A stretch of 57,280 bases of DNA, taken from sequence record PP627281.1; one strand, written 5' to 3'. The translations under genes and the position numbers were made by a program. This document shows, piece by piece, positions 1 to 57,280 of the stretch. The notes below the pieces were generated by a model. The model had not been told where the DNA came from. It made no database searches and saw only the letters and a list, made by a program, of their open reading frames with translations. This DNA comes from Escherichia phage KS_W4. How positions within the stretch are numbered: the first letter of the stretch is position 1; the number at the start of each line of letters is the position of its first letter.

Positions 1-12
1 AGGGGAGCTTCC

Positions 13-570
13 ATGAACGGGGCAAGTCAAGAGCAATATGATCGTGACTGGACGAACTATATCCAGTATGCAAATAGCTTGTCCGCTGACGAGATGGCAA
101 TACGTGACAAAGTTGTTGCTGAGTATATGTTCGACTACAATTGGACTAACGCTTGCATGAGATGCGGGTTCAATGCTATGTTTGCACAGGAGCTTGGCCA
201 ACGCTTTGCCACGGACTGTTACGTTCGATGGAAGCTCAAGGAGATTGAAAGATCCCGTGTTCAACGTACTTCTGAGCAAGCTAACATTGAAGCAGACCTA
301 GAGCGTCAGCATATCATTGAAGCATTAAAACGTGAAGCTCATTATACAGGACCGGGATCTTCTCAAGCTGCTAGAGTAGCCGCATTGGGCAAGCTTGCAC
401 AAATTTATGATTTGGATGCTCCCAAGAAGGCTAAAATTGATGTTACTAACAGAGGCGGCGTAATGATAGTCCCTGCTGTAGCAAATATTGACGAATGGGA
501 AAAAACTGCATCCGAGTCTCAACAACGACTAGTTAAAGAGACTGAAGATGGAGCTAAACCGACAACCTGA
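13..570 (+). CDS. putative terminase small subunit
   Basis: 185-aa ORF with RBS-like AGGGGAG upstream; directly precedes and overlaps the large terminase gene. Positional call only, no motif verified. Confidence 0.4.
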   Translation: MNGASQEQYDRDWTNYIQYANSLSADEMAIRDKVVAEYMFDYNWTNACMRCGFNAMFAQELGQRFATDCYVRWKLKEIERSRVQRTSEQANIEADLERQHIIEALKREAHYTGPGSSQAARVAALGKLAQIYDLDAPKKAKIDVTNRGGVMIVPAVANIDEWEKTASESQQRLVKETEDGAKPTT

Positions 571-2107
571 TAACATGCCGCGAGTAGTCTGGAAGCCACA
601 TCCAGGTTCACAGACACTCGCTCTATCCTGTCCTGCTGATATCATTTTATACCACGGTACTCGCGGTCCTGGAAAGACGGACTGCCAGCTTATGCGTTTC
701 CGTAAGAATGTTGGCGTAGGGTACGGTAAATTCTGGAAGGGTATTATATTCGATCGTGAATATAAAAACCTTGATGACCTTGTAACCAAATCACAGCGTT
801 GGTTCCCTGAATTTAAAGATGGTGCTAAATTCCTTAGCTCGAAGTCTGATTATAAATGGGTTTGGCCCACTGGGGAAGAATTGCTGTTCCGTGTTGCTTG
901 CAAAGAAAAGGATTATTGGTCTTATCATGGTCACGAATACCCGTTTATCGGATGGAACGAATTAACAAAGTATCCGGACGGGCGTTTGTTTGAAGCAATG
1001 ATGTCCTGTAACCGTTCATCCTTCCTACCCGAAGATAATCCAATTATCAATCCGGACGGTACTGTCACATATTTACCAGACATTCCTCTGGAAGTATTTG
1101 CTACCAGTAACCCGTTTGGTGCGGGGCATAACTGGGTTAAGAAACGCTTCATTGATGCTGCACCGATGGGTAAGATACTCAGGAAAACTACGCGAGTGTT
1201 TAACCCGCGGACGCAGAAAGAGGAAGATGTGGTTACGACGCAATGCCATATCTTCGGATCTTATCGTGAGAACAAAAACCTGAGCCCGAAATATATTGCA
1301 GAGCTTATGTCCATCACAGACCCGAACAAACGAGCTGCATGGTTAGGCGGTAGCTGGGATATCACCTCCGGCGGTATGTTCGATGATCTGTGGCGTAGCA
1401 CTGTTCATAAAATACGCCCATTCCCAATCCCATCAAGCTGGAAGATTACACGTTCTTTCGACTGGGGTTCTTCAAAACCATTCTCTGTTGGCTGGTGGGC
1501 TATTAGTGACGGTTCGGATGTTGTACGTGAGGACGGTACTACATTCTCTACTGTACGCGGTGACTTGTTCCGTATTAACGAATGGTACGGCACTAACGGT
1601 AAAACAAACGAAGGCCTACATTTGCTGGACTCAGAGATTGCAAGCGGTATACTGGAGCGGGAATTGGCCTGGGGTATACACGACCGTGTAGTTCCTGGAC
1701 CTGCGGATAATTCTATTTGGGATCTGGAGAACAATAACTCCACCGCTGCAACAATGGCGAAGAAAATCCGTCTCAACGGCAAGCTGTATAACGGCATCCA
1801 TTGGAAGAGAAGTGATAAATCTGCTGGGTCGCGTAAACGCGGATGGCAGAAAATGCGTGAGTTTCTTAAAGCCGCGTTGCGGGAAGATACAAACGGTAAA
1901 CCTTTGCCGGGACCACGTGAAAATCCAGCAATGTATGTTTTCGATAATTGCAATTATTTCTTTGAACTTGTTCCAAGTCTTCCTCGTGATGAAGTAGATC
2001 AGGACGACGTTGATACGGAATGTGAAGACCATATGGGCGATGAAGTACGTTATATGGTTCTGGATCAAGCTGTTTATACAGGTGTCGGTAAAACTATCGG
2101 TATTTAA
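548..2107 (+). CDS. terminase large subunit
   Basis: 519-aa ORF; N-terminal Walker A-like GTRGPGKTD; size and position upstream of portal gene. Alternative ATG at 575. Confidence 0.8.
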   Translation: MELNRQPDNMPRVVWKPHPGSQTLALSCPADIILYHGTRGPGKTDCQLMRFRKNVGVGYGKFWKGIIFDREYKNLDDLVTKSQRWFPEFKDGAKFLSSKSDYKWVWPTGEELLFRVACKEKDYWSYHGHEYPFIGWNELTKYPDGRLFEAMMSCNRSSFLPEDNPIINPDGTVTYLPDIPLEVFATSNPFGAGHNWVKKRFIDAAPMGKILRKTTRVFNPRTQKEEDVVTTQCHIFGSYRENKNLSPKYIAELMSITDPNKRAAWLGGSWDITSGGMFDDLWRSTVHKIRPFPIPSSWKITRSFDWGSSKPFSVGWWAISDGSDVVREDGTTFSTVRGDLFRINEWYGTNGKTNEGLHLLDSEIASGILERELAWGIHDRVVPGPADNSIWDLENNNSTAATMAKKIRLNGKLYNGIHWKRSDKSAGSRKRGWQKMREFLKAALREDTNGKPLPGPRENPAMYVFDNCNYFFELVPSLPRDEVDQDDVDTECEDHMGDEVRYMVLDQAVYTGVGKTIGI

Positions 2108-2118
2108 CTGGAGGGTAT

Positions 2119-3615
2119 ATGGGTATTGATGCAACTCACCCGCTATATGACAAGTGGAAGGATGCATGGGTTAAGTGCAACGACTGCTATGAGGGTGAAG
2201 ATAAAATTAAGGAAGAAGGTGTTAAATATCTGCCACCTTTAGCTTCCATGCTTATTGATGGGATGAATAATCCTAATGATTTGGGCTTTCAACGTTGGCT
2301 CGCTTATCGTCTGCGTGCTAACTTCCCTGACGATTATTCAAGTGCTGTCACAAACAATTTAGGTCTGTTGCACCAGAAGCCTCCTACAATCCAGCTTCCC
2401 CCTGAAATGGAATACATGCGGGAGCTGTGTACTGCGGATGGTGAAGACATTATTGCTCTGCTACGTCGCATCAACGAAATGCAGTTAAAAAATGGACGTT
2501 TGGGTCTGCTGCTGGACTTGCCAAAAGGTGAGGATGTAAATAACAGACCGTATATTAGCGTTTATGATGCTTTATCCATTATCAACTGGGATGATGGTAA
2601 AGATGAATTAGGCAATATTAACTTGAACATGGTTGTTCTGGATGAAAGTGGGCCTGTACGTGTCAATCAGTTTGACTGGAAAGAAGAGAAGCGTTATCGC
2701 GTCCTGCAATTAGGTCCGATGGACACAGATGAAGTTGCAGGTGGGGCGGTCTACTCCCAGCATTTATTTATCAACAATACCAATTATGATGAAGGGCAAA
2801 TGATTGCTCCTTATTATAAAGGTAAGACGCTGGACGAAATACCTTTCCAGTTTGTTAATACAACAGATATTACCCCAGCACCGGAAGCGCCTCCATTGTT
2901 GGGGCTAGCTAACATCTGCTTAAGCATGTACCGAAGTGACGCTGATTACCGTCAAAGTCTGCATATGCAAGGTCAGGACACGTTAGTTGTTGTTGGTGGC
3001 TCGGGCGAGAATGGGGATAAAGCCCCTCAACGTATTGGTCCTGGTGCGGTGATTAACGTTGCTCTTGGGGGTGACGCTAAATATGTAGGCGTTAGCGGCG
3101 ATGGTTTGTCCGAGCAACGCCTTGCATTGGCAGCGGATAAGCAGGAAGCTCAGATTAAAGCTGGGCAGATGGTAAACAACACCAAGAGCACGCAGGAATC
3201 AGGCGAAGCTATGAAAACGCGTATTGCTGCGCGTACCGCTAGCCTGATTCGAATTGCATATACTGGTGCGGCAGGTTTGGAAAACTTGCTGAAGGTCTGC
3301 GCTAAATGGATGGGCGCTGATCCAGAGAAAGTTGTGGTTAAGCCTAATCTTGAATTTACCAAGAGCATGTTTAACGGTCAGGATTTTGTTCAAATTATTA
3401 CTGCACGCAACCTTAAGGCTCCGATCAGCTTGCAGTCTATTCATGGCTGGCTTGTTGATCAGGGCTTAACCACACTCAGCTTTGAAGAAGAAATGGCAAT
3501 TCTTGAAGAAGAGCTTAAGAAGTGGCCTCTGCCCGATGATGCTAAAGCTGATTTAAACGCAGAGCAGCAAGTAAACAAAGATCCTAAGGAAGACGACGCT
3601 TCCGATAAAGAATAG
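2119..3615 (+). CDS. portal protein (putative)
   Basis: 498-aa ORF immediately after TerL with GGAGGG RBS; size and order typical of portal; no motif verified. Confidence 0.6.
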   Translation: MGIDATHPLYDKWKDAWVKCNDCYEGEDKIKEEGVKYLPPLASMLIDGMNNPNDLGFQRWLAYRLRANFPDDYSSAVTNNLGLLHQKPPTIQLPPEMEYMRELCTADGEDIIALLRRINEMQLKNGRLGLLLDLPKGEDVNNRPYISVYDALSIINWDDGKDELGNINLNMVVLDESGPVRVNQFDWKEEKRYRVLQLGPMDTDEVAGGAVYSQHLFINNTNYDEGQMIAPYYKGKTLDEIPFQFVNTTDITPAPEAPPLLGLANICLSMYRSDADYRQSLHMQGQDTLVVVGGSGENGDKAPQRIGPGAVINVALGGDAKYVGVSGDGLSEQRLALAADKQEAQIKAGQMVNNTKSTQESGEAMKTRIAARTASLIRIAYTGAAGLENLLKVCAKWMGADPEKVVVKPNLEFTKSMFNGQDFVQIITARNLKAPISLQSIHGWLVDQGLTTLSFEEEMAILEEELKKWPLPDDAKADLNAEQQVNKDPKEDDASDKE

Positions 3616-3710
3616 TTGCAACTTCCAAATTGATTGGTTTATATTAACGAACACGGGGTTGGGACGGCTCAGCCCCAAAAACGTCACACGGGTGACAACG
3701 GAGATAAGAA

Positions 3711-4583
3711 ATGAAAGAGAGTTCTGTAGCTATTAGTGTTGGTTTTGCTCTGATTAATCCACGCGCTCGCGGTGAAGGTGATGTGGAACTGGAATACGAA
3801 TATGCATCTGCGGAAGAGATCCCGGCAGAGTTTGCTGCCCTTTACGCAGAGCAGGGTGGTAAATACGTTCTTGCAAAAGTTAAAGGTGTAGCACCTGCTG
3901 ATAGCGTTCGTCGTCTGGAAAGTGCATTAGCAAAAGAACGTAACGATCATCGTCAGGTGAAGCAACAGATTAGCGCACTTGGACGTCCGGTTGAAGAAGT
4001 TCTTGCGGACCTTGATCGTATCCCTCAACTGGAAGCTGCCGCTAACGGTAAAGGTACTCCGGAAGACATCGAAAAGATGGTTAAAGCCCGTCTTGCGCCG
4101 CTTGAGCGCCAATTGCAAACTGTTATCACCGAGCGTGACACGGTTAAGCAGGAAATTGAAGGCTACCGCACTCGCGAAACTAAAGCGAAGATTAAAGATG
4201 CAGTTATTGCCGCTGCTTCTGGTGCCAAACTGCGTCCGTCTGCTATTGAAGATGCCGTAACTTATGCGCAGTTGCAAATGACTGTCGACGAGAACGGTAA
4301 TGTGGTTACGAAAGATGGGGCTGGTGTAACTCCTTACCTGACTCCGGCTGACTGGCTGAACGAAATCCTTCCGAAACGTCCGCACTGGGTTGAAGGATCT
4401 GCTGGTGGTGGTGCATCTGGTCAGGGCGCTGGTGGCCATCACGGTGAAGATCCATACAGCCACGACGGTTGGAACATCTCTAAGCAGATGAACCTCTGGA
4501 AAACTAACCAATCTTTAGCTAAACGTTTAGCTGAAAAGAATGGCGTAGACCCGCTGAAGCCTGTACGTCCTGCTAAGAAATAA
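3711..4583 (+). CDS. scaffolding-like protein
   Basis: 290-aa charged, coiled-coil-like protein between portal and major capsid genes; Gly-rich C-terminal region. Confidence 0.45.
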   Translation: MKESSVAISVGFALINPRARGEGDVELEYEYASAEEIPAEFAALYAEQGGKYVLAKVKGVAPADSVRRLESALAKERNDHRQVKQQISALGRPVEEVLADLDRIPQLEAAANGKGTPEDIEKMVKARLAPLERQLQTVITERDTVKQEIEGYRTRETKAKIKDAVIAAASGAKLRPSAIEDAVTYAQLQMTVDENGNVVTKDGAGVTPYLTPADWLNEILPKRPHWVEGSAGGGASGQGAGGHHGEDPYSHDGWNISKQMNLWKTNQSLAKRLAEKNGVDPLKPVRPAKK

Positions 4584-4705
4584 GTTGACATCCCGACGTC
4601 CCTGATGTTAAGTTTCAACACATCAGGGACACGGGTTCCTAAACAGCCTTCCACGGGGAAAGGCTACCAACAGTAAACAAATCAATCCTTTTCCTGGAGA
4701 CAAGT

Positions 4706-5767
4706 ATGTCTAAATCTAAAATTATTCTACCATTTGGTCGTGGTGAAACTGACCTGACTCGTTTGAAGGATGTCATTGTCCCTGAGATCTTCACTGGTTA
4801 TGTGCAGACGCAGACCGCTGAACTTTCTGCCCTGATCCAATCCGGTGCGGTTGTAATGGACGAGCGTTTATCTGCTAACCTTGCTGGTGCAGGTTTGACT
4901 TTTAACGAGCCGTTCTATAATGACCTGAAAGACGAAGACGAAGATATTGCGATCGATAAAGGTGCTCCGTCCAAACCGTCAAACATCACTACCGGATCTG
5001 AAGTTCAGGTTCGTATGAGTCGCTCAAAATCCTGGGGTTCTGCGGATCTGGTATCTGCTTTGATTGGTAACGACCCAATGACCGCTATCGGTAATCGCGT
5101 GTCTGCGTGGTGGGTTCGCCGTCTGCAAGCTGCATACATTGCAACCTGGAAAGGTGTATTTGCTAATGCCAAGAAATCCCATTCGGACGATCTGACGTTC
5201 GATATTTCCGGTTCTTCATTTGTAAACAACCAGACCAACTTTACCGCGTCTAACTTCATCAACGCAACTGCAACGATGGGTGATGCTGCTCGTGGTCTGA
5301 CCATGATTATGGTACACTCTACCGTTCGTAATCGTATGCGTCAGCTGAACCTGATCGACTTCATTCCGGATGCTCGCGGTGAAACTCAGTTCGAGTATTA
5401 TCAGGGTTTGCGTATTATTGAAGACGACTCCATGCCGCACAATCCGTCTACTGGTATCTTTGAAAGCTGGCTGTTCGGCCCGGGCGCGACTGCAATGGGT
5501 GCTGGTTCACCAAAAGTTCCGACCGCTGTGGTTCGTGACGAAGCTGCTAACAATGGCGCTGGTGAAGAAGTTCTTCACAACCGTGTTGAATGGATTCTGC
5601 ATCCGGTCGGTCATGCTTGGGCCGCTGCCCAAACTGCTAAAGGTGGTCCGTCTAACGCTGCTACCACTAACAACCTGGCCCATGAAGATTCCTGGCGTCG
5701 TGCGTTCCCTGAGCGCAAGCAGCTTAAAGTCGCACGCCTGATCACTCGTGAGTATCAGGGTTCCTAA
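4706..5767 (+). CDS. major capsid protein (putative)
   Basis: 353-aa ORF with RBS (CTGGAGA), followed by a strong rho-independent terminator; position after scaffold. Confidence 0.6.
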   Translation: MSKSKIILPFGRGETDLTRLKDVIVPEIFTGYVQTQTAELSALIQSGAVVMDERLSANLAGAGLTFNEPFYNDLKDEDEDIAIDKGAPSKPSNITTGSEVQVRMSRSKSWGSADLVSALIGNDPMTAIGNRVSAWWVRRLQAAYIATWKGVFANAKKSHSDDLTFDISGSSFVNNQTNFTASNFINATATMGDAARGLTMIMVHSTVRNRMRQLNLIDFIPDARGETQFEYYQGLRIIEDDSMPHNPSTGIFESWLFGPGATAMGAGSPKVPTAVVRDEAANNGAGEEVLHNRVEWILHPVGHAWAAAQTAKGGPSNAATTNNLAHEDSWRRAFPERKQLKVARLITREYQGS

Positions 5768-5798
5768 GGCTTCACTCAACGCCGCGCTGTAGTATTTT

Positions 5799-5825
5799 GG
5801 GGACATTTATGTCCCCTCTTTTTTA
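5799..5825 (+). terminator. rho-independent terminator after capsid gene
   Basis: GGGGAC-ATTTAT-GTCCCC stem-loop followed by TCTTTTTT. Confidence 0.7.
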
Positions 5826-5836
5826 GGAGAACAACC

Positions 5837-6160
5837 ATGCGTTATCAACGTTATGAACGACATGACTTGATGGAAAAATCGTTGCAGGTGGAGCCAATTT
5901 CGATTACTCTCGATCCTGCTAAGATTGACACCACAACTTCAGAAGTAAAGACGGTTACTGTTAAAATAAACTTTGTCCCAGGCGGAACTACAAACAAAGC
6001 GTATAGCGCGTCAGTTGACGGTTCCTCTGCTACAATTAAAGACAACGGGGACGGTACAATTACCGTGACCACAACCGCAAGCAGTGGTACTTCAAACTTG
6101 ACAGTAACGTCCAAGGCAAAGGATAGTGTTACTGGTACATGTGTTATTAATGTGACCTAA
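5837..6160 (+). CDS. Ig-like (Big_2-type) domain protein, possible capsid decoration
   Basis: 107-aa ORF with GGAG RBS; Thr/Ser/Gly/Val-rich beta-strand pattern typical of bacterial Ig-like domains; sits right after capsid gene. Confidence 0.5.
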   Translation: MRYQRYERHDLMEKSLQVEPISITLDPAKIDTTTSEVKTVTVKINFVPGGTTNKAYSASVDGSSATIKDNGDGTITVTTTASSGTSNLTVTSKAKDSVTGTCVINVT

Positions 6161-6177
6161 AAAATAAGGATTAAACA

Positions 6178-6831
6178 ATGAAGACATTAATTGAAGCATT
6201 GTTAGAACTTGATCCGGATAACCCGAATCATTGGACTAGCGACGGTCTACCTAAAGTTGACGCTCTGCGTTTCGCTACTGCTAACCCGTCTTTAACCCGC
6301 GACGATATTACAACTGCTGCTCCGCTGTTCACCCGCGATAACCGCGTGCTGGAAGAGCCAGAGCCAGTGGAACCTGTTAAATCTGCTGATCCAGTTTTAC
6401 ATGAAGCTGTCAAACAGGAGAAAGCTCATGAAGAACAAAAGAAAGTTGCGGTTGCAACGATGCAAATCGAAGTTAAGATTAGCGAAGCACTGCGTGCTCT
6501 TCTGGAGCCGGAAAAAATCGGTGACACTTCCAGCCTAAGCGATGAAGAGCTAAAAGCGAAGCGTGAAAAGCTTAGCGATGTGGTTAAAGAGATTGCCCAC
6601 ACTAAGCACGCGCTGGAGCTTGCTATTGCCGACGTTCAAGCGGATCTGGATAAGATTATCGTTGAGCAGGAAAGTCGTCGTCCTAAGTCCGGTCTTACTG
6701 CAACTCAGATGTATCTTGAAGCGCAGAAAAAACGTAAACCGGAAGACATGCTTTCTGACCATCGCTTCCAGAACCCTATTGACGATCCGGTCGCCCGTAT
6801 GGTTGCACGTAATATGATGCGTCGAGGTTAA
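6178..6831 (+). CDS. hypothetical protein (acidic, coiled-coil)
   Basis: 217-aa ORF with AAGGA RBS in head module. Confidence 0.5.
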   Translation: MKTLIEALLELDPDNPNHWTSDGLPKVDALRFATANPSLTRDDITTAAPLFTRDNRVLEEPEPVEPVKSADPVLHEAVKQEKAHEEQKKVAVATMQIEVKISEALRALLEPEKIGDTSSLSDEELKAKREKLSDVVKEIAHTKHALELAIADVQADLDKIIVEQESRRPKSGLTATQMYLEAQKKRKPEDMLSDHRFQNPIDDPVARMVARNMMRRG

Positions 6832-6833
6832 TC

Positions 6834-6989
6834 ATGGAAATGAGCCATAGACAATATGTGTTGTGGCTCCTCCGACGTAATAGAAAACGGCGTCAAGAAG
6901 ACGCCGTTTCTGTTCCTGAAGAAGAGCTCCCGCCACTTATCCCTACAACCATCGCAATGAGGAAGAAAGATGGAGATTCCACTGATAGT
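6834..6989 (+). CDS. small basic hypothetical protein
   Basis: 52-aa Arg/Lys-rich ORF (MEMSHRQYVLWLLRRNRKRR...) read by hand; below the ORF-track cutoff; overlaps the start of the next gene; contains a 10-bp-stem hairpin. Confidence 0.2.
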
Positions 6990-7476
6990 TGAAGATGGTA
7001 CTGGTGTACCGGATGCCAATAGCTACATCACCATTGAACAAGCTCGAACTTATGCAGCAATGCGAGGTATTGTTCTTCCAAGTGATGATGAAGATTTAAA
7101 GACAAAGATCTTCGACGCTATGGATTTTGTGGAAGGATACGGTCAACGGTTTAAGGGTTACAAAATGGACCCACAGCAACCGCTAAATTGGCCACGCTAC
7201 GGGGTGTTTGTGGATGGGTTCGAGCTACCCCAAAGCCCTTTGCCAAAGGCGCTTATAAACGCGGTTTGCCAGCTTACAGCGGACTCTGCATCTGGCGGTC
7301 CTCTTAACGGTAAAACTACAGCATATGCAGTCAAAAGAACTAAAGTAGAAGGTCTTGAGATTGAATATGCAACTGGTAGCACAGCACAGTCAGGTCCAGC
7401 AAAAACATATGATAAAGCTATGACGTTTTTATCACCTTTGCTGGGTTATCAAATGGGTAACAGATTAATACGGTGA
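6970..7476 (+). CDS. head-tail connector/adaptor (putative)
   Basis: 168-aa ORF with GAGGAAGAAAG RBS between head and tail genes; positional call. Confidence 0.4.
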   Translation: MEIPLIVEDGTGVPDANSYITIEQARTYAAMRGIVLPSDDEDLKTKIFDAMDFVEGYGQRFKGYKMDPQQPLNWPRYGVFVDGFELPQSPLPKALINAVCQLTADSASGGPLNGKTTAYAVKRTKVEGLEIEYATGSTAQSGPAKTYDKAMTFLSPLLGYQMGNRLIR

Positions 7477-7479
7477 TTT

Positions 7480-7860
7480 ATGAGCTTTCCTTATGAGCAG
7501 TTAGTTGAAGCTGCAAAGCAAATGATCAACGACGCTGGCGTGAACTGTACCCTTGTGGTCATGGAAAAAGGAGAAGGTCAAGATGAGTGGGACGATCCTA
7601 GTGTTGAAAAACGCTACCCATTTATCGGAGCTTTTCTTTCTCCGAAGGAAAAAATGATCGGTGGGAGCCTTGTTGCTACTGGCGAATTGAAAGTCTTAAC
7701 CTATCCAATGACTCCACCATTGACACGAGATAAAGCAATGACTGCACGCATTGAGCGTATGTCTCCTGATGGTGAGTTGGAAGTATGGACAATTAACGAG
7801 TTCGTTGATACAAGACCTGCTAATGTTTCTGTTCTTTATACTTTCAAGGTGACGCGATAA
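7480..7860 (+). CDS. head-tail joining protein (putative)
   Basis: 126-aa ORF translationally coupled to upstream gene; positional. Confidence 0.4.
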   Translation: MSFPYEQLVEAAKQMINDAGVNCTLVVMEKGEGQDEWDDPSVEKRYPFIGAFLSPKEKMIGGSLVATGELKVLTYPMTPPLTRDKAMTARIERMSPDGELEVWTINEFVDTRPANVSVLYTFKVTR

Positions 7861-8267
7861 TGGGATTCGGGGCGGATATACGGCGTGCAAGTCAAAAGGT
7901 GCTTGTCCAGACTGGGGAGCAAGCCAAAAAGGTTGTTGTCAAGTTCACGGAGAATGTAATTCAGGATACTCCTGTTAAGACCGGACGTACAAAAGGCGGT
8001 TGGCGTTCATCCATTGGTGCACCATATGCGACGGAAACTATCCGCCTCGATCCTACTGGAGAGTTAGCTAAAGCGGAAGCTAGGGTTATCGTAAGACAGT
8101 TGCCGGATGATAAAGACTGGACTTTCTACTTTAGCAACTTAACCCCGTATGCTCCGAAACTTGAATATCTTGGTTGGTCGCAGCAAGCGCCAAATGGCAT
8201 GGTGCGTATTAACGTAGCGAAGCTTCCAATGTTGATACGCCAAGCTATTGTAGAAGGAAAACTATAA
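7860..8267 (+). CDS. neck/head closure protein (putative)
   Basis: 135-aa ORF, start overlaps upstream stop; positional. Confidence 0.4.
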   Translation: MGFGADIRRASQKVLVQTGEQAKKVVVKFTENVIQDTPVKTGRTKGGWRSSIGAPYATETIRLDPTGELAKAEARVIVRQLPDDKDWTFYFSNLTPYAPKLEYLGWSQQAPNGMVRINVAKLPMLIRQAIVEGKL

Positions 8268-8716
8268 TGCTGGGATACGATTTTATTAATGACGCATTTA
8301 ATAAGATGCTACGCGAAGCGGTTGGACCGGATATAGGTATAGCGTGGAAGAACAAGAAGTTTACACCTAAAGCGAATCAGATGTGGTTAAAAGCAATCAA
8401 TGCACCTGCATCCACATACGCGGCAACGCTAGGTGACAACGGTCTGAATGAAATTCCAGGATTCTATCAAGTCACAGTGTACAGTCCGTTAAACACTGGA
8501 ACGTCTAAACAGAATCAAATCTTGGATTCCATTCGGAAAAAGTTTAAACTGGGCTTGCGTATCCCGTGCCCGGATGACCACACGATACGAATTGTCAGCT
8601 TAGACTTTTCGCAGGGTGGACAAACTTCGCTGAATGATTTTACCAGAGGCGGGGTTGAAGACAACTGGGACGTTAACTTTATTACAATCTATTGGTCGGC
8701 TCGTGAGCCGAGGTAA
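8267..8716 (+). CDS. tail completion protein (putative)
   Basis: 149-aa ORF, start overlaps upstream stop; precedes major tail gene. Confidence 0.4.
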   Translation: MLGYDFINDAFNKMLREAVGPDIGIAWKNKKFTPKANQMWLKAINAPASTYAATLGDNGLNEIPGFYQVTVYSPLNTGTSKQNQILDSIRKKFKLGLRIPCPDDHTIRIVSLDFSQGGQTSLNDFTRGGVEDNWDVNFITIYWSAREPR

Positions 8717-8730
8717 GAGAGGATCTAAAT

Positions 8731-9654
8731 ATGGCTACAGGTTCACGTTATTCGTGTTATTACGTCAAAGAAGATGTGAGCAACACAACTCCAGCAAGCG
8801 CGAAGTTTACCCCGTTTCGTGTAACGAGTTCCGGTCTGGATATTAACATTGCGACGCTGGAGTCTGAAGAACTGCGTGATGACGCAGAAACCGCAGACTT
8901 CCGTCTTGGCGCTCGAAGCGTTGAAGGTACGGTAACGGGCGAAATGTCCTTCGGTACGTTTGACGACCTCATTGCGGCAGCGCTGCGCGGTGAATGGCAG
9001 GAGAACGTCCTTAAAGGTGGTATTGTTCGCCAGTCATTTACTTTTGTAGACTATAACGCAGATCTGCCATCAGGTAAATACACAATCTATCGCGGTTGTG
9101 AAGTTAACAGCATGACTTTCGCATTGTCAGCTGAAAACATGACCACAGTAGAGTTTGGTATTGTTGGTCGTTCCATGGAAATTGCTGAATCACTTCCTGC
9201 CGGTGCTTCCATTAAACCTCGTACAACTTCTTCACCGATGGACGGCTTCTCCGGTCGCTTGCTGGAAGGCGGTCAGGAAATTAGCGTTATTACGGAAATC
9301 GGTCTTACCGTTGAAAACGATATCTCCCCGCGCTTCGTTGTTGGCTCGAAGTTCTCCATTGAACCGTCTGCTGGTCGCCGTGCTGTAACTGGTACAGCTA
9401 ACGTTTACTTCCTGGATAACAAACTGCGTAAGAAGTATCTGGATGAAGTGGAAACTTCAATCAAGTTTGATCTGATTGACCCAAGCAATCCGCAACAAAA
9501 ATACACTGTGGAAATCCCTCGCGTGAAATTCACTGAGGCTCCGCGTCCTATTGACGGTGAAGGCGATATCATGCTTAATATGGGCTACCGCGGATTGCTG
9601 GACCCAACAACCGCAAGTTCCATCAAAATTACCCGCGTTTTAGCGGGAGCATAA
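8731..9654 (+). CDS. major tail (tube) protein
   Basis: 307-aa ORF with GAGAGGA RBS, immediately upstream of the chaperone/tape-measure genes. Confidence 0.55.
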   Translation: MATGSRYSCYYVKEDVSNTTPASAKFTPFRVTSSGLDINIATLESEELRDDAETADFRLGARSVEGTVTGEMSFGTFDDLIAAALRGEWQENVLKGGIVRQSFTFVDYNADLPSGKYTIYRGCEVNSMTFALSAENMTTVEFGIVGRSMEIAESLPAGASIKPRTTSSPMDGFSGRLLEGGQEISVITEIGLTVENDISPRFVVGSKFSIEPSAGRRAVTGTANVYFLDNKLRKKYLDEVETSIKFDLIDPSNPQQKYTVEIPRVKFTEAPRPIDGEGDIMLNMGYRGLLDPTTASSIKITRVLAGA

Positions 9655-9663
9655 GGATAAGAA

Positions 9664-10071
9664 ATGACCGACACCAAAAAAGCCAAAGTTGCAGTAGCTA
9701 AAAGCTTCCGTGATTTTAAAACTGTGAGCCGGGCAAATGATCCGGCTAACACTAAGCCTATGAATGTGGTTATTCCTGGTGTAGGCGACACTGGCGAAAA
9801 ACTCTACATTCGTAGCCGCTACTGCACAGAGTACCGTGACGCTGAACTGAAAGCGCAACGTCAACTGTTGGCACTTATGCAGGGTAAAGACGGTGAAGTA
9901 ACAGATGCTATGAAGGAAGACATCCTTACCCGTTCACTGTGTAACCTTGTAGCAGGTTGGACTTTTGACGAGCCACCGACTGTTGACAACGTGTTTGAGT
10001 TCTTAACGGAGAACCCAACTGTCCGAGAAGACCTTAACGTGTTTGCCGCTAAAGATAGTAATTTTTTCTAA
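9664..10071 (+). CDS. tail assembly chaperone (G-like)
   Basis: 135-aa ORF between major tail and tape measure genes; ends ...KDSNFF with slippery TTTTTTC at 10062-10068. Confidence 0.6.
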   Translation: MTDTKKAKVAVAKSFRDFKTVSRANDPANTKPMNVVIPGVGDTGEKLYIRSRYCTEYRDAELKAQRQLLALMQGKDGEVTDAMKEDILTRSLCNLVAGWTFDEPPTVDNVFEFLTENPTVREDLNVFAAKDSNFF

Positions 10072-10469
10072 AAGCGCGCAGACAGTTAATTGATAAGAAG
10101 ATCCTCCAATGGGAACTAAATAGTAAAGTCCCCGGCGGGGGATCTTCTTTATTATCGCAACTGCAAAAGGTTGAGGAACAGTCTGGTAAGACGCCACCTA
10201 AGCTTAAAGAATATCGGGAAAAGGAAATACCGCTTTGCTTCGAATATCTATCTACTTTATTTGATGATATCTACACTGGAGGAGATTTTAGTTATACAGA
10301 ATTGCACAGCTATCAAGTGACAATGGGCTTACATCTTCAACCGTACGAATGCGAAATACTGCGGCAGCTATGGCTTGAAAAGCGCGTGTCAGAAGCTGAA
10401 CAAAATGCTAAACTCATGGAAAGTCAAATGCAAAATCAAAATAAAGGTAGAAGAAAAAGGAGAAGATAA
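9664..10469 (+). CDS. tail assembly chaperone -1 frameshift fusion product (GT-like), predicted
   Basis: The -1 frame is open from 10062 to a stop at 10467-10469 that overlaps the tape-measure ATG (TAATG); U UUU UUC heptamer at the chaperone 3' end; 10-bp inverted repeat AAGAAGATCC/GGATCTTCTT at 10095-10149 downstream. Confidence 0.5.
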
Positions 10470-13400
10470 TGGCCGAAACCGCTTCGCTAGTAATCAGAGT
10501 TGACGCGAGAGGGATTAGTACCGCGGACTCTATGTTGCGGAACTTAGCGCGTACAGGTGACACAGCGGAGCGGTCTGCTCAACGTGTTACCTCCAGCTAT
10601 AAAACATTGTCTAACACATCTAACGAACTTGCAACTGTCACAAGTCGTTTAGATGCTGCAATTGTAGGAATGATTAGCGTCGACACCATTAACCGTGTTA
10701 TTTCGCTATCGGACTCATGGACTATCCTCACCAACAAACTTGAACTGGCTCGTACGGGTAATGAAACCGTTGCGGATGCGCAGCAACGCGTGTTTGATAT
10801 TGCCCAGCGGTCACGTACAAGCTTGGAAGCAACTGCAACTCTGTACTCCCGTCTCCAGCGTGCGATGAAGAATACTGGTATGACTGGTATGGAGCTTGGA
10901 CGTATCACGGAAACAATTAACAAAGCAATGATTGTTTCCGGTGCAACATCCCATGAAGCAAGTGCTGCCCTTATTCAGTTTTCGCAAGCAATGGCATCCG
11001 GTGTTCTGCGTGGGGATGAATTCCGCTCTGTTGCAGAACAAGCGCCGCGCTTAACTCAAATCATGTCCGATTCGTTAGGCGTTACTATTGGACAATTGCG
11101 TGAGCTGGCGTACAGCGGCAAGTTAACAGCCGATGTGGTTATCAAATCGTTGTCTGGTGCTGCGGATACAATTGATAAAGAATTTAGCCGCACTATGCCA
11201 ACGTTCAACCAGCAATGGACAGTTGCAACAAACAACCTGACTAAGTTTATGGGCGAATCCCAAAAGACTCAAGGTGCTGTTGCTGCATTGGGACAGACGT
11301 TTGTTGCATTATCCGAAAACTTAGGAACGGTTGTAACGGTTGGTTCAGCTTTAGCCACAGTGATTACCGCCCGTATCATCACGGCAATGTTGGCCAAGAC
11401 TAAAGCGTCTATAGCTGCTGCAAAAGCATCACGGATGGAAGCTGCACAAACGGCGGCAACTACTGCGGTGATGCAAAGCTCTATTGGCGTTACCGCACAG
11501 AAAGCGGCTGCGGATCGTGCTGCTTCGCTTGCATCGTTGCAGGTGGCACGCGGTGCATTAGCAGTTGCTAAAGGTACGGCAGCGGAAGCCGGCGCACGTC
11601 TTGCTCTTATTAACGCTACCCGTGCGCATTCTGCGGCAATTATGGCGGACGTACAAGCGCGGCAAGCGCTCAATGCTGCGCTCAATGCAACCGTACCAGC
11701 CGCAAGCCGAGCCGCTACAGCAATGAGCGTGCTGCGCGGTGCTATGGGGTTAATTGGTGGTCCTGTTGGTGTAGCAATGCTGGCAGCGGGTGCAATTTAC
11801 TCCTATAAAGCGTCGCTGGAAGCTGGTCGTGCGGAAAACAATCAGTTTGCAGATAGTGTTGATAGTGTACGCGAAAAACTAATGCAGATGACGGAAGCTC
11901 AGCTGGCAGCTAACGCTGTCAAAGCTCGCGCAATACTTCCTGAACTTGAAGAGCAAATGAAGCGGGAACAGACCGCTCTAAAATCTGCAACAGAAACGCA
12001 AAAGTTCTACGAAGCACAATTAAAACGTCGAGCTGCATCCGGTCGAGATACTGCTAGTGCGGAAAAGAACTTACAGATTGCTACGGATAACGTCAAGCTA
12101 GCTGCTGAACGCGCGGAAGACGCACAACGTCGATATAACAATGTGCTTGAAATGACAAGCCCCGCTATAGAGAAAATAATCCCTCTAGCACGTCAGCTTG
12201 CTGCGGATATGAAGGCTGTCCTTAGCATTAAATCCGGTCCGTTAATTGACGAAAAAGTATTGGATCGCTTTAAAGGTCAACTCGGGGACGTTAACCGTGA
12301 GATTGATGTTAACACGGTTAAGGGCGCTGGTAATGCTCGCCAAGCTGCAATCCTTAGTGGACTGTACCAGACGCTGGGCAAGGATGCGGATACATACGGA
12401 AGTCTTATTCGCAAAGTGGCTATGGGTCAGGACGTTAGCTCAGAGGCAACAAGCGAATCCGCTAAAGAGCTTGTTAAATACGCTCAAGATTTGGCCCAAG
12501 CTCTTGGCAAAAACTACGATCTTGAAGAAGCAGAGAGGAACCGGACTAAAGCTACAAAAGACGCTATTAAGGCAGATCAACAAAACGCTAAGGTTATTGA
12601 CGATTTACGAAACAAGCTTAACGAAGTAACCACAGGGGTTAAGGAAAACGCCAAAGCGAAAGCGCAAGCGGTGGCACTTAATAAGCTCAATGCGTCTGCA
12701 ACGGCTGCGGAAAAAGCAGAAGTTGTTAGTCTTGCTGCTGCAATTTACGATGCAGAAGAAGCTCAAAAGAAACTGGACGAGCGTAAGAAGAACCGTAAGT
12801 TTGCTCAGGGTCTGTTAGATGAAGGTATGACAGACTATGAAAAAATCGCGTACGAGCAAAATACAAAGATTGCAGAGCTTAATGCAAAACAACGAGCCGA
12901 TGATCTAGCTTACTATCAGCTTTACGAAGATGCTAAAACCCAAGTCCTGAAGAAAGCGAGCATGGAAAGGGAAAATCTGGATAAAGTTCTTATGAACCGA
13001 ATGATATCCTTTTCTCAGGAATCCTTAGGCATTATAATGGATGGACTGTCACAGGCTGTAAGCCAGCAGAACTTCTTTTATAAAGCTATGTTTGCAGCAC
13101 AGAAAGCAATGCAAATCCCGTCAATCCTTGCTAACACGGAAACGGCAGCATCCGCGGCGCTTGCATGGGGTACACAGCAAGGCGGTGCTACAATGGGCGC
13201 AACAATGGCAGCTATAGTGAAAACTATGGGCTATGCGTCAGCAGCTACTGTGGGTGGCTTAGCAATTGCTGGTATGGCTCACGACGGTATTGATAACGTT
13301 CCGCGTGAAGGTACATGGTTGCTGGATAAGGGTGAACGTGTACTTAATGCTCCGTCTAATGACAAGTTAAATCGCTTTCTGGATAGCCAAGCTTCACAAC

Positions 13401-13585
13401 AAGGTGGCGTGAATATGTCCGGTGGTGTTAGCATTGTTCAGTATATCACGGTGCAAGGAAATGGCGATGCAGCACTCACACAAGCCATGCAAAAAGCAGC
13501 CCGTGATGGCGCTGAGCAGGGATATAATAAAGTTCTTAATGACTTTGCATCCCGAGGAACAATTCGTAGAACTGCAATGGGGTAA
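10469..13585 (+). CDS. tail tape measure protein
   Basis: 1038-aa Ala-rich, largely helical ORF directly after the chaperone frameshift region. Confidence 0.8.
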   Translation: MAETASLVIRVDARGISTADSMLRNLARTGDTAERSAQRVTSSYKTLSNTSNELATVTSRLDAAIVGMISVDTINRVISLSDSWTILTNKLELARTGNETVADAQQRVFDIAQRSRTSLEATATLYSRLQRAMKNTGMTGMELGRITETINKAMIVSGATSHEASAALIQFSQAMASGVLRGDEFRSVAEQAPRLTQIMSDSLGVTIGQLRELAYSGKLTADVVIKSLSGAADTIDKEFSRTMPTFNQQWTVATNNLTKFMGESQKTQGAVAALGQTFVALSENLGTVVTVGSALATVITARIITAMLAKTKASIAAAKASRMEAAQTAATTAVMQSSIGVTAQKAAADRAASLASLQVARGALAVAKGTAAEAGARLALINATRAHSAAIMADVQARQALNAALNATVPAASRAATAMSVLRGAMGLIGGPVGVAMLAAGAIYSYKASLEAGRAENNQFADSVDSVREKLMQMTEAQLAANAVKARAILPELEEQMKREQTALKSATETQKFYEAQLKRRAASGRDTASAEKNLQIATDNVKLAAERAEDAQRRYNNVLEMTSPAIEKIIPLARQLAADMKAVLSIKSGPLIDEKVLDRFKGQLGDVNREIDVNTVKGAGNARQAAILSGLYQTLGKDADTYGSLIRKVAMGQDVSSEATSESAKELVKYAQDLAQALGKNYDLEEAERNRTKATKDAIKADQQNAKVIDDLRNKLNEVTTGVKENAKAKAQAVALNKLNASATAAEKAEVVSLAAAIYDAEEAQKKLDERKKNRKFAQGLLDEGMTDYEKIAYEQNTKIAELNAKQRADDLAYYQLYEDAKTQVLKKASMERENLDKVLMNRMISFSQESLGIIMDGLSQAVSQQNFFYKAMFAAQKAMQIPSILANTETAASAALAWGTQQGGATMGATMAAIVKTMGYASAATVGGLAIAGMAHDGIDNVPREGTWLLDKGERVLNAPSNDKLNRFLDSQASQQGGVNMSGGVSIVQYITVQGNGDAALTQAMQKAARDGAEQGYNKVLNDFASRGTIRRTAMG

Positions 13586-13588
13586 TAT

Positions 13589-14173
13589 ATGCTCACTTGG
13601 CCCGAAGAAATTAGACCTTCCGAGATGGAATGGTATCTTGTTTCAAACTCTGTTGAATTTACAAGCCCCTTTAATGGGGCTTCACAAACTGTGTCCTATC
13701 CTGGGTCACGATGGGAAGCAACATTAACGTTCAGCAATTTAAATGACTGGCAATCCAGAAAGCTTGAATCAACGTTAGCTAAGCTTGACGGTAAAGCTGG
13801 TCGTATTATGCTTCAGGATTTTGGTCGCTGGGGTCGTGCACCGATTGGATCACCTGTGGTTAATGGCGCAAACAATACAGGGACAACTTTATCAACCAAA
13901 GGTTGGACTCCTAACAGAAAGGTTCTATGGGAAGGGGATTACATCGCAGTAAATAATGAATTAAAATTAATAACCGAAGATGCTTGGAGCGATTCTTCTG
14001 GTAACGTGATTTTAAATATTGCCCCAATGCTGAGGACTATTCCACCAAACGGGGCTAAAATCGAAACTCAAAAACCACAAGGGGCTTTCCGTTTAGCAGA
14101 AAACACTAACGGGGTTAAGCGTCAACCAGCTTTTAATAATTCATTCACTTTAAAATTCTCGGAGGCGTTCTAA
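13589..14173 (+). CDS. minor/distal tail protein
   Basis: 194-aa ORF immediately after tape measure; lambda-like order. Confidence 0.5.
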   Translation: MLTWPEEIRPSEMEWYLVSNSVEFTSPFNGASQTVSYPGSRWEATLTFSNLNDWQSRKLESTLAKLDGKAGRIMLQDFGRWGRAPIGSPVVNGANNTGTTLSTKGWTPNRKVLWEGDYIAVNNELKLITEDAWSDSSGNVILNIAPMLRTIPPNGAKIETQKPQGAFRLAENTNGVKRQPAFNNSFTLKFSEAF

Positions 14174-14757
14174 TGCTATTCAGTCCTTTCAGCGATACGC
14201 TTCTTAATGCAATGGAGCAGCCAAACGTTAGTTTGGTCCTTGCTGCGGAAATCGACTTTCCTTCTGGTGTAACGCGTGTACATACTGGGACAGGTGTTGT
14301 TGTTATTAACGGTCAAACGTTCCTGGGCGTTGGTACGCTTGGAGACGTAGGATCTGTAACAGAAGAAAACAGCACAAGCTCAAGCACAATGTCCATGGCA
14401 TTAAGCGGTCTGGATATGAGTCTTGTTGGAGAGACGTTAAACGAAGAAGTTATCGGGCGCAATGTTGTTTGCTATATTGCAGTGATGAACGATCAAGGTA
14501 ACGTCATTGCTGCTAATATTTTGTTTGAAGGTTTCATTACAGACACCGCATTACAAGCAGGTCAACAGAATGCATTGAGTTATGTTATTTCCAACGTGTT
14601 TGAGCGTTGGTCACAAGGTTTACCGGATCGCTATACGGATGAAAGTCAACAGCGTTTATATCCGGGCGACCGTTTCTTTAGATATATTGCACAAATGGCT
14701 GAACGTTCAATCTTCTGGGGGAGTAAAAAAGATGCGCCAGGGTTCTCCTATGAGTAA
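14173..14757 (+). CDS. minor tail protein
   Basis: 194-aa ORF with TAATG coupling to upstream gene. Confidence 0.5.
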   Translation: MLFSPFSDTLLNAMEQPNVSLVLAAEIDFPSGVTRVHTGTGVVVINGQTFLGVGTLGDVGSVTEENSTSSSTMSMALSGLDMSLVGETLNEEVIGRNVVCYIAVMNDQGNVIAANILFEGFITDTALQAGQQNALSYVISNVFERWSQGLPDRYTDESQQRLYPGDRFFRYIAQMAERSIFWGSKKDAPGFSYE

Positions 14758-15166
14758 GTTGCCAGGCTGGCAGACACGTTTATTAACCACAGTAAAGGAG
14801 TTGTCATCGACTCCTTTTTCTTGGGGTGAAAATGATTGCTGTACCTTTGCTGCTAAATGTGTTGATGCTCAATACGGTACAAATATCTACGAACAAGTCG
14901 CTGGAAAATATAGTACAGAGCTTGGAAGTAAAAAGTTCACTATTGAAAGAGTTGGAACCGCTTACCTTCCATTGTTATTGGATACTTACCTCAGCGAACG
15001 CGTTGACAAGAACTATGCGCAAAGAGGCGATGTGGTTACATTTGAGGGAGCATTGGGCTTAACTGCTGGCATATTATGGACTGGATATGTATGGGCTATG
15101 GGTCCGAACGGTGTGGAAACATTCCCGCTTAATAAGATCAAAATTACGGATATTTGGAGGGTCTAA
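14732..15166 (+). CDS. tail assembly protein (gpK-like, cysteine peptidase-type motif)
   Basis: GGGGGAG RBS before ATG at 14732; contains GENDCCTFAAKC motif; sits before the tip protein gene. Confidence 0.45.
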   Translation: MRQGSPMSKLPGWQTRLLTTVKELSSTPFSWGENDCCTFAAKCVDAQYGTNIYEQVAGKYSTELGSKKFTIERVGTAYLPLLLDTYLSERVDKNYAQRGDVVTFEGALGLTAGILWTGYVWAMGPNGVETFPLNKIKITDIWRV

Positions 15167-18100
15167 TGCCACCAGCAATAATTGGAGCAGCGATAGCTTT
15201 AGGTGCGTCGGCTGCTGCTGCGGCTAGTATTATTTCGGCTACTACCGCTCTCGTTATCGGTATTGCTGCAACCGCGGCAGGTGCTCTTTTGACTAAGACA
15301 CCAAATATGAACTTTGATGCTTACAAGGGGCAGCAAGAGCGTAAACAGGTTCTGCGTGCGGCTACAGCGTCACGTTCTGTTGTATATGGCACGACCGTAG
15401 CGTCCGGACTATTAGCATTTGCGGAGGAAGAAGCTGGAGATCAAGATGAAGGTGAATGGATGCATCTTGTTGTTGTTCTTGCTAGTCATAAATTGGAAGG
15501 TATTGAAACGATTTGGTTGGGTGATGACGGAATTGATTGGTTTGGTGAAAACGCTACTTGGGAGTTTCATAACGACCGTCAGACTGTTGACCCATTCATG
15601 TTAAGACATTGTCCTTCCTGGAAGGAGGATATGATTGGCAAGGGTATTGCATGGCTACGTTTAAGCTTAAAGTTTGATGCTGAAAAATTCCCATCTGGTT
15701 TGCCAAACGTCAAGGTGTTGAAAAAGGGACGTAGAGTCTATGACCCACGTTCCGGTCAAACTGTCTTTAGCGATAACGCTGCTCTTGTTATTCTTGATTA
15801 TTTCCGCACGTATTTAAAGCGCAAGGACGAGAATATTAACTGGGACCAATTCAAGGAAGCTGCTAACATCTGCGATGAGTTTGTTACTAACGCAGATAAC
15901 ACTACGGAAAGACGCTACCGCATTAACGGTGAGTTTGAAGTGGATGAAGCACCTGCCAAAATCCTTGATGCTATGCTTGAAGCTTGCGGTGGGGAACTAA
16001 CCTATATTGGCGGCAAGCATGGTCTGTTAGTTGGCGCTTATTATGGTCCTGCTACCATGACTTTGGACGAAAGCTGCATTGCTGGGGATATTAAAATTAT
16101 CCCTGAAACATCTTATAAAGAGCGCACCAATACCATTACAGGTACATTCGTTGACCCGAAGCAAACATACGCTGAAGCAGATTTTCCTCCAGTTGTGGTT
16201 AAGGAATGGGTGGAAAAAGATGGCGGCGAAATAACGCAGGACATGGATTTCCGCTTTGTTACAAGTGAATATCAAGCTCAACGTCTTGCTAATATTATTT
16301 TACGTCGTAAGCGTGTTGGTCGAACAATTGAAGTGCCGTGTAACATGAAGGGGTATAAATTCCGCCCGGGCATGTATGTCAACGTGACAATTTCAAATAT
16401 TGGAATGAAAAATGTTGAGATGCGCGTTACTAAATGGTCATTCGATCCTAAAGGTGGAATTAATCTTGTCCTTCGTCAAGACTTCCTGGAAATGTGGGAC
16501 GATGCTATTGGTAAACCAATGGAGCGTCCGGATCTGGTAGACCTTCCGTCTGGTGCTATTGCTCAACCGCAAAACCTTCAGTATCAGGTATTGCAGATCA
16601 GCGATGTTGTGCAAGGTGTTTTAACATGGAGCAATATTGGACAGGTAGCGTATAACCGCGTAGCCGTGCGACAGGGAGGTACAACGGTTTGGACTGCACA
16701 AGTCCCTGGCCAAAACGTTCGCGTTACTGGGTTGCTGCGTGGCGCGTATACAGCGCATGTTCAAGCGGTAGCTTATAGCGGGACAATATCACCGGAAGCG
16801 TATCTTGAATTTAATATTCAAGCGCCGCCTCCGCCAACGTCTATTGAAGTGCAACAGGGTTACTTTGCTATAAGTCTAATCCCTAAATCCGCAGATATTG
16901 CAAACGTTAGCACGCAGTATGATTTTTGGACCTCTGGTGAAACAAGATTGTCTTCCGTGTCTACGGATATTGTGGAACGCGAAGCAACTCGTAAAGGTAT
17001 GGGTACAACATGGACTTCAGAAGGTTTGAAGAATGACCACACTTATTACTGGTATGTTCGCACTATCAACGCTTTTGGATCGTCTGCATTTGTAGAGGTT
17101 GCTGCATTGTGCTTCACAACAGCTACAGACTTAATGCCACAGATTGATTCTGAGTTCAAGAAGACGGAGACTTATAAAGAGCTTACTGCTGAAATTACAG
17201 GTGTTAAAGACGGTGTTACCCAACTCAGCCAAACTGTAGTAGATACAGAAAAGCGTTTAAGCCAAAGTGTTAGCAACATTCAGCAGAGCGTTATTACTTT
17301 GGACGGTGTTGTTCAGGATCAAGGTGTTACTATCAATGAACAAGGACAACTTATTGATGCACAGGGCCGATTGATTGATACGCAAGGTAAAACTATTCAG
17401 CAAGTTAGCGCGACTGTACAGGAGACAAGTAAAGCAGTCGTAGATCTGGAAGGTAATGTTAACGCGCAATGGGGCGCTAAGGTACAGGTTGACAGTAAAG
17501 GGCAAAAATACGTCGCTGGTATCCAGTTAGGTATGGAAGGGTCCGGTGGAGCTGTCCAGTCTTACTTCATGGTGAGCGCTAACAACTTTGCTATCTATAA
17601 CCCGACAAACAGCGTAGCAGAACTGGCATTTGCTGTTAAGAACGGTCAAGTGTTCATGAAGGCTGCGTTTATTGAAAATGGTACTATCGACAGCGCCAAA
17701 ATTTCAAACCAGATTCAGTCAACTAACTACGCTAACAATAGCGCGGGTTGGATGATTAACAAGAACGGTAGCGCTCAGTTTAACAACGTAACGATAAGAG
17801 GTACTGTATACGCTAGCAACGGGTCTTTTACTGGTACAGTGAACGCAACAAGCGGTAAATTCAAGGGTACTGTGGAAGCCACCAGTTTTGTGGGTGATGT
17901 TGCGAATATGTGTGTCATTGCTGAGTCTGCAATACCAAACACACAAACTACAAGTTCAAGAACCTGGACAAAAACTTTCAAAGACTCATCCGGTTCAACA
18001 TTATCTAAAGACTTTGTGTTGTTATTAAGTTATAGTTTAACTGCATATACATCAAAGCAGTCAAGTCGTATAATTGTGACTGCTAACATAGGTGGAACAT

Positions 18101-18288
18101 CAATAACAAGGAGGATTGAGCGAGCTGCCAATGGACCTGCCATGGATGTAACCGTACCTTTAGCAGTGAAAGGAAAGACAGCGTCGAGCGTGACAATAAC
18201 CGTTAAGGAGGAGTATACGAACGTCTATGGGAGCTACTTGCGCCCGTCTGTAATATTAATGACTCGCGGAACTGGTAGTTGGTCGTAA
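15166..18288 (+). CDS. tail tip / host specificity protein (J-like)
   Basis: about 1040 aa; GGAGGG RBS and TAATG coupling; hydrophobic Ala-rich N-terminus, large beta-rich body; followed by terminator. Confidence 0.65.
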   Translation: MPPAIIGAAIALGASAAAAASIISATTALVIGIAATAAGALLTKTPNMNFDAYKGQQERKQVLRAATASRSVVYGTTVASGLLAFAEEEAGDQDEGEWMHLVVVLASHKLEGIETIWLGDDGIDWFGENATWEFHNDRQTVDPFMLRHCPSWKEDMIGKGIAWLRLSLKFDAEKFPSGLPNVKVLKKGRRVYDPRSGQTVFSDNAALVILDYFRTYLKRKDENINWDQFKEAANICDEFVTNADNTTERRYRINGEFEVDEAPAKILDAMLEACGGELTYIGGKHGLLVGAYYGPATMTLDESCIAGDIKIIPETSYKERTNTITGTFVDPKQTYAEADFPPVVVKEWVEKDGGEITQDMDFRFVTSEYQAQRLANIILRRKRVGRTIEVPCNMKGYKFRPGMYVNVTISNIGMKNVEMRVTKWSFDPKGGINLVLRQDFLEMWDDAIGKPMERPDLVDLPSGAIAQPQNLQYQVLQISDVVQGVLTWSNIGQVAYNRVAVRQGGTTVWTAQVPGQNVRVTGLLRGAYTAHVQAVAYSGTISPEAYLEFNIQAPPPPTSIEVQQGYFAISLIPKSADIANVSTQYDFWTSGETRLSSVSTDIVEREATRKGMGTTWTSEGLKNDHTYYWYVRTINAFGSSAFVEVAALCFTTATDLMPQIDSEFKKTETYKELTAEITGVKDGVTQLSQTVVDTEKRLSQSVSNIQQSVITLDGVVQDQGVTINEQGQLIDAQGRLIDTQGKTIQQVSATVQETSKAVVDLEGNVNAQWGAKVQVDSKGQKYVAGIQLGMEGSGGAVQSYFMVSANNFAIYNPTNSVAELAFAVKNGQVFMKAAFIENGTIDSAKISNQIQSTNYANNSAGWMINKNGSAQFNNVTIRGTVYASNGSFTGTVNATSGKFKGTVEATSFVGDVANMCVIAESAIPNTQTTSSRTWTKTFKDSSGSTLSKDFVLLLSYSLTAYTSKQSSRIIVTANIGGTSITRRIERAANGPAMDVTVPLAVKGKTASSVTITVKEEYTNVYGSYLRPSVILMTRGTGSWS

Positions 18289-18295
18289 TAAATAA

Positions 18296-18324
18296 TTAAC
18301 CCCTCAAACGAGGGGTTAATTTTC
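18296..18324. terminator. bidirectional rho-independent terminator
   Basis: TTAACCCCTC-AAAC-GAGGGGTTAA followed by TTTTC; lies between the + tip gene and the - lipoprotein gene. Confidence 0.7.
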
Positions 18325-18556
18325 AATAATCAATTACACAGTTTGAAGGTGAACCAATTCTTCGGTATTCATGATCAATCTCATGGCACCATTGTCCAGT
18401 CATTGGAAGCTTTTCGGTATCATAAATTAAAGAACCGTTACCATCACGGTCTAACGGTTTTGGAATAACGCCGGAATTAGGTTTACCCGTATTTAGACCG
18501 TTACCACATGCAGTGAGGGATAAAGTTAATGCCAGCATAATTAAAGCGCGTTTCAT
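18323..18556 (-). CDS. Cor-like lipoprotein (putative superinfection exclusion)
   Basis: 77-aa ORF with signal peptide and lipobox LTAC-G; opposite strand inside the tail module, as in T1/phi80-type cor genes. Confidence 0.5.
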   Translation of the reverse strand: MKRALIMLALTLSLTACGNGLNTGKPNSGVIPKPLDRDGNGSLIYDTEKLPMTGQWCHEIDHEYRRIGSPSNCVIDY

Positions 18557-18638
18557 TGGGACTCCTTTGTGTTGTTGTCAAGGTTCAATTCTAATATACT
18601 TGTTGTGTTGAGTAAGTCAAATAAATGTGGGAGATATT

Positions 18639-19799
18639 ATGGCAACTCGTTTACGTGGTACTTTAGTTGATGGTTTAAATAAACCAATTGTCAACGCTAC
18701 AGTTGCGCTTTTAGCAAAAGGGAATAGCTTATTGGTATTGTCCGGCAGTGAAGCTATCTTTAAAACAAGCGCAACCGGAACATATGATATTACAGTCCAA
18801 ACAGGCTATTACAAGGTTATTATCGGTCCGCAAGGTAGCGAGCCTTATAAAGCTGGTGAAATTGCTATTTACGCGGACAGTAAAGAAGGTACGCTGAATA
18901 ACTATTTAACTTCCTGGGCACCGGAAGAGTTAACTCCGGAAGTTATTGCACAGGTTAAAGATTTAGTTTCACAAGCTGAGACAGCTAAGAATGCTTCAGC
19001 TTCGTCAGCTACTAAATCCGAGCAGGAACGAGTTAAAGCAGAAGCTGCTGCTAAAAAGGCGGAAGATACTGCTAACGGTATGAAAGATTCTATTGGTCTA
19101 GCTAACAGACCTCGTCATATTGAAGATATCACTGGAAATCCTGCAAGCTTCCTTGGGTTTATACGCATTCTAAGAGCCACTACCGTAGGATATCCGTCTA
19201 TTGCCAGCGCAGATAACACTTTAGCTGGTTTTATTTCCCCAATGGATGGAACGCCAGGCTATATTGGTTTATTTGTTGGCGATGTGACTGGAACAGTTTA
19301 TAGTTACCGATGGGTACAAACGAAGGGTGCTTCATGGTGGAAAAGTGCTCTTTACAGTCAAATTGATAGATATATTCAGCTGGCTAGCGGTGAGACTCAG
19401 ATGAAGAGCGGTAATGCTAATTACCATCTATACATTAACGATCTGCAAGGATGGGGAGCCTATGATAATATTAATAAGCGGTTTATACCCCTGCCAGTTG
19501 CCAAAGGCGGTACAGGGGCGCTCACAGACGCGGATGCTCGTACAAACTTACGCCTCGGTGCTAATGATACACCGCAGTTCAGAAACCTTAATCTTGTTAA
19601 CGTAGCAGACACAGCTCAAGCCCCTTCCGGTATTGTGAGCGGTTATTTAAATAATAGTTCTGGAGTTCAAAGATGTCGCTACCGCATATATTCTGAGATA
19701 CGCGGAGATAACAAAGCGTGGTTAACCTTACACCTTCAATCAGACACAGCAACAAATAAATATGCTGGTTTAAGTGTGGATGGTAAATTTCATTGGTAA
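18639..19799 (+). CDS. tail fibre protein
   Basis: RBS GGGAGAT before ATG at 18639 (ORF track starts at GTG 18627); contains WGAYD...IPLP...GGTGA...TNL motif also found in the next ORF. Confidence 0.55.
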   Translation: MATRLRGTLVDGLNKPIVNATVALLAKGNSLLVLSGSEAIFKTSATGTYDITVQTGYYKVIIGPQGSEPYKAGEIAIYADSKEGTLNNYLTSWAPEELTPEVIAQVKDLVSQAETAKNASASSATKSEQERVKAEAAAKKAEDTANGMKDSIGLANRPRHIEDITGNPASFLGFIRILRATTVGYPSIASADNTLAGFISPMDGTPGYIGLFVGDVTGTVYSYRWVQTKGASWWKSALYSQIDRYIQLASGETQMKSGNANYHLYINDLQGWGAYDNINKRFIPLPVAKGGTGALTDADARTNLRLGANDTPQFRNLNLVNVADTAQAPSGIVSGYLNNSSGVQRCRYRIYSEIRGDNKAWLTLHLQSDTATNKYAGLSVDGKFHW

Positions 19800-21333
19800 C
19801 GCTATAAGTCTATCAGATGTACAAACGTCCAAAGTAAACCTACAGGTAAATAGATTCCTGCAAGCTACAGGCGAAACTGATGTGGTTAACCATGCAGGGA
19901 CAGCTCAAATTTTTATCACTGATAATAAAAATTGGGGGGCTTACGATAAAGAATTAAAGCGTCATATCCCTTTGCCCATTTCACAGGGTGGGACTGGAGC
20001 GGTTACTATTGGTGACGCTAAGACAAATTTACAAATACCTTCTGTTGGTGCTGGAGACTGGTTGGAGATTGCTGCTCCTTCTGGCGTTGAAGCGGGGAAA
20101 TATTATCCAATTGTAATCAAAGCTCAATATGCCTCTTTATATGCTTCTGGTTTCTTTATAGATATACAAACTAGAAGCTCTAGAGGTTCAGATCCTATGA
20201 ACTGTTGTACATTTAACGGATTCATACGAACAGGTGGTTGGTCGGATAGGAAAGACGCTGGCTATGGATACTATAACCGATATGGTTCTAATGAGCTTGC
20301 TTTAAAATGCATATTGGTATCCGCTAAGAATGCTGAAGACAATATAGCTGTATATGTAGAAGGTAGAGCATTCCCAGTGAAAATGCGCATACCTCAATTT
20401 TGCACAGCTACGGCAGTCGCTTCAGCTTCTACATATGGTGAAGTGACATTTGCTTGGGGTACATCCAATCCTGCTACAGATTCAGTTGGGGTAAATACCC
20501 TATTTGATTTCTCTTTAAATAGAGTTGGTTTTTATCAAGCATCTACTGAAGGAAACTATTATATTGGTAACGGCCAACGTATAGTTCTTTCTAATGGGAT
20601 GTCCGTAGGGGATGAATTAACCTTAACCACACCTAAGATTACTTTCAGTGGCACAGTAGCAGCGGGTAACGGTTTTATTGCGGATGGGACGTCTGTATCC
20701 AATGCTACTTTTTATAGTCGTTATCGTGTCGGTGATACTGTTTACGGTGCGGAGTTCCGGGCTAGTGAGAATGCAGCCCAAGTTATTGTCGGAGACCCAG
20801 CAGGAACTAATCATCAATTCTTCAACTTTAATCTTAATGGTACATTTAGCGCGCCAAACGGTTTATTAAGCTCCACTGGTGTTGATTGGACGTTACGTCG
20901 GGACGCTACCGATTCAACTACCATGTTCCCACACCAGAAGGTTAGCTGGCTTAATGCTGGCTGTGAACCTATGGGCGATGGAAGGGTTCATTACTGTTGG
21001 ATTATGGGAGTGATACCGCCTACGCCTGGCACTATCGAACGACCCGTGAATGTGATGTATGTCGGCTTCCACCAGTTTAAAATCACGATCGCTCCAAACT
21101 CCATTAGTCAGTCTGATCTTGATCGTATGCACGTTTACGTCAGCGATGGTACAGACTTTGCAGGTGATTTTATTAATAAGTTTCTTGGTATGCAACCTGA
21201 GCAACCTGTAGAAGCTCGCGAGCACATTAGCCCGTGGCCGCCAATGATTGATCAGGAAGTGTTACAGCCAAAGACCGCTCAAACGGCCCCTCAGAAACCG
21301 GAGCAGAAGGTGAAACCAAATGACGAAGAATGA
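19780..21333 (+). CDS. tail fibre protein 2 / receptor-binding candidate
   Basis: about 517 aa; starts (GTG 19774 or ATG 19780) in a different frame overlapping the upstream fibre stop; N-terminus repeats the WGAYD...GGTGA...TNL motif. Confidence 0.5.
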   Translation: MVNFIGNAISLSDVQTSKVNLQVNRFLQATGETDVVNHAGTAQIFITDNKNWGAYDKELKRHIPLPISQGGTGAVTIGDAKTNLQIPSVGAGDWLEIAAPSGVEAGKYYPIVIKAQYASLYASGFFIDIQTRSSRGSDPMNCCTFNGFIRTGGWSDRKDAGYGYYNRYGSNELALKCILVSAKNAEDNIAVYVEGRAFPVKMRIPQFCTATAVASASTYGEVTFAWGTSNPATDSVGVNTLFDFSLNRVGFYQASTEGNYYIGNGQRIVLSNGMSVGDELTLTTPKITFSGTVAAGNGFIADGTSVSNATFYSRYRVGDTVYGAEFRASENAAQVIVGDPAGTNHQFFNFNLNGTFSAPNGLLSSTGVDWTLRRDATDSTTMFPHQKVSWLNAGCEPMGDGRVHYCWIMGVIPPTPGTIERPVNVMYVGFHQFKITIAPNSISQSDLDRMHVYVSDGTDFAGDFINKFLGMQPEQPVEAREHISPWPPMIDQEVLQPKTAQTAPQKPEQKVKPNDEE

Positions 21334-21604
21334 AGGTATTGATAAAGTTGTTGAAGGGCTTTCTATTCGCGCTCATGTTATAGCAGATGAAGGTCATGAT
21401 CAACTTACTATTATGAAATCCGCATTCAGCGATTTCAAGTCGCTTGGAAACTTAAGCGGGTTAATGACTGTGATGTCGACCGGAAAATTAACCCAGCAGC
21501 AAATCAGTCTAGCGCAACGTATTGCTGTTAAAGTTATTGCGGTACTTGGGATGATTGAAGCCGAAAAGCCCAGTTCCAAGCAGGATAACGAAAGCGACCT
21601 TTAA
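21320..21604 (+). CDS. hypothetical protein (possible fibre assembly factor)
   Basis: 94-aa ORF overlapping the end of the fibre gene; RBS AAGGTGAAA. Confidence 0.4.
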   Translation: MTKNEGIDKVVEGLSIRAHVIADEGHDQLTIMKSAFSDFKSLGNLSGLMTVMSTGKLTQQQISLAQRIAVKVIAVLGMIEAEKPSSKQDNESDL

Positions 21605-21615
21605 GGAGGTCTACT

Positions 21616-21819
21616 ATGTGTGGTAATACTAACCGTTGCTGTTTAGGCAGTCCTGCAACACAAGCAGGTATACTTCAGGGGCAATTGGCTCAAGCAGCGT
21701 GTAATTGCAAGACGTTTCAACCAGTAGCGCCAACTCCGTTGTTTGTGAATGCTTTTGCACCGCCTGTTTTCAATACTTTTGGCGTATACCCATACGGTGC
21801 TTTCTTTCGTATATTCTAA
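21616..21819 (+). CDS. hypothetical Cys-rich small protein
   Basis: 67-aa ORF with GGAGG RBS; last gene of the + block. Confidence 0.45.
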   Translation: MCGNTNRCCLGSPATQAGILQGQLAQAACNCKTFQPVAPTPLFVNAFAPPVFNTFGVYPYGAFFRIF

Positions 21820-21826
21820 GAAGAGA

Positions 21827-21850
21827 AAAGGGGCAAACGCCCCTTTCTTT
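21827..21850. terminator. bidirectional terminator between convergent blocks
   Basis: AAAGGGGC-AAAC-GCCCCTTTC hairpin between the end of the + block (21819) and the end of the - block (21849). Confidence 0.65.
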
Positions 21851-22127
21851 AACGCTTATGAAAAGCTGACAGGATTGCAAGTGTTACAGCACCCAATCCG
21901 ACGACGGTAGCATAAGTGAGTTGATGTTGAACTTTAACAAAACCGTAATAGGTGCTAGGGATCTCCACAATCCCAAACGCCATAGCAAAGCTGGTTCCAA
22001 GCAGTGCGACAGCAAGGGCGCGTAATAACGCCCTGCTCATTGCTGTGAAACCTTTCTCGTTACTGTCTCCGGTCATTATAACCACAATAATAAGAAACAG
22101 AGCAACAATTACTAGCAAGTATCCCAT
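21849..22127 (-). CDS. hypothetical membrane protein
   Basis: 92-aa hydrophobic ORF (ATG 22127; track begins at TTG 22130). Confidence 0.4.
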   Translation of the reverse strand: MGYLLVIVALFLIIVVIMTGDSNEKGFTAMSRALLRALAVALLGTSFAMAFGIVEIPSTYYGFVKVQHQLTYATVVGLGAVTLAILSAFHKR

Positions 22128-22333
22128 CAACGTCTTCTCCTGTACATGTATTGATCATAAGTAGTCGCAATAATAGTGACTGGCCAGCAAACAAGTATGC
22201 ATAGAAGACTCACAATTTTCTCCCAACGTTTCTTATGAGCTAGCGCATAATCATAATTATTCCAACAAAAGAAATAAGTCATTGCTGCAATCACAGCACC
22301 AATAATGAAATAAATAACTACATATTCATTCAT
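22127..22333 (-). CDS. hypothetical membrane protein
   Basis: 68 aa from ATG 22333 with GGGAG RBS; two hydrophobic segments; C-terminal RRRR. Confidence 0.4.
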   Translation of the reverse strand: MNEYVVIYFIIGAVIAAMTYFFCWNNYDYALAHKKRWEKIVSLLCILVCWPVTIIATTYDQYMYRRRR

Positions 22334-22515
22334 TAAGTAAACTCCCATTCTAAAGTATTACGATAGCTTGATGGTACATAACGCCCAGGACGAGGATCAA
22401 AACTTTTAACGGAAAATTCCAAAGTTCCTGCGCTATATAGTTGTACTTTTTGCCCGTCCCACGGTCCGCCAATTAGCTTAAAAGTCTGTCTGTAACCTTT
22501 TGCTGCTCTAGCCAT
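22333..22515 (-). CDS. hypothetical protein
   Basis: 60 aa from ATG 22515 with AAGGAG RBS; preceded by a terminator-like hairpin ACCCGCG-CGAA-CGCGGGT. Confidence 0.4.
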   Translation of the reverse strand: MARAAKGYRQTFKLIGGPWDGQKVQLYSAGTLEFSVKSFDPRPGRYVPSSYRNTLEWEFT

Positions 22516-22558
22516 ATTCACTCCTTAAAATACCCGCGCGAACGCGGGTATTATTTTA

Positions 22559-22765
22559 TTACGCTTCCGGTGATTCCGGAGTTGGCTCATCTGGAACAAC
22601 AATAACGTCGGCTAAAACTTTCAACGCTTCTTGCTGCTCAGCGGTCATATTATTCCAGTAATAGACGTGAATGTAAACTACTGGTTTATCCCCATGTTGC
22701 CACGGTTCGCGACTTACTACATCCACACCTAAATCACTTGCTACGCTCTTTTCTTTACCAGCCAT
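22559..22765 (-). CDS. hypothetical acidic protein
   Basis: 68-aa ORF with AAAGGGG RBS. Confidence 0.45.
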   Translation of the reverse strand: MAGKEKSVASDLGVDVVSREPWQHGDKPVVYIHVYYWNNMTAEQQEALKVLADVIVVPDEPTPESPEA

Positions 22766-22797
22766 GCTAATATACCCCTTTAAGGTTTTACACGCAG

Positions 22798-23091
22798 CTA
22801 GCCCCCAAAAGTACCCCTATGATCAAGGGTTCTAATGCGCTGCTCCAGCCAACGTGCGTTCTTTTCAAAATGTTTATTGGTACGAGCTGCTTTGCACGCA
22901 TCAATAATACCTAACTCACATCCAAGCTGCGTTTGTCCCATCACGTAAGAATGAGTTAACATGCTGGATACAAGGTCTTCACATTGTAACTTAATAGGAT
23001 GGTCTTGGCATAGTTTCTTTGCTGCATCTTTTAAATCCACAGCTTGGACACCAGGCGCTATCAGCAAAGTTACGAGTAATAAACGTTTCAT
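22798..23091 (-). CDS. hypothetical secreted/periplasmic protein
   Basis: 97-aa ORF with N-terminal signal peptide (MKRLLLVTLLIAPGVQA) and several Cys. Confidence 0.45.
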   Translation of the reverse strand: MKRLLLVTLLIAPGVQAVDLKDAAKKLCQDHPIKLQCEDLVSSMLTHSYVMGQTQLGCELGIIDACKAARTNKHFEKNARWLEQRIRTLDHRGTFGG

Positions 23092-23375
23092 TATGCTTTC
23101 CCTTTACGACATAAGGCTTGAAGTTCAAGAAGCGCATCAATGTCTTCCTGTGGAGTTACACCAACGTGAATTGGATATTTAGCGCGACATTCGTAGCCAA
23201 CGTCAACAGTGTGGTTAATGTAGCCGTAAACACATCCACCAATAACAGTGAAGATAAGCGCAACAATCATTGTAAGGTATTTACCTTGTTTGCGTTCTTC
23301 ATTTTGTTTATTAAGCTGACGGTTAAGTTCCACCGCGTCAATTTTACCTTTATTGTAATCGTCTACTAAGCTCAT
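23091..23375 (-). CDS. hypothetical membrane protein
   Basis: 94 aa from ATG 23375 with GAGGAG RBS; one hydrophobic segment; sits just after the polymerase terminator. Confidence 0.45.
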   Translation of the reverse strand: MSLVDDYNKGKIDAVELNRQLNKQNEERKQGKYLTMIVALIFTVIGGCVYGYINHTVDVGYECRAKYPIHVGVTPQEDIDALLELQALCRKGKA

Positions 23376-23400
23376 TTTGCATCTCCTCTTGTTGTATGCA

Positions 23401-23429
23401 TATATTAAAACAGACCCGCGAAGGGTCTG
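23401..23429 (-). terminator. rho-independent terminator after DNA polymerase gene
   Basis: On the minus strand: CAGACCC-TTCGC-GGGTCTG followed by TTTTAATAT. Confidence 0.6.
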
Positions 23430-23439
23430 CAAGTAGAAT

Positions 23440-25425
23440 TTAGGCATATCCCATGTCTTCGAGATACTTCTCTGCTTTAGCTATATAAGCATCATAATCT
23501 ATGTCGTCCGGTATTTTATCCGGTAGCGTCATGATTGGGACACCTCCCGCGCTACCAGCTACACGGTTGCCCGAGTTAGCATAGATTATTTCGGGAGTTT
23601 CTTCATTGGTGCTTAAATACCAGCGTACAACCTTACCCAAAAATTCGCCATTCCATACCGCGCCACCTTTCACCGCACGTAGGATAATGAATTTTCTAAT
23701 ATCGTTGCAATTGCGTATAGTACGAGAAACAGGCGTACCGTGGGCCAAACATTCACATACAGCTTCCATAATAATTTCACCAGTACAGTTCTTTTGAAGC
23801 CCTGTTTTCGCGAACCAGCCTTTACGTTTAATTTCAACATTTCCTTCCTCATCAGGTTCTTTTACTGCAACATAGTTATTGACGTTAGCACTGTACAGCT
23901 TGTCATAGTAGTTGGATTCCATTTCAAAGCCTGTCACAGACTCCCACCACTTGATCATGTCATCAACGAAGTCCTGCATGTGGTCAGGATACTTAACCAC
24001 AATACCATCCGTGTTAGCTGAAATTACTTTAACACCGTTCAGCTCAAACGCTTCAATGAGCATTAACAGCGATAGCTGTCCGGTGATAGTTACCTGTATC
24101 AATAATTGCGGCGCGTACAATACAGACCACATTGAACCCAATTTACCGAACGATCCGTTGATTACGATCTTCAGCGTATTGGCTGTGTTCTTGTCCCCTG
24201 AGTGCTTGGCCGCAATACGACGGTCTACAATGCTTTTATAAACACGAAGAAACGCTGGTCCCAACTGCTCAGGGTATAAGCCCTGATTAAGAATAATTGA
24301 AGGGTAATAGGACGTTACGTCAATGTCCCGCTTCTTAATACCTGGCTCTTTACCGTGACCAGCACACTCTTCGGAGCTATGCAAACCGCCAATACCCATA
24401 CGGTAGACACCGTCCGCAATCTTGATCTCAAGACCTGTTAACGCTGGAGGCAAGCTAACGCCACCGTTATCGCTAACAACAAAACGGCAGTCCCGAACAA
24501 TATCCAAAACACTATTCATCAGAGGTGTTTGAAAACGAATAAAGTCCGGTATGTTATATGCATACTTAGTTCCAGGATAAACTTGGGGACGCTGGGGGCG
24601 CACACCAGTTAACGCTTGAATTTCGTGTTTAATTACGTCTTCGGCAATCTGCGCATCAGAACGTGAACGCAGATCCACACCGTATTCTTGCGACATAATT
24701 TCACGAAGGTGCAAAGGCTCTTGCAATGCAATAAAACATTCTTCCGTCTGTACAAGGTCGTTAATACAGTACCAGCGTACAATTAACATCTGGTCCTGCG
24801 TCAACATTGTATTTGGCTTAAATGGTAAATCCTGCATACGGCGAGTATGTACACGTCCGCCATATTGTTTCAAACCACCAGATCCAGGCAGAACTTCCAT
24901 AATATCAATGTGGTTAACGTTCTGCATACGCTTAAGGCGGTAACTCTTCAACACATCGGAAGGACGCCAATCTTCCACGATTATCTTATCGGTTGCGTCT
25001 TTAAGCTGCGCATTAGAACAGCCGTTAAGCGCAAGCGTAGCAATGGGCATATCGTACCCGTTACCGTTAAAGCTTACGATAAGGAAGTTTGTCATTACCC
25101 AGTTAAGTAACAAGCAATTTAAACTACAACCGTGATACATTTCGAAGTAGACAACTTTCTTAGTTCGCACTCCGCGAAATGCAATTAAGAAATAGTTTGG
25201 ATAACATTCAATATCGTACACAAGCGGTTCGCGGTTAATCCATGCTTGAATAAGTTCGTCCTGCGTATACAGGTTGTATTGGAAGTTCCGCGCTTCTTCA
25301 AGGTTAGGCAGATAATCCGGGCGCTCCCAAGTGCGCTCCGGCGGTAAACGTTTAACCTTTTCTTTCTTTGCTTTTGGCTCAGGCGGTAAGTCCTGCCAAA
25401 AGAAACCAATAGCATCTGTCCGCAT
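23440..25425 (-). CDS. DNA polymerase, family B
   Basis: 661 aa from ATG 25425; exonuclease motifs YDIECY and FNGNGYD; polymerase motifs DVTSYYPSII (A), KIVINGSFGK (B), NTDG (C). Confidence 0.8.
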   Translation of the reverse strand: MRTDAIGFFWQDLPPEPKAKKEKVKRLPPERTWERPDYLPNLEEARNFQYNLYTQDELIQAWINREPLVYDIECYPNYFLIAFRGVRTKKVVYFEMYHGCSLNCLLLNWVMTNFLIVSFNGNGYDMPIATLALNGCSNAQLKDATDKIIVEDWRPSDVLKSYRLKRMQNVNHIDIMEVLPGSGGLKQYGGRVHTRRMQDLPFKPNTMLTQDQMLIVRWYCINDLVQTEECFIALQEPLHLREIMSQEYGVDLRSRSDAQIAEDVIKHEIQALTGVRPQRPQVYPGTKYAYNIPDFIRFQTPLMNSVLDIVRDCRFVVSDNGGVSLPPALTGLEIKIADGVYRMGIGGLHSSEECAGHGKEPGIKKRDIDVTSYYPSIILNQGLYPEQLGPAFLRVYKSIVDRRIAAKHSGDKNTANTLKIVINGSFGKLGSMWSVLYAPQLLIQVTITGQLSLLMLIEAFELNGVKVISANTDGIVVKYPDHMQDFVDDMIKWWESVTGFEMESNYYDKLYSANVNNYVAVKEPDEEGNVEIKRKGWFAKTGLQKNCTGEIIMEAVCECLAHGTPVSRTIRNCNDIRKFIILRAVKGGAVWNGEFLGKVVRWYLSTNEETPEIIYANSGNRVAGSAGGVPIMTLPDKIPDDIDYDAYIAKAEKYLEDMGYA

Positions 25426-26378
25426 TAGACACGTTCTCCAATTAATACACCGCGAAGATTTTCCCCAAAGAATGCGCAAGGTTGCGGATACAAACTAAAG
25501 TCCGCAGTCTTAACCACATTTTCAAGCAATAGCAGGATATCAATATTGTACACTCCCGTAATTGTCCGGTCCTGCAATACGAAGCTTGCACCTTCTGCAT
25601 CGTCGTAATGAGTACGGGCTAGACCGTTTTCAATATATACGCGAGGACGGTCTTCTGCAAACGGTTTAATTTTATGCAAGCCCTCAAATAGACCTGGATC
25701 AACAGGATGCGCATTGCATTGAACATTTAAAATACGACGTATATCTGGCCACTCCGCATCAATAAGCTGTGTCCGCAACCAGCGACCTTCCGGATAATGA
25801 AACGTCACATTGTTCTTGCTAACCTGAATATGTGTAGGGTTAGCTTTAATGCGCAATATTTCTTTGATAGCAACAGACGGTATTATGCAGTCTATAGGGA
25901 ACTGATTGCCAAACCAGTATTCCGCAATAGTCACGTTATTTGTAGCAAACAGGCTACCGTTATTAATCAGGATACCGCAAGCCCACGGACGGGAAGCATC
26001 GGAGCCTACAAACGGAGCAACGGACTTCACACCATGTACGAAGCGAGCACCGTCTATTTCATACAGATCCCCTTCAGGGGATACATGCGGAGTTTCTTTA
26101 TCGATGCAGCGTATAGCAACACGAAACGGGCCTGACTTGATATTCAGCTTACCGTTAGCCATCATTGTTAGCTGCACTGTTTCATCACAGTTTGAAATAG
26201 CTTTAATCATTGGACCAGCTTCAGGCTTGCAATCAATATCCAGCTCAATGGGGCTGCCCAGTGCAATAACACCGTTAAAGCCTTGTACCTGCCCGTCACG
26301 AATAAGAAAACTGGTAAGCCCTTCTACCAGTTCCTTTTTAGCGACGGAGCCTTGAACAAATTTAAGAGCGTCTAACAT
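25425..26378 (-). CDS. sliding clamp-like protein (beta-clamp fold, putative)
   Basis: 317 aa; three-part repeat architecture and sequence pattern reminiscent of DnaN-type clamps; translationally coupled to the polymerase gene. By-eye inference only. Confidence 0.4.
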   Translation of the reverse strand: MLDALKFVQGSVAKKELVEGLTSFLIRDGQVQGFNGVIALGSPIELDIDCKPEAGPMIKAISNCDETVQLTMMANGKLNIKSGPFRVAIRCIDKETPHVSPEGDLYEIDGARFVHGVKSVAPFVGSDASRPWACGILINNGSLFATNNVTIAEYWFGNQFPIDCIIPSVAIKEILRIKANPTHIQVSKNNVTFHYPEGRWLRTQLIDAEWPDIRRILNVQCNAHPVDPGLFEGLHKIKPFAEDRPRVYIENGLARTHYDDAEGASFVLQDRTITGVYNIDILLLLENVVKTADFSLYPQPCAFFGENLRGVLIGERV

Positions 26379-26605
26379 TAGCGATCCTCGATTGCTCTAA
26401 TTGTGGTTAAATCTAATTCACAGGTTGGAGGGTATCCATAAAGTCCCATTTGTTTTCCTTGTGCATTAAACCATGTGCCTGACGGATCCTGCCACTGCTT
26501 AGGTGTCTTGTGGAGAAATACTACTCTGTTTTCACCGTAATAATTAATTCTTACGCCTGTGTGAGTATATTTACGTTTACCTTTTGGTCTTCTTAAGTTA
26601 GCCAT
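26378..26605 (-). CDS. hypothetical protein
   Basis: 75-aa ORF coupled between the DpdA and clamp-like genes. Confidence 0.4.
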   Translation of the reverse strand: MANLRRPKGKRKYTHTGVRINYYGENRVVFLHKTPKQWQDPSGTWFNAQGKQMGLYGYPPTCELDLTTIRAIEDR

Positions 26606-27525
26606 CAGAACAACTCCATTACACGATCACGGAATGTGCCGTCATGGGTGGCGTTAATGTTTGCAGCAATTACACCATACGCCCATAAGTTGAAAGCAGC
26701 ACGTGATTCATAGATTGTTGACAAACGTTCGTAAGTGAAACCGTTTTGCTCAAGGTATTTAAGGACAGCGTCTTGTTCAATTTCAGTTAATGTTGAAACA
26801 TGCTTACCAAAATGATGGCGGTCCGGTGACTTATCTGATACGCGCATTGGTCCCCACGGAGGAGTAACTACACTTCCAAACGCTGCCGCTTGAATCCAGG
26901 AGGATGAGTCACAGCTATACCACGGGTAACGTTCCATAATGGTAGTGGACGTAATACCAAATGCATGAAGCTTAATCTTAGGACGACCGCTACCATCGCA
27001 AATATATTTGTCCCACATACGATCAAGCCAAGTTTTAAGTGTGTCCGTTGAACGCCCTACCATGCCACCAATCGTGATATATTCGTAGTTCTTCATGTAA
27101 TATTCAAGATAGCGGAAGTCTTCACCGAAGTGAAAGCAGGGTAACGGTTTGGCGCCTCGTGCTTCCATTTCAAGCTGGTTACGGTATGTCTGCAACGGAT
27201 CACCGATGCCATCGAGCACCGACGCCATTACTGCACCATCTTCTACGCGAAGGATGTCTTTGTTGCGCTTAATGTATTCGCAGTATTCAACAATATCAAT
27301 GTGAGCACCCAAAGAGTGCGCGGAGAATGCACCGGAGTCGAGAAACACTTTAGCCCCGTCCGCACGCATTTGATCAACATACTTCTGACGCCCAACGTAG
27401 TGGTACGATTCCAAAATATGGGGCAGGTTGCGAGTGATATTTTTCTCATGCTCGGATAGCTTTTCGTAACGCTGCTGTCCAGGCATATATCCGTTCGTGT
27501 AAACTGCTGCCATAAAAACGTTCAT
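26605..27525 (-). CDS. dpdA: DpdA-like DNA-guanine transglycosylase (TGT family)
   Basis: 306 aa; GGAGGA RBS; FLDSGAF motif and TGT-like length; adjacent to the preQ0 synthesis genes. Confidence 0.65.
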   Translation of the reverse strand: MNVFMAAVYTNGYMPGQQRYEKLSEHEKNITRNLPHILESYHYVGRQKYVDQMRADGAKVFLDSGAFSAHSLGAHIDIVEYCEYIKRNKDILRVEDGAVMASVLDGIGDPLQTYRNQLEMEARGAKPLPCFHFGEDFRYLEYYMKNYEYITIGGMVGRSTDTLKTWLDRMWDKYICDGSGRPKIKLHAFGITSTTIMERYPWYSCDSSSWIQAAAFGSVVTPPWGPMRVSDKSPDRHHFGKHVSTLTEIEQDAVLKYLEQNGFTYERLSTIYESRAAFNLWAYGVIAANINATHDGTFRDRVMELF

Positions 27526-27728
27526 TTTTGGAACGGTCCTCCAAACTGATCAATTAGTTCTAAAGTACGCCACGCTTCATTAAATGCTTCGTCCGCGCGA
27601 TGTTTAGCGTCAATAAGCTGCTGCTTTAAGACATCTGTAGGCGCATCATTCTGTATTGCAGAACAAGCATCCGCAGTACCTGCTTTAAGCTGGTAGAATG
27701 CTGTCTCTAAGATTAGTTGTCTTGACAT
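27522..27728 (-). CDS. hypothetical protein
   Basis: 68 aa from ATG 27728 with GGAGGA RBS, just after a terminator. Confidence 0.4.
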   Translation of the reverse strand: MSRQLILETAFYQLKAGTADACSAIQNDAPTDVLKQQLIDAKHRADEAFNEAWRTLELIDQFGGPFQK

Positions 27729-27742
27729 ATTTCCTCCAATGA

Positions 27743-27780
27743 CTAAAAAGCCCATACCAGTATTATGACCGATATGGGCT
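27743..27780 (-). terminator. putative terminator after folE
   Basis: AGCCCATA ... TATGGGCT stem (16-nt loop) followed on the minus strand by CTTTTTAG. Confidence 0.45.
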
Positions 27781-27799
27781 TGATCTGTAAAGCTATCTA

Positions 27800-28408
27800 T
27801 TATTTACAAGCTTCAAGGAACTCCCGGCGCCATTCTTTACCAATATTGCTACCATGCTCCAGTTCTGTAGCGCCCCGGAACGCTTTGGTAATAGTAGAGC
27901 TGCCACATACCTGCTTAACCCCGCGCGATTCCATGCACATATGCTTAGCATCGATATAAACACATACAGCTTTCGGATTTAGGTGCTCCTGGATAGCGTC
28001 TGCAATCTGGTTAGTTAGACGCTCTTGCACTTGCAAGCGACGGCTAAAAGCATCAACCACGCGAGACAGTTTACTGAGCCCCACAATGCGACCGTTAGGA
28101 ACATACCCCACGACAGCGCGACCGATAATAGGGGCCATATGGTGTTCACAATGACTGTAAACAGGAATATCACGAACAATAACCATTTCATTAGTATCTT
28201 CCGCCCCGTCCTCAAAGGTCTTAAACAGACCAGCAATATCTACATCGTAACCGCCGAACCATGTAGCATAAGCTTTTGCTACACGCTCCGGAGTTTCCTC
28301 CAGCCCTGGGCGCAGAACCGCGCTAACTTCAATTTGAGATAGTAAAGTACGCACAGCGTTAGCAATACGGAATTGAACACCTTCACTATTAATACTATAT
28401 TTAGACAT
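27800..28408 (-). CDS. folE: GTP cyclohydrolase I
   Basis: about 202 aa from ATG 28408 (AAGGAAA RBS); conserved CEHHMAPI segment typical of FolE. Confidence 0.75.
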   Translation of the reverse strand: MSKYSINSEGVQFRIANAVRTLLSQIEVSAVLRPGLEETPERVAKAYATWFGGYDVDIAGLFKTFEDGAEDTNEMVIVRDIPVYSHCEHHMAPIIGRAVVGYVPNGRIVGLSKLSRVVDAFSRRLQVQERLTNQIADAIQEHLNPKAVCVYIDAKHMCMESRGVKQVCGSSTITKAFRGATELEHGSNIGKEWRREFLEACK

Positions 28409-28442
28409 GGTTTGCAGTTTCCTTGTTGTTAATGTGGTCATA

Positions 28443-28979
28443 TTACAGGCTATAGTTTACGTGACATTTCGAAGTTTCTTCGATGGTGCATTCTACAAGT
28501 TGAACACCATGTTCGTCAAGCAGTTGCGGCCCAATTACTTCAACCATGTACGCAGCCAGATTTTCAGCAGTAGGATTGAACGGTAAAGACACCAGTGAAT
28601 CGTTAAAAGCTTTAAGATCTTCATCCCCTTCACCGAAAGTAGGCCAACCGCGTTCAGATTGAGTATCCGTTTCAATACAACATTGCAGTCCGTTGATCAA
28701 CATATCCTTTTCCCAATGTAGAAACTTATGATCCCAGTTATCTTCTAGCCACTGGCAGAGCGTAGTTTTAACCACACTAAAGTCAATCACGCGCCCAACG
28801 CTGTCCAGACCGTCCTCAATCAGCTTTCCTCGTGTCACTACTTTTCCGCATCCATGCTTCGGAGCAACCTTAAAGTGAAACTTATAGTTGTGACCGTGGA
28901 GGTGGCGACATTTGCTTTCGTGACCTACAACACGATGTCCGGCGCAAATTTCATGTGAACGAATTACTGTATAGCTCAT
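28443..28979 (-). CDS. queD: 6-carboxy-5,6,7,8-tetrahydropterin synthase
   Basis: 178 aa; CxxxHGH-type signature (CAGHRVVGHESKCRHLHGHNY). Confidence 0.7.
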   Translation of the reverse strand: MSYTVIRSHEICAGHRVVGHESKCRHLHGHNYKFHFKVAPKHGCGKVVTRGKLIEDGLDSVGRVIDFSVVKTTLCQWLEDNWDHKFLHWEKDMLINGLQCCIETDTQSERGWPTFGEGDEDLKAFNDSLVSLPFNPTAENLAAYMVEVIGPQLLDEHGVQLVECTIEETSKCHVNYSL

Positions 28980-29566
28980 TTTAATACCTCTTTAGACTGT
29001 TCAATTTCTAATGCACGCTGTGCGGATGCAATAATATCTTTCAAGTCTTCTACCAGACTTTTATGACCGCGTTCGCCCGGCTGCAACGCCTTTTTAATTA
29101 AATGTTGTAAAGCTGGGTTAGTTGTTTTCCAAGCTTCCAAGACATCATACACGTCCACGATGCATTTTACAACATTGCCGTTTTGATCTTTACCATAAAT
29201 AATTTTCTGATATTTATTCATGGGAATTTTAGATGGTTCATATTTGGTAAAAACTGCACCATTAAATGTATTACTTATGCTTATTCCAGAAGAAGGTTGA
29301 TGGTACACTCCGGAGCGAGTGTTTTCGCTGGCTTGTTTGACGTAATCATCCGCAACGATATATCGCCAGGCTATAATATCTTGAACTTTATAAGGGCTAT
29401 TTTCATCCATAGCTGAACGCCCTTCTATAGCCCAATCCCATCCATGTAATAGATTCTTAACGTGTGTGCCGTTGCGCAAACGAACTTCAAACTTTTCATT
29501 GCGAAGAAAGATTGGCATTCCTTTCCCATCGTGCTGGTGCCAAATTTTATTAAGATTATCTTTCAT
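28976..29566 (-). CDS. hypothetical protein within the 7-deazaguanine cluster
   Basis: about 196 aa from ATG 29566 (track starts at TTG 29605); no motif recognised. Confidence 0.45.
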   Translation of the reverse strand: MKDNLNKIWHQHDGKGMPIFLRNEKFEVRLRNGTHVKNLLHGWDWAIEGRSAMDENSPYKVQDIIAWRYIVADDYVKQASENTRSGVYHQPSSGISISNTFNGAVFTKYEPSKIPMNKYQKIIYGKDQNGNVVKCIVDVYDVLEAWKTTNPALQHLIKKALQPGERGHKSLVEDLKDIIASAQRALEIEQSKEVLK

Positions 29567-29567
29567 T

Positions 29568-30047
29568 TTACGCTCTCGCTGTACGTGATTGAACTTCGTA
29601 AACAATCCAAAGGATAGCGGATGCTGTGAACTTACTTAAGCTCATTGCTACCATTGATCCCGGATTAACAATACCTATAATACTTAAGAACACAATGGAG
29701 TCAATCGGTACAGCTACCAAAGAGCTAATAAATACACGTTGATGAAACGGCTTCTTAGTAATCGTGTATACCGCATAGTCCGCAAACTCGCTAAGAGCAA
29801 AGGATGCAACGGATGCAACTACAACAGCAGGATCCCCAAATACCCAGCTAAGGATGCAACCAACAATCATTGCAGGGATAACGCCTTTACCAGCGTTACG
29901 CTGTGCGTAGTCACGCAACACAAAGATAATACCTACAAAGAAAGCCATCATGGGGACTACGCCAAGAGGCGTGTTAAGCATCGGAAGGTAGGAAAAGCCA
30001 AGGTTTACGAATGTAATTGCAGCCAGATAAGCAACGATAAATTTCAT
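29568..30047 (-). CDS. YhhQ/DUF165-like membrane protein (putative queuosine-precursor transporter)
   Basis: about 159 aa from ATG 30047 (GGAGAA RBS); six hydrophobic segments; pattern resembles YhhQ-family transporters. Confidence 0.45.
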   Translation of the reverse strand: MKFIVAYLAAITFVNLGFSYLPMLNTPLGVVPMMAFFVGIIFVLRDYAQRNAGKGVIPAMIVGCILSWVFGDPAVVVASVASFALSEFADYAVYTITKKPFHQRVFISSLVAVPIDSIVFLSIIGIVNPGSMVAMSLSKFTASAILWIVYEVQSRTARA

Positions 30048-30167
30048 ACTTTTGTTCTCCAGTTTTAACAGCGTTATTCGCTGGTTGTTGGGTTTAAAAG
30101 CTTTAGTAGTATAGTTGGGTCCCCGCACCCTAAACAATGCGCTAGCGGTGCGGTTTTCGCGGTAAGA

Positions 30168-30875
30168 TCAAGCTTTGCTAATAAATTCGCTGTACCCTTT
30201 AGCACGCAGTTTGCACGCAGGACATTCACCGCAACCATATCCCCAGTCATGCAGAGTGCGACGGACGCCGTTATAACACGTATGGGACTGCTCAATTACT
30301 GTGGTTAAGAAACCAACCTTATCCGCCAGCTCAAACGTTTCAGCTTTATTTAAACGCATAAGCGGAGTAACAAAATGGATATCTGTTTCATATCCAACGT
30401 TTAATGTAGCTTCAAGCAGGTCTACAAACTGCTGGCGGCAATCCGGATAACCGCTATAGTCTGTTTCACAAACGCCTGTAACCACATATCGGGCTCCAAC
30501 CTTCTGCGCGTAGGCGTGAGCGGTAGTCAGAAAAAGCGCATTACGGTTTGGCACAAAGCTTGCCGGAAGGTTGTTGTGCTGTTCGTGATGTTCGTTAACA
30601 TCACCTTCGTTCCCGATTAAAGCACTATTGCCAATCTGTTTTAAAGCAGGTAATTCAAAGACAACAAATGGGACATCGTGCTCTTTACAAATTTGATTAG
30701 CACAAGCCAGCTCAATGTTATGACGTTGACCGTATGCAAAACCAATAGCGTAGACCTTATCATAGTTATTAAGGGCAAGACCCAAACAGGTCACGCTGTC
30801 CTGGCCGCCAGACAGGACGACAACGGCGGAGTTATGATTTTTTACAGGGAATACCAGTTTATCTAATTTATTCAT
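30168..30875 (-). CDS. queC: 7-cyano-7-deazaguanine synthase
   Basis: about 235 aa from ATG 30875; PP-loop SGGQDS motif; C-terminal Cys cluster (CGECPAC). Confidence 0.8.
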   Translation of the reverse strand: MNKLDKLVFPVKNHNSAVVVLSGGQDSVTCLGLALNNYDKVYAIGFAYGQRHNIELACANQICKEHDVPFVVFELPALKQIGNSALIGNEGDVNEHHEQHNNLPASFVPNRNALFLTTAHAYAQKVGARYVVTGVCETDYSGYPDCRQQFVDLLEATLNVGYETDIHFVTPLMRLNKAETFELADKVGFLTTVIEQSHTCYNGVRRTLHDWGYGCGECPACKLRAKGYSEFISKA

Positions 30876-30876
30876 T

Positions 30877-31065
30877 TTAGAACCCTTTAAGGCTAATATT
30901 AAGATTAACGACCACTTGTTCAACTACATCATCAGATGTCATCTGACGCTTATGAATTTCAAGCTCCGAATGTATGTTCTTGGATGCAGCACGACAGATA
31001 GCGTCATTCAGCTCGTCTTGTAAACGTTGCATCTTCTGCATAAGAATTACAGTTTCTTCATTCAT
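30877..31065 (-). CDS. hypothetical small protein
   Basis: 62-aa ORF; appears paralogous to the next upstream 70-aa ORF. Confidence 0.35.
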   Translation of the reverse strand: MNEETVILMQKMQRLQDELNDAICRAASKNIHSELEIHKRQMTSDDVVEQVVVNLNISLKGF

Positions 31066-31270
31066 CTTCTACACCTTTAATATCACAAGGGTTGATTGTT
31101 ACGTTTGACATCACAATCGGATGATTGCGTGCTCCGATTGTACTAACGTGGTTAATATCTAATTCAACATGCACACCCTGCATAGTAGCGTGAGCAATTG
31201 CAGAATTAAGTTTTTCTACCAGCTCAGTGATCATTTCCTGATGCTGTTTCGCTTCTTCCAAAGTGATCAT
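31058..31270 (-). CDS. hypothetical small protein
   Basis: 70-aa ORF in the que cluster. Confidence 0.35.
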   Translation of the reverse strand: MITLEEAKQHQEMITELVEKLNSAIAHATMQGVHVELDINHVSTIGARNHPIVMSNVTINPCDIKGVEDE

Positions 31271-31525
31271 TTAAACCTCCGTTAATGTTTGAGTCCAGTC
31301 TAAGCCTTCAAGGTCTACATCAGCTATTTCATCGTACTCGTAAGCTCCCGGATCTGCTGGCAGCCATCTATCAAATCGATGGCTGAGTTCTGGAGGAATT
31401 GCTTCATACCCCCAAACCTTCCCATCCTTGTCGGCTGCCAGATAATCAACTCGACTTGGAACGGTTAAAGTGACACCACAAAAATTAACATCTTTAGTAT
31501 GCACAACCTGACTTAATACACGCAT
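31271..31525 (-). CDS. hypothetical protein (VDLEGxDW family)
   Basis: 84 aa; C-terminal ADVDLEGLDWTQTLTEV shared with the ORF at 52069-52374. Confidence 0.45.
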   Translation of the reverse strand: MRVLSQVVHTKDVNFCGVTLTVPSRVDYLAADKDGKVWGYEAIPPELSHRFDRWLPADPGAYEYDEIADVDLEGLDWTQTLTEV

Positions 31526-32232
31526 TATTCCACCCCGATATATTTGTGAACCTGAAGCTGCAACGTGTACCCGTGTTTCATACAGCTTTTGACAACCGCT
31601 TGGATGTTACTGTGGTTAAGATCTTCATCCTGCTCGTCCATTGGCTGTAAATATATCTTACCCTTGAACCCCTTCGGAGGTCTAGCGATAAATGGCGTAG
31701 CTTGATGATCTAATGCCTGAAGCGGTAAACCGTCTTCCACGTTTACACAGCACGCTTTAAGCACATATTTAAATGCGTTTGCTCGGTACAGCACAGTAGG
31801 ATGAATTTTTGAAGTCTTAGGACTGCATACAATGACAGGCAGCTGGGAAAAGTTCTTAGGTAAAGGCATAGACCCATTCGTTTCAATTTGTACAAGATAC
31901 CCGCGCGATAAGAGTTGTTCGACAAACGGGTTAATTTGCTGACGGAACGGTTCACCCCCAGTAATAACCACAAGTGAGGTGCTATTGCCTGATTCCAGCT
32001 TACGGCTTTCGATTAAACGCATGATATCAACAATGTGATAAAGAGAACGACCTACAGTATAGTCAGTATCACAGCCCGGACATTGCAGGTTACACCCAGC
32101 AAGTCGCACAAATACAGCAGGTTGGCCGCAGAATGGCCCTTCACCCTGAATGGTAGAGAATACCGAATGCACGTCTAAATACATATCGTTTTCTTTAGAA
32201 CGAGACTCGGGAGCTTGTTGATTAATATTCAT
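31525..32232 (-). CDS. queE: 7-carboxy-7-deazaguanine synthase (radical SAM)
   Basis: 235 aa; CNLQCPGC (Cx3Cx2C-type) cluster; GGEP motif; RBS AGAGGA. Confidence 0.75.
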   Translation of the reverse strand: MNINQQAPESRSKENDMYLDVHSVFSTIQGEGPFCGQPAVFVRLAGCNLQCPGCDTDYTVGRSLYHIVDIMRLIESRKLESGNSTSLVVITGGEPFRQQINPFVEQLLSRGYLVQIETNGSMPLPKNFSQLPVIVCSPKTSKIHPTVLYRANAFKYVLKACCVNVEDGLPLQALDHQATPFIARPPKGFKGKIYLQPMDEQDEDLNHSNIQAVVKSCMKHGYTLQLQVHKYIGVE

Positions 32233-32246
32233 CTTAAATCCTCTAG

Positions 32247-32276
32247 TGAAAAAGAAAGCGCCTCATTGGGCGCTTT
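32247..32276 (-). terminator. rho-independent terminator
   Basis: AAAGCGCC-CAATGA-GGCGCTTT followed by CTTTTTC on the minus strand. Confidence 0.65.
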
Positions 32277-32301
32277 CATTATAACGTGATATGTTTTGAT
32301 A

Positions 32302-33114
32302 TTACAAGCCGTTCAGGGCTTCCGGTACTGGTACAGGTACGCGACCAGTCACACCATTAAATTTCTTCCAGCGTGCATACTGGGTTTTAACGGTATCTTC
32401 GTTCAGCCCATGGCGACCGGCCAGATTCAGAACATAAGAGATCGGAGCAGGTTGGCCCAGCGTAGCGCTAATCTGGTCCATCAGAGCCCAAGCACGACCG
32501 CAGGAAGTTTCCGGTTGCGGACGGCGAACACCGTTCTGTTCCGGCATACGATTAGCTTCTTTTTCTTTCTCGCGGAGTTCTTTAGCGCGTGCTTTTTCCG
32601 CTTCTTTTTCTGCCTGTTTTGCAGCACGGATCTTGTCTTTGAAGCCTTTAATAGTAGCTTCCAGACCATCCACCAGACCCTGGGCAGAAGTTACAGCACC
32701 GGACAGGTCTTCACCTTTAGACTTCTTAACGACAGCTTTCAGCTCTTTCAGAGCTTCTTTAATGGTCTTCAGGTTTGCAGATCCCTGAGTTTCTGCTTCC
32801 GTGATCTGTTCAACAGTGCTTTCGTCGGTGACGGTAGCCAAAGAGTTTTTCAGGATTTCAGCAGCGTTAGCAATCGCATTAAATTTGTTTTCCGCTTCAG
32901 TGCGGATTTCAGCTTGTTTCTTTTCAGCGGCAGCTTTTTTCTCTGCTTCTTTTTTCTCTTTTGCTACGCGTGCAGCTTCAGCAGCAGCGGCTTTCTTAGC
33001 TTCTGCATCATTCACAGTAGCTTCTTTCTTTGCAGGTTTAGCAGATTTTGCAGCGGCAGCAGCGGCAGCAGCGGCAGCGGCTTTTTTATCTTCAATGTTG
33101 CTCATTCTCTTCAC
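32302..33114 (-). CDS. Ala/Lys/Glu-rich protein with conserved C-terminal domain
   Basis: 270 aa; poly-Ala tract encoded by GCN repeats at 33050-33082; C-terminal about 45 aa shared with the ORF at 48588-49202. Confidence 0.5.
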   Translation of the reverse strand: MKRMSNIEDKKAAAAAAAAAAAKSAKPAKKEATVNDAEAKKAAAAEAARVAKEKKEAEKKAAAEKKQAEIRTEAENKFNAIANAAEILKNSLATVTDESTVEQITEAETQGSANLKTIKEALKELKAVVKKSKGEDLSGAVTSAQGLVDGLEATIKGFKDKIRAAKQAEKEAEKARAKELREKEKEANRMPEQNGVRRPQPETSCGRAWALMDQISATLGQPAPISYVLNLAGRHGLNEDTVKTQYARWKKFNGVTGRVPVPVPEALNGL

Positions 33115-33232
33115 TCCGAATTGTTATGGGTTCGTTTGTTACCAACGGGGTTAAATGTACCAAAGGATTTTGTGACACGCAACCCCTTATCTGAATATTT
33201 TTAAAAATATTTTTGATCAAGCTTAGAACTTA

Positions 33233-33727
33233 CTAACTCTTTGCCCCTCTGCCCGGTGTCCATGCGGCTTGCAATGCGGGTTGCTCACAAACGACCCTGG
33301 CACCGGAAATAATACCACCCTCCCGTTCAGCATCGTATTTGACACGGGCAGGTTTCCAAAGTCCTTCATCCATTGACGGAACGTATTGCCCAATTTGAGG
33401 TGAGCAAAAGCCTTGGATATCGTATTCCACACAGAATTCGGCTTGTGCGCTGATTTGGGCGTGATCCAGGATTGTTTCTGGAAGTTGCGTAAAGTAATCA
33501 AACAAAATGCGCTCAACGATTTCCCGTTCATAAGGTGCAGCTCCTAAGTTTTCTGTCAAGTTAATATAAAGCATTTGAAGATCAACATCTTCAAGATCAT
33601 GTAAATCGTCTACTGGTGTCACCAGTGTTGACTCAGGGCAACAAATAATTCCAAGTTGGTGTAGTGTCAGCCAATTGGGATGCTTTGCCAAGAGTTCAAA
33701 TTTATCTGTATCAATCAGGACGTACAT
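33233..33727 (-). CDS. hypothetical protein
   Basis: 164-aa acidic ORF. Confidence 0.4.
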   Translation of the reverse strand: MYVLIDTDKFELLAKHPNWLTLHQLGIICCPESTLVTPVDDLHDLEDVDLQMLYINLTENLGAAPYEREIVERILFDYFTQLPETILDHAQISAQAEFCVEYDIQGFCSPQIGQYVPSMDEGLWKPARVKYDAEREGGIISGARVVCEQPALQAAWTPGRGAKS

Positions 33728-33740
33728 TGCAATCCCCTAT

Positions 33741-33771
33741 AAATAAGTAATGCCCCAATAGTAGGGGCATT
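33741..33771 (-). terminator. putative terminator after helicase gene
   Basis: AATGCCCC-TACTATT-GGGGCATT followed by ACTTATTTAT on the minus strand. Confidence 0.4.
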
Positions 33772-33786
33772 AGATGTTGAAGTCAA

Positions 33787-35769
33787 TTAGAACGGAACGT
33801 AATCTGGATCATCTACTTGTACAGGATTAACCACATTGTTCACTGTTATACCTTGCGTATTCTGCGAAACAATATCATCCCAGCTCACATCATCGTTATA
33901 GCTCGGACCTTCGGTTGTTCCATCTTGCCCGTATACTTTAACTTGAATAGCTTCGTCGTCCTGTGGAGCTTCAAACTTACCGAAACACGTACCATCATAA
34001 TCATAGTTCAATATCTCAGGCCATTTCTTATTGGTATGAACTTTGATGTATTTCGGTGTTTTAAGCATTGCAGCAACATCAAGAGCTTCTTCAATAGTTT
34101 GTGGTAAAGGAAGATGCGTCCTTTTCTTCCACCATGCAACCGCTTTACGACCTGCCCAGTCACCATGAAGCAGAGCTACCCATTCGCTGAATATTTTACT
34201 ACCGCAATAATAAGTCACCTTCATTGTTGGTGGTTTAGAGCTGTCATTGCGTTTAGTGTGCTTCGCATAAGTAACATGCGTAACTTTAAAGTCTTCAACT
34301 ACAGGAATGTCCTGCTTGATCAATGCTTCGGTACTTGCTGCCTTTTTAAGTTTCGTTTGGAACTTAAACTCATGACCGCAAAATCCTTCTTTAACATAAT
34401 CCGTTCCACGTAGTCTAAATCCCTTCAAATATAATTGTTGAACTTGTTCCTGTGTAACGCTGTCCATAGGAATTGGTGCAAAGCCACCACAATAGCGAGC
34501 AGATGCATGATTATACGACCCGCACACATCGCATTCTTTAACCGGAGCAGTACCAGCACCTTTTTCGCCCGGGCGCTTGGGTTTAACAGGGTCGTTAATA
34601 GGGCCCAAACGACGCGTATTACCGCTGAAATCCAGTACAAGGCAGTTCTGCTTAGGGCTTGCTGCAATAGCTTGCAAGCGGCCTTCCTGCGTGGAAAGAT
34701 CAAAGCCCTCCGCATATACCGGACGCGTACCGCGACCCAACATCTGAACCCATAGCACCGCCGAGGCAGTTGGGCGAAGCATGATAATCAGATCAAGCAT
34801 TGGATGGTCGAAACCTGTGGTTAAGACGTTGTTATTTGTCAGCGCTCGAAACTCTCCACGCTTGAACTTTTCAATAATCTCGTCACGCTCTTTTGCATCG
34901 AGCTTTGAGTGAATACATCCGCAACTAATACCCATATCGTTCAGCATATCGCACGCATCTTTAGCGTGTTCAATACCAGAACAAAATATAAGCCAACTTT
35001 GACGGTCTTCACCACATTCAATGGCTTCCTCAAGTGCTCGGAGTGTTGCGTCGTCGCGGTTCACCGCACTTTGCAGCTCACTCTGGATAAACTCACCGCC
35101 GCGTTTCCCTACCCCGTTGAGGTCCAGTTCCATCTTTGTACGCTTTGGCACAACCGGAAGTAAATAACCTTGCTCCAGGAACCAGTTAAAGGCTTCAGGG
35201 GTAGTTGCATCAAACGTTACTTTATCAAATAAAGCATCATCGTCTTCGTTTTCCTTAACAATTGAGCCGTAACCCAGTCGGTAAGGTGTAGCGGTAAGAC
35301 CGATGATTTTTAAATACGGGTTAACTTCACGCAATGCTGCAAAGAACTTCTTATACATTGTTGCATCACGCGGACTAATAAGGTGCGCTTCATCCACAAA
35401 GATTAGATCAACCTTGCCAAACTTTTTAGGATGCTTAGCAACAGATGCAATCCCCGCAAATGTGATAAGATTATAAACTTCTTTACGCTTCAAACCTGCG
35501 CTGTAAATACCTGCTGGCGCTTCCGGCCAGACTTTCATTAATTTATCATAGTTTTGTGCAATTAACTCTTTGACGTGAGTTAACATCATTACGCGCTGGT
35601 TTGGATACCATTTATAAAGCAGATCGAGGAACCCAGCGATAACGAGCGATTTTCCTGTCCCTGTTGGTAACAGGATCAAAGGGTTCCCCGCGTTACCCTT
35701 TTCAGCATCAAAATAGCGGAATACGCTATAAACTGCTTCCTGTTGATAATCGCGGAGCTGCATAATCAA
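33787..35769 (-). CDS. SF2 DNA helicase (DEAH-type)
   Basis: 660 aa; Walker A LPTGTGKS; Walker B/DEAH in LIFVDEAHLI; C-terminal Cys-rich segment. Confidence 0.75.
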   Translation of the reverse strand: MIMQLRDYQQEAVYSVFRYFDAEKGNAGNPLILLPTGTGKSLVIAGFLDLLYKWYPNQRVMMLTHVKELIAQNYDKLMKVWPEAPAGIYSAGLKRKEVYNLITFAGIASVAKHPKKFGKVDLIFVDEAHLISPRDATMYKKFFAALREVNPYLKIIGLTATPYRLGYGSIVKENEDDDALFDKVTFDATTPEAFNWFLEQGYLLPVVPKRTKMELDLNGVGKRGGEFIQSELQSAVNRDDATLRALEEAIECGEDRQSWLIFCSGIEHAKDACDMLNDMGISCGCIHSKLDAKERDEIIEKFKRGEFRALTNNNVLTTGFDHPMLDLIIMLRPTASAVLWVQMLGRGTRPVYAEGFDLSTQEGRLQAIAASPKQNCLVLDFSGNTRRLGPINDPVKPKRPGEKGAGTAPVKECDVCGSYNHASARYCGGFAPIPMDSVTQEQVQQLYLKGFRLRGTDYVKEGFCGHEFKFQTKLKKAASTEALIKQDIPVVEDFKVTHVTYAKHTKRNDSSKPPTMKVTYYCGSKIFSEWVALLHGDWAGRKAVAWWKKRTHLPLPQTIEEALDVAAMLKTPKYIKVHTNKKWPEILNYDYDGTCFGKFEAPQDDEAIQVKVYGQDGTTEGPSYNDDVSWDDIVSQNTQGITVNNVVNPVQVDDPDYVPF

Positions 35770-36674
35770 TCTTTCCCGTAATAGTTAGCTACTTGATAGT
35801 TTTGACAACCAACTTTTTGACCCTGAGTATCTACTGCAACGGAATGGAAATTGCAATACCATGTTCCATCATCTTTTGGCTCAAGAAATTGACATGTGCG
35901 ACAGTTTACCTCCGGCATAGTTTTACGCCAGCACAATGAGGAATGGTCGCACCATTTGCATTCGAAGAAGGTAGAGTCTTTGAATGCACGGTCAGGAATA
36001 TCCGTAGCAATAGCAATCTGCACACCACGATCAATATACATGTCCGCAGTGACCGGATCAAACGGAATAATTTCTGCGTAAACTTCATCATCGTTCTTGT
36101 TTACCGCAAGATATAACGCTGCGCCAAGTCCAAGCTTGCGCATGTACACGTTCATCTGTACATAGTGCTCAGGTTTAGCTTCTTTGACACCTTTAGCTTT
36201 CAGCTTCTTGAACGACTTATCGTTGTGAGTCTTCATTTCAGTAAGCACGGGCATTCCAGGCTGAACGTCCGGACAACCTATAACCACACCATCGCAGGAA
36301 CCGCCAAAGTGTCCGCCAGCTTCGCTGATACGGAACTGGTGTCCGTTTTCATCCTGCTGGTACACCTGCATACCTGCCGCAAGAAGCATAGCAATGAAAC
36401 GCGCTTCTTCCAGATGCCCGCGGTTAAATAAGCGGAGCTGGCGTCCATCAAACTCTTTACGCGTAGCCCAGCGATACCCGTAGAACAGCTTGCGAGCACA
36501 TTGTTGTCCAATAAGGGAAGCACCTAAGTGACTGCGGTTGCCGCTTTCGGGGCGATATGCGTCTTCAATTGTGGGAATGACTACGCCAAGATACTTACGG
36601 TAAGTCCCACCCTGATCTTTTTGCACACCGTCATTGATTGCTTGAAGTGTTTTTTCTGCAATATAAATAGCCAT
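35766..36674 (-). CDS. PD-(D/E)xK-type exonuclease (putative recombination nuclease)
   Basis: 302 aa; D...E.K-like arrangement (GSCDGVV, LTEMKTH) and C-terminal Cys cluster. Confidence 0.45.
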   Translation of the reverse strand: MAIYIAEKTLQAINDGVQKDQGGTYRKYLGVVIPTIEDAYRPESGNRSHLGASLIGQQCARKLFYGYRWATRKEFDGRQLRLFNRGHLEEARFIAMLLAAGMQVYQQDENGHQFRISEAGGHFGGSCDGVVIGCPDVQPGMPVLTEMKTHNDKSFKKLKAKGVKEAKPEHYVQMNVYMRKLGLGAALYLAVNKNDDEVYAEIIPFDPVTADMYIDRGVQIAIATDIPDRAFKDSTFFECKWCDHSSLCWRKTMPEVNCRTCQFLEPKDDGTWYCNFHSVAVDTQGQKVGCQNYQVANYYGKD

Positions 36675-36685
36675 TGGAGTACCTT

Positions 36686-36713
36686 AGAAAAATAAGCCGT
36701 CTTTCGACGGCTT
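36686..36713 (-). terminator. rho-independent terminator
   Basis: AAGCCGTC-GAAA-GACGGCTT followed by ATTTTTCT on the minus strand. Confidence 0.6.
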
Positions 36714-36739
36714 AGGGACACTACAGAGGGAGGATTAAC

Positions 36740-37609
36740 TTACTGCTGCCACGGCGGGACGGCTGCTTGTGCCGGATGCGGTTCAGCTTGCTGCTGTGGC
36801 TGCGCTTGCTGCTGCGGTGCCGCTGCCTGACCCGGCTGCGCTAACTGCTGCGCCCACGGTTGCTGAGCTGCTTCCGGTGCTACTGGCTGTTGTACCGGAG
36901 CTTGCTGAACTGGCTGCTGTGGCGCTGCGTTTTGAGCAGGGTTATCCCACGGCTGCGGTGCGGCATTCTGCCACGGTTGAGCTGCTGCGCCCTGCTGCGG
37001 TGCTGGTTGCTGAACAGTCTGCTGTTGCTGTACCGGAGCTTGCTGCTGTACAGGTGCTTGCTGTTGCTGAGCAAACGGGTTAGCTGCTGGCTGCTGCGGT
37101 GCTGCGCCCGGGAATGCTGGCTGCTGTGCTGGCGCACCTGCACCGAACGGGTTAGCTACTGCTGGAGCGCCCATTGATGGAGCCTCTGCTGCTTTTTCTG
37201 CATACTTAACCGGATCGTTAATGTTAGCGTAACCGTTAGGCTCGTTGCTGTCTTCATAACCTTCCTGAGAACGAACTTTCAGACGCAGGTTCAGCGGAAT
37301 GTTATGCAGTTGAGCAGGAGTATCCCAGCGAATTACACCAACTGCATGAGACAGAGCGCCCAGTTGCTCGTAAGCGATACGCACAGTATCTTCGTTGTCA
37401 TTGATGACGTTATAACGAGCAAAGATTTTACGCCCTTTAGCAAAACCGTCAATGATGCTAAACGTTACCTGGATCGCCATACCGCCATTTTTGGTCGGTT
37501 TAAATTCAGATGCTTCAATTACTGCTTTATACCAACCTTTCGGCAATGCGCCGTAAGAAGGTGCTTGATAGCTGCTCGCGTCAAAGTGGAAATTAGTTGG
37601 CATAGTCAT
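36740..37609 (-). CDS. ssDNA-binding/annealing-associated protein with Q/P/A-rich tail (putative)
   Basis: 289 aa; globular N-terminal about 150 aa followed by a low-complexity Gln/Pro/Ala-rich C-terminus; beside a Sak4-like ATPase. Confidence 0.35.
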   Translation of the reverse strand: MTMPTNFHFDASSYQAPSYGALPKGWYKAVIEASEFKPTKNGGMAIQVTFSIIDGFAKGRKIFARYNVINDNEDTVRIAYEQLGALSHAVGVIRWDTPAQLHNIPLNLRLKVRSQEGYEDSNEPNGYANINDPVKYAEKAAEAPSMGAPAVANPFGAGAPAQQPAFPGAAPQQPAANPFAQQQQAPVQQQAPVQQQQTVQQPAPQQGAAAQPWQNAAPQPWDNPAQNAAPQQPVQQAPVQQPVAPEAAQQPWAQQLAQPGQAAAPQQQAQPQQQAEPHPAQAAVPPWQQ

Positions 37610-38337
37610 TAGTTGATACCTTTCATTTTGTTGATAACAGAACCTAAGTGTGGGACTTCAACCGCATCTAAACGTCCCGAACGATCCTTAGCGATTGTAT
37701 TAAAGTCCGGTTGAGTTTGCAAGTAACGATATGAGTTACCTTGCTGATCCTTATTTACATTCAGACGAAACACTTCGTCGAAGAAGTAAGGGAGCATTTG
37801 CCCCAATTTGGACCCAGGCATAGATGGAGCATACGCGGTAACACCGGAGACTTCATCTTTGTCTTTGCCCATTTTAGCAGACATATAAACATGTTTGCCA
37901 GGAATATCGCGAAATTTACGGATCAGATCTTGCATCTTTTCAAGCAAAGTACCATAAGCTTGACGAGGATCTTTTGTTCCTTTTTTCGCATTGTTTAAAC
38001 ATTGTTCAGCAATTTCGCTCAAGCTGTCAAGCGCAATAGAATCGAAATACTGCTGGTTAGCTGGAGTTACGCACCACTGATAAGCAGCTTCAACGTCCTC
38101 CAGACATTTAACTTCGATAACAGGAATGTCATAAACGATCGGCAATCCCATGTTACCATAAACGCGATTAAGGTTTTCCGCTGCAATAGATAACAGACCG
38201 GACTCTGCGCTGATCAAAATTGGTTTAGGTAGTGTGGCTACAAGGCTGGTTTTACCCATACCAGCTTCACCGTAAACCAGAATTTTAACGCCTGTGTCTT
38301 GCACTACTTGTGAAGACATTTTAATTTCAATGGCCAT
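37609..38337 (-). CDS. RecA-like ATPase (Sak4-like, putative)
   Basis: 242 aa; Walker A GEAGMGKTS near N-terminus; small size typical of phage Sak4-type ATPases. Confidence 0.5.
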   Translation of the reverse strand: MAIEIKMSSQVVQDTGVKILVYGEAGMGKTSLVATLPKPILISAESGLLSIAAENLNRVYGNMGLPIVYDIPVIEVKCLEDVEAAYQWCVTPANQQYFDSIALDSLSEIAEQCLNNAKKGTKDPRQAYGTLLEKMQDLIRKFRDIPGKHVYMSAKMGKDKDEVSGVTAYAPSMPGSKLGQMLPYFFDEVFRLNVNKDQQGNSYRYLQTQPDFNTIAKDRSGRLDAVEVPHLGSVINKMKGIN

Positions 38338-38402
38338 TTAACGCCTCTCTTTTAAGTTCGTGCTCATTGTAACGTAATATACTTTGAACCCTCAATTACT
38401 TT

Positions 38403-39329
38403 TTAATCTAAAGCCTGATCAGTTTCATCGCGGAAATGCATAAAGTTAGCAAAACGCGGTTTATCTTTAACGCCATGAGGAAAGTGTTTATATGAAATAG
38501 TCCGACCTTTAATCTTGTCAGGGTTATTCCAATAATAAATCTTATCCTCTTGCGTTAATTTACCAGGACTAACGTTGATTGTATTGCCCGTCTTAACGTC
38601 TTTACAAACAAGCGTCCCGATCATACCATTAGGAACTTTATTTTCCTGATGTGAAGATCGTGTAGTCCTTCCCAGCTCGTTAACGGTAGCTTCATTAAGA
38701 TTAGTTTCACCCTCAATAATATCGAGGACAATAGCGTCTTCCTGAATAAAGCGTTTAATACGAAGATATCCACCTTCGCGAACTGTACCGCGCCCATGCT
38801 TATAAGGCTTTTCAGGATCGCGGATAATAATACCTTCATAACCCATATCAAGCCAAATGTTTTCCCAGTAGAGCAGCTCTTGCAAAGACTTAACCACATA
38901 CATTGGCACAACTTGCAGGTCGAGCAATTCGCCTTTAGCGTGCTGTGTGGTTATAAAATCTTTCATCATGTTGTAGCGTGCTTCATAGCCCAGGTCTGCA
39001 ACACTTTCAGCGCACAGATCAAAGATGTGCCATTTCAGGAACGGTTCACCTTCAATTGTGTTTACCGCACTGGTTGTTTTACGGCACAGGTCTGGATCTG
39101 TTTCTACACCTGCTGCGAGTTCACCGTCATAGCCCATGTATTGAGGACCGCTGAAAATCGCGCTTGTATGGCGGTTTTTAAACAGCTTTAAGCTGCGCCC
39201 TACTATCTGCCCGTCCGGATTTAAACCGCGCACACCGTCGATTTTAGGCAGTATGCAGCACGGAAACTTAATCTTTTCTTCAACAGCGTCAGTCGCTAAA
39301 TGTGGTTTGAATGCCATTGTTAACCTCAT
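38403..39329 (-). CDS. ATP-dependent DNA ligase
   Basis: about 305 aa; nucleotidyltransferase motif I KIDGVR (KxDG); alternative ATG at 39317. Confidence 0.7.
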   Translation of the reverse strand: MRLTMAFKPHLATDAVEEKIKFPCCILPKIDGVRGLNPDGQIVGRSLKLFKNRHTSAIFSGPQYMGYDGELAAGVETDPDLCRKTTSAVNTIEGEPFLKWHIFDLCAESVADLGYEARYNMMKDFITTQHAKGELLDLQVVPMYVVKSLQELLYWENIWLDMGYEGIIIRDPEKPYKHGRGTVREGGYLRIKRFIQEDAIVLDIIEGETNLNEATVNELGRTTRSSHQENKVPNGMIGTLVCKDVKTGNTINVSPGKLTQEDKIYYWNNPDKIKGRTISYKHFPHGVKDKPRFANFMHFRDETDQALD

Positions 39330-39949
39330 TCATAATAATCATGTTGATGGGAACTGCTGCGTATACCGCAACGTTCTAAAAGTATTGCAGCTTTTTGAGC
39401 TTTCTCTTTCATACGAGTATTACGGCGTAAATGTCCGCTACCCTTTTTAGGTCTGTTTTCCTTTTTCTTTGCTTCGGAAATAAGCTCTTTGCATTCCTGC
39501 AAACGGATCTTGCTTCTTTCCAATCGCATAGCAGAACGCGCACGTTCATCACAAAATCTTTGAGCTTTGCTACGCTGGTCCTGATTACTTGTATGACCTT
39601 TAACGTGGCGAAACTCAATAGTAAGGTTATATTTACGAAGTTGATCGTTCAACCATTTGAAAGCTGTACCTTCCTGTTCGCTTTTCCAGCTTGCCTCTTT
39701 ATACACTTTAATAGCTGTTGAACAATCTGTTTGCACAATTAAATGATCACCCGATTGAATTAAATTAGCTTTCAATCCTTCCCAAATGACATTACAAATT
39801 GCCATCGTTTCAGCGGCATTGTTATCCGGAGCACCTCGTAATGGGCCACCATTAGCATTATTTCCACGGTTACAGACTACCCATCCACCATATCCCGCGG
39901 CTTTTGTATTTGGGCAAAAACTTGCATCAGAAATAATTGTTACTCTCAT
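39326..39949 (-). CDS. RNase H-like protein
   Basis: 207 aa; acidic residue pattern (IISDAS ... AETMAI ... QTDCS ... KGHTSN) resembling RNase HI; basic C-terminal tail. Confidence 0.5.
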   Translation of the reverse strand: MRVTIISDASFCPNTKAAGYGGWVVCNRGNNANGGPLRGAPDNNAAETMAICNVIWEGLKANLIQSGDHLIVQTDCSTAIKVYKEASWKSEQEGTAFKWLNDQLRKYNLTIEFRHVKGHTSNQDQRSKAQRFCDERARSAMRLERSKIRLQECKELISEAKKKENRPKKGSGHLRRNTRMKEKAQKAAILLERCGIRSSSHQHDYYE

Positions 39950-39960
39950 TGTTTTTCCTT

Positions 39961-39988
39961 AATAAAAAAGGGGTCGAAAGACCCCCTT
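39961..39988 (-). terminator. rho-independent terminator
   Basis: AAGGGGGTC-TTTC-GACCCCTT followed by TTTTTTATT on the minus strand. Confidence 0.7.
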
Positions 39989-39993
39989 GTAAG

Positions 39994-40224
39994 TTATGCA
40001 GGAATAGATTCTTCCGGTTCTTCAGGGATCACGATTTCAATCTCTTCTTCATTTTGGAAGGTTAGACGGAAACCATCTCCTGGGCGCCCGAAAGCAAAGG
40101 TAAGGGCTATCGTATTATCCTGCTCGTAATGACAGATACTTTCTACTTTCATTTCGTTACCGTAAAAGTCACGGTAAATCATTCCAGGAAGTGCATCTGT
40201 TGCCTTGATCTTTCTTACAGCCAT
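39994..40224 (-). CDS. hypothetical protein
   Basis: 76-aa ORF with GGGGGAA RBS. Confidence 0.45.
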   Translation of the reverse strand: MAVRKIKATDALPGMIYRDFYGNEMKVESICHYEQDNTIALTFAFGRPGDGFRLTFQNEEEIEIVIPEEPEESIPA

Positions 40225-40235
40225 TATTCCCCCGT

Positions 40236-41138
40236 TTACAGTTTGTCTTTGAACTCTTCGATATATTGCTCGATCGGATACTGCTTGCGCTTGAAACGAT
40301 CAAACAAGATTTTAGCAGATTCTACGTCTTCGTCGCTCTCTTTACTTGCGCCCGGTGCCATAAAATCACGCCATGTAAAACCGTTCAGATTATGCATCTT
40401 AGCGATGTGTTTATTGTAACGACTTTCCCAGTCCACACGCGGACCTTCCATCTTGCGTAAACCGCGCCCAAGCACCTGTACATATAAATCTTTCTGACGT
40501 TGTACAGCTTCGCCATTATAAGGTCCGGTTTTAAACTCAACAACACTACCGTTAAGATCTGCACCATCCGCAAAGTTGTGTAGCATAGTTTCAATAACGT
40601 CATTCAATGTTGGAACCGTCACTTTACCCTGGGCAATACCTGCCAAATAACCGACATTTTCTTCACCGTACAACTCGATCAGTTCTTTCTTGGTCGCTTC
40701 TGCTTCTTTATTTGCAGACAGAGCTAACATCTGTTGTTCGAACATGTGTTCCTGTTCCAGGAAGTGGGCATAGCGTTCTTCGTCCACTTTGCACACAATC
40801 CATTTATATTCAACATCCTTGCTGAAGTCCGGATACTGATCCACTTCTACTACTTCCGTAGTAAAGAACTTGCCGTTATATTGAATAACAACAGTATCGT
40901 TGCACACAATCCATTTATATTCAACATCCTTGCTGAAGTCCGGATACTGATCCACTTCTACTACTTCCGTAGTAAAGAACTTGCCGTTATATTGAATAAC
41001 AACAGTATCGCCCGGTTGTAATTCGTCGCTTTCCAGGGCACGGTAGGTATAAAGACGACCACCTGCTTCAAACTTAACTTTGACAGTTACAACACCTTTT
41101 AACAGGGCATGATAAGCTTTCTGAAATTCTTTACGCAT
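40236..41138 (-). CDS. hypothetical protein with internal 37-aa tandem duplication
   Basis: 300 aa; AGAGGAAA RBS; contains two adjacent copies of DTVVIQYNGKFFTTEVVEVDQYPDFSKDVEYKWIVC. Confidence 0.5.
   Translation of the reverse strand: MRKEFQKAYHALLKGVVTVKVKFEAGGRLYTYRALESDELQPGDTVVIQYNGKFFTTEVVEVDQYPDFSKDVEYKWIVCNDTVVIQYNGKFFTTEVVEVDQYPDFSKDVEYKWIVCKVDEERYAHFLEQEHMFEQQMLALSANKEAEATKKELIELYGEENVGYLAGIAQGKVTVPTLNDVIETMLHNFADGADLNGSVVEFKTGPYNGEAVQRQKDLYVQVLGRGLRKMEGPRVDWESRYNKHIAKMHNLNGFTWRDFMAPGASKESDEDVESAKILFDRFKRKQYPIEQYIEEFKDKL
40789..41010. repeat. perfect 111-bp tandem direct repeat (2 copies) inside CDS
   Basis: Copies at 40789-40899 and 40900-41010 are identical by eye; period 111 bp (37 codons), in frame. 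Confidence 0.85.
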
Positions 41139-41179
41139 TTTAGTTTCCTCTTGGGCGGATTGACCGCCCGTTAATGTGG

Positions 41180-41590
41180 TTAAGCTTTATTTGGAACGAT
41201 TTCCAGTGACGCAGATCCAACTTTAGATTCAACGCACTGGTTGAAGACTGCGGCTTGCTCCGCTGTAAGTTTACGCCAAGCCGCAACTTTCAATACAGGT
41301 TTATTTTCCACAAGCTGATCAACGTTAACACCAACTTTAATCAGATCGCCCAGGATTCCGTTAAGACTTGGAAGATCAATTTTACGATCAATCTTGTGGG
41401 TCATTTTCATAACCCCGCCAGTAATCTCAACTTTATTAGTCCCTTCAGACGGCGCTGGGAAATAGGACTTAATAATCTTATCACGGAGTGCTCGCTCACG
41501 AGCTTGCAGCTTCTGCAATTCCGCTTTAGTTTTATACCACTCAATTACATCTGCTTCTGTTGCTTGTACTGCTTTATCTGCGTCGAACAT
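41180..41590 (-). CDS. hypothetical protein
   Basis: about 136 aa from ATG 41590 with AGAGGA RBS. Confidence 0.4.
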   Translation of the reverse strand: MFDADKAVQATEADVIEWYKTKAELQKLQARERALRDKIIKSYFPAPSEGTNKVEITGGVMKMTHKIDRKIDLPSLNGILGDLIKVGVNVDQLVENKPVLKVAAWRKLTAEQAAVFNQCVESKVGSASLEIVPNKA

Positions 41591-41653
41591 TTTTCTGTCC
41601 TCTGTTGTGTTTCGATGTATGTATAGTAACACATCCATGTGCTTAAGCAAGAC

Positions 41654-42244
41654 TTATTTTTTATCTAAATGACGTGAAGTCATGATCGGATGCGTAGCAG
41701 CTTCTTCCTCTGCTGTAACCACATTGGCAGATGTACCAGTGGACCCAAAGCCATTGGCACCGCGCTCAGTAGTTTTGAGCTCGTCTACTTCTACCAGTTG
41801 CACGCAAGGCACCTTAATAAGCATAGCTTGCGCGACACGGCTACCGTGCTCAACAATGAAGCCTTCTTCATTATCAATGGTAAGCTTAATCTTAACTTCC
41901 CCAGTGTAATCGCTGTCAATAACGCCCACGCAGTTAGCTAGTCGCACGTCATTTTTAAATCCGTGCCCGCTGCGGGAATAGATCATAAGCGCGTAGCCTT
42001 CAGGGATATCAAATGCTAATCCTGTGCGAATAACTTCACTTTCTCTGAAGTACACCTGATTATACCCATCCGCACGTAGATCCGCGTGCAGGTCAAAGCA
42101 AGCTGCCCCGGCAGTAGCGAACGCTGGTAGAATTGCGGTGTCTGTTAAGCGCTTCACACCGACCGGAATTGTGCTTAATGATGCGGCAAATTTTTCAACA
42201 TCAATTGCAAAAGAATTTTTTGTGATATTTAATACGTCAGTCAT
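41654..42244 (-). CDS. dut: dUTP diphosphatase
   Basis: 196 aa; dUTPase motifs AGAACFDL, SRSG, GVIDSDYTGE, RGANGFGSTG. Confidence 0.8.
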   Translation of the reverse strand: MTDVLNITKNSFAIDVEKFAASLSTIPVGVKRLTDTAILPAFATAGAACFDLHADLRADGYNQVYFRESEVIRTGLAFDIPEGYALMIYSRSGHGFKNDVRLANCVGVIDSDYTGEVKIKLTIDNEEGFIVEHGSRVAQAMLIKVPCVQLVEVDELKTTERGANGFGSTGTSANVVTAEEEAATHPIMTSRHLDKK

Positions 42245-42253
42245 AATTTCACC

Positions 42254-42721
42254 TTATTGAATTGAACCGCGATCAATTAACCATTGTTTCGCGTGCGCTT
42301 TAAAAATAATGCGATAGTCGTCAAGACTAATCTCCGCGCGGATGGAATCTTTAACTTCGTACCACTGCCACTCACCATTGCTAAAGACAACTGGATTGAG
42401 TGGTAGAACAACCTTCCATCCTTTACGTTCTATTTTATACATCAGAACTGGATATCTGCCAAGCTCTTTAGCGGATTGAACAGTCTGCTTCCACCATGTG
42501 TTCACCTGTGGCGTAGCATGGTTTTTTACTTCAACCGCATGGTGGCATGTATTGCTAATATCGCAACCACCGACCGCACTTTGATTCTGGTTACGCTGAG
42601 CAATAGGTTTCTCCGGTAACTGCATCCCCAGCTCTGCGTAGATTTCGGCATAAATTGCATTAAAGAAATCGCATACTTCCCGCTCACCGCGTTGACCTTT
42701 AGCGCGAATATTTACTGCCAT
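42254..42721 (-). CDS. Holliday junction resolvase-like nuclease (Hjc-type, putative)
   Basis: about 155 aa from ATG 42721 (GGAGA RBS); KGQRGEREV ... D ... EVK arrangement reminiscent of Hjc-type PD-(D/E)xK resolvases. Confidence 0.4.
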   Translation of the reverse strand: MAVNIRAKGQRGEREVCDFFNAIYAEIYAELGMQLPEKPIAQRNQNQSAVGGCDISNTCHHAVEVKNHATPQVNTWWKQTVQSAKELGRYPVLMYKIERKGWKVVLPLNPVVFSNGEWQWYEVKDSIRAEISLDDYRIIFKAHAKQWLIDRGSIQ

Positions 42722-42792
42722 GTTTGTCTCCATAACTTTAATGTAAAACACTTCATAAAGAATTTTATATTGAAGTTCTGTTGATCTCAAGG

Positions 42793-42826
42793 AACAAAAA
42801 AGCCCAGGCATAAGGATTCCTGGGCT
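42793..42826 (-). terminator. rho-independent terminator
   Basis: AGCCCAGG-(loop)-CCTGGGCT followed by TTTTTTG on the minus strand. Confidence 0.6.
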
Positions 42827-43138
42827 CTCTTGATTGTCGGATAGCTTACTTTGACTGCCGTCTTCGTCTATCCTGGCCTACTTGTACAGCCTCGCCAAAG
42901 GCTGGTGACGGTTTGGTACATCTGGCGCCGTCGAGTTAAACATCGTTCACGTCGTTCAGTAAGTTGCGGGTTTATCCTGTCCGCTCCAGGAAGCCCAGCG
43001 AAAGTAGTTGCTGTAAGGAGGTACAGCTACCGCTTTCAAGGGCTTGAGTTAAGCATCGTTCACTAAGTTAATGTTGTTAAATTGTTAAACCTCGTTAACT
43101 GTGGTTATCTTAAAGGATGCAGTCTTGAATGGCAAGCT

Positions 43139-43456
43139 TCAATTTTGCGCGGTTCCCTTTGCCGCTTTTGGTGCTAAAGTACCATCATTTAACATCAACT
43201 CAAAACCTGTTACTTGATCGGTTGGAACAATAGGGTAATTCATGATAGCCATGTGGATACAACACCCTCCATCACATTCGTCGATGTATTCACTACCCCA
43301 ATAGTATAAATGACCATCTCTTCGAATATCCATTGCTGTAGGGAAATCTACAAGAATTCTTTTGATTTCTTTTCGTCCTTCTTTATGCAGATTAGTTTCA
43401 ATACGGATAAGCTCCGCATAAATTGCTTCACAAATAGTGTTTACAATTCCCATCAT
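43139..43456 (-). CDS. hypothetical protein
   Basis: 105-aa ORF; Cys-rich segment CDGGCC. Confidence 0.4.
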   Translation of the reverse strand: MMGIVNTICEAIYAELIRIETNLHKEGRKEIKRILVDFPTAMDIRRDGHLYYWGSEYIDECDGGCCIHMAIMNYPIVPTDQVTGFELMLNDGTLAPKAAKGTAQN

Positions 43457-43650
43457 TTACCCCTTAAGTTTTGAATCATTCTATCACAGGCAGCTTTTAC
43501 AGAAGAGTTCTGCCACTCTTCCTCAATTTGTGAAGGTTCTTCAGGCGAATAAGCAGCACTAATCAAGCACTGATTATAACCTTCAATATAAGCTTGCTTT
43601 GCGGTATCTATTATTGCTTGTAAAGCAACATTAAATAATTGTTGATCCAT
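43453..43650 (-). CDS. hypothetical protein
   Basis: about 65 aa from ATG 43650 with GAGGTG RBS. Confidence 0.35.
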   Translation of the reverse strand: MDQQLFNVALQAIIDTAKQAYIEGYNQCLISAAYSPEEPSQIEEEWQNSSVKAACDRMIQNLRGK

Positions 43651-43833
43651 CTCACACCTCACAGAATGTACATAAACCAGAAATAACCAGCTACGAAAAT
43701 AGCACCCGCGAATAATTTTAAAAGCTCGAACATTGTTCCCTCCGTTAACTTTATGATGTAAGTATAGCAGGACTTGCGATGTATGCAACAACTTTAGACT
43801 TGAAATGCATCTATAAAATAGCACGATTTGCCT

Positions 43834-43862
43834 TTACATCTGATCAGTCTAACTGTACTATT
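43834..43862 (+). promoter_or_regulatory. putative sigma70-type promoter (TTTACA-N17-TACTAT)
   Basis: Hexamers with 17-bp spacing about 30 bp upstream of the ATG at 43892. Confidence 0.35.
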
Positions 43863-43891
43863 AACTCATAAGCAAAACGGAGGATTACAAA

Positions 43892-44116
43892 ATGGTCATG
43901 CTGAATAAAGTATATAGCACAATGGGCGCGGATTATAAAGTTGTACGTCACCCGCGTACTGGCAAATTTGAAGCATATATCCGTCCAATGGGTGAAGGTT
44001 GGATGTATTACGGTACTTATGACGACGCTGAGCAAGCTTATGAAGAAGCGGAAAGTGCAGCGGAAGCATCCGAAATTATGGCAAGGTACGACGTCGATGA
44101 TTACTATCTCAACTAA
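43892..44116 (+). CDS. hypothetical acidic protein (orphan plus-strand gene)
   Basis: 74-aa ORF with strong RBS (ACGGAGGA); own promoter-like element upstream and terminator downstream; opposite orientation to all neighbours. Confidence 0.5.
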   Translation: MVMLNKVYSTMGADYKVVRHPRTGKFEAYIRPMGEGWMYYGTYDDAEQAYEEAESAAEASEIMARYDVDDYYLN

Positions 44117-44118
44117 CA

Positions 44119-44148
44119 ATAAAGGGCCGAAAGGCCCTTTATTTATTT
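44119..44148. terminator. bidirectional rho-independent terminator
   Basis: AAAGGGCC-GAAA-GGCCCTTT followed by ATTTATTTG. Confidence 0.7.
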
Positions 44149-46479
44149 GCTTAAGTCTTTGAAAACACTCTCAATTGACTCGTCTATATACCATCCCAAC
44201 CCCCTGAAATTACGCTTCAATGCATCCTCACGCGTAACCGGAACAAGCGCGCCCATGTCTACAAGTTGTTTGATAGTCAGGTCTGTCGCAGTACCTGCCC
44301 CCATCCTGTGATTCTTGAATGCTGCTAACCCGTAGGTTCTGCGTGTGATAGTTGCCTTCGGAATAATACCGTCAACTCGCAGCTCCTTACGATCACATGC
44401 AATTTTACCGCCAAGATAATCTTTGCAGACCTGGCAAATAGCCTTCACGCGCGTTTCATCATCACCGCCAATAGTACCTTTTTCCCATGCGTTGATCATG
44501 ATGTCTTGCCCATGCGTGACAAAATCTACCGCCCATTGCATGTGATTGGGCTGAACGACAGGATTGATCCAGTTTTCCCCCACTGCTAACAGGGAAGCAA
44601 GACGCAGAGCTTTAAGGTGCGCACGGTTCCACGGCTGACGGATAGCTTCGTCTTTTGTTGCGTTAATGTGTTCATCGCACAACAAGTTAAACTCCCGCTC
44701 GATCCTTGCAGCTTCAGGGCTTAACTGGACGGTAACGGTCTGGAACTTTGCCATTGTCACTAACGTGTGGTTAACAAGATGGCACACCATGTCCTTTAAT
44801 TGCTGTGGCATTGTAATTTCAGGATTCTCGTTTGCAGGAACACGATCCCCTTCATATTGCACAATGTGGAAACGGGACAAGAAACCGTCTTCCATCATTT
44901 CACGTGTTAACGCTTCAAAGAATGTGTCCGGTGTTGTTTCGCCCAAAATGCTGAACGCTACCCCTTCCATCGTTTTGGTATTATTAGCCTTATCAGAATA
45001 TCCGATACCGCCAACAACATCCATCGCACCAGATTTTTGATACACATCTGTAATAGTTTGCTTCAAGGTGTAGTTCGCAGTGCCTGGCTGAGCTGTCGCC
45101 ATACCTTTAATGGTTTTACCAAACTCACCGTTAATATTCACAAACGAAGTATGATCCGCAAAACTTTTACGCAAGGCAGGACCGGAAGCATAGTTAGTCA
45201 TGTCTACAAATTCATGCACTTGCGGCAATTGCTCGCCTACCTGCTTACAAATATAGCTGGGCCCAGCGTGAAGCATTTCTTTACCCACACCTGATCGGGC
45301 AATGAGCACAAAGTAACCGTTCAGCCCTGTGTTGGTGATAGTATTCCATACCTTACCGCATACACCTGACAAGAATGCTAACGATGCAGTGATTGCAATT
45401 TCTTTCACCGGACGCTGCGATGCTTTGTAGATATACTTCGCAAGCTCACCAGCAAGTCCCGGCGGCCATTCAATAGCTGTTGCATCAATGGACGTGCTTT
45501 CTGCAACTACTATTTCACCGGACGGGCTGACTGTGGTTACAGGCATTTCCGTTACCTGCTGCATTGCACTGTGTGCGGCTTGCATACGGGCAGCGTAATC
45601 CCGCGCCAGTGCCGCTACGTTTTCCTGGGCAATGCGTTCACGCTCCATACGACCGCGGCACATGCGCAAACAACGGTCAATATGAACATTGTTCTTATTA
45701 GCCTTCTCACGTTTGCCCAGTGCGCTGTAACGGAACAGACGACGACATTGCTCATTACTTTCTGTGTAGAATGCATACATAGAAATAAGAGCAAGATCTG
45801 CTTCAGACTGGGAAGGGAATCCCATTTCAACCCATTCGCCATTGAATAGGCGTGCATACTTATCCCCGTTGTCCGCTTCAAGTGCGCGCTGGTGAATAGT
45901 TGCATCGTCTTCTACCGGATCTTTTTCTACCAGTTCAATTTCATATGTCTTGCGCTGAAGATCAATTTCATTCACAAGCATAGTAAGGTAATGATCACGT
46001 TCTGCAACTGGTTTGTTATAGACAGGATTACCCGTGCAGATAATAAAACGCTCCTGACTATAAACCTCGACACCATCACGTCGACGTCCTTTGCCGATGT
46101 TTCCTCTTAACCACAGGTGGACGCCCAAGCCTGAGCGACTTACTTCGGTGTAAGTATCGAACGCGGTCATGATCTGTTCAAAGCGGCGCAACTGTTCCGG
46201 CGTCGTGTGCTTCTTGGGATCAGGTTCATTGGTTGCGTTCTTCACATCCAGGTCGATGCAGGTGAACGGGTCTTGCGCAGTAAGCACGAAGCCGATGTAA
46301 GGTTTATTGAAATGAGCGGCGCAACCTTTGGCAGCTTCAAACGTCATTAGCATATCCGGATCGGTAACGTCCGCAGCCATCAAACGTCCAATATCGTTAT
46401 CCCATACAAGCGGCTTTTTATCAGCATCGGCGATCGCCCATTGTGGGAAAGCTTTAATTTCAGCGGGAAACAGTTCCAT
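44143..46479 (-). CDS. primase-polymerase (AEP-type) / helicase replication protein
   Basis: 778 aa; N-terminal AEP-like motifs (CIDLDVKN; SRSGLGVHLW); central P-loop-like ARSGVGKE; large size typical of primase-helicase fusions. Confidence 0.55.
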   Translation of the reverse strand: MELFPAEIKAFPQWAIADADKKPLVWDNDIGRLMAADVTDPDMLMTFEAAKGCAAHFNKPYIGFVLTAQDPFTCIDLDVKNATNEPDPKKHTTPEQLRRFEQIMTAFDTYTEVSRSGLGVHLWLRGNIGKGRRRDGVEVYSQERFIICTGNPVYNKPVAERDHYLTMLVNEIDLQRKTYEIELVEKDPVEDDATIHQRALEADNGDKYARLFNGEWVEMGFPSQSEADLALISMYAFYTESNEQCRRLFRYSALGKREKANKNNVHIDRCLRMCRGRMERERIAQENVAALARDYAARMQAAHSAMQQVTEMPVTTVSPSGEIVVAESTSIDATAIEWPPGLAGELAKYIYKASQRPVKEIAITASLAFLSGVCGKVWNTITNTGLNGYFVLIARSGVGKEMLHAGPSYICKQVGEQLPQVHEFVDMTNYASGPALRKSFADHTSFVNINGEFGKTIKGMATAQPGTANYTLKQTITDVYQKSGAMDVVGGIGYSDKANNTKTMEGVAFSILGETTPDTFFEALTREMMEDGFLSRFHIVQYEGDRVPANENPEITMPQQLKDMVCHLVNHTLVTMAKFQTVTVQLSPEAARIEREFNLLCDEHINATKDEAIRQPWNRAHLKALRLASLLAVGENWINPVVQPNHMQWAVDFVTHGQDIMINAWEKGTIGGDDETRVKAICQVCKDYLGGKIACDRKELRVDGIIPKATITRRTYGLAAFKNHRMGAGTATDLTIKQLVDMGALVPVTREDALKRNFRGLGWYIDESIESVFKDLSK

Positions 46480-46488
46480 TGCAAATCC

Positions 46489-46734
46489 TTACTTAGAAGC
46501 TAGTTTTAACATGGATATAATTGCCGCCTTAATAGTATCAACTGTGTCCTGGACTTCTTGCTTGGACGCAAATGTGTTAACATATTCCACGCTATCCAAA
46601 ACTTTAACGTATAAGCGATAGCCTTCACCTTCCACATGTTCAACAACATAACCGTTGATGTCTAAAGACTTGCCAAAATAGCAACATGAAGATTTTGAAT
46701 TAACCTGTTTCATGAAAGGATCAATTGTAGCCAT
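46489..46734 (-). CDS. hypothetical protein
   Basis: about 81 aa from ATG 46734 with GGAGGA RBS. Confidence 0.4.
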   Translation of the reverse strand: MATIDPFMKQVNSKSSCCYFGKSLDINGYVVEHVEGEGYRLYVKVLDSVEYVNTFASKQEVQDTVDTIKAAIISMLKLASK

Positions 46735-47008
46735 AAATCTGTTTCCTCCGCCATTCTTCATATGCTGAATTATTTGCATCATATACTTCGCAAGCGTCTT
46801 TCATGCTGTCATACAGTCCAAGGAACGTTCGCCTTGTTTCCCCGCTTGCATCTACCCATGTTAATCGGGCGAGCCATTTACCCGTTTTGTAATCGAAAGT
46901 AACGCCCTCACGCCCGCTCACATTCTCCCGAGGCACTCGCGGTTTCCGGCGTGCAAGCCCGCGCCCTTTGAAGTTGCTCCCCGGCACCGTGCGACACTTA
47001 CGACCCAT
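46721..47008 (-). CDS. AP2-like DNA-binding domain protein (putative)
   Basis: about 95 aa from ATG 47008 (AGGAG RBS); basic N-terminus; GVTFDYKTGKWLARL...LGLYDS..A...Y pattern resembling AP2 domains. Confidence 0.4.
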   Translation of the reverse strand: MGRKCRTVPGSNFKGRGLARRKPRVPRENVSGREGVTFDYKTGKWLARLTWVDASGETRRTFLGLYDSMKDACEVYDANNSAYEEWRRKQIYGYN

Positions 47009-47198
47009 AAACCGCTCCTGCATACTGCTTTAAGACAGGCTCTGCAACTTCGCGCACGTAAACGTACACGTTAGCAATTTTAACTTCGCCCGGCAGCTTA
47101 CCGCGTAGCGAACACAACTTGCGACGGCTAAGACCGAAGCGCTTCTCAATTTCTGATGTGGTTATGTATTTAAGATCAAATTCTTTTTGATGGTTCAT
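46998..47198 (-). CDS. putative HTH DNA-binding protein
   Basis: 66-aa ORF with GGAGG RBS; ITTSEIEKRFGLSRRKL resembles a helix-turn-helix; first gene downstream of the repeat-rich non-coding region. Confidence 0.45.
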   Translation of the reverse strand: MNHQKEFDLKYITTSEIEKRFGLSRRKLCSLRGKLPGEVKIANVYVYVREVAEPVLKQYAGAVYGS

Positions 47199-47357
47199 AC
47201 CTACCTCCTAACAGCACTATACACAATCCATAGTAATGCAGCCACAATTATTCCACATGAAGTTATGATGTGAGAGGATTGTTAATATATAACCACATGT
47301 GATGGAAAGTTTTGGGTAGGAATAGTTGGTGCTCCACAGTTTGCGCAATGTGACCGA

Positions 47358-47394
47358 AAGTTTTGTGAGTTTTGCAAAGTTTTGCGAAGTTTTG
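47358..47394. repeat. tandem iteron-like repeats (RAGTTTTG x4, about 10-bp period)
   Basis: Copies begin at 47358, 47367, 47377 and 47387; additional copies at 47307 and about 47445; inverted copy CAAAACT near 47796. Confidence 0.7.
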
Positions 47395-47585
47395 TGGTGC
47401 CACTGTTGCTAAAAACTTTAATAAAAACAATAAGTTGGTGCAGTAAGTTTTTGCGTTTTGGGGTAAAACGCATTTTTTACCCTAACACCCAAATCCCGAC
47501 TGTTAGTAAAAAACGTATATAAATCAATAGCATAGATACTAAATGAATAGTGAATGGAATGGGTAGAAATCCAAATGATGGAAGT

Positions 47586-47600
47586 GGAATAAATTATTCC
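47586..47600. repeat. palindromic operator-like site GGAATAA-A-TTATTCC
   Basis: 15-bp near-perfect palindrome; surrounded by several TGGAAT(A) repeats between 47550 and 47630. Confidence 0.55.
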
Positions 47601-47866
47601 TACTTGATAGAATAATGGAATCGGTACTCCAGAGCGCAAAAACCTAAAACTTTCAGTCAACAGACTAAAAACGGATAGAAACTAAAAGTTAATAAGTAAT
47701 ACCATAAATATATATAAAATAAGGATTTATTAGTAATGTATATAGTACCTATTGGTATTATTTGAATGTTTTTGGGTCATTGTTAAAAAGTCCCAAAACT
47801 CACAAAAAGTGAAAGAATACAAATCGTGACAGGATTGTTAATGGAATATGGTGTATGGATATACAG

Positions 47867-47913
47867 TATTATTCCAGATTCCGGAATAATTGGAATAATG
47901 GAATAAATTATTG
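47867..47913. repeat. second cluster of GGAATAAT/ATTATTCC palindromic sites
   Basis: ATTATTCC (47868-47875) and GGAATAAT (47883-47890) are inverted; followed by GGAATAATGGAATAAATTATTG. Confidence 0.55.
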
Positions 47914-48026
47914 AACTATTGTGATCGGAAGGTATATCAAGCTATAATGCGCTTAATCGCGGGATATTGGAGGAGGACTTTATTGCGCGGTTAACCGGAC
48001 CAGTAGGAGGGCTGGCCCGGAGTAGT

Positions 48027-48353
48027 TTAAAGCTGTACAGGTATGAAGTGGGCTAGCGTATCGTCGGACATAATACCCGACAGTTTTTCGCTTACCCAGT
48101 CGGACCAAATGCTATCCGGTTCCTGGCGATGCACAAACCAGATTTCGGATGTGCCTTCTTTGCGCATCGGTTGCACTTCTGCAAGGAACTTGTCCTGCAT
48201 AAGACGGGTGAAGCATACGCTGGTCATTGGAACCGGCTTTTCGTCTTTATTGTAATAAGGGATTAATATTTTATTTCCGAAGTCGGCAACTTCATAAACT
48301 GTTCCTTTTCGCAAGCCTTGGATGTCAGTGTAAGAGCGAATGAACTTTTTCAT
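48027..48353 (-). CDS. hypothetical protein
   Basis: 108-aa ORF. Confidence 0.4.
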   Translation of the reverse strand: MKKFIRSYTDIQGLRKGTVYEVADFGNKILIPYYNKDEKPVPMTSVCFTRLMQDKFLAEVQPMRKEGTSEIWFVHRQEPDSIWSDWVSEKLSGIMSDDTLAHFIPVQL

Positions 48354-48355
48354 AT

Positions 48356-48532
48356 TTATTTCCTTACGAACACAGAGCCGACGAATAACGTTGATTGAGT
48401 AGCAGCTTGCTCGATTAATTCTCCAACAAGCTGGGACTGGTTTAGAGGTTTAAGGCCTTCTTTGGCGCGTGCTTCATTTACACGACGTTGAAGGTCTTTT
48501 AAGTATTGAGTTGCAAAGCTATCTAATTGCAT
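48356..48532 (-). CDS. hypothetical small protein
   Basis: 58-aa ORF (MQLDSFATQYLKDLQRR...) found by manual translation; stop lies 3 nt before the downstream gene start; below the ORF-track cutoff. Confidence 0.35.
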   Translation of the reverse strand: MQLDSFATQYLKDLQRRVNEARAKEGLKPLNQSQLVGELIEQAATQSTLFVGSVFVRK

Positions 48533-48587
48533 TTTCTTATCCTTAGGGCTCCCGCAGAAGCCCGTTAGTGAACAGTGTGGTTATAGA

Positions 48588-49202
48588 TTATGCGTCCAGT
48601 CCGTTGTATTTGCGCCAGGCGTAGAACTGAATGGCTACCGTTGTCCCGTTGTAAGAAGGCATTGCAGCTTTCATCTCTTTCAGCTCCGGCGTGCGGCCCA
48701 GTTCGGCCAAAAGTTTGTCGCCCATTGCCCACACTTCGGCAGTTTTTCCTTTCAGGGGCTTGCGAGCGCCATTTTTGAAATCACAGCGAGCAGCTTTTAC
48801 ATCCTGTTTTGGCGCGGCAGCTTTTGGCTCTTCAATTTTGATTTCAGAAACCTGCGTGGCAGCTTTTGCGTGTTTCATATCTTTCTCTTCCTCCTGCTCC
48901 AGAGCTTCGAGGCAGCTTTTGACGATTTCCGGATTTACCATCGGGCGCAGTACCGAGGCGCTAGCAGCTGGCGCGGCGGTCGGTGCCGGGACTTTCTGCT
49001 CCGGCTTTTGAGCTTTTTCGTGCTCGCGCAGCACCTGAAGGACTTCCTTTTCAACAATGTAAAAACCAATATCGTCCTGATGGATTAACTGTTCATGTGC
49101 GTCGCGTGCAACCTGACCCCAGCGAGTTTTCAGAGCGCGGCGTGCATTCGTTTTCATGGTGTAGCGCATTTTGTCCTGTTCGCGGTGAGTTACTTTAGAC
49201 AT
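48588..49202 (-). CDS. hypothetical protein, paralog of the 32302-33114 product (shared C-terminal domain)
   Basis: about 204 aa from ATG 49202 (AAAGGAG RBS); C-terminus VWAMGDKLLAELG...TVAIQFYAWRKYNG aligns with the C-terminus of the A/K-rich protein. Confidence 0.5.
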   Translation of the reverse strand: MSKVTHREQDKMRYTMKTNARRALKTRWGQVARDAHEQLIHQDDIGFYIVEKEVLQVLREHEKAQKPEQKVPAPTAAPAASASVLRPMVNPEIVKSCLEALEQEEEKDMKHAKAATQVSEIKIEEPKAAAPKQDVKAARCDFKNGARKPLKGKTAEVWAMGDKLLAELGRTPELKEMKAAMPSYNGTTVAIQFYAWRKYNGLDA

Positions 49203-49232
49203 GGTATAGCTCCTTTCGTTAAAGTTAGTTTG

Positions 49233-49262
49233 CTTATTATTGCCCACCGTGATAGTAGGCAA
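49233..49262 (-). promoter_or_regulatory. putative minus-strand promoter (TTGCCT ... GGGCAATAATAAG)
   Basis: Minus-strand TTGCCTA-N14-GGGCAATAATAAG just upstream of the gene starting at 49202; same motif repeated at 49553-49585. Confidence 0.35.
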
Positions 49263-49275
49263 TGTATAAGAAAAC

Positions 49276-49524
49276 TTACTGGACGATAGCAACGAAATCC
49301 GCGTTTGCGATGTCCATGCTTGCGAAAGCAACGATGCTATAGTCTGTGTCGTTTTCGGCGTTAAACGCTTTGAGGAACTGCTGTACCGCTGCTTTATGGT
49401 TAAGCGTTACGTCGATAGCATAGTCCCAGCTATAGACTTTGCGCTTGCCAAAACCTTTAACTGCAATGCGTGCGCCTTTGGTGTTAGTTGGTGCCAAAAA
49501 TTTAGTGATGATAGAAGTAGCCAT
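49276..49524 (-). CDS. hypothetical protein
   Basis: 82-aa ORF with GAGGA RBS downstream of a promoter-like motif. Confidence 0.45.
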   Translation of the reverse strand: MATSIITKFLAPTNTKGARIAVKGFGKRKVYSWDYAIDVTLNHKAAVQQFLKAFNAENDTDYSIVAFASMDIANADFVAIVQ

Positions 49525-49552
49525 GATGTAATCCTCGTTTTGTTTAAGTTGA

Positions 49553-49585
49553 CTTATTATTGCCCAGTCAGATCAACTAGGCAAG
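49553..49585 (-). promoter_or_regulatory. putative minus-strand promoter (TTGCCT-N17-AATAAT)
   Basis: Minus-strand TTGCCTAGTTGATCTGACTGGGCAATAATAAG upstream of the gene starting at 49524. Confidence 0.4.
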
Positions 49586-49591
49586 ATATAA

Positions 49592-49755
49592 ATCAACTAT
49601 TTTCGCTCACATAATCCAGTGCAGCTTCGAGGAAATAAAATTCTTCCTGCTTATATAAGCTGATTGCCCACTCCAGCTGAGCGCGAGTAAGGTGGCGGTA
49701 TTTGTTGTCGATGCTATAGCTGCGACCGAAGTAAATGATATTGAAGTAGTTGAAC
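49592..49755 (-). CDS. hypothetical small protein
   Basis: 53-aa ORF (MFNYFNIIYFGRSYSIDNKYRHL...) with GGAGG RBS, found by manual translation; first gene of the minus early block. Confidence 0.35.
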
Positions 49756-50073
49756 ATAACGCGCCTCCAAGTGTGGTTAAGAAGTAGTACCGTGTTGCTA
49801 TGGGTACATAATAGCGATGCATTGTGATATTGAATAGGCCAAACGTGCTATTTTGATCTTGTTTTGCATCTAGTGAAAATTATGCTTGCCCTGCATGTTT
49901 AGCACTAATGGCCTAACTAACATCACACGATCTTGTCTACGCGCGTGCATACATACATATAAGGAGCGCCGGACCGGATCGGACCGACCAGGGACACACA
50001 ACCGTCCCTATCTGCCCTGTAAACTGGTCCACGGACCGGTCCAAAATATTTTTATAAAAGATGCAAAAAGGTG

Positions 50074-50102
50074 TAGACATATGATCAATCTAACCCTACT
50101 AT
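50074..50102 (+). promoter_or_regulatory. putative sigma70-type rightward promoter (TAGACA-N17-TACTAT)
   Basis: Hexamers with 17-bp spacing about 50 bp upstream of the first plus-strand early gene (50152). Confidence 0.4.
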
Positions 50103-50151
50103 ATACACATACCGCAAGGGTACTACAAATTAACTTAAAGGGGTTTACATC

Positions 50152-50355
50152 ATGTCTATTCGTAACGTTATCTGTGTAATGGTTGCAAACAATAATTTTG
50201 GTTTCGTAGAAGGTGCAGAGTATAAAATGGATCTTAAGACTCGTTGCATTATTAAAGGTGAAGAGGAATGGCGTGCAGTGGTAGAAGATCGCGGCGATAT
50301 CTACATCTATAGTTCTGATACAATGAAAACTATTGCCGTCTTCGAATTTAACTAA
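50152..50355 (+). CDS. hypothetical early protein
   Basis: 67-aa ORF with AAAGGGG RBS. Confidence 0.45.
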   Translation: MSIRNVICVMVANNNFGFVEGAEYKMDLKTRCIIKGEEEWRAVVEDRGDIYIYSSDTMKTIAVFEFN

Positions 50356-50423
50356 GCTAACTTATACAATGGGCATTAGTACAGTGCCCATTAATAAGCT
50401 AACTAATTATAACGAGGTGTATT

Positions 50424-50609
50424 ATGTCTACGAACACTGTGAAGTCTGTAAATAATAGCAACAGAACATTTAAAGTTATGTACTATGGCGAATATATCGG
50501 AGACGTTACAGCTCCCAGCCGCATCGCTGCGGAAGACTTCGTCCGCGCAGAGATGCAACTTGGAATTGCCGATTTTGCAGCCATTATCGAACTGGTAGAG
50601 GTGTACTAA
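50424..50609 (+). CDS. hypothetical early protein
   Basis: 61-aa ORF with GAGGTG RBS. Confidence 0.45.
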   Translation: MSTNTVKSVNNSNRTFKVMYYGEYIGDVTAPSRIAAEDFVRAEMQLGIADFAAIIELVEVY

Positions 50610-50610
50610 T

Positions 50611-50754
50611 ATGTCACGTAAATACACGCTTACACGCGCACAGCACGCGCTATTATTGCAGGTTATGCGCATGGAGTACGAAGAGACTACATGGGCGCAG
50701 GCCATGCAGACAGGGCGCGAGTTCTACGCGCAACTAATAGCACAAAATGCCTAG
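50611..50754 (+). CDS. hypothetical small protein
   Basis: 47-aa ORF coupled to the upstream stop (TAATATG); manual translation. Confidence 0.3.
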   Translation: MSRKYTLTRAQHALLLQVMRMEYEETTWAQAMQTGREFYAQLIAQNA

Positions 50755-51052
50755 ACAACATGATCGGTCTGGTGGATACTACACACATCAACCAAACAAC
50801 GGGGTAAACAAAATGCGTAGTTTCAAATGTGTAAGCGTAAACGATAATGCTAAGGCTAGTGCAAAGGGTCTGTTCACAGTAGGTAATGTGTATGACTTCA
50901 ACATGGAAAGTTATATACACATGACCCTCACGGGCGTAATGTTCGGCGACGTTGGTGCGGTGCGCTGCGAATTAAACAAGTACACGGAAAAGGAATATGC
51001 TCTTATCAGCCGCTACACGGGCGAGCCGTTAGCTGTGTTCCATGCAGCTTAA
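50747..51052 (+). CDS. hypothetical protein
   Basis: 101-aa ORF; alternative ATG at 50813. Confidence 0.35.
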   Translation: MPRQHDRSGGYYTHQPNNGVNKMRSFKCVSVNDNAKASAKGLFTVGNVYDFNMESYIHMTLTGVMFGDVGAVRCELNKYTEKEYALISRYTGEPLAVFHAA

Positions 51053-51485
51053 GCTATAACGCACACAGCGCCACGCTAGCGAGCTAATGCACAAAGGCAA
51101 TGGTAATGCATTAGCTCGGGCGAAACAGGCGCACAGCGTCGCGCACAGCTCACACAGCTCACACAGACCCACGCAGGCCCAGCCGCGCGACCCCACCCAT
51201 CCTTTTCCAGGTACTTGGAGCGCCGGGGCGTGCCCGTCCATCCTGATAGTAAGTGCTTGTCTAAATCTCACCCATCACATAGCCTATCCACCTACATCCA
51301 TGACCCCACCTACCTTCTTTTTGAATATATTGCGCTCATCCTTTCTAAATATATGGATTTTGGTAGTAAATTCTGAGTCGTCAACGTATAATTCGTCTTG
51401 TAGCTGCTCCATAGCTACCATCTTTAAGCGGATGCAACCAATTTCTATCAATTCTTACCAGTTTTACAGCATCAAGGAGGTATTT

Positions 51486-51713
51486 ATGTGCGACTCCAGT
51501 GCAAGCGCTACACCCAGCACCTCCAGCAATGTGGTTACAGAGGTAAATGCAATGCGATTAGGTCCATATCGCGGCTATTATGGTCGTGCTGCATGGAATG
51601 ACGCTACTCAACGTTTTGAAGGCTGGATTATCTGCCCGGAACGTGTTAAATTTCACTCCGTAAAGAGAAAAATATCGTTCTTAATTTTCAAAAATGTGTC
51701 ACTAAATATGTAG
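51486..51713 (+). CDS. hypothetical protein
   Basis: 75 aa from ATG 51486 with strong RBS AAGGAGG; the longer tracked ORF (51087-) runs through a non-coding-looking region and was trimmed. Confidence 0.45.
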   Translation: MCDSSASATPSTSSNVVTEVNAMRLGPYRGYYGRAAWNDATQRFEGWIICPERVKFHSVKRKISFLIFKNVSLNM

Positions 51714-51726
51714 AGGAGCAAGAAGA

Positions 51727-52017
51727 ATGCGTGTAGAAGAGATTGTTGAAGGTAAAGAGTATCGTCTGCTGACTGACATTGGTGGTGTTGGGTATACTCC
51801 GGATGATGCAGCTTGTTTTAACGTCCTTCCGCAAGGTGCTATCGTGACAGTTAACAAGGTCGTTACCGATTTATACAGCGTTCATGACGGCAGATGGCCA
51901 CATGCAGTTATTGTCACCTTCGGTAAAGATGGATATGTGGATCTTGACGGCGAAGATGACGCTTACGAAGTTGCTTATACAGGTCTTGTAAGCCCCAATT
52001 TCCTGGAAGAAGTATAA
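51727..52017 (+). CDS. hypothetical protein
   Basis: 96-aa ORF with GAGGAG RBS; followed by a GGGCTC-TACG-GAGCCC hairpin. Confidence 0.45.
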   Translation: MRVEEIVEGKEYRLLTDIGGVGYTPDDAACFNVLPQGAIVTVNKVVTDLYSVHDGRWPHAVIVTFGKDGYVDLDGEDDAYEVAYTGLVSPNFLEEV

Positions 52018-52068
52018 TTATCAATCTATAATGGGCTCTACGGAGCCCTTAATTATCTGGAGATTGTT

Positions 52069-52374
52069 ATGCTGTATTTAGGAATGGATTTAAATCGAGA
52101 AAAACCGGATATCCCTGCGGTCGATTCTAAAACTGCAATCAAAGTCCTGTTTTTCGATCAGGAAATCCCTGTAGAGCCGGACGCTACTCACATAGCGGTA
52201 GATGCTAATGGTGTTGTTCATTGCTACTGGGCAAAACCTATCAGGTATAAACGCGGTAACGAATGGCTTATGGGTCATGGTAATATACGTGTTCGCTACT
52301 GCGGCGAAGTTGACCTTGAAGGTATGGACTGGCGCGATACGTTGAAGGAGATTACTACATATGTCCACAGCTGA
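52069..52374 (+). CDS. hypothetical protein (VDLEGxDW family)
   Basis: 101 aa; C-terminal GEVDLEGMDWRDTLKEI matches the ORF at 31271-31525. Confidence 0.5.
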   Translation: MLYLGMDLNREKPDIPAVDSKTAIKVLFFDQEIPVEPDATHIAVDANGVVHCYWAKPIRYKRGNEWLMGHGNIRVRYCGEVDLEGMDWRDTLKEITTYVHS

Positions 52375-52450
52375 AGTTACCACATTCATAATAGCTTTTG
52401 CGGTTGCTTTATTTCTTCTAGCTAAGTTAGATTTATTTATTGGGTAACTT

Positions 52451-52675
52451 ATGCGACTACTTATGGTTCTTGGTGTTATGATTGCCGCTTTCGTTGTATT
52501 TGCAATTGTGGACTCCAAAGAAATGGAGCGGCAAAACTGCCAGCGTACTGGTAACAGCCGGGAGGATATTATTTGGCAATATATTTACGATGCAAAAGGT
52601 AATGTTATGTCAATGTATCCTCAGGTTATTACTGAGTATGAATATAAATGTGATGACCGTAACAGGTGGAGATAA
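52451..52675 (+). CDS. hypothetical membrane-anchored protein
   Basis: 74 aa; N-terminal hydrophobic helix. Confidence 0.4.
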   Translation: MRLLMVLGVMIAAFVVFAIVDSKEMERQNCQRTGNSREDIIWQYIYDAKGNVMSMYPQVITEYEYKCDDRNRWR

Positions 52676-52677
52676 TA

Positions 52678-53157
52678 ATGGAAGTTACTGAAGCTGCTAA
52701 ACGCATGGTGAAATTCTATGTTGGTTCTGATTCACCTTTAATTCGCGCTTTTGGTCAGGAGCTTTATGTTTTCCAGGGTAATCGAGAGGAGGCTGAAGAG
52801 GTCGCTCAGAAGATTCTTGATTTACAAGAAAAAGCTAAACGGGCGGATGCCCTGGAAGCTGAATGGCGAGCTCAGGAAGAACGTGCCGAAAATGCTGAAA
52901 CTAACCTTGTCGACATGCGTGCTGCTGAACACGCTTTATCCGATTCTTATATTCGTTTGCGTCAAATTGTTGGTGCAATGAATCCGCCGGGTGTGACCAG
53001 CGAAGAGGTGTGGGCGCATACCGAGAAGAAGGCTCAAGAGTTGCGTGATCGCTGCGAAGCTCTGGAAGCTGTAGCAAAGGACTTCCTGCGTCGTAATAAA
53101 TATGGTCCTTTGTTCTATCGTGATTTGTATAATCGTTTTAAGGAGATTGTGGAATGA
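52678..53157 (+). CDS. hypothetical protein
   Basis: 159 aa from ATG 52678 (AGGTGGAG RBS); acidic and helical. Confidence 0.45.
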   Translation: MEVTEAAKRMVKFYVGSDSPLIRAFGQELYVFQGNREEAEEVAQKILDLQEKAKRADALEAEWRAQEERAENAETNLVDMRAAEHALSDSYIRLRQIVGAMNPPGVTSEEVWAHTEKKAQELRDRCEALEAVAKDFLRRNKYGPLFYRDLYNRFKEIVE

Positions 53158-53423
53158 TTACTGCTCAAGAAGCTCGTGAATTGAGTGATAAGCTGGATAT
53201 TAGCGAAGATATTGAATTTATCAGTGATAGCATTCGCGTAGCTGCTACAAAGGGGTACAATAAAGTATCACTTGTAACTAAATACGGGGCTGTTGGCAAT
53301 CCTGACACTCAAGACCCAACCACTATGAAGATTGCTAAATGGTTAGCAGATTCAGGTTTTACTGTCCTATACTATCCTTCAATGGACCAACGTGATAATG
53401 AGCGTACTGAGGTAGCATGGTGA
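53154..53423 (+). CDS. hypothetical protein
   Basis: 89-aa ORF with AAGGAG RBS. Confidence 0.45.
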   Translation: MITAQEARELSDKLDISEDIEFISDSIRVAATKGYNKVSLVTKYGAVGNPDTQDPTTMKIAKWLADSGFTVLYYPSMDQRDNERTEVAW

Positions 53424-53490
53424 TTGAAGAAAATATCAAGTATTGGAAAGGTTTTATTGACGAAATGCTCAAACCATTGGAGAAGAAATA

Positions 53491-53883
53491 ATGCTATTAG
53501 TCGTCACCGGAGGGCGTAATTTTAAACATGTAGAGTATATTTATGCTCAACTGGATAAGTTGCATACGCAAAGAAGGATAACCACACTTCGCCACGGTGA
53601 CGCTGACGGTGTTGACCGGATTTGCGCACATTGGGCAGAGCGCAACGGTATTAAGACAGAAGCGTTCCCTGCCCCGTGGGACAATCTTTCCTTACCAAAT
53701 ACCAAGATACGGTATAACGCCAAGGGTGCTTATAATGCACAAGCTGGTGCTTACCGCAATCAATTAATGCTGGATACTGATCCTAAACCAGATCACGCTA
53801 TTGTGTTTCCTGGCGGAGCTGGTACTATGGACATGTACAGACGGATTAAAGCATCCGGTATTCCTTACACATTAGCGGAGTAA
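53491..53883 (+). CDS. SLOG/LOG-like Rossmann-fold protein (putative)
   Basis: 130 aa; VVTGGR, GDADGVD and VFPGGAGTMDM motifs resemble the LOG/SLOG superfamily. Confidence 0.35.
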   Translation: MLLVVTGGRNFKHVEYIYAQLDKLHTQRRITTLRHGDADGVDRICAHWAERNGIKTEAFPAPWDNLSLPNTKIRYNAKGAYNAQAGAYRNQLMLDTDPKPDHAIVFPGGAGTMDMYRRIKASGIPYTLAE

Positions 53884-53886
53884 ATA

Positions 53887-54357
53887 ATGGCTGACGTTAA
53901 AACTATTGTTGATGCAATGGACGAATCCAAAGACTGCCAACTGAAGAAGTCGTTTGAAGTAAAACAGGTTACAGAGACTCAGTTAATAGCAAGATTCGCA
54001 CGTCATTGCGGCTTGGGGCGCGGGAAAGACTGGAACGGGCTTATTGTTATGCCTACATCACAGATCCTTGTCTATGTCCGTAATGTTGTAGAAGATGTTC
54101 TGCGTCTTCAGGTTGAAATCGGTGATGTAGAAATTAACATGACCGCGAGCTCTACTATTGTGGTTAAATGGCAGTCGGGCGAGACACTTCGTTTGGAAGC
54201 GTGTCATTGTGCTAAGAGCTTGCACCACCTGCGCGGTTGTCACTACCAGTTTGTTGGCTTTGTGCATCTACAAGGGTTAAGCGGGCGTACGGCGATGGTA
54301 GCGCGTTTGCTGCTGCGTCCTTATAATAACGAGCCGGAAGTCATATACGAGGCATAA
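53887..54357 (+). CDS. hypothetical protein
   Basis: 156-aa ORF with GGAG RBS. Confidence 0.4.
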   Translation: MADVKTIVDAMDESKDCQLKKSFEVKQVTETQLIARFARHCGLGRGKDWNGLIVMPTSQILVYVRNVVEDVLRLQVEIGDVEINMTASSTIVVKWQSGETLRLEACHCAKSLHHLRGCHYQFVGFVHLQGLSGRTAMVARLLLRPYNNEPEVIYEA

Positions 54358-54358
54358 G

Positions 54359-54781
54359 ATGATTAAACATGTCAAACAGCCAACTTTAAATACATGCGTT
54401 TCTGCGTGTTTGGCAATGATCCTTAATAGACCTGTAGAAGAAGTAATTGCGGAATTTCATGATCGATATTACAACAACTGGGAAATAACAATTTCCGAAT
54501 ATTTAGTACAAAACAATGTTGACCACATCTGTTCTGTAGGCGGTGGGCGTGAGACTATATACATGGGTGGTTTGTTTTTGTGCACTGTCCCAAGTCTCAA
54601 TGTTCCTGGAGCACTGCATCAGGTTGTGATCGATACAACTAATCACAAGTTTATTGTACATGACCCAATTAAAGGTTGGGAAGGTAAAAAGTTCTACGTT
54701 GGCCCGGATCAAGATCCTGAACAGCCAGGAGCATTTATCATTCATACTTGGGTTAAAGACGTTGAGATTGTGCTTAATTAA
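54359..54781 (+). CDS. C39-like papain-fold cysteine peptidase (putative)
   Basis: 140 aa; QPTLNTCVSACLAMIL (Gln/Cys pair) and later LHQVVID (His) resemble the C39 peptidase catalytic arrangement. Confidence 0.4.
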   Translation: MIKHVKQPTLNTCVSACLAMILNRPVEEVIAEFHDRYYNNWEITISEYLVQNNVDHICSVGGGRETIYMGGLFLCTVPSLNVPGALHQVVIDTTNHKFIVHDPIKGWEGKKFYVGPDQDPEQPGAFIIHTWVKDVEIVLN

Positions 54782-54843
54782 AAACCTTGCTATCAGATAA
54801 CCCTTCATTGTATTGTGTACCCATCGAATAAGAGGGGTACACA

Positions 54844-55029
54844 ATGACCAAACTATACGCCGGATTGTTTTTATTTGCGACGTTAATGTTCGCTGGGCTT
54901 TATACCTATACAGTAGTCGAACAACCTTCCACGGTTATCCGAATCTTTGCAAGTACAGGGCTTTGTATCTGTCTTATTCTATTTGTTTTATGCATTGTTA
55001 TTATCCAAGACCAAAGGAAAATTAAATGA
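54844..55029 (+). CDS. small membrane protein (2 TM)
   Basis: 61 aa with two hydrophobic helices; RBS AGAGGGG. Confidence 0.4.
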   Translation: MTKLYAGLFLFATLMFAGLYTYTVVEQPSTVIRIFASTGLCICLILFVLCIVIIQDQRKIK

Positions 55030-55490
55030 CCACAATTGCGTTTGATGGAAAAGTATTAGCTGCGGACCGTGGAGTTATGCGCGGGGAAGCTGTGACTGCT
55101 TATAAGAAAGTTCATAGCGTAAATGGACATCGTGGACGGTTTTTACTGGGATTGTGCGGCCTTACAGCATTTACCGATCAGGTGTTGCGTTATTTTAATA
55201 GCGCGGAACCTGTTAAGTTCCCTGATATTAAACTTTACAGCAAAGATGACGATTACGGGCAAACTTGCGGTCTTGCGGTTACTCCGGAAGGTACTTGCCA
55301 TTTTATTTATAATGATGGTACTTTGAGCGAACCCATGCTGGATGGATGGGGATCTGAGGGTAGCGGTTGTGTGTTTGCTGCTGGCGCGTTAGCTGCTGGT
55401 GCAAGTGCGAGCGAAGCTATTGAGTTAGCAATTAAACACACCACATGCGCATTCCTGGGAGTTGATACAATATCATTTGAGGGTTTTTAA
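55026..55490 (+). CDS. HslV/proteasome-like Ntn-hydrolase (putative threonine peptidase)
   Basis: 154 aa beginning MTTIAFDGK (compare HslV MTTIVSV...); GLCGLTAF and GSEGSGCVFAAGALAAG segments align by eye with HslV GFAGGTADAF and GSGG regions. Confidence 0.4.
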   Translation: MTTIAFDGKVLAADRGVMRGEAVTAYKKVHSVNGHRGRFLLGLCGLTAFTDQVLRYFNSAEPVKFPDIKLYSKDDDYGQTCGLAVTPEGTCHFIYNDGTLSEPMLDGWGSEGSGCVFAAGALAAGASASEAIELAIKHTTCAFLGVDTISFEGF

Positions 55491-55751
55491 ATGACTACAT
55501 TCAGTCACCTGATCCCACCTGCTTATCACAGCAAGGTAGTTGACCACGGGACGCATGTTGTAATTGGTGGCGAAATCTTTATCACAGATAACGAGGAAAT
55601 CGCCATTGCAATTATTGACAGCACTCAGCATGACTTTATGGTTATCCTGCAACACGAACCCGATAACTTCACTTTTTACTCCAGCTACGGGGTCGATAAA
55701 GGTGGAAAAGGTCTTGTTAGCTGGTACATTAGCGAGTGGTTTGACGGGTAA
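55491..55751 (+). CDS. hypothetical protein
   Basis: 86-aa ORF with GAGGG RBS. Confidence 0.4.
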   Translation: MTTFSHLIPPAYHSKVVDHGTHVVIGGEIFITDNEEIAIAIIDSTQHDFMVILQHEPDNFTFYSSYGVDKGGKGLVSWYISEWFDG

Positions 55752-55833
55752 TCTCCTTAGATCAATTCTCCTTGCGCCGTATCAAGTTTCTCTGTTACCC
55801 TTCAGTGGTTCATGTCAAGCGGAGGAACTCGAT

Positions 55834-56271
55834 ATGGCGCTTCAACCTCGTGGTATTCGTAACAACAATCCAGGTAACATTCGCTGGGGTGATAATTGGC
55901 AGGGATTGGTCCCTGTTGATAAGCGGACCGACAAATCTTTTGCACAATTTACGCAACCGATCTACGGCATCCGCGCTCTGGCGAAAGTCCTGACCAACTA
56001 CACCAAACGTGAAGGCTTGCCCAATGTGGGTAAGAAAAACATCGACACTGTACGTGAAATTATCGCTCGCTGGGCCCCGCCTAACGAAAACGATACGGAA
56101 GCGTATATTCGTTCTGTTGCCAAAGCAATTGGTGTTGAACCTAACGATCCAATCAATGTCTTCGACAAGACGATAATGTCAGGTTTGGTAAAAGCAATCA
56201 TTCGTCATGAAAATGGCATGATGCCTTACACGGACGACGTAATCAACCGCGCTATTGCAATGGTAATTTAA
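55834..56271 (+). CDS. putative endolysin / cell-wall hydrolase (family not recognised)
   Basis: 145 aa from ATG 55834 (GGAGGA RBS); immediately upstream of the holin and spanins; motif GIRNNNPGNIRW; functional call is positional. Confidence 0.3.
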   Translation: MALQPRGIRNNNPGNIRWGDNWQGLVPVDKRTDKSFAQFTQPIYGIRALAKVLTNYTKREGLPNVGKKNIDTVREIIARWAPPNENDTEAYIRSVAKAIGVEPNDPINVFDKTIMSGLVKAIIRHENGMMPYTDDVINRAIAMVI

Positions 56272-56307
56272 CTGATGGGGCGTCAGCCCCTTTTTATTGG
56301 AGGGAAC

Positions 56308-56652
56308 ATGTTCAACTCATCAAACGAACATTGGGCAGTTCTAGCGGGGTTTGCTCTGATTTCCCTCATTGGGGGAGCTCTCGGTTACGTCATGCGTACA
56401 ATTGACGCTGGTAAGAAGGTACGGATAAGCATTGCATGTCTTGAAGGTTTATCCGCCGCGTTCTTCGGCGTTATAATGTACGCGATCTACAGGGAGTTTA
56501 ATATCAGCCTTTGGTTCGCTTTTGGCCTTGCTGGCCTATTCGCTTGGGCGGGTTCACGTGCTACGCTAAAAGCTCTAAAGTCGCTTCTAGCATCGCGGAC
56601 AGGGATCAAACTCGACTCAGAGGACTGCAAACATGAAAATGATTCTAAATAA
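56308..56652 (+). CDS. holin (class I-like, 3 TM)
   Basis: about 114 aa from ATG 56308 (GGAGGGA RBS); three hydrophobic segments and a charged C-terminus; directly precedes the spanins. Confidence 0.5.
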   Translation: MFNSSNEHWAVLAGFALISLIGGALGYVMRTIDAGKKVRISIACLEGLSAAFFGVIMYAIYREFNISLWFAFGLAGLFAWAGSRATLKALKSLLASRTGIKLDSEDCKHENDSK

Positions 56653-57109
56653 CTTCTTCAGCTTCATAAAAGCTAAGCCCCGTCTGTTTATCGAGTACCT
56701 GATGATCGGCGCGGTGGTGTTTTTATGCGGAGTGGCCGCTTACCTGTGGTCACAAAACGAGCTTAACAAATCAAATTTAAGCTTGGCTGAAGAACGTTTA
56801 ACCGTTGTGGAGAAGGACAATGCTAAGCTGAGCGAAGCTGTTGTATTTCTTGCTGCACAAAGGGAGAAAGATACGGACTCTTTCAAGAAACTAACTTCTG
56901 CAATTCAGGACGAACAACATAACCACAAGTTGCTTCAGGACAAGTTGCAGACACTGGAGAAAAGCAATGCTGACGTCAAAGCTTATCTTAACGAGCGTAT
57001 TCCTGATGATTTGCGCAGGTTGCTCGACGCAGACTCAACCTCCCCCAGCTCCACAGATAGTGAAGGTAAGACTACCCGCGCATCTACTGGTGGAATGTCG
57101 GGAAGTTGA
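56633..57109 (+). CDS. i-spanin (Rz-like)
   Basis: 158 aa; N-terminal TM helix followed by a coiled-coil periplasmic domain; overlaps the holin end and the o-spanin. Confidence 0.6.
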   Translation: MKMILNNFFSFIKAKPRLFIEYLMIGAVVFLCGVAAYLWSQNELNKSNLSLAEERLTVVEKDNAKLSEAVVFLAAQREKDTDSFKKLTSAIQDEQHNHKLLQDKLQTLEKSNADVKAYLNERIPDDLRRLLDADSTSPSSTDSEGKTTRASTGGMSGS

Positions 57110-57272
57110 GAAAATTCCTTTGGTTTACACAAGAGATATTATCCGACGTTTACAGGATACAGAAACTGCTCTGACTGAATGTAAGCTAAGGGTTAAGGAA
57201 ATCATACGCTATGAAGCTGAAAATGTTTCGCTTGATTTTGTAGGATCAAGCAATTATATTCAGCCTAAATAG
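56967..57272 (+). CDS. o-spanin (Rz1-like lipoprotein)
   Basis: 101 aa; signal peptide with lipobox ICAGC; Pro-rich segment TQTQPPPAPQ; starts inside the i-spanin gene in another frame and extends past it (overlapped architecture). Confidence 0.6.
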   Translation: MLTSKLILTSVFLMICAGCSTQTQPPPAPQIVKVRLPAHLLVECREVEKIPLVYTRDIIRRLQDTETALTECKLRVKEIIRYEAENVSLDFVGSSNYIQPK

Positions 57273-57280
57273 CAATAAGA

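What the first reader, a model, noticed from the sequence alone, without database searches (positions are those of the whole stretch)
23440..26378. Family B DNA polymerase translationally coupled to a clamp-like protein
The polymerase (exo and pol motifs present) starts at an ATG overlapping the stop of a 317-aa ORF whose three-part pattern resembles beta-clamp proteins. A phage-encoded clamp paired with a PolB is uncommon in small siphophages and would imply an autonomous processive replisome.
Basis: inference. Interest (0 to 1): 0.4.

Follow-up and report, generated by a model that had tools for sequence, protein, structure and literature searches.

The report
Phage beta-clamp coupled to its polymerase
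This E. coli phage encodes its own bacterial-type sliding clamp directly upstream of its family B DNA polymerase; close relatives already carry this annotation, but short conserved end motifs suggest the clamp tethers both the polymerase and the phage's DNA-modifying enzyme.

Summary
On the minus strand, a 317-aa ORF (25425-26378) ends in TAA, which overlaps by one base the ATG of a 661-aa polymerase (23440-25425).

The window is a Seuratvirus, a CAjan-like E. coli siphophage. Relatives at 94-97% identity already annotate the pair as "DNA polymerase" plus "DNA polymerase beta subunit / processivity factor".

AlphaFold2 gives a confident three-domain model of the 317-aa protein (pLDDT 93.6). 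Its 50 best PDB matches are all bacterial DnaN beta clamps (TM 0.78-0.84, about 15% identity). The polymerase has intact exonuclease and polymerase motifs and a family B fold.

The clamp is not rare: 363 phage genome records and about 2,900 protein clusters hold a relative. The replisome is not autonomous, because I found no clamp loader.

Two things I did not find in the literature searched:
- The polymerase starts with an invariant motif (R-x-D-A-I-G-F-F-W-x-D) that is predicted disordered. The same motif heads family A polymerases that replace PolB next to the same clamp.
- The upstream gene DpdA ends in Q-E-L-F wherever a phage clamp is nearby, and lacks that tail where a ParB-like gene is its neighbour.

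Both motifs resemble clamp-binding motifs. Binding has not been tested.

The parts
25425..26378 (-). 317-aa phage beta-type sliding clamp (DnaN-like, three domains)
   Evidence: PHROG 947 'DNA polymerase processivity factor' E 4e-82. Pfam DNA_pol3_beta_2 reaches only 22.2 bits, below the 27-bit cutoff. hhalign against E. coli DnaN gives probability 85%, E 6e-6, over 276 columns. AF2 pLDDT 93.6, pTM 0.87. The Foldseek PDB top 50 are all DnaN, TMq 0.78-0.84.
23440..25425 (-). 661-aa family B DNA polymerase with 3'-5' exonuclease domain
   Evidence: PHROG 1252 E 1e-228. Exo I/II and Pol A/B/C motifs are invariant. AF2 pLDDT 90.8. The Foldseek top hits are archaeal PolB, E. coli Pol II and Pol alpha, probability 1.0.
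25390..25422 (-). Codons 2-12 of the polymerase, R-T-D-A-I-G-F-F-W-Q-D: a conserved, predicted-disordered N-terminal motif and candidate clamp-binding motif
   Evidence: G7, F9, W10 and D12 are invariant, R2 and D4 nearly so, in 36 homologues at 54-92% identity. The motif is present in 75 of 77 neighbouring polymerases. Residues 1-14 have pLDDT below 50. The same motif heads family A polymerases next to the same clamp family.
25306..25389 (-). Pro/Lys-rich linker (residues 13 to about 40) between the N-terminal motif and the folded polymerase
   Evidence: The sequence is LPPEPKAKKEKVKRLPPERTWERPDYLP. Mean pLDDT for residues 11-20 is 48 and for 21-30 is 76.
25423..25439 (-). Clamp-to-polymerase junction: GGAG (25439-25436), stop TAA (25427-25425) overlapping ATG (25425-25423)
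   Evidence: Read directly from the sequence. Overlap or abutment is conserved in 52 of 75 related loci.
26378..26605 (-). 75-aa basic ORF (pI 9.9) between DpdA and the clamp, overlapping both neighbours by 1 nt; specific to this lineage
   Evidence: PHROG 38388, unknown function. Found in only 3 of 80 related loci. Junctions are TGATG and TAATG.
26605..27525 (-). DpdA, the 7-deazaguanine DNA transglycosylase; first gene of the overlapping chain DpdA, 75-aa ORF, clamp, PolB
   Evidence: PHROG 887 E 2e-96. Annotated as DpdA in phage VogelGryff.
26608..26622 (-). Last five codons of DpdA (V-M-E-L-F-stop): candidate C-terminal clamp-binding tail
   Evidence: The tail consensus is R-[VIL]-Q-[ED]-L-F. 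L is present in 75 of 75 and F in 72 of 75 DpdA genes that lie upstream of a clamp. The tail is absent from DpdA genes with a ParB-like neighbour. Only 2 of 144 window ORFs end in this way.
23400..23430 (-). Terminator-like hairpin plus T-run 10 nt after the polymerase stop codon; probable end of the operon
   Evidence: GCAGACCC-TTCGC-GGGTCTGT followed by TTTAATATAT, a consensus scan hit only.

Best explanation
The 317-aa protein is a phage-encoded, bacterial-type (DnaN-like) sliding clamp. It is made from the same mRNA as the phage's family B replicative polymerase and, through stop/start overlaps, in step with it.

The most likely mechanism is as follows. The clamp forms a ring on primed phage DNA. 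The polymerase is tethered to the clamp's conserved protein-binding pocket by its flexible N-terminal peptide (D-A-I-G-F-F-W), which sits on a Pro/Lys-rich linker. That tether makes the polymerase processive.

The phage encodes no clamp loader, so loading most likely uses the host DnaX (gamma/tau) complex.

Shown here: the gene structure, the clamp fold, the family B fold and catalytic motifs, the conservation and predicted disorder of the N-terminal motif, and its co-occurrence with the clamp across two polymerase families.

Inferred: ring dimerisation, peptide-pocket binding, processivity, and the loading route.
For: - Clamp fold. Profile match to E. coli DnaN.
- Overall acidic pI of 5.56 (family median 5.55), like E. 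coli beta at 5.25 and unlike basic proteins that bind DNA directly.
- Family B fold and motifs.
- Gene order of clamp then polymerase on one strand in 77 of 80 related viral loci; two of the three misses are contig ends. Overlap or abutment in 52 of 75.
- The N-terminal motif is the most conserved stretch outside the catalytic motifs yet has pLDDT below 50 in the monomer model. That combination is typical of a short linear binding motif.
- x-[ILV]-G-[FLM]-F resembles the bacterial clamp-binding consensus QL[SD]LF; E. coli Pol II has QLGLF (established knowledge).
- Most telling: in IMG/VR locus L069 and in Synechococcus phage Ssp-JY38 the gene after an A1-family clamp is a family A polymerase (Pfam DNA_pol_A 9e-59 and 6e-71). 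Both start with the same motif, MRADSVGLFWED and MPRWDNVGLFWQD. The motif therefore follows the clamp, not the polymerase fold.
- More distant clamp-polymerase pairs carry similar [LF]F motifs at one or both ends. Kakheti25 pol ends ..ALSFF. RcSpartan pol ends ..SASLF. AbSZ3 pol starts MSLFD and ends ..SSLFD. The PolA of Rosemountvirus SD350 starts MSFLFD.
- Columns mapped onto the E. coli peptide pocket are more conserved than average: 0.80 against 0.65, reached by 217 of 20,000 random column sets.
Against: - No interaction was tested.
- The oligomeric state is unknown. The protein is 49 aa shorter than E. coli beta, and hhalign places a 9-residue gap near the E. coli dimer-interface residues I272/L273 (that part of the alignment is uncertain).
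- Pfam does not reach its gathering score for either protein.
- No clamp loader was found. Whether a host loader can open a clamp at about 15% identity is unknown.
- These phages share a whole replication module, so the N-terminal motif could bind another conserved partner such as the helicase, the primase or an SSB-like protein.
- The pocket mapping rests on a weak alignment plus my own anchoring of the C-terminus.
Confidence: 0.72

Rival explanations
1. The protein is a loader-independent processivity subunit. It has a clamp fold but does not form a topologically closed, loaded ring. Instead it binds the polymerase one-to-one and holds duplex DNA directly, as herpesvirus UL42/UL44 or PhiKZ Rhc do.
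For: No clamp loader is found in the window or in relatives. Tight translational coupling suggests a stoichiometric complex. PhiKZ shows that phages use clamp-derived single subunits (PMC13648687). Distant relatives (Kakheti25, RcSpartan, Halfdan, AbSZ3) have Lys/Arg-rich N-terminal extensions on the clamp that could bind DNA directly. A possible deletion lies near the dimer interface of E. coli beta.
Against: All three beta-clamp domains are present and align over the full length with ring-forming DnaN. The overall pI is acidic (5.56), as in ring clamps. The window's clamp has no basic extension. The tether is a short flexible motif, not an extensive folded interface.
Confidence: 0.18
2. The clamp serves mainly as a platform for DNA modification or for host takeover, not as the polymerase's processivity factor. 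It might carry DpdA along new DNA, or titrate host clamp-binding proteins.
For: The DpdA gene lies directly upstream in 79 of 80 loci, and DpdA has a conserved clamp-motif-like tail. DpdA-clamp synteny is also seen in records for phages of Gram-positive hosts.
Against: Many phages have the clamp-polymerase pair and no DpdA in the stretch examined: Kakheti25, RcSpartan, Halfdan, AbSZ3, SD350. The polymerase, not DpdA, is the constant neighbour. 9g DpdA modifies plasmid DNA in E. coli without the phage clamp (PMC6884629). A role as a DpdA platform is compatible with the best explanation and does not replace it.
Confidence: 0.07
3. The conserved N-terminal motif of the polymerase is not a clamp-binding motif. 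It docks onto another replisome protein, such as the SF2 helicase, the prim-pol/D5-like helicase or a DUF669 SSB-like protein, or onto the host beta clamp.
For: The whole replication module is conserved across these phages, so co-occurrence with the clamp is not unique. The motif has A or S, not the canonical Q, at its first position, and W-x-D follows it.
Against: The clamp is the immediate, translationally coupled neighbour. The motif resembles known clamp-binding peptides. Motif-like [LF]F ends appear on polymerases of both families specifically next to clamp relatives.
Confidence: 0.2

Closest known systems
Annotated orthologues in Queuovirinae and related siphophages (CAjan, 9g, Seurat, VogelGryff, PaMx25; PHROG 947 + PHROG 1252)
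   Same: Same genes, same order and same overlap at 94-97% nucleotide identity. Already labelled 'DNA polymerase' plus 'DNA polymerase beta subunit', 'processivity factor' or 'replicative clamp'.
   Different: Nothing material. In the paper library searched, these annotations appear only in genome descriptions; I found no biochemical or structural study.
E. coli beta clamp (DnaN) with Pol II (family B) and the DnaX clamp loader
   Same: A three-domain beta-type clamp paired with a family B polymerase. The polymerase is tethered by a short hydrophobic motif (Pol II: C-terminal QLGLF). The pocket-forming segments are recognisable: DASRPW, ATNN, WPD and the C-terminal G-M-R.
   Different: About 15% identity; 317 aa against 366 aa. 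Pfam's gathering score is not reached. The candidate motif is N-terminal and reads A-I-G-F-F-W. No cognate loader is encoded.
T4/RB69 gp43 polymerase, gp45 clamp and gp44/62 loader
   Same: A phage-encoded family B polymerase that uses a phage-encoded clamp through a terminal peptide motif.
   Different: gp45 is a two-domain, trimeric PCNA-type clamp, and T4 encodes its own loader. Here the clamp is the bacterial three-domain type and no loader is encoded.
Loader-independent clamp-fold processivity factors: HSV UL42, CMV UL44, PhiKZ Rhc (PMC13648687)
   Same: Viral clamp-fold subunits that work with a family B polymerase without a dedicated loader.
   Different: Those factors bind DNA through a basic face, or together with the polymerase thumb, as monomers or open dimers. 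Here the full beta architecture and an acidic pI point to a ring. The oligomeric state was not tested.
Bacterial Dpd system DpdA-DpdB, and eukaryotic DNMT1-PCNA
   Same: A DNA-modifying enzyme that depends on, or is tethered to, a DNA-encircling or DNA-sliding partner. DpdB is a ParB-like ATPase required by bacterial DpdA (PMC10164549). Phage DpdA genes lie next to either a ParB-like gene or a clamp gene.
   Different: No DpdA-clamp link appears in the literature searched. Here it is only inferred from a conserved C-terminal Q-E-L-F tail and from synteny.

Membership tests
Bacterial beta sliding clamp (DnaN) | Three tandem clamp domains, each with two helices packed on beta sheets | tested here: met
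   The AF2 model (pLDDT 93.6) has six helices and three repeats. It aligns over its full length with about 50 DnaN structures at TMq 0.78-0.84, E about 1e-20.
Bacterial beta sliding clamp (DnaN) | Sequence membership: Pfam DNA_pol3_beta, _beta_2 and _beta_3 at gathering score | tested here: not met
   Only DNA_pol3_beta_2 matches, at 22.2 bits against a 27-bit cutoff. PDB phmmer gives E 0.01. The profile-profile comparison is positive: probability 85%, E 6e-6. The protein is therefore a divergent subfamily.
Bacterial beta sliding clamp (DnaN) | Head-to-tail homodimer forming a closed ring around DNA | not testable with these tools
   Only single-chain prediction was available. The acidic pI is consistent with a ring but does not prove one.
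Bacterial beta sliding clamp (DnaN) | Conserved hydrophobic partner-binding pocket between domains II and III, closed by the C-terminus | tested here: inconclusive
   Columns aligned to E. coli R152, Y154, T172-L177, P242, R246, V247 and the C-terminal PMR are mostly invariant in the phage family. Their mean conservation is 0.80 against 0.65 overall, reached by 217 of 20,000 random sets. The mapping rests on a weak alignment.
Bacterial beta sliding clamp (DnaN) | Loaded by an AAA+ clamp loader | not testable with these tools
   No loader-like gene is found in the window or in relatives. Use of the host loader is an inference.
Family B DNA polymerase | Exo I/II/III and Pol motifs A (DxxSLYPS), B (Kx3NSxYG) and C (DTD) with catalytic aspartates | tested here: met
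   D71/E73, N222/D223, D369-VTSYYPS, K419-IVINGSFG and N471-T-D473-G are invariant in 36 homologues. Motif C reads NTD rather than DTD; the aspartate at the second D position of the consensus (D473) is retained. Exo III was not clearly identified.
Family B DNA polymerase | [quoted passage not shown] | tested here: met
   AF2 pLDDT 90.8. The Foldseek top 50 are all family B polymerases at probability 1.0. TM is only about 0.35-0.48, as expected when the relative positions of domains differ.
Family B DNA polymerase | Pfam DNA_pol_B / DNA_pol_B_exo1 at gathering score | tested here: not met
   Only DNA_pol_B_exo2 matches, at 14.5 bits against a 24-bit cutoff. The PHROG 1252 match is overwhelming. 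The protein is a divergent phage clade.
Beta-clamp-binding motif (QL[SD]LF type) on the polymerase | Short terminal or loop peptide with the consensus Q-L-x-L-F, disordered when unbound, that binds the clamp pocket | tested here: inconclusive
   The A-I-G-F-F motif at residues 5-9 is invariant and disordered. It is shared by PolA and PolB next to the same clamp.
Loader-independent viral processivity factors (UL42 / Rhc type) | A monomer or open dimer that binds DNA through a basic surface | tested here: inconclusive
   The pI is 5.56 and the window protein has no basic extension. Some distant relatives do have K/R-rich N-terminal extensions. The oligomeric state was not tested.

The most novel reading that the evidence does not exclude
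The phage beta clamp is a hub that couples DNA hypermodification to replication.

The 7-deazaguanine transglycosylase DpdA is encoded at the head of the same overlapping gene chain. It would ride on the clamp through its conserved C-terminal R-[VIL]-Q-[ED]-L-F tail. In this role the clamp would replace the ParB-like ATPase (DpdB type) that clamp-less DpdA systems have as a neighbour.

The polymerase uses a portable N-terminal G-[FLM]-F-W motif that has been carried over between family B and family A polymerases.

SSB-tip mimics (DDDIPF) occur on the helicase, or in other lineages on the clamp itself. They may recruit the host clamp loader through its chi subunit.
Probability: 0.35. Interest if true: 0.7.

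Novelty: already known. Interest (0 to 1): 0.3.

Why it matters
The gene pair itself is ordinary. It is an annotated feature of a well-sampled phage group, and it shows that bacterial-type clamps are common accessories of small siphophage polymerases.

What could matter is the pattern of short end motifs around the clamp.
- It gives a directly testable model of how a minimal phage replisome with no loader is put together.
- It shows that a polymerase of a different family can be swapped in while the same docking peptide is kept.
- It suggests how 7-deazaguanine replacement of up to a quarter or more of the G residues could be made efficient, by tethering DpdA to the clamp behind the fork. That would be a bacterial-virus counterpart of the PCNA-tethered DNA methyltransferase.

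Tried and rejected
- Single-sequence searches were too weak to decide the fold. Pfam matches for both proteins fall below the cutoffs, and PDB phmmer gives E 0.01 for the clamp and 9e-5 for the polymerase. Structure prediction was needed.
- I built 33 paired fusion constructs (PolB residues 1-30, linker, clamp, linker, DpdA tail) to test peptide docking with AF2. Binding therefore remains untested.
- The search for a phage clamp loader was negative. A Pfam scan of ten replication-region proteins found an SF2 helicase, DUF669, a Sak4-like AAA_24 protein and a prim-pol/DUF3987 protein, but nothing like gamma, delta or RFC. The PHROG-based annotation of phage KS_A8 lists none.
- Literature searches for an experimental study of this clamp or polymerase, or for any DpdA-clamp link, found only genome announcements and unrelated work.
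- A phi29-like protein-primed PolB is not favoured. The best fold matches are polymerases that extend nucleic-acid primers, and the phage encodes a prim-pol/helicase. Terminal-protein features were not specifically sought.
- The 75-aa ORF between DpdA and the clamp is not a conserved part of the system; it occurs in 3 of 80 loci.
- The 'DnaN' of phage Dp-1 and the 'Pol III beta' of phage Flasso could not be confirmed by sequence from the partial proteins fetched. Those two data points rest on the record annotation.
Full report
**What is there**

All genes in this part of the window are on the minus strand. A 317-aa ORF occupies 25425..26378. The next ORF runs down to 23440. The ORF listing extends that second ORF to a TTG at 25479. 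Homologues and every annotated relative instead begin at the ATG at 25425-25423, giving 661 aa.

The junction is ggagaacgtgtcTAATGcgg. The TAA stop of the first gene shares its last A with the ATG of the second, and a GGAG lies 10 nt upstream. The stated coordinates and the overlap are therefore correct.

**Where the window comes from**

The 4.6-kb stretch is 94-97% identical to about 34 Escherichia phages of the genus Seuratvirus (Queuovirinae: CAjan, Seurat, KS_A8, VogelGryff and others). In those records the two genes are already annotated as 'DNA polymerase' and as 'DNA polymerase beta subunit' or 'DNA polymerase processivity factor'.

**The 317-aa protein is a beta-type clamp**

- Sequence evidence alone is weak. 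Pfam DNA_pol3_beta_2 scores 22.2 bits, below its 27-bit cutoff. PDB phmmer gives E 0.01 against E. coli beta.
- It matches PHROG 947 (processivity factor) at E 4e-82. A profile of 43 family members aligns to E. coli DnaN over 276 columns with probability 85%, E 6e-6.
- AlphaFold2 with that alignment gives a confident model (pLDDT 93.6, pTM 0.87) with three repeats of two helices plus sheets.
- The 50 best Foldseek matches in the PDB are all bacterial DnaN clamps. They align over the full length at TM 0.78-0.84, E about 1e-20 and 14-17% identity.
- The protein is acidic (pI 5.56; family median 5.55), like E. coli beta at 5.25.

**The 661-aa protein is a family B polymerase**

- It matches PHROG 1252 at E 1e-228.
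- In 36 homologues at 54-92% identity the following are invariant: Exo I (D71, E73), Exo II (N222, D223), motif A (D369-VTSYYPS), motif B (K419-IVINGSFG), motif C (N471-T-D473-G) and a K-x-K-G motif.
- The AF2 model (pLDDT 90.8) matches archaeal PolB, E. coli Pol II and Pol alpha at probability 1.0.

**How common is the pair, and is the coupling conserved?**

- A tblastn search with the clamp finds 363 of 50,697 phage records. They include Pseudomonas, Escherichia, Salmonella, Stenotrophomonas, Vibrio, Xanthomonas and Rhizobium phages, many with 42-60 kb genomes. They are usually annotated as replicative clamp or Pol III beta.
- A profile search of 1.84 billion representative proteins finds 2,933 clusters at E <= 1e-3 and 870 at E <= 1e-30.
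- I fetched 80 related viral contigs. In 77 of them a polymerase of this family follows the clamp on the same strand. Two of the three exceptions are contig ends.
- The stop and start overlap or abut (ATGA or TAATG) in 52 of 75. The rest have spacers of 50-1,224 nt.

**No clamp loader**

The window covers nearly the whole genome. Its replication genes are an SF2 helicase, a Cas4-like exonuclease, DUF669, a Sak4-like AAA_24 protein, a ligase, an RNase H and a prim-pol/DUF3987 helicase. Nothing resembles the gamma, delta or RFC subunits. 'Autonomous replisome' is therefore not supported. Either the host DnaX complex loads the clamp, or loading does not depend on a loader.

**A candidate tether on the polymerase**

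- The first 12 residues of the polymerase, M-R-T-D-A-I-G-F-F-W-Q-D, are among its most conserved: G7, F9, W10 and D12 are invariant. The consensus over 75 loci is R-x-D-[AS]-[ILV]-G-[FLM]-F-W-x-D.
- A Pro/Lys-rich linker follows. Residues 1-14 have pLDDT below 50 in an otherwise confident model. Invariant but disordered is the signature of a short linear binding motif.
- [ILV]-G-[FLM]-F resembles the bacterial clamp-binding consensus QL[SD]LF; E. coli Pol II has QLGLF (established knowledge).
- The strongest comparative evidence comes from locus L069 and Synechococcus phage Ssp-JY38. There, the gene after a clamp of this same family (E 1e-104 for Ssp-JY38) is a family A polymerase (Pfam DNA_pol_A 9e-59 and 6e-71). 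Both start with MRADSVGLFWED or MPRWDNVGLFWQD. The motif therefore stays with the clamp when the polymerase family is exchanged.
- More distant pairs show related [LF]F ends. Kakheti25 PolB ends ..ALSFF. RcSpartan PolB ends ..SASLF. AbSZ3 PolB starts MSLFD and ends ..SSLFD. Rosemountvirus SD350 PolA starts MSFLFD.
- Columns of the clamp that map onto the E. coli peptide pocket are more conserved than average: 0.80 against 0.65, reached by 217 of 20,000 random sets. The mapping is approximate.
- Binding itself was not tested.

**Upstream genes**

- DpdA (26605..27525), a 75-aa ORF (26378..26605), the clamp and PolB form a chain of 1-nt stop/start overlaps, each with a GGAG-like site upstream. 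The chain ends at a terminator-like hairpin just after the polymerase stop.
- The 75-aa ORF is lineage-specific, found in 3 of 80 loci.
- A DpdA homologue lies upstream of the clamp in 79 of 80 loci. DpdA ends in R-[VIL]-Q-[ED]-L-F, with L in 75 of 75 and F in 72 of 75. In the window the tail is VMELF, and only 2 of 144 window ORFs end in this way.
- DpdA genes further afield that have a clamp gene nearby also end in L-F or L-L-G. Achromobacter phage ART ends QMELLG, Ssp-JY38 PVLF and V07 IQGLF. Dp-1 ends QRRLF and Flasso QGKLF, but the clamps of those two rest on record annotation only.
- DpdA genes whose neighbour is a ParB-like gene have unrelated C-termini: Rosebush, phiSM, Hilltopfarm, Knocker and Mufasa8. 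Megan, which has no annotated ParB-like or clamp neighbour, also has unrelated C-termini.
- Bacterial DpdA needs the ParB-like ATPase DpdB (PMC10164549).
- The hypothesis follows that in clamp-encoding phages DpdA is tethered to the clamp. Against an absolute requirement, 9g DpdA plus Gat-QueC modify plasmid DNA in E. coli without the phage clamp (PMC6884629). The samples are also not phylogenetically independent.
- I found no paper linking DpdA to a clamp.

**Verdict**

The clamp interpretation is supported. The claims of rarity and autonomy are not.

The feature is already known at the level of annotation, and I found no experimental study of it. The best explanation is a beta-type ring clamp that gives the co-translated PolB its processivity through an N-terminal docking peptide and is probably loaded by the host loader (confidence about 0.7). 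The main rival is a loader-independent subunit of the UL42 or Rhc type (about 0.2).

The most novel reading still open is the clamp as a hub that also carries DpdA, with SSB-tip mimics recruiting host factors.

Noticed in passing
window 26608-26622 (-), end of DpdA (26605..27525); loci L003-L082, L084-L095: DpdA ends in a conserved R-[VIL]-Q-[ED]-L-F tail wherever a phage clamp gene is nearby. The tail is absent where the neighbour is a ParB-like gene, as in mycobacteriophages, Cellulophaga phage phiSM and Arthrobacter phage Mufasa8. This suggests tethering of DpdA to the clamp. I found no report of it in the literature searched.
   Followed up: partly
window 33787..35769 (-), SF2 helicase; loci L003-L082: The helicase ends in DDPDYVPF. 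All 47 full-length homologues in related loci end in acidic-[IV]-P-F, most of them exactly DFDDDIPF, which is the E. coli SSB C-terminal tip. The tip may recruit host SSB-binding proteins such as chi of the clamp loader. Alternatively it may couple helicase to polymerase, as the T7 gp4 tail does.
   Followed up: partly
L096:3863-5005 (Kakheti25 clamp), L097:3845-5074 (RcSpartan clamp), L098:3408-3638 (Halfdan gp53): In these distant relatives the helicase is about 110 aa shorter and lacks the SSB-like tip. Instead the clamp itself carries it (..YEDDIPF..DPDDEIPF) together with a Lys/Arg-rich N-terminal extension. In Halfdan a 76-aa ORF between helicase and clamp ends ..HDFDIPF. The tip appears to move between replisome proteins.
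   Followed up: partly
L069:11650-13698; L088:5892-7889 (Synechococcus phage Ssp-JY38); L099:4897-6864 (Escherichia phage SD350): Family A polymerases occupy the slot after the clamp in place of PolB. In L069 and Ssp-JY38 they keep the same N-terminal GLFW motif and a similar linker (PIPETGW..P..FPN). This is an exchange of polymerase family with the docking peptide retained.
   Followed up: partly
window 26378..26605 (-): A 75-aa basic ORF (pI 9.9, PHROG 38388, unknown function) is inserted between DpdA and the clamp and overlaps both by 1 nt. It is present only in the Seuratvirus lineage, in 3 of 80 related loci.
   Followed up: partly
window 27800..32232 (-): A complete 7-deazaguanine (preQ0) pathway lies upstream of DpdA, by homology to the annotated phage VogelGryff: FolE, QueD, a YhhQ-like transporter, QueC and QueE. 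This fits the dPreQ0-modified DNA known for CAjan-like phages.
   Followed up: no
window 44143..46479 (-): A 778-aa protein combines an NrS-1-like prim-pol helix-bundle domain with a DUF3987 (D5-like helicase) region. It is the probable primase-helicase of this replisome.
   Followed up: no
loci with 350-1224 nt between clamp and polymerase (for example L010, L019, L028, L052, L053): In about a third of related loci the clamp-polymerase overlap is interrupted by a spacer large enough for an inserted gene, possibly a homing endonuclease. The content of these spacers was not examined.
   Followed up: no
P0268 (497 aa): In this representative protein the clamp occupies residues 175-496, behind an N-terminal extension of about 174 aa. 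It may be a fusion.
   Followed up: no
L094 (MT135025.1 'Vibrio phage V07', 349 kb, flagged UNVERIFIED_ORG): This record, labelled Schizotequatrovirus, contains a Queuovirinae-type DpdA-clamp-PolB module (clamp E 1e-133, pol E 3e-265). It is probably a chimeric or mixed assembly.
   Followed up: no

What the first reader, a model, noticed from the sequence alone, without database searches (positions are those of the whole stretch)
26605..32232. 7-Deazaguanine DNA modification cluster
A contiguous minus-strand block encodes FolE (CEHHMAPI), QueD (CxxxHGH), QueC (SGGQDS PP-loop), QueE (Cx3Cx2C radical SAM) and a TGT-family DpdA-like protein (FLDSGAF). Together these make preQ0 and insert it into DNA in place of guanine, as established for the Dpd system and for phage DNA deazaguanine modifications. 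No QueF or amidotransferase-QueC fusion is visible, which argues for preQ0-type rather than archaeosine-type modified DNA. Several intercalated ORFs of unknown function could encode further tailoring steps. This system would confer resistance to host restriction.
Basis: partly seen in the sequence, partly recalled or inferred. Interest (0 to 1): 0.75.

Follow-up and report, generated by a model that had tools for sequence, protein, structure and literature searches.

The report
Known Seuratvirus preQ0 DNA-modification cluster
The region is the well-studied gene cluster that lets Seuratvirus coliphages (model: phage CAjan) replace about a quarter to a third of the guanines in their DNA with preQ0 to blunt host restriction; it is real, but ordinary and already characterised.

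Summary
Window 26605-32232 (minus strand) encodes DpdA, FolE, QueD, QueC and QueE, and every quoted motif is present. The window is a near-complete Seuratvirus (Queuovirinae) genome, 91-97% nucleotide-identical to E. coli phages PLYYY01, RCIP0359, GottfriedDienst, Seurat and CAjan.

The DpdA differs from CAjan DpdA at one residue (P182/A182). QueE, QueC and the YhhQ-like protein are 96-98% identical to their CAjan counterparts. In CAjan, LC-MS/MS found 70,628 dPreQ0 per 10^6 nt and no other tested derivative. Deleting dpdA abolished the modification. Nanopore mapping placed it at GA and GGC.

- One "unknown" ORF is a short VUT/YhhQ-family putative preQ0 transporter.
- The other intercalated ORFs are small and genus-specific, or variably present.
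- orf196 carries a C-terminal domain that is common in phages lacking deazaguanine genes.
- Nothing supports extra tailoring steps.

Prediction for this phage: about 28% of its G (GA plus GGC contexts) is replaced by dPreQ0.

Verdict: already known, low interest.

The parts
26378..26605 (-). orf75, a small ORF of unknown function. It is the first gene of the 12-gene CAjan 'deazaguanine cluster' as drawn by Kot et al. 2020.
   Evidence: phrog_38388 8.4e-58. 100% identical to the CAjan homolog. No homolog detected in JenK1, Vid5 or HTN2.
26605..27525 (-). DpdA (phage DpdA1 subfamily), a DNA-guanine transglycosylase that exchanges G for preQ0 in dsDNA.
   Evidence: - phrog_887 2.3e-96.
- 99.7% identical to CAjan DpdA, with one difference, P182 here and A182 in CAjan.
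- The active-site residues named for CAjan (D63, S64, F67, D105, H132, G153, G154, F189, D206) are all invariant in a 40-sequence alignment (PMC7544227).
27522..27755 (-). orf77, a small ORF of unknown function.
   Evidence: phrog_20065 2.1e-40. 93.5% identical to CAjan. Not found in distant DpdA1 phages.
27800..28441 (-). FolE, GTP cyclohydrolase I (GTP to H2NTP).
   Evidence: PF01227 4.7e-63. TIGR00063 at 192.2 bits against a cut-off of 181.6. CEHHMAPI motif. 83.9% identical to CAjan.
28443..28979 (-). QueD, 6-carboxytetrahydropterin synthase (H2NTP to CPH4).
   Evidence: PF01242 2.4e-22. CRHLHGH motif. 77.8% identical to CAjan and 99% to PLYYY01 and GottfriedDienst.
28976..29566 (-). orf196, a two-domain protein of unknown function: a variable N-terminal part and a highly conserved C-terminal domain of about 60 aa.
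   Evidence: - phrog_23361 4.9e-101.
- Only 56.9% identical to the CAjan homolog.
- The C-terminal domain (NKYQ..DVYDVL.AW..NPALQHLIKKALQPGERGHK..EDL.DI.ASA.RA) is invariant across 38 proteins with unrelated N-termini.
- The domain occurs in phage contigs without deazaguanine genes.
29568..30047 (-). YhhQ-like short VUT-family membrane protein, a putative preQ0 importer for salvage.
   Evidence: - Pfam Vut_1 at 24.1 bits, below the 27.2 cut-off. TIGR00697 at 20.3 bits, below the 50.95 cut-off.
- Most homologs carry a precomputed PF02592 hit, and the family links to proteins named 'queuosine precursor transporter' at 1e-13 to 1e-9.
- 4-5 hydrophobic segments.
- 97.4% identical to CAjan YhhQ, whose deletion did not change the modification (PMC7544227).
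30168..30875 (-). QueC, 7-cyano-7-deazaguanine (preQ0) synthase. It stands alone with no amidotransferase domain.
   Evidence: PF06508 1.2e-74. TIGR00364 at 242.7 bits against a cut-off of 150.3. SGGQDS PP-loop and C-terminal CGECPAC. 96.4% identical to CAjan QueC. Only 29% identical to the QueC part of Nonagvirus Gat-QueC.
30877..31065 (-). orf62, a small ORF of unknown function.
   Evidence: phrog_24420 5.5e-45. 85.5% identical to CAjan. Only a marginal match to Vid5 ORF39 (E 0.014).
31058..31270 (-). orf70, a small ORF of unknown function. Some records label it 'radical SAM domain-containing', with no support found here.
   Evidence: phrog_26258 2.7e-51. No Pfam hit even at E up to 10. 97% identical to CAjan.
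31271..31525 (-). orf84, an accessory small ORF that is variably present among Seuratviruses.
   Evidence: - A 251-bp segment (31272-31522) is absent from GottfriedDienst.
- No match in the CAjan cluster locus fetched here.
- 100% identical in PLYYY01, KS_A8, OddieOddie and WildeMaa; 47-54% identical copies next to queE in other Seuratviruses and Nonagviruses.
- Distant homologs occur in jumbo phages.
- phrog_1972.
31525..32232 (-). QueE, the radical-SAM 7-carboxy-7-deazaguanine synthase (CPH4 to CDG).
   Evidence: phrog_2076 3.9e-68. Five NCBIfam QueE models at 1e-27 to 2.5e-20, all below their equivalog cut-offs. CNLQCPGC cluster motif. 98.3% identical to CAjan QueE.
32254..32277 (-). GC-rich hairpin followed by a T-run, between orf270 and queE. 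It looks like a terminator, and a TTGTAA-N18-TATAAT promoter-like site lies just upstream.
   Evidence: Consensus scan and the sequence itself. Function not tested. Promoter-like and terminator-like counts in the region do not exceed those in shuffled sequence.

Best explanation
This is the Seuratvirus (CAjan-type) dPreQ0 DNA hypermodification module. It sits in the replication gene block between the helicase and the DNA polymerase.

Proposed mechanism:
1. FolE converts GTP to H2NTP.
2. QueD converts H2NTP to CPH4.
3. The radical-SAM enzyme QueE converts CPH4 to CDG.
4. QueC, using ATP and ammonia, converts CDG through ADG to the free base preQ0.
5. The short VUT/YhhQ-like membrane protein can probably import external preQ0. 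It is dispensable in CAjan.
6. DpdA, a TIM-barrel transglycosylase of the TGT superfamily, acts on replicated double-stranded phage DNA. It flips out G in GA and GGC contexts. Asp206 attacks C1' to release guanine, and Asp63 deprotonates the incoming preQ0, which is joined in its place.

About 28% of G in this genome lies in those contexts. The modified DNA resists many type I and type II restriction enzymes.

Shown here, by sequence and fold only: presence, integrity and family membership of all genes, conservation of the catalytic residues, and absence of further tailoring enzymes.

Inferred from near-identical CAjan proteins and published experiments: the chemistry of the product, the target motifs and the protective effect.
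For: - Window identity. The window is 91-97% identical across its length to Seuratvirus genomes. GottfriedDienst is annotated with DpdA, FolE, QueD, YhhQ, QueC and QueE in the same order.
- Protein identity to CAjan: DpdA 99.7%, QueE 98.3%, YhhQ 97.4%, QueC 96.4%, FolE 83.9%, QueD 77.8%.
- Family hits and motifs.
- Published CAjan data. There are 70,628 dPreQ0 per 10^6 nt, while dADG, dG+, dPreQ1 and dQ are each below 6 per 10^6. A dpdA deletion removes all modification (PMC6884629). The motifs are GA and GGC. folE and queC deletions lose protection, and a yhhQ deletion changes nothing (PMC7544227).
- BASEL Seuratviruses resist type I and II RM systems in vivo but are sensitive to type III (PMC8594841).
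- In this window 24.25% of G lies in GA and 4.07% in GGC. CAjan has 23.96% and 4.28% (PMC10484667).
- No tRNA gene and no Rfam hit in the window.
- No QueF, GATase, ArcS, DpdM-type or DpdN-type families in 20 other ORFs.
Against: - No chemistry was done on this phage, so the product and motif are extrapolated from CAjan.
- DpdA has no Pfam TGT hit and no PDB sequence hit, even with a profile.
- The AF2 model is only moderate (pLDDT 66; residues 213-306 are poor). Foldseek against the PDB was weak (arcTGT at rank 2, E 6.7e-3).
- QueE and the YhhQ-like protein fall below the curated cut-offs of the bacterial models.
- FolE and QueD are noticeably diverged from CAjan (84% and 78%).
- orf196 is only 57% identical to its CAjan homolog.
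- orf84 is absent from CAjan, and CAjan has a 107-aa ORF that is absent here. The accessory content is therefore not identical to that of the tested phage.
Confidence: 0.93

Rival explanations
1. The cluster makes a different final DNA base (for example dADG, dG+, dPreQ1 or an undescribed derivative), because one of the unassigned intercalated ORFs (orf196, orf84, orf77, orf62, orf70, orf75) further modifies preQ0 or dPreQ0.
For: - Six ORFs in the cluster have no assigned function. Kot et al. also list half of the CAjan cluster as unassigned.
- orf84 is not in CAjan, and orf196 is only 57% identical to its CAjan homolog. CAjan chemistry therefore does not strictly cover them.
Against: - CAjan has homologs of all these ORFs except orf84, and its DNA holds only dPreQ0 among the derivatives tested.
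- None of the ORFs matches any enzyme family in Pfam, NCBIfam or PADLOC.
- Five of them are only 62-84 aa long.
- They are not conserved in the JenK1, Vid5 or HTN2 clusters.
- The conserved domain of orf196 occurs in phages without deazaguanine genes.
- orf84 homologs occur in jumbo phages.
- WildeMaa (Bas24) carries orf84 at 100% identity and is annotated as a dPreQ0 phage.
Confidence: 0.04
2. The cluster acts on RNA or on host metabolism. Under this reading the TGT-like protein modifies tRNA, and the preQ0 genes boost queuosine or archaeosine in host tRNA to tune translation, rather than modifying phage DNA.
For: - Many database records annotate the DpdA homologs as 'queuine tRNA-ribosyltransferase'.
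- The closest solved fold is archaeal tRNA-guanine transglycosylase.
Against: - The near-identical CAjan DpdA is required for dPreQ0 in DNA.
- 9g dpdA does not complement E. coli delta-tgt, yet it does put preQ0 into plasmid DNA.
- The protein is 306 aa and lacks the C-terminal tRNA-binding domains of arcTGT: 192 residues aligned to the 577-residue 1iq8 chain.
- There is no Pfam TGT hit.
- The phage has no tRNA genes.
Confidence: 0.02
3. The cluster is present but not functional in this isolate, being decaying or silenced, so the DNA is canonical.
For: Nothing specific. FolE and QueD are more diverged from CAjan than the other enzymes.
Against: - All five enzyme ORFs are full length with intact catalytic motifs.
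- They are 97-100% identical to those of other isolates such as PLYYY01 and GottfriedDienst.
- Genes abut or overlap by a few bases, as in relatives.
Confidence: 0.01

Closest known systems
Escherichia phage CAjan 7-deazaguanine (dPreQ0) cluster (Seuratvirus; Hutinet et al. 2019, Kot et al. 2020)
   Same: Same genus. Same gene order: orf75-dpdA-orf-folE-queD-...-yhhQ-queC-orf-orf-queE. DpdA is 99.7% identical, QueE 98.3%, YhhQ 97.4% and QueC 96.4%. The share of G in GA and GGC contexts is also the same.
   Different: FolE and QueD alleles are diverged (84% and 78%). orf196 is only 57% identical. CAjan has an extra 107-aa ORF between queD and the orf196 homolog. This window has orf84 between orf70 and queE, which CAjan lacks.
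Escherichia phages PLYYY01 and GottfriedDienst (Bas21) and other Seuratvirus isolates
   Same: 95-96% nucleotide identity over the cluster. Cluster proteins are 89-100% identical. PLYYY01 also carries orf84.
   Different: GottfriedDienst lacks orf84. None of these isolates is identical to the window, so the window is another strain or species-level variant of the genus.
Nonagvirus (phage 9g, JenK1) dG+ (2'-deoxyarchaeosine) cluster
   Same: The order queE, queC-type gene, queD, folE, dpdA is the same, as is the position between helicase and polymerase. DpdA is 69% identical, FolE and QueD 74%, QueE 63%.
   Different: Nonagviruses carry a 471-aa Gat-QueC fusion. Here QueC is a 235-aa stand-alone protein only 29% identical to the QueC part of that fusion. 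The product is therefore dG+ there and dPreQ0 here.
Bacterial Dpd restriction-modification system (dpdA-K, Salmonella Montevideo; DpdA structure 7ui4)
   Different: There is no DpdB ATPase, no DpdC (so no dADG) and no DpdD-K restriction part. Phage DpdA scores only 16-17 bits on the bacterial DpdA models, against a cut-off of 200. The published modification level is about 30% of G for DpdA1 phages and below 0.1% for bacterial DpdA (PMC10516641).
Pseudomonas phage iggy and relatives (dPreQ0, GA-only motif)
   Same: Same enzyme set and order. DpdA is about 72% identical to that of the fetched Pseudomonas relative HTN2.
   Different: iggy DpdA modifies only GA, whereas the CAjan-type DpdA also modifies GGC (PMC10484667). 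The QueC alleles are unrelated or only distantly related (34% identity). HTN2, the Pseudomonas relative fetched, gave no YhhQ-like hit.

Membership tests
Seuratvirus/CAjan-type phage dPreQ0 DNA-modification cluster | Complete preQ0 synthesis set: FolE, QueD, QueE and QueC. | tested here: met
   - FolE: PF01227 4.7e-63.
- QueD: PF01242 2.4e-22.
- QueC: PF06508 1.2e-74.
- QueE: phrog_2076 3.9e-68 and NCBIfam QueE models at 1e-27.
- Catalytic motifs are present.
- 78-98% identical to the CAjan enzymes.
Seuratvirus/CAjan-type phage dPreQ0 DNA-modification cluster | A DpdA1-type DNA transglycosylase with the TGT fold and two catalytic aspartates. | tested here: met
Seuratvirus/CAjan-type phage dPreQ0 DNA-modification cluster | Stand-alone QueC (no Gat fusion) and no QueF, ArcS, DpdC, DpdL, DpdM or DpdN. 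| tested here: met
   QueC is 235 aa with a single domain. No such families appear among the cluster ORFs or 20 other window ORFs. ORFs under 100 aa outside the cluster were not scanned.
Seuratvirus/CAjan-type phage dPreQ0 DNA-modification cluster | Gene order queE-queC-queD-folE-dpdA, located between the helicase and the DNA polymerase with its clamp. | tested here: met
   PMC10484667.
Seuratvirus/CAjan-type phage dPreQ0 DNA-modification cluster | dPreQ0 actually present in virion DNA at GA and GGC. | not testable with these tools
   This needs LC-MS/MS or Nanopore sequencing against an amplified control. Only the prediction can be given: 28.3% of G, about 63,000 per 10^6 nt.
Bacterial Dpd system (dpdA-K) | DpdA matching the bacterial DpdA equivalog model. 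| tested here: not met
Bacterial Dpd system (dpdA-K) | DpdB ATPase, DpdC (preQ0 to ADG) and the DpdD-K restriction genes. | tested here: not met
   No PADLOC hits for the neighbouring and intercalated ORFs. No such genes are annotated in relatives.
Nonagvirus dG+ (archaeosine) type | Glutamine amidotransferase fused to QueC (Gat-QueC), or ArcS. | tested here: not met
   QueC is 235 aa here, whereas JenK1 Gat-QueC is 471 aa. Identity is 29% over the QueC part only. No GATase hit in the window ORFs scanned.
tRNA-guanine transglycosylase (Tgt/arcTGT, Pfam PF01702) | A sequence match to the TGT family model. | tested here: not met
   No Pfam hit even at E up to 10. No PDB sequence hit with the single sequence or with a profile.
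tRNA-guanine transglycosylase (Tgt/arcTGT, Pfam PF01702) | tRNA-binding C-terminal domains. | tested here: inconclusive
   The protein is only 306 aa, and 192 residues align to the 577-residue arcTGT chain 1iq8. This suggests the C-terminal tRNA-binding domains are absent, but residues 213-306 of the model are low-confidence and the domains were not searched for directly.
VUT/YhhQ queuosine-precursor transporter family (PF02592, TIGR00697) | A match to the family model above its cut-off, and a multi-pass membrane topology. | tested here: inconclusive
   The protein itself is just below both cut-offs: 24.1 against 27.2 bits, and 20.3 against 50.95 bits. Most homologs carry PF02592, and the family reaches proteins named 'queuosine precursor transporter' at 1e-13. 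There are 4-5 hydrophobic segments. At 159 aa it is shorter than the roughly 190-aa cellular relatives. Transport was never shown for the phage protein.

The most novel reading that the evidence does not exclude
One or more of the unassigned ORFs kept inside Seuratvirus clusters is a real accessory factor of the modification pathway. The best candidate is orf196, whose widespread phage domain is highly conserved. The other candidates are orf75, orf77, orf62 and orf70. Such a factor might help DpdA reach about 97% occupancy of its sites, protect the preQ0 pool from host QueF or Tgt, or set the extra GGC specificity. This would explain why DpdA expressed alone modifies well under 1% of G in E. 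coli plasmids.
Probability: 0.1. Interest if true: 0.5.

Novelty: already known. Interest (0 to 1): 0.12.

Why it matters
The system itself matters: 7-deazaguanine DNA protects phages from restriction enzymes and from Cas9 in vitro, and it is of interest for phage therapy and engineering. This instance adds nothing new, because its key enzyme differs by one residue from the experimentally dissected CAjan DpdA.

Its practical value is predictive:
- About 28% of G should be dPreQ0, at GA and GGC.
- The phage should resist type I and II restriction and be sensitive to type III systems (84 EcoP1I and 63 EcoP15I sites).
- It should be sensitive to nucleases that target hypermodified DNA, such as the END nucleases (PMC12191111).
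- Sequencing and cloning of this DNA will be affected accordingly.

Tried and rejected
- preQ1 riboswitch or other RNA element. I looked in the 120-nt queC-yhhQ gap and across the cluster. There was no Rfam hit at gathering threshold in the whole window, and only noise (E 0.17 or worse) in 26300-33300. Rejected.
- Conservation of the small ORFs in distant DpdA1 phages (JenK1, Vid5, HTN2). None was found, apart from the orf196 C-terminal domain in JenK1 gp35 and marginal orf62 and orf70 matches to Vid5 ORF39. I therefore dropped the idea that they are core pathway parts.
- Host origin of QueC. There was no DNA similarity to any complete E. coli genome.
- Promoter and terminator scan. Counts do not exceed those in shuffled sequence, so no operon claim is made beyond the tight gene packing.

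Full report
**Observation.** The minus strand of window 26605-32232 carries, in transcription order:
- QueE (31525-32232)
- three small ORFs of 84, 70 and 62 aa
- QueC (30168-30875)
- a short membrane protein (29568-30047)
- a 196-aa ORF (28976-29566)
- QueD (28443-28979)
- FolE (27800-28441)
- a 77-aa ORF
- DpdA (26605-27525)

A 75-aa ORF follows, then the DNA polymerase clamp and the polymerase. Family assignments are unambiguous for four enzymes: FolE (PF01227, 4.7e-63), QueC (PF06508, 1.2e-74), QueD (PF01242, 2.4e-22) and QueE (phrog_2076, 3.9e-68, plus five NCBIfam QueE models at about 1e-27 to 1e-20).

**What the window is.** Megablast places the whole 57,280-bp window in the genus Seuratvirus (Queuovirinae). 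It is 91-97% identical over nearly its full length to E. coli phages PLYYY01, RCIP0359, GottfriedDienst (Bas21), OddieOddie, Seurat and CAjan. In GottfriedDienst the same genes are annotated as DpdA, FolE, QueD, YhhQ, QueC ('dPreQ0 synthase') and QueE.

Protein identities to CAjan, the experimental model, are as follows:

| Protein | Identity to CAjan |
|---|---|
| DpdA | 99.7% |
| QueE | 98.3% |
| YhhQ-like | 97.4% |
| QueC | 96.4% |
| FolE | 83.9% |
| QueD | 77.8% |

The single DpdA difference is P182 here and A182 in CAjan, outside the active site.

**What is known about the CAjan cluster.**
- Hutinet et al. 2019 (PMC6884629) measured 70,628 dPreQ0 per 10^6 nt in CAjan DNA. dADG, dG+, dPreQ1 and dQ were each below 6 per 10^6, and a dpdA deletion removed all modification.
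- Kot et al. 2020 (PMC7544227) described the 12-gene CAjan cluster, six of whose genes are unassigned. The modification sits at GA and GGC. folE, queC and dpdA deletions lose it, and a yhhQ deletion does not.
- Kot et al. modelled DpdA on arcTGT, naming Asp206 as nucleophile, Asp63 as base, and a pocket of S64, F67, D105, H132, G153, G154 and F189.
- Maffei et al. [quoted passage not shown]
- A 2025 preprint reports END nucleases that target Seuratvirus and other hypermodified phages (PMC12191111).

**Tests made here on DpdA.** The protein has no Pfam TGT hit and no PDB sequence hit, even with a profile. It scores only 16-17 bits on the bacterial DpdA models, so it is not a member of the bacterial DpdA equivalog.
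- In a 40-sequence alignment of homologs about 70% identical, all nine residues named by Kot et al. are invariant.
- An AF2 model was moderate: pLDDT 66, with a well-predicted core at residues 50-210 and a poor C-terminal third.
- Foldseek was weak, with arcTGT at rank 2 (E 6.7e-3).

The TGT fold is therefore supported.

**preQ0 type versus other types.**
- QueC is a 235-aa single-domain protein that passes the NCBIfam QueC equivalog cut-off (242.7 against 150.3 bits).
- It is only 29% identical to the QueC part of the 471-aa Gat-QueC of Nonagvirus JenK1, whereas the flanking enzymes are 63-74% identical. The two genera therefore differ by a swapped queC allele, not merely by loss of a domain. 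Olsen et al. 2023 make a similar point for iggy.
- Twenty other window ORFs of 100 aa or more gave no QueF, GATase, ArcS/DUF5591, DUF3109 (DpdM-type) or formyltransferase hits.
- PADLOC found no DpdB or DpdC.
- The window has no tRNA gene and no Rfam match, including no preQ1 riboswitch.

**The intercalated ORFs.** One of them is not unknown. The 159-aa membrane protein belongs to a short subfamily of the VUT/YhhQ family. Its own scores fall just below the cut-offs. Most homologs carry PF02592, and the family reaches proteins named queuosine precursor transporter. This is the putative preQ0 importer that is dispensable in CAjan.

The rest give no sign of enzymatic function.
- orf75, orf77, orf62 and orf70 match only function-less PHROGs. 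BLAST does not detect them in the clusters of JenK1, Vid5 or Pseudomonas phage HTN2, although all five enzymes are conserved there.
- orf84 is a clean 251-bp accessory insertion. It is missing from GottfriedDienst and CAjan, identical in PLYYY01, KS_A8, OddieOddie and WildeMaa, and has distant homologs in jumbo phages.
- orf196 has a variable N-terminal part and a strikingly conserved C-terminal domain of about 60 aa (25 invariant positions across 38 proteins). That domain is attached to many unrelated N-termini. It also occurs in phage contigs whose neighbours are ERF, YqaJ, SSB and MazG rather than deazaguanine genes.
- The orf196 model gave no meaningful structural match.

CAjan DNA contains only dPreQ0 among the derivatives tested. 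Together with the results above, this leaves the idea of further tailoring steps unsupported, though it is not strictly excluded for orf84 and the diverged orf196.

**Quantitative prediction.** In this window 24.25% of G (both strands) is followed by A and 4.07% by GC. That totals 28.3% of G, or about 63,000 sites per 10^6 nt. CAjan is almost identical at 23.96% plus 4.28% (PMC10484667). With near-saturating DpdA the phage should carry about that much dPreQ0. Site counts for test digests are EcoRV 17, HaeIII 59, AanI 28 and NsiI 19.

**Comparison and verdict.** The module works like the bacterial Dpd modification half, in that DpdA inserts preQ0. It is not a member of that system, since it lacks DpdB, DpdC and the restriction genes. 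It is a full member of the CAjan-type Seuratvirus cluster. Interest is low. The only open point is the role, if any, of the unassigned ORFs, which has been open since 2020 and which this window does not make easier to address.

Noticed in passing
window 1-57280 (site counts): The genome has 0 EcoKI sites (AACN6GTGC, either orientation), where about 7 are expected for 57 kb of random sequence. It also has 0 BstEII sites. In contrast there are 84 EcoP1I and 63 EcoP15I sites. This suggests avoidance of the type I site on top of the base modification, and it fits the published sensitivity of Queuovirinae to type III systems. The expectation is a simple 4^-7 estimate, not a composition-corrected one.
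   Followed up: partly
window 32302-33114 (-), orf270: This 270-aa protein lies just upstream of queE. It has an Ala/Lys/Glu-rich low-complexity N-terminal half and a conserved C-terminal domain. Apart from the five enzymes it is the only neighbour conserved next to the cluster in JenK1 (43%), Vid5 (47%) and Pseudomonas phage HTN2 (65% over 69 aa). It is annotated 'transcriptional activator FtrA domain' in CAjan and Vid5, but it has no Pfam hit above noise. It could be a regulator or DNA-binding partner of the module.
   Followed up: partly
window 32254-32307 (-): A TTGTAA-N18-TATAAT promoter-like site is followed immediately by a 9-bp GC-rich hairpin and a T-run, then the RBS and start of queE. 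The order of promoter then terminator-like hairpin is odd and could be a regulatory leader. No Rfam family matches it.
   Followed up: partly
window 53491-53883 (+): This 130-aa ORF matches the YspA/cpYpsA-related SLOG family (PF10686, 9e-18), a predicted nucleotide-binding domain. A homolog is annotated next to the polymerase clamp in Pseudomonas phage HTN2, close to its deazaguanine cluster.
   Followed up: no
window 27800-28979 compared with 26605-27525: There is allelic mosaicism inside the cluster. DpdA is 99.7% identical to CAjan, while the adjacent FolE and QueD are 84% and 78% identical. The same FolE and QueD are 97-99% identical to those of PLYYY01. This implies recombination breakpoints within the module.
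   Followed up: partly
window 18962-20877: This is the largest segment with no counterpart in GottfriedDienst. It lies in the lateral tail fibre and receptor-binding region, which is the known hypervariable host-range locus of these siphoviruses. The 519-aa ORF 19774-21333 has no Pfam hit.
   Followed up: no
window 28976-29566 (-), residues ~118-190 of orf196: The C-terminal module is extremely conserved: about 75-79% identical across hundreds of metagenomic phage proteins with unrelated N-termini and no Pfam family. It looks like a widespread, uncharacterised phage domain. From memory it resembles DUF3310/SaV-like domains, which was not confirmed.
   Followed up: partly

What the first reader, a model, noticed from the sequence alone, without database searches (positions are those of the whole stretch)
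29568..30047. Phage-encoded YhhQ-like membrane protein (possible queuosine-precursor transporter)
A six-helix membrane protein with a YhhQ/DUF165-like pattern sits between the que genes. A precursor importer in a phage would let it salvage preQ0/preQ1 from the environment or host pool in addition to de novo synthesis. That combination is unusual.
Basis: inference. Interest (0 to 1): 0.5.

Follow-up and report, generated by a model that had tools for sequence, protein, structure and literature searches.

The report
Known phage YhhQ-type preQ0 transporter gene
The ORF is a real, compact (159 aa, six-segment) member of the YhhQ/VUT family of queuosine-precursor transporters inside the DNA-modification gene cluster of a Seuratvirus coliphage, but it is already annotated and published as the "putative preQ0 transporter yhhQ" of phage CAjan and its relatives, so it is ordinary.

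Summary
Observation confirmed. Window 29568-30047 (minus strand) is a 159-aa ORF with a GGAG ribosome-binding site. It has six hydrophobic segments and lies between queC and queD in a dpdA-folE-queD-x-yhhQ-queC-queE cluster.

The window is a Seuratvirus genome, about 97% identical to Escherichia phages GottfriedDienst, Greed and CAjan. The same gene (97-99% aa identity) is annotated there as "preQ0 transporter (YhhQ)".

Homology to YhhQ/COG1738/PF02592 is real but remote:
- Single-sequence hits fall just under the curated cut-offs (Pfam 25.2 vs 27.2 bits).
- BLASTP against E. coli YhhQ is not significant.
- A profile-profile comparison gives 99.7% probability, and all family-wide invariant residues are kept.

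Two further results:
- dN/dS is 0.02-0.06, so the gene is under strong purifying selection.
- 35 of 39 non-redundant viral loci carrying this short form also carry a DpdA DNA transglycosylase. In 25 of them DpdA sits next to it and no que genes are in the flanks.

Best explanation: an importer of the 7-deazaguanine base (preQ0) that feeds DpdA. Transport by the phage protein is untested, and a published CAjan ΔyhhQ phage keeps its DNA modification.

Novelty: already known. Interest: low.

The parts
29568..30047 (-). yhhQ-like CDS (159 aa plus stop): a compact VUT/COG1738/PF02592 membrane protein and putative preQ0 importer
   Evidence: ORF and translation. Pfam Vut_1 E 2.3e-5. hhalign to the E. 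coli YhhQ profile gives 99.7% probability. 97.5-99.4% aa identity to the CAjan gp41 and Greed 'putative preQ0 transporter'. dN/dS 0.02-0.06.
30057..30060 (-). Shine-Dalgarno GGAG, 9 nt upstream of the ATG
   Evidence: Read directly from the sequence.
28976..29566 (-). Unknown conserved ORF (CAjan gp40-like, phrog_23361). Its ATG starts 1 nt after the yhhQ stop (TAAAATG), so it is probably translationally coupled.
   Evidence: PHROG match starts at residue 14 of the TTG-ORF, E 4.9e-101. Sequence read. Annotated as a hypothetical protein in CAjan and GottfriedDienst.
30168..30875 (-). queC (7-cyano-7-deazaguanine synthase), immediately upstream
   Evidence: Pfam QueC 250.8 bits; TIGR00364 242.7 bits. 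The start was chosen as in GottfriedDienst.
28443..28979 (-). queD (6-carboxytetrahydropterin synthase)
   Evidence: Pfam PTPS 79.6 bits.
27800..28441 (-). folE (GTP cyclohydrolase I); coordinates are those of the longest ORF
   Evidence: Pfam GTP_cyclohydroI 212.3 bits.
26605..27525 (-). dpdA (DNA guanine transglycosylase that inserts preQ0), the presumed consumer of the imported base
   Evidence: phrog_887 E 2.3e-96. Annotated as the '7-deazaguanosine inserting enzyme DpdA' in GottfriedDienst. No Pfam hit.
31525..32232 (-). queE (7-carboxy-7-deazaguanine synthase, radical SAM)
   Evidence: Weak Pfam Radical_SAM and Fer4_12 hits. Annotated as QueE in CAjan and GottfriedDienst.

Best explanation
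The gene encodes a compact six-segment inner-membrane protein of the VUT/QPTR (YhhQ, COG1738, PF02592) family. It is expressed from the phage's 7-deazaguanine operon and inserted into the host inner membrane with both termini in the cytoplasm. There it most likely acts as a stand-alone, S-component-like importer. It would bind the free base preQ0 (possibly also preQ1) through conserved polar residues in the membrane core: N15, D46, S79, E87/D90, S108, D116 and K139. It would then release the base into the cytoplasm, adding to the preQ0 made by the phage FolE-QueD-QueE-QueC enzymes. DpdA then swaps the base for guanine in phage DNA, which protects the DNA from restriction.

Shown here: homology, predicted topology, the conserved residue set, purifying selection and genetic linkage to DpdA.

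Inferred: the substrate, the inward direction, and that no partner protein is needed.

In this phage the role is supplementary: scavenging or recapturing the base when synthesis is limiting. It is not essential in rich medium.
For: - Family membership by profile: hhalign of the short-form alignment against the E. coli YhhQ-containing alignment gives 99.7% probability, E 3.5e-25. 41 of 41 short forms hit Pfam Vut_1. The single sequence scores E 2.3e-5 and hits TIGR00697 at E 1.2e-4.
- In a joint alignment of 56 long and short forms, the invariant columns are all present in the phage protein. They are N15/N28, D46/D57, A78-S79/A114-S115, D90/D126, S108/S146, D116/D154 and F120/F158 (phage/E. coli numbering).
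- The positive-inside pattern fits six TM segments with N-in/C-in topology, as for E. coli YhhQ.
- Linkage: of 39 non-redundant (90% identity) short-form VUT genes in viral and metagenomic loci, 9 lie with a full preQ0 pathway plus DpdA and 1 with QueC plus DpdA. Another 25 abut a DpdA with no que gene in up to 10 kb of flank. The DpdA is either the long type (phrog_887) or the ~200-aa type annotated 'DpdA-like' in actinophages.
- Some bacterial chromosomal short forms sit next to tgt or queC.
- Purifying selection: dN/dS 0.02-0.06.
- E. coli YhhQ is an experimentally supported preQ0/preQ1 transporter (PMC5372724; PMC11130926).
Against: - No uptake experiment exists for any phage copy in the literature searched.
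- A CAjan ΔyhhQ phage shows the same level and pattern of preQ0 modification as wild type in BHI medium (PMC7544227).
- Single-sequence scores are below the curated thresholds: 25.2 vs 27.2 bits for Pfam and 21.9 vs 50.95 for TIGR00697.
- BLASTP against E. coli YhhQ is not significant, E 1.2.
- The protein is 28% shorter than E. coli YhhQ (159 vs 221 aa).
- Substrate specificity differs within the family. E. coli YhhQ takes preQ0/preQ1, whereas the Chlamydia protein takes queuine, so preQ0 is an inference from context.
- There is no preQ1 riboswitch upstream.
- Most bacterial short forms (about 70 of 80 loci) have no Q-related neighbour.
- The host already has its own yhhQ.
Confidence: 0.7

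Rival explanations
1. It is a VUT-family transporter with a different substrate or direction. It could import queuine, preQ1, CDG or another purine-like base. It could also export something, for example excess pathway intermediates or the guanine released by DpdA.
For: Specificity varies inside the family: E. coli takes preQ0/preQ1 and Chlamydia takes queuine (PMC11130926). The short form is a distinct subfamily, only about 20% identical to E. coli YhhQ. Other phage DpdA families insert bases other than preQ0 (PMC10516641). ΔyhhQ has no effect on preQ0 modification. Metagenomic fusions to nucleoside 2-deoxyribosyltransferase-like and HD domains suggest links to nucleoside or nucleotide salvage more broadly.
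Against: In this genus the DNA modification is preQ0, and the gene sits inside the preQ0 operon. In 25 non-redundant loci the gene's only pathway partner is DpdA, which needs a 7-deazaguanine base supplied from elsewhere. Every characterised family member imports.
Confidence: 0.2
2. It has a non-transport membrane role. It could anchor or organise the modification enzymes at the membrane. It could interfere with the host YhhQ. It could also act in superinfection exclusion or lysis timing.
For: There is no phenotype for DNA modification when the gene is deleted. It is small for a transporter (159 aa). Foldseek hits in the viral library include some holin-annotated small membrane proteins at non-significant E-values.
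Against: All family-invariant polar intramembrane residues are conserved, which argues for ligand binding and not for a scaffold. The fold matches substrate-binding S-components. The gene lies in the replication/modification module, not the lysis module.
Confidence: 0.06
3. It is not a functional gene: a chance ORF or a decaying remnant.
For: It is dispensable in the laboratory, and its single-sequence family scores are sub-threshold.
Against: dN/dS is 0.02-0.06, with up to 38 synonymous and 0 non-synonymous differences. It has a good SD site. It is conserved from coliphages to Vibrio and Rhizobium phages. The library holds 95 clusters at 50% identity with E <= 1e-30.
Confidence: 0.01

Closest known systems
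Escherichia phage CAjan gp41 (YP_009196835.1, 'putative preQ0 transporter', called yhhQ in Kot et al. 2020) and its orthologues in the Seuratvirus phages Greed, GottfriedDienst (bas21_0044, 'preQ0 transporter YhhQ'), WildeMaa and others
   Same: Same gene: 97.5-99.4% aa identity, same length (159 aa), and the same position directly downstream of queC in the same operon.
   Different: Only a few conservative substitutions. This window has one ORF between yhhQ and queD where CAjan has two, gp40 and gp39.
E. coli YhhQ / QPTR (COG1738, PF02592 Vut_1, TIGR00697), the experimentally supported preQ0/preQ1 importer
   Same: Homologous by profile-profile comparison (99.7%). Same six-segment N-in/C-in topology. 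Same invariant residues: N, D, AS, D, S, D and F. Functionally linked to 7-deazaguanine genes.
   Different: About 20% identity, and pairwise BLASTP is not significant. It is 159 aa against 221 aa. It lacks the 13-aa N-terminal extension, about 5 aa after the RD motif, about 20 aa of the loop between segments 3 and 4, about 8 aa between segments 5 and 6, and the C-terminal tail. The product feeds a DNA transglycosylase, not tRNA TGT. Transport is untested.
Compact bacterial VUT proteins of Desulfovibrionaceae and Aestuariivirga/Hyphomicrobiales (150-165 aa)
   Same: Same short architecture, 37-50% identity. A few sit next to tgt or queC.
   Different: They are chromosomal, and 78 of 80 loci have no DpdA nearby. 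They are uncharacterised.
ECF-transporter S-components, including the solitary cobalamin transporter BtuM and the predicted preQ1 S-components QueT/QrtT

Membership tests
VUT / QPTR (YhhQ, COG1738, Pfam PF02592 Vut_1, NCBIfam TIGR00697) | The single sequence reaches the curated family score | tested here: not met
   Pfam Vut_1 scores 25.2 bits against a gathering score of 27.2 (E 2.3e-5, covering only residues 66-145). TIGR00697 scores 21.9 bits against 50.95. These are significant E-values that fall below the curated cut-offs.
VUT / QPTR (YhhQ, COG1738, Pfam PF02592 Vut_1, NCBIfam TIGR00697) | Homology to bona fide members at profile level | tested here: met
   hhalign of the 41-sequence short-form alignment against an alignment headed by E. 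coli YhhQ gives 99.7% probability, E 3.5e-25, over 131 columns. 41 of 41 members hit Vut_1 at E <= 0.01. Many homologues carry a precomputed PF02592 hit.
VUT / QPTR (YhhQ, COG1738, Pfam PF02592 Vut_1, NCBIfam TIGR00697) | Six transmembrane segments with a cytoplasmic C-terminus | tested here: met
   Six hydrophobic segments. K/R distribution across 41 sequences fits N-in/C-in. The AF2 model is all-helical, but DSSP merges segments 2 and 3. This is prediction only.
VUT / QPTR (YhhQ, COG1738, Pfam PF02592 Vut_1, NCBIfam TIGR00697) | Family-invariant residues present | tested here: met
   N15, D46, R50, G53, A78, S79, D90, S108, D116 and F120 align with E. coli N28, D57, R61, G64, A114, S115, D126, S146, D154 and F158. 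The columns are 96-100% conserved over 56 sequences.
VUT / QPTR (YhhQ, COG1738, Pfam PF02592 Vut_1, NCBIfam TIGR00697) | Genomic association with queuosine/7-deazaguanine genes | tested here: met
   In the window the gene lies between queC and queD. A DpdA gene is present in 35 of 39 non-redundant viral loci. tgt or queC is adjacent in 9 of 80 bacterial loci.
VUT / QPTR (YhhQ, COG1738, Pfam PF02592 Vut_1, NCBIfam TIGR00697) | Transports preQ0/preQ1 (or queuine) into the cell | not testable with these tools
   This needs complementation of an E. coli ΔqueD ΔyhhQ strain or an uptake assay. The published CAjan ΔyhhQ phage shows no loss of modification, which neither proves nor disproves transport.
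VUT / QPTR (YhhQ, COG1738, Pfam PF02592 Vut_1, NCBIfam TIGR00697) | preQ1 riboswitch control (frequent in bacteria, not defining) | tested here: not met
   No Rfam match above noise in 29900-30400 at E <= 10. None was found in 7 bacterial short-form loci either.
ECF-transporter S-component | S-component fold (six-helix substrate-binding membrane protein) | tested here: inconclusive
ECF-transporter S-component | Works with an EcfT/EcfA-A' energising module | not tested
   No such genes are annotated in the cluster region of the two close relatives examined. E. coli is, to my knowledge, devoid of ECF modules (own knowledge, not tested here).

The most novel reading that the evidence does not exclude
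The compact VUT may be more than an occasional passenger of que clusters. It may be the supply arm of a minimal two-gene 'import-and-insert' DNA-hypermodification module, Vut-DpdA. In about two thirds of non-redundant viral loci carrying this subfamily, its only pathway partner is an abutting DpdA, and no synthesis genes are present. That would mean many (mostly temperate or marine) phages modify their DNA purely from a salvaged 7-deazaguanine base. In Seuratvirus the gene would then be kept under strong purifying selection because preQ0 supply, or recapture of leaked base, limits modification in nature even though it does not in rich laboratory medium.
Probability: 0.4. Interest if true: 0.4.

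Novelty: already known. Interest (0 to 1): 0.15.

Why it matters
For this window it matters little. The gene, its family assignment and the salvage hypothesis are already in GenBank annotations and in several papers, and a deletion mutant has been published.

Two questions remain open. The first is whether the compact phage form really transports preQ0. The second is why a phage with a complete synthesis pathway keeps the gene under strong purifying selection.

The tight Vut-DpdA pairing in phages that lack synthesis genes suggests that base salvage may be the main supply route for DNA 7-deazaguanine modification in many uncultured phages. That idea could be tested with simple feeding experiments.

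Tried and rejected
- Direct BLASTP of the phage protein against E. coli YhhQ found no significant alignment, E 1.2. Homology had to be shown by profiles.
- A sequence search of all PDB chains found nothing relevant. Foldseek against the PDB gave no hit better than E 0.78. The AlphaFold-database library (afdb50) was not available, so the model could not be compared directly with the AFDB model of YhhQ.
- I looked for a preQ1 riboswitch or other known RNA in the 120-nt queC-yhhQ spacer and found none. The spacer folds with a GC hairpin (30123-30153) but is no more stable than shuffled sequence, z = -1.14. The promoter/terminator scan gave nothing convincing at the gene.
- No preQ1 riboswitch was found upstream of bacterial short forms in 7 loci.
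- I tested the idea that the short form is phage-exclusive and rejected it. 203 stretches in bacterial genomes match, mostly Desulfovibrionaceae and Hyphomicrobiales, and nearly all lack DpdA.
- I tested whether the metagenomic protein P0149 is a Vut-QueD fusion. This is not supported: BLASTP E 0.53, no family hit.
- A single-query phmmer search for DpdA missed most divergent DpdA genes. Iterated HMMs and an hhalign test were needed.

Full report
**1. What is at the coordinates**

Window 29568-30047 holds a 159-codon ORF on the minus strand, with ATG at 30047 and TAA at 29570-29568. GGAG at 30060-30057 lies 9 nt before the ATG. The next gene's ATG (29566) follows the stop after one base (TAAAATG), so the two genes are probably translated as part of one operon.

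The neighbouring ORFs on the same strand were identified by family searches:
- DpdA, 26605-27525 (phrog_887, E 2.3e-96)
- FolE, 27800-28441
- QueD, 28443-28979
- an unknown gp40-like ORF, 28976-29566
- QueC, 30168-30875
- QueE, 31525-32232

**2. What genome this is**

The region is 97.4% identical over 2 kb to Escherichia phage GottfriedDienst. It is 91-97% identical to about 30 other Seuratvirus (Queuovirinae) coliphages, including Greed, CAjan and Seurat.

The protein is 97.5-99.4% identical to products annotated 'putative preQ0 transporter' (CAjan gp41, Greed, CSP1C) or 'preQ0 transporter YhhQ' (the BASEL phages).

**3. Is it a YhhQ/DUF165 protein?**

Evidence from the single sequence is weak:
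- Pfam Vut_1 matches at E 2.3e-5 but scores 25.2 bits against a 27.2-bit cut-off, and only residues 66-145 align.
- TIGR00697 scores 21.9 bits against 50.95.
- BLASTP against E. coli K-12 YhhQ (fetched) is not significant, E 1.2.

Evidence at family level is clear:
- A database search returned 118 relatives. Most are 150-165 aa, and they grade into 187-193-aa proteins named 'queuosine precursor transporter'.
- All 41 aligned short forms hit Vut_1.
- Their profile aligns to a profile headed by E. coli YhhQ with 99.7% probability, E 3.5e-25.
- In a joint alignment of 56 sequences, the columns conserved at 96-100% are all present in the phage protein. These are N15, D46, R50, G53, A78-S79, D90, S108, D116 and F120, corresponding to E. 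coli N28, D57, R61, G64, A114-S115, D126, S146, D154 and F158.
- The phage protein is a trimmed version of YhhQ. It lacks the N-terminal 13 residues, about 5 residues after the RD motif, about 20 residues of the loop between segments 3 and 4, about 8 residues between segments 5 and 6, and the C-terminal tail.

**4. Architecture**

Hydropathy shows six hydrophobic segments. Across the 41-sequence alignment, K+R residues concentrate at the N-terminus, in loops 45-55 and 98-104, and at the C-terminus. They are absent from the three alternate loops. This predicts six TM segments with both termini in the cytoplasm, as reported for E. coli YhhQ (PMC5372724).

AlphaFold2 with the 41-sequence alignment gives a confident all-helical model (pLDDT 83.8, pTM 0.72). 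DSSP joins segments 2 and 3 into one helix, 38-70.

**5. Evidence bearing on function**

(a) Selection. Among five Seuratvirus copies, dS is 0.18-0.44 and dN is 0-0.018, giving dN/dS of 0.02-0.06. The gene is maintained.

(b) Linkage in viruses. I fetched 58 IMG/VR loci and 8 metagenome loci that carry a short-form VUT. I searched their stop-to-stop ORFs with iterated HMMs seeded from the window's proteins.
- 62 of the 66 loci contain a DpdA-type gene.
- After collapsing VUT proteins at 90% identity there are 39 groups.
- 9 groups have the full FolE/QueD/QueE/QueC set plus DpdA, and 1 has QueC plus DpdA.
- 25 groups have a DpdA abutting or overlapping the VUT gene, with no que gene within the flanks held (up to 10 kb).
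- 4 groups have none, and one of these is at a contig end.
- The abutting DpdA is either the ~230-300-aa phrog_887 type or a ~200-aa type (phrog_15826).
- The ~200-aa type aligns to the DpdA profile at 92.8% probability, E 3.9e-7. It is annotated 'DpdA-like tRNA-guanine transglycosylase' in Mycobacterium and Arthrobacter phages.
- In phages, then, the most constant partner of this VUT subfamily is the enzyme that consumes the free base.

(c) Linkage in bacteria. The short form is not phage-specific. 203 stretches in GTDB genomes match, mainly Desulfovibrionaceae and Aestuariivirga/Hyphomicrobiales. Of the 80 loci kept, 78 have no DpdA. Six have bacterial tgt within 1.5 kb, for example in Desulfovibrio desulfuricans (Pfam TGT 526 bits). 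Three have queC abutting. No preQ1 riboswitch was found in seven of these loci, nor upstream of the phage gene.

(d) Diversity. A full HMM scan of 1.84 billion representatives found 95 clusters at E <= 1e-30 and 642 at E <= 1e-10.

**6. What is already published**

- Hutinet et al. 2017 noted yhhQ embedded in dpd clusters and suggested that salvaged preQ0 could enter DNA (PMC5699537).
- Hutinet et al. 2019 included YhhQ in their phage survey. They found homologues in 'some phages' with no correlation to a particular group (PMC6884629).
- Kot et al. 2020 drew yhhQ in the CAjan cluster as the putative preQ0 transporter and made a CRISPR deletion. The ΔyhhQ phage stayed restriction-resistant and showed wild-type modification (36.0% vs 34.9% of G positions called). 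ΔfolE, ΔqueC and ΔdpdA lost the modification (PMC7544227).
- The EC151 paper built a tree of phage 'preQ0 transporters' that included Seuratvirus and Vibrio phages (PMC8310023).
- The iggy paper repeats the CAjan annotation (PMC10484667).
- I found no paper reporting transport by a phage copy.

One detail is my own inference from the numbers. The ΔyhhQ genome is 550 bp shorter than wild type, with the deletion listed at 31,850. Yet yhhQ is only 480 bp (32084-32563), and gp40 occupies 31513-32082. That mutant therefore probably also lacks the start of gp40.

**7. Most likely mechanism**

The gene is expressed with the modification operon. The protein inserts into the host inner membrane and imports free preQ0 (perhaps also preQ1) as a solitary S-component-like carrier. 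The base joins the pool made by the phage enzymes and is inserted into DNA by DpdA.

Homology, topology, residue conservation, selection and linkage are shown here. Substrate, direction and independence from partners are inferred. In this phage the role is supplementary and dispensable in rich medium. In the many phages that carry only Vut plus DpdA it could be the main phage-encoded supply route. Confidence is about 0.7.

Rivals:
- Another substrate or direction, 0.2. The family includes queuine-specific members.
- A non-transport membrane role, about 0.06.
- A non-functional ORF, about 0.01, contradicted.

**8. Verdict**

The finding is already known, and the 'unusual combination' is the norm for this phage genus.

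The modest additions from this work are as follows:
- The phage protein belongs to a compact subfamily that retains every invariant residue of YhhQ.
- The gene is under strong purifying selection.
- Across viral contigs the subfamily is linked above all to DpdA, often without any synthesis genes.

Limits:
- The viral and bacterial loci were recruited through a single peptide pattern, FVxRDYAQ(R).
- The HMMs were ad hoc.
- The flanks held are finite.
- The structural comparison rests on a predicted model.

Noticed in passing
L003 8001-9214; L009 4598-5967; L031, L036, L039, L041, L045, L050, L054 and others: Two-gene Vut-DpdA modules. In 25 of 39 non-redundant viral loci the short-form VUT gene abuts or overlaps a DpdA-type transglycosylase, and no FolE, QueD, QueE or QueC gene lies in up to 10 kb of flank. 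Several of these loci look temperate (integrase, repressor, ParA).
   Followed up: partly
L006 8468-9091; L034, L035, L040, L042, L044, L046, L057, L063, L065 (downstream of Vut): A ~200-aa protein family (phrog_15826) has no Pfam hit. It carries the motifs DNGCF, APDVV, GGST.WK, GRVN and CDSVDGT. It aligns to DpdA at hhalign 92.8%, E 3.9e-7, and is annotated 'DpdA-like tRNA-guanine transglycosylase' in Mycobacterium and Arthrobacter phages. It is a minimal DpdA.
   Followed up: partly
Proteins P0232, P0205, P0123, P0125, P0149: These metagenomic proteins fuse the short-form VUT to other domains. P0232 is fused to a nucleoside 2-deoxyribosyltransferase-like domain (PF05014, E 1.2e-8), and P0205 appears to carry the same domain by eye. 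P0123 and P0125 are fused to an HD/YfbR-like 5'-deoxynucleotidase-like domain (weak, E 3.4e-3). The C-terminal domain of P0149 is unidentified, and a QueD resemblance was not supported.
   Followed up: partly
window 28976-29566 (-): A conserved unknown ORF (phrog_23361; CAjan gp40-like) starts 1 nt after the yhhQ stop. Its C-terminal ~60-90 residues match several other PHROGs of unknown function. The published CAjan 'ΔyhhQ' deletion (550 bp at 31,850) probably removes the 5' end of its CAjan homologue gp40 as well.
   Followed up: partly
L078 10995-12182 (tgt) next to Vut 10001-10489; L074 10599-11168 (queC) next to Vut 9992-10480: Compact VUT genes are chromosomal in Desulfovibrionaceae and in Aestuariivirga/Hyphomicrobiales (203 matching stretches in GTDB genomes). 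A few sit beside tgt or queC. Most have no Q-related neighbour, and no preQ1 riboswitch was found in the seven loci scanned.
   Followed up: partly
window 32302-33114 (-): A 270-aa Ala/Lys/Glu-rich, low-complexity protein with a run of ten alanines near the N-terminus lies just upstream of queE. It has no NCBIfam hit (Pfam was not run on it). The protein at the corresponding position in CAjan (gp46) is labelled 'FtrA domain' protein.
   Followed up: no
window 30123-30153 (-), in the 120-nt queC-yhhQ spacer: A GC-rich hairpin (CCGCACC...GGTGCGG) with no following T-run. It has no Rfam match, and the spacer as a whole folds no better than shuffled sequence (z = -1.14).
   Followed up: yes
window 26605-27525 (-): The phage DpdA gets no Pfam TGT hit at E <= 1 and only 17 bits against NCBIfam DpdA (cut-off 200), although it matches phrog_887 at E 2.3e-96. 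Standard domain libraries miss this DpdA1-type enzyme.
   Followed up: no

What the first reader, a model, noticed from the sequence alone, without database searches (positions are those of the whole stretch)
31271..31525. Paralogous small proteins with a conserved C-terminal VDLEG(L/M)DW motif in two different modules
The 84-aa ORF in the que cluster (...YLAADKDGKVWGYEAIP...ADVDLEGLDWTQTLTEV) and the 101-aa early-region ORF at 52069-52374 (...HIAVDANGVVHCYWAKP...GEVDLEGMDWRDTLKEI) align over about 55 residues. The two small ORFs at 30877-31065 and 31058-31270 also look like tandem paralogs. Duplicated small proteins split between the modification and early modules suggest a shared regulatory or anti-defence role.
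Basis: seen in the sequence. Interest (0 to 1): 0.45.

Follow-up and report, generated by a model that had tools for sequence, protein, structure and literature searches.

The report
Paralogous small accessory proteins in a coliphage
Two small genes in this Seuratvirus-type coliphage are true paralogs from a large, uncharacterised phage protein family, and the copy in the DNA-modification operon occupies a swappable slot that many sister phages leave empty, so it is an ordinary accessory gene and not part of the modification pathway.

Summary
ORF A (31271-31525, minus strand, 84 aa) and ORF B (52069-52374, plus strand, 101 aa) are homologous: BLASTP gives 37% identity over 57 aa (E 5e-8), and 0 of 5000 shuffles reach that score. 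Both match phrog_1972 (function unknown), and they are the only two members in the window. VDLEGxDWxxTL is the signature motif of the whole family, which has roughly 1,000 clusters at 50% identity. Members are mostly about 80 aa, acidic and all-beta, with no Pfam or NCBIfam model and no relative in the PDB.

The link to the que genes is positional, not functional. Among 30 sequenced Seuratviruses, the slot between QueE and the next gene holds allele A1 in 11, a 48%-identical allele A2 in 8, unrelated ORFs in 2, and nothing in 9. One of the empty-slot phages is CAjan, whose dPreQ0 modification has been measured. The flanking genes are 94-100% identical. ORF B is only about 54-59% identical to the B gene of its closest relatives, while most neighbouring genes are 92-100% identical.

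In a third Queuovirinae-like lineage, A-type and B-type genes sit side by side in the small-ORF block. The "split between modules" is therefore best explained by relocation of one copy of a tandem pair.

Function remains unknown. My best guess is a non-enzymatic binder of a host or defence protein. The proposed paralogy of the 62-aa and 70-aa ORFs is weak and covers only a 28-36 residue segment.

The parts
31271..31525 (-). ORF A, 84 aa, A-type member of the phrog_1972 family (allele A1). Its ATG overlaps the QueE stop codon by 1 nt (TAATG), and its TAA is followed directly by the ATG of the next gene.
   Evidence: AF2 model with pLDDT 84.6, seven beta-strands.
31295..31318 (-). VDLEGLDW, the family signature motif in ORF A.
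52069..52374 (+). ORF B, 101 aa, B-type member of the same family. It has a conserved MLYLGMD N-terminal extension and a GGAG ribosome-binding site 7 nt upstream.
52309..52332 (+). VDLEGMDW, the family signature motif in ORF B.
31525..32232 (-). QueE (radical SAM). This is the conserved left border of the variable slot that holds ORF A.
31058..31270 (-). 70-aa ORF (phrog_26258). This is the conserved right border of the slot. In empty-slot phages its ATG overlaps the QueE stop codon directly.
30877..31065 (-). 62-aa ORF (phrog_24420), found only in Seuratvirus. It may be a distant tandem paralog of the 70-aa ORF over an N-terminal helical segment.
30168..30875 (-). QueC. The true start is the ATG at 30875, 1 nt after the stop of the 62-aa ORF. 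It closes the tightly packed QueE-A-70-62-QueC unit.
32254..32307 (-). Promoter-like site (TTGTAA-18-TATAAT, 10/12 matches) and a terminator-like hairpin upstream of QueE. These are consensus matches only.
   Evidence: Similar features are annotated in SA126VB.
53491..53883 (+). YAcAr/SLOG gene. I used it as the synteny marker showing that the ORF B locus corresponds to the locus that carries adjacent A-type and B-type genes in other Queuovirinae-like contigs.

Best explanation
Shown: ORF A and ORF B are ancient paralogs belonging to one large, uncharacterised family of phage proteins (phrog_1972). Members are about 80 aa, predicted all-beta and mostly acidic. The conserved scaffold is G17, A30, D32, G35, P45, W54 and VDLEGxDWxxTL, and the region between P45 and V70 is variable. 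Both genes behave as accessory cassettes and not as pathway components. ORF A sits in a precisely bounded slot between QueE and the 70-aa ORF, and that slot is polymorphic among near-identical Seuratviruses (allele A1, allele A2 at 48% identity, unrelated ORFs, or empty). ORF B is a divergent allele, about 54-59% identical to the B gene of the closest relatives, in otherwise mostly 92-100% identical surroundings. The A-type clade is found either behind QueE (Seuratvirus, Nonagvirus) or directly upstream of a B-type gene in the small-ORF block of another lineage. Inferred: the pair arose as a tandem duplication in the small-ORF block, and one copy was later captured in the que operon, where it takes over QueE's ribosome-binding site and stop/start overlap and is simply co-expressed. 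Inferred, about 35-40% likely: the proteins are non-enzymatic binding modules that neutralise or redirect a host protein, most plausibly a component of an anti-phage defence system. On this reading the variable loops set target specificity, and allele swapping and copy-number change reflect an arms race.
Against: No experiment or homology ties any family member to a function, so the binder/anti-defence step rests only on gene behaviour. The tight translational coupling with QueE and the conservation of that position across two genera could still mean a modulatory role for QueE that is dispensable under laboratory conditions. Domain fusions found in the family gave no informative partner domains. 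Sharp allele replacement can also arise from neutral mosaic recombination without selection. The direction of relocation (small-ORF block to que operon, or the reverse) is not resolved by an 80-residue NJ tree. The B-only structure model is poor (pLDDT 54).
Confidence: 0.6

Rival explanations
1. ORF A is a working accessory subunit or regulator of the 7-deazaguanine pathway, for example a QueE partner, and ORF B is a diverged copy with a related role.
For: ORF A's start codon overlaps the QueE stop codon, and the five genes from QueE to QueC are packed without gaps. An A-type gene follows QueE in both Seuratvirus and Nonagvirus.
Against: The slot is empty in 9 of 30 Seuratviruses, including CAjan, which has measured dPreQ0. 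It holds unrelated ORFs in SD04 and SA80RD. The family is mostly found in phages without que genes nearby. A and B show no similarity to any Que or Dpd family.
Confidence: 0.06
2. The proteins are acidic DNA mimics or anti-restriction factors that protect unmodified incoming or newly replicated DNA, complementing the dPreQ0 modification.
For: ORF A has pI 4.3 and net charge -9, and the family median pI is 4.6. ORF A lies in the DNA-modification operon. It shows accessory-region behaviour.
Against: ORF B is only mildly acidic (pI 5.5), and about 15% of members have pI above 5.5. The predicted compact beta domain resembles no known DNA mimic in the PDB. Phages lacking ORF A remain resistant to type I/II RM in the BASEL assays.
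Confidence: 0.1
3. The genes are selfish or neutral mobile cassettes that spread by recombination at conserved gene junctions and give the phage no benefit.
For: The slot shows precise presence/absence at a stop/start junction. In SD04 the cassette is bracketed by the repeat GGTGGAATAATG. Sequence-divergent alleles sit in near-identical backgrounds.
Against: There is no nuclease or recombinase domain. About ten scaffold residues are strongly conserved across roughly 1,000 clusters in very different phage groups, which indicates selection on the protein itself. A B-type gene was found in every Seuratvirus record that one search lists.
Confidence: 0.1
4. The proteins are small all-beta DNA-binding regulators (LytTR-like) of phage or host transcription.
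Confidence: 0.05

Closest known systems
PHROG family phrog_1972 (function unknown)
   Same: Both ORFs match this profile across the whole domain (E 4.8e-23 and 4.9e-19). Pharokka-style annotation of the Dru_SM1 ortholog also assigns phrog 1972.
   Different: The family is only a catalogue entry. It has no function, no structure, no Pfam or NCBIfam model and no literature that I could find.
Phage accessory-region genes, i.e. counter-defence accessory genes (Silas et al., bioRxiv 10.1101/2023.04.06.535777)
   Same: The locus has variable content flanked by conserved genes. The genes are small, non-essential in nature, horizontally exchanged and fast-diverging.
   Different: No counter-defence or other phenotype is known for this family. 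The ORF A slot lies inside a biosynthetic operon and not in a classical early accessory cluster.
Phage 7-deazaguanine DNA-modification cluster (FolE, QueD, QueE, QueC, DpdA, YhhQ; Hutinet et al. 2019, PMC6884629)
   Same: ORF A is physically embedded in this cluster, probably co-transcribed with it and translationally coupled to QueE.
   Different: ORF A is not homologous to any pathway protein. It is absent from CAjan, the experimentally characterised model phage. It does not co-occur with que genes outside two genera.
Small acidic phage anti-restriction proteins and DNA mimics (Ocr, ArdA, Arn); resemblance recalled from general knowledge
   Same: ORF A is small and strongly negatively charged, and it is encoded by a virulent phage.
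   Different: There is no sequence or fold similarity to solved structures. This is a predicted compact beta domain, not an elongated helical mimic.

Membership tests
phrog_1972 | Significant full-length match to the family profile | tested here: met
   A: E 4.8e-23, residues 2-83. B: E 4.9e-19, residues 22-99.
phrog_1972 / VDLEGxDW family | Conserved scaffold residues (G17, A30, D32, G35, P45, W54, VDLEGxDWxxTL) | tested here: met
   All are present in both A and B except G17, which is D in B. Column frequencies for these positions are 0.85-1.0 across 118 sequences (116 single-domain representatives plus A and B).
7-deazaguanine modification system component | Homology to a known Que/Dpd protein family | tested here: not met
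   No Pfam or NCBIfam match at E <= 1.
7-deazaguanine modification system component | Presence in all phages that carry out the modification, and co-occurrence with que genes | tested here: not met
   The slot is empty in 9 of 30 Seuratviruses, including the dPreQ0-positive CAjan. Of the 20 IMG/VR loci, the only one with clear que genes within +/-6 kb is the Seuratvirus slur01 genome itself (L006); one other locus, L014, gave a single weak QueD-like hit (E 3e-4).
Phage accessory-region gene | Variable gene content at a locus flanked by conserved genes in related genomes | tested here: met
   The slot has four occupancy states while the flanks are 94-100% identical.
Phage accessory-region gene | Counter-defence or host-modifying activity | not testable with these tools
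   This needs genetics or biochemistry. PADLOC holds models of defence systems, not anti-defence proteins, and gave no match.
DUF4314 (a BFVD structural hit carried this name) | Match to the Pfam model | tested here: not met
   No Pfam family matches A or B at E <= 1. In the 187-aa BFVD hit, the region matching our model covers only 75 columns.
LytTR DNA-binding domain | Significant fold similarity | tested here: not met
Tandem paralogy of the 62-aa and 70-aa ORFs | Statistically significant similarity over most of the length | tested here: inconclusive
   Pairwise E 7e-5 over 26 aa. One of 5000 shuffles reaches the score. hhalign probability 46% over 28 columns. The two are in separate PHROGs. 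tblastn against the phage collection at E <= 1 reported one place per record, i.e. no cross-hits.

The most novel reading that the evidence does not exclude
The VDLEGxDW domain is a new, very widespread modular inhibitor scaffold in phages, with no solved structural relative. Its hypervariable loops between the conserved P45 and V70 recognise different host immunity or housekeeping proteins. A-type and B-type copies would cover different targets. Capture of one copy in the que operon would time its expression with DNA modification, so that protein-based and base-modification-based counter-defence act together.
Probability: 0.2. Interest if true: 0.6.

Novelty: new member of a known kind. Interest (0 to 1): 0.3.

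Why it matters
For annotation, it matters in three ways. ORF A should not be counted as part of the 7-deazaguanine pathway. The neighbouring 70-aa ORF is mislabelled 'radical SAM domain-containing protein' in RefSeq and PHROGs. The QueE/70-aa junction is a natural cassette site that could be used to insert payloads into Seuratviruses without disturbing the modification operon. More broadly, the family is large (on the order of 1,000 clusters at 50% identity across siphoviruses, T4-like, rV5-like and jumbo phages). It folds confidently in silico and has no solved relative or known function. That makes it a reasonable, but not exceptional, target for accessory-gene and anti-defence screens. Natural isogenic-like sets (Bas23 with A1 versus Bas21, Bas24 and Bas25 without) are already in strain collections.

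Tried and rejected
1. Giant top hits of the profile search (P0030 1897 aa, P0032 4529 aa, P0038 1412 aa) looked like huge arrays of the domain. On reading the sequences they are unrelated repetitive surface-protein repeats whose weak per-repeat scores add up. I rejected them.

2. Fusion partners as function clues. I scanned the non-domain parts of genuine multi-domain members (P0034, P0107, P0172, P0171 and others) against Pfam. There was no match above any family's curated cut-off.

3. Resemblance of 'DKDGKVWGY' to WG/KWG beta-hairpin repeats, recalled from memory. No Pfam repeat family matched A or B at E <= 1. Dropped.

5. PADLOC and NCBIfam. No matches.

6. Literature searches for the motif, for the PHROG id, and for Queuovirinae accessory or anti-defence genes. 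Nothing specific turned up. The HIDEN-SEQ essentiality preprint does not cover Queuovirinae.

7. A third hidden paralog in the window. None found.

8. Rfam scan of the window. No RNA family matched.

9. A structure model from B orthologs alone, as independent confirmation of the fold. Confidence was too low (pLDDT 54); only the order of the strands agrees.

10. dN/dS for the alleles. I did not attempt it because synonymous sites would be saturated at about 50% aa identity.

Full report
**Identity of the window**

The region around the finding is 96-97% identical to Seuratvirus coliphages of the Queuovirinae, such as WildeMaa, PLYYY01, KS_A8 and CSP1. The leftward operon carries DpdA, FolE, QueD, a 209-aa unknown, YhhQ, QueC, two small ORFs, ORF A and QueE. 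This is the dPreQ0 DNA-modification cluster described for phage CAjan (PMC6884629).

**Check of the observation**

- ORF A (31271-31525, minus strand, 84 aa) and ORF B (52069-52374, plus strand, 101 aa) exist as described.
- BLASTP aligns A residues 28-84 with B residues 41-95 at 37% identity, E 5e-8.
- A local-alignment shuffle test gives a score of 77 against 25.7 +/- 4.7, with 0 of 5000 shuffles reaching it.
- Both proteins hit the same profile, phrog_1972 (function unknown), over essentially the whole domain (E 4.8e-23 and 4.9e-19).
- A family HMM run over all stop-to-stop ORFs of the window finds only these two, and the strict motif occurs only in them.
- The paralogy is real and the window contains exactly two copies.

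**The family**

- Word-indexed searches found only close orthologs. They fall into two groups: an 'MRVLSQ...' A-type and an 'MLYLGMD...' B-type.
- An exhaustive profile search of 1.84 billion representatives gave 1081 hits at E <= 1e-3 and 142 at E <= 1e-10.
- Most hits are single-domain proteins of about 75-90 aa. Genuine two- to eight-domain tandem fusions also exist.
- The three giant top hits (P0030, P0032, P0038) are unrelated repeat proteins and were discarded.
- Across 118 family sequences (116 single-domain representatives plus A and B), the conserved positions are G17, A30, D32, G35, P45, W54 and V70-D-L-E-G-x-D-W-x-x-T-L81. The stretch between P45 and V70 is variable in sequence and length.
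- Median pI is 4.6 (A 4.3, B 5.5).
- No Pfam, NCBIfam or PADLOC model matches, and no source gives any member a name other than 'hypothetical'.
- AlphaFold2 with the mixed alignment gives a confident model of seven beta-strands (pLDDT 84.6).
- In BFVD it matches dozens of uncharacterised proteins from jumbo (GAP32, CBB), T4-like (CC2, phi-pp2, nt-1, 44RR2.8t, 133), rV5-like and sipho-type phages. The best match has TM 0.88.
- A model built from B orthologs alone is of low confidence (pLDDT 54) but shows the same order of strands.

**Is ORF A part of the que pathway?**

The genes are tightly packed:

- The QueE stop codon overlaps the ORF A start (TAATG).
- The ORF A stop is followed directly by the ATG of the 70-aa ORF.
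- The 70-aa and 62-aa ORFs overlap by 8 nt.
- QueC starts 1 nt after the 62-aa ORF.

An A-type gene follows QueE in Nonagvirus too. However, locus-by-locus comparison and a junction census cover 33 records, which are 30 distinct Seuratviruses.

| Slot state between QueE and the 70-aa ORF | Phages (of 30) | Examples |
|---|---|---|
| Allele A1 | 11 | this window, WildeMaa, Seurat, slur01 |
| Allele A2 (99 aa, 48% identical to A1) | 8 | Greed, CSP1, SLUR25, phiG7 |
| Unrelated 88-aa ORF | 1 | SD04 |
| Unrelated 53-aa ORF | 1 | SA80RD |
| Empty | 9 | GottfriedDienst, SeppeHuegi, VogelGryff, KurtStettler, SHIN8, Dru_SM1, SA126VB, Skure, CAjan |

- Across the 13 Seuratvirus loci compared gene by gene, the flanking proteins stay at 97-99% (QueE), 94-100% (70-aa ORF) and 98-100% (QueC) aa identity.
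- In the empty state, the QueE stop overlaps the ATG of the 70-aa ORF exactly as it overlaps the ORF A start here.
- CAjan, with an empty slot, has about 32% of its G replaced by dPreQ0 (PMC6884629).
- The BASEL phages that lack ORF A, Bas21 and Bas24, are not among those reported as sensitive to type I/II restriction (PMC8594841).
- ORF A is therefore dispensable for the modification.

Outside these two genera, members lie in arrays of small unknown ORFs or other accessory contexts. Examples are Carvaje, yong3, and a Salmonella-associated element where the gene sits next to YafQ-like and HNH genes. No clear que genes lie within +/-6 kb of these loci; the only exception is one weak QueD-like hit in L014.

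**ORF B**

- A B-type gene is present in every Seuratvirus record that one search lists, but the allele here is unusual.
- It is about 54-59% identical to the B gene of the closest whole-genome relatives (WildeMaa, PLYYY01, Seurat, SeppeHuegi). The best deposited matches are 79% (Dru_SM1) and 68% (STP-SP5).
- Most neighbouring genes are 92-100% identical.
- Both loci are therefore hot spots of allele replacement.

**Origin of the split**

- Proteins P0005 and P0007 are A-type by sequence: 63-64% identical to A, with the same MRVLSQ N-terminus.
- In roughly 62-kb Queuovirinae-like contigs they lie immediately upstream of a B-type gene (47% identical to B).
- The genes that follow are the same as downstream of ORF B here: an 89-aa ORF, YAcAr/SLOG, further ORFs and the holin.
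- In an NJ tree the A clade contains members from both the que locus and the small-ORF locus, while the B clade contains only small-ORF-locus members.
- Tandem copies also occur in yong3 and in several IMG/VR contigs, with up to three adjacent copies.
- The simplest history is a tandem duplication in the small-ORF block followed by relocation of the A-type copy behind QueE. The direction is inferred, not shown.

**Likely function**

The evidence points to a non-enzymatic, cytoplasmic binding module:

- The proteins are small, with a conserved structural scaffold and variable loops.
- No catalytic-looking residues are conserved across the family.
- No fusion partner was informative.
- Presence/absence, allele swapping, copy-number change and tandem fusion match the behaviour of phage accessory genes. 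Many such genes antagonise host defences (bioRxiv 10.1101/2023.04.06.535777).

I therefore favour a host-protein or defence-protein binder, at about 35-40%, and treat the function as unproven. The rivals are a QueE partner, a DNA mimic, a neutral mobile cassette and a LytTR-like regulator. They are listed in the rival-explanations section with their evidence.

**The two small ORFs**

- The 62-aa and 70-aa ORFs share a collinear 28-36 residue N-terminal helical segment.
- The statistics are borderline: pairwise E 7e-5, 1 of 5000 shuffles reaching the score, HMM-to-sequence E about 4e-6 for a single comparison, and hhalign probability 46%.
- They belong to different PHROGs.
- The 70-aa ORF has distant relatives outside Seuratvirus, while the 62-aa ORF does not.
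- Tandem paralogy is possible but not established.

**Verdict**

The family is catalogued but uncharacterised. This is a new member of a known kind of thing, phage accessory small proteins, and is of modest interest.

Noticed in passing
window 31058-31270 (-): The 70-aa ORF is annotated 'radical SAM domain-containing protein' in RefSeq records and in PHROG 26258. It has no Pfam match and is too small for that fold. The label looks like a spill-over from the neighbouring QueE.
   Followed up: partly
window 28443-28979 (-) and 28976-29605 (-): QueD is only 72-74% identical to WildeMaa, slur01 and Greed, while QueE, QueC and YhhQ (and DpdA where covered) are 98-100% identical. The adjacent 209-aa unknown varies from 71% to 100%. 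This is another mosaic patch inside the que cluster.
   Followed up: partly
L031 (Aeromonas phage SD04), slot between QueE and the 70-aa ORF: The slot holds an unannotated, unrelated 88-aa ORF. It is bracketed on both sides by GGTGGAATAATG (the ribosome-binding site plus stop/start junction), which suggests cassette exchange by microhomology at that junction.
   Followed up: partly
window 53491-53883 (+): A YAcAr/SLOG-family protein (PF10686, E 9e-18) is conserved downstream of ORF B. Related records label it variously as 'GTP-binding domain' or 'DprA'.
   Followed up: partly
window 32302-33114 (-): A 270-aa Ala/Lys/Glu-rich protein with a run of 11 alanines lies just upstream of QueE. It is annotated inconsistently ('FtrA domain', 'plectin 1') and has no Pfam match above threshold.
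   Followed up: no
window 51000-51730 (+): There is a GC-rich patch (0.60 against about 0.42 nearby) and an odd 208-aa ORF (51087-51713). The DNA is 95-98% conserved in relatives, where it is annotated as several small hypothetical genes. Some relatives carry an HNH or homing endonuclease in this neighbourhood.
   Followed up: partly
window 52069-52374 (+), residues H51, C52, C78: B-type proteins have two invariant cysteines, C52 and C78, plus a near-invariant H51, that A-type proteins lack. Family-wide, the two corresponding columns each carry Cys at about 0.2. This may be a contact pair or a clade-specific metal or redox feature.
   Followed up: no
window 52033-52048 (+): A perfect 6-bp GC-rich hairpin (GGGCTC-TACG-GAGCCC) lies between the upstream 96-aa ORF and ORF B, about 20 nt before the ORF B start. 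It lacks a good T-tract.
   Followed up: no
L005 (Hafnia phage yong3) 3691-4219; L011 4533-5354; L021; L023: Other phage contigs carry two or three adjacent copies of the same family, so tandem amplification recurs in this family.
   Followed up: partly
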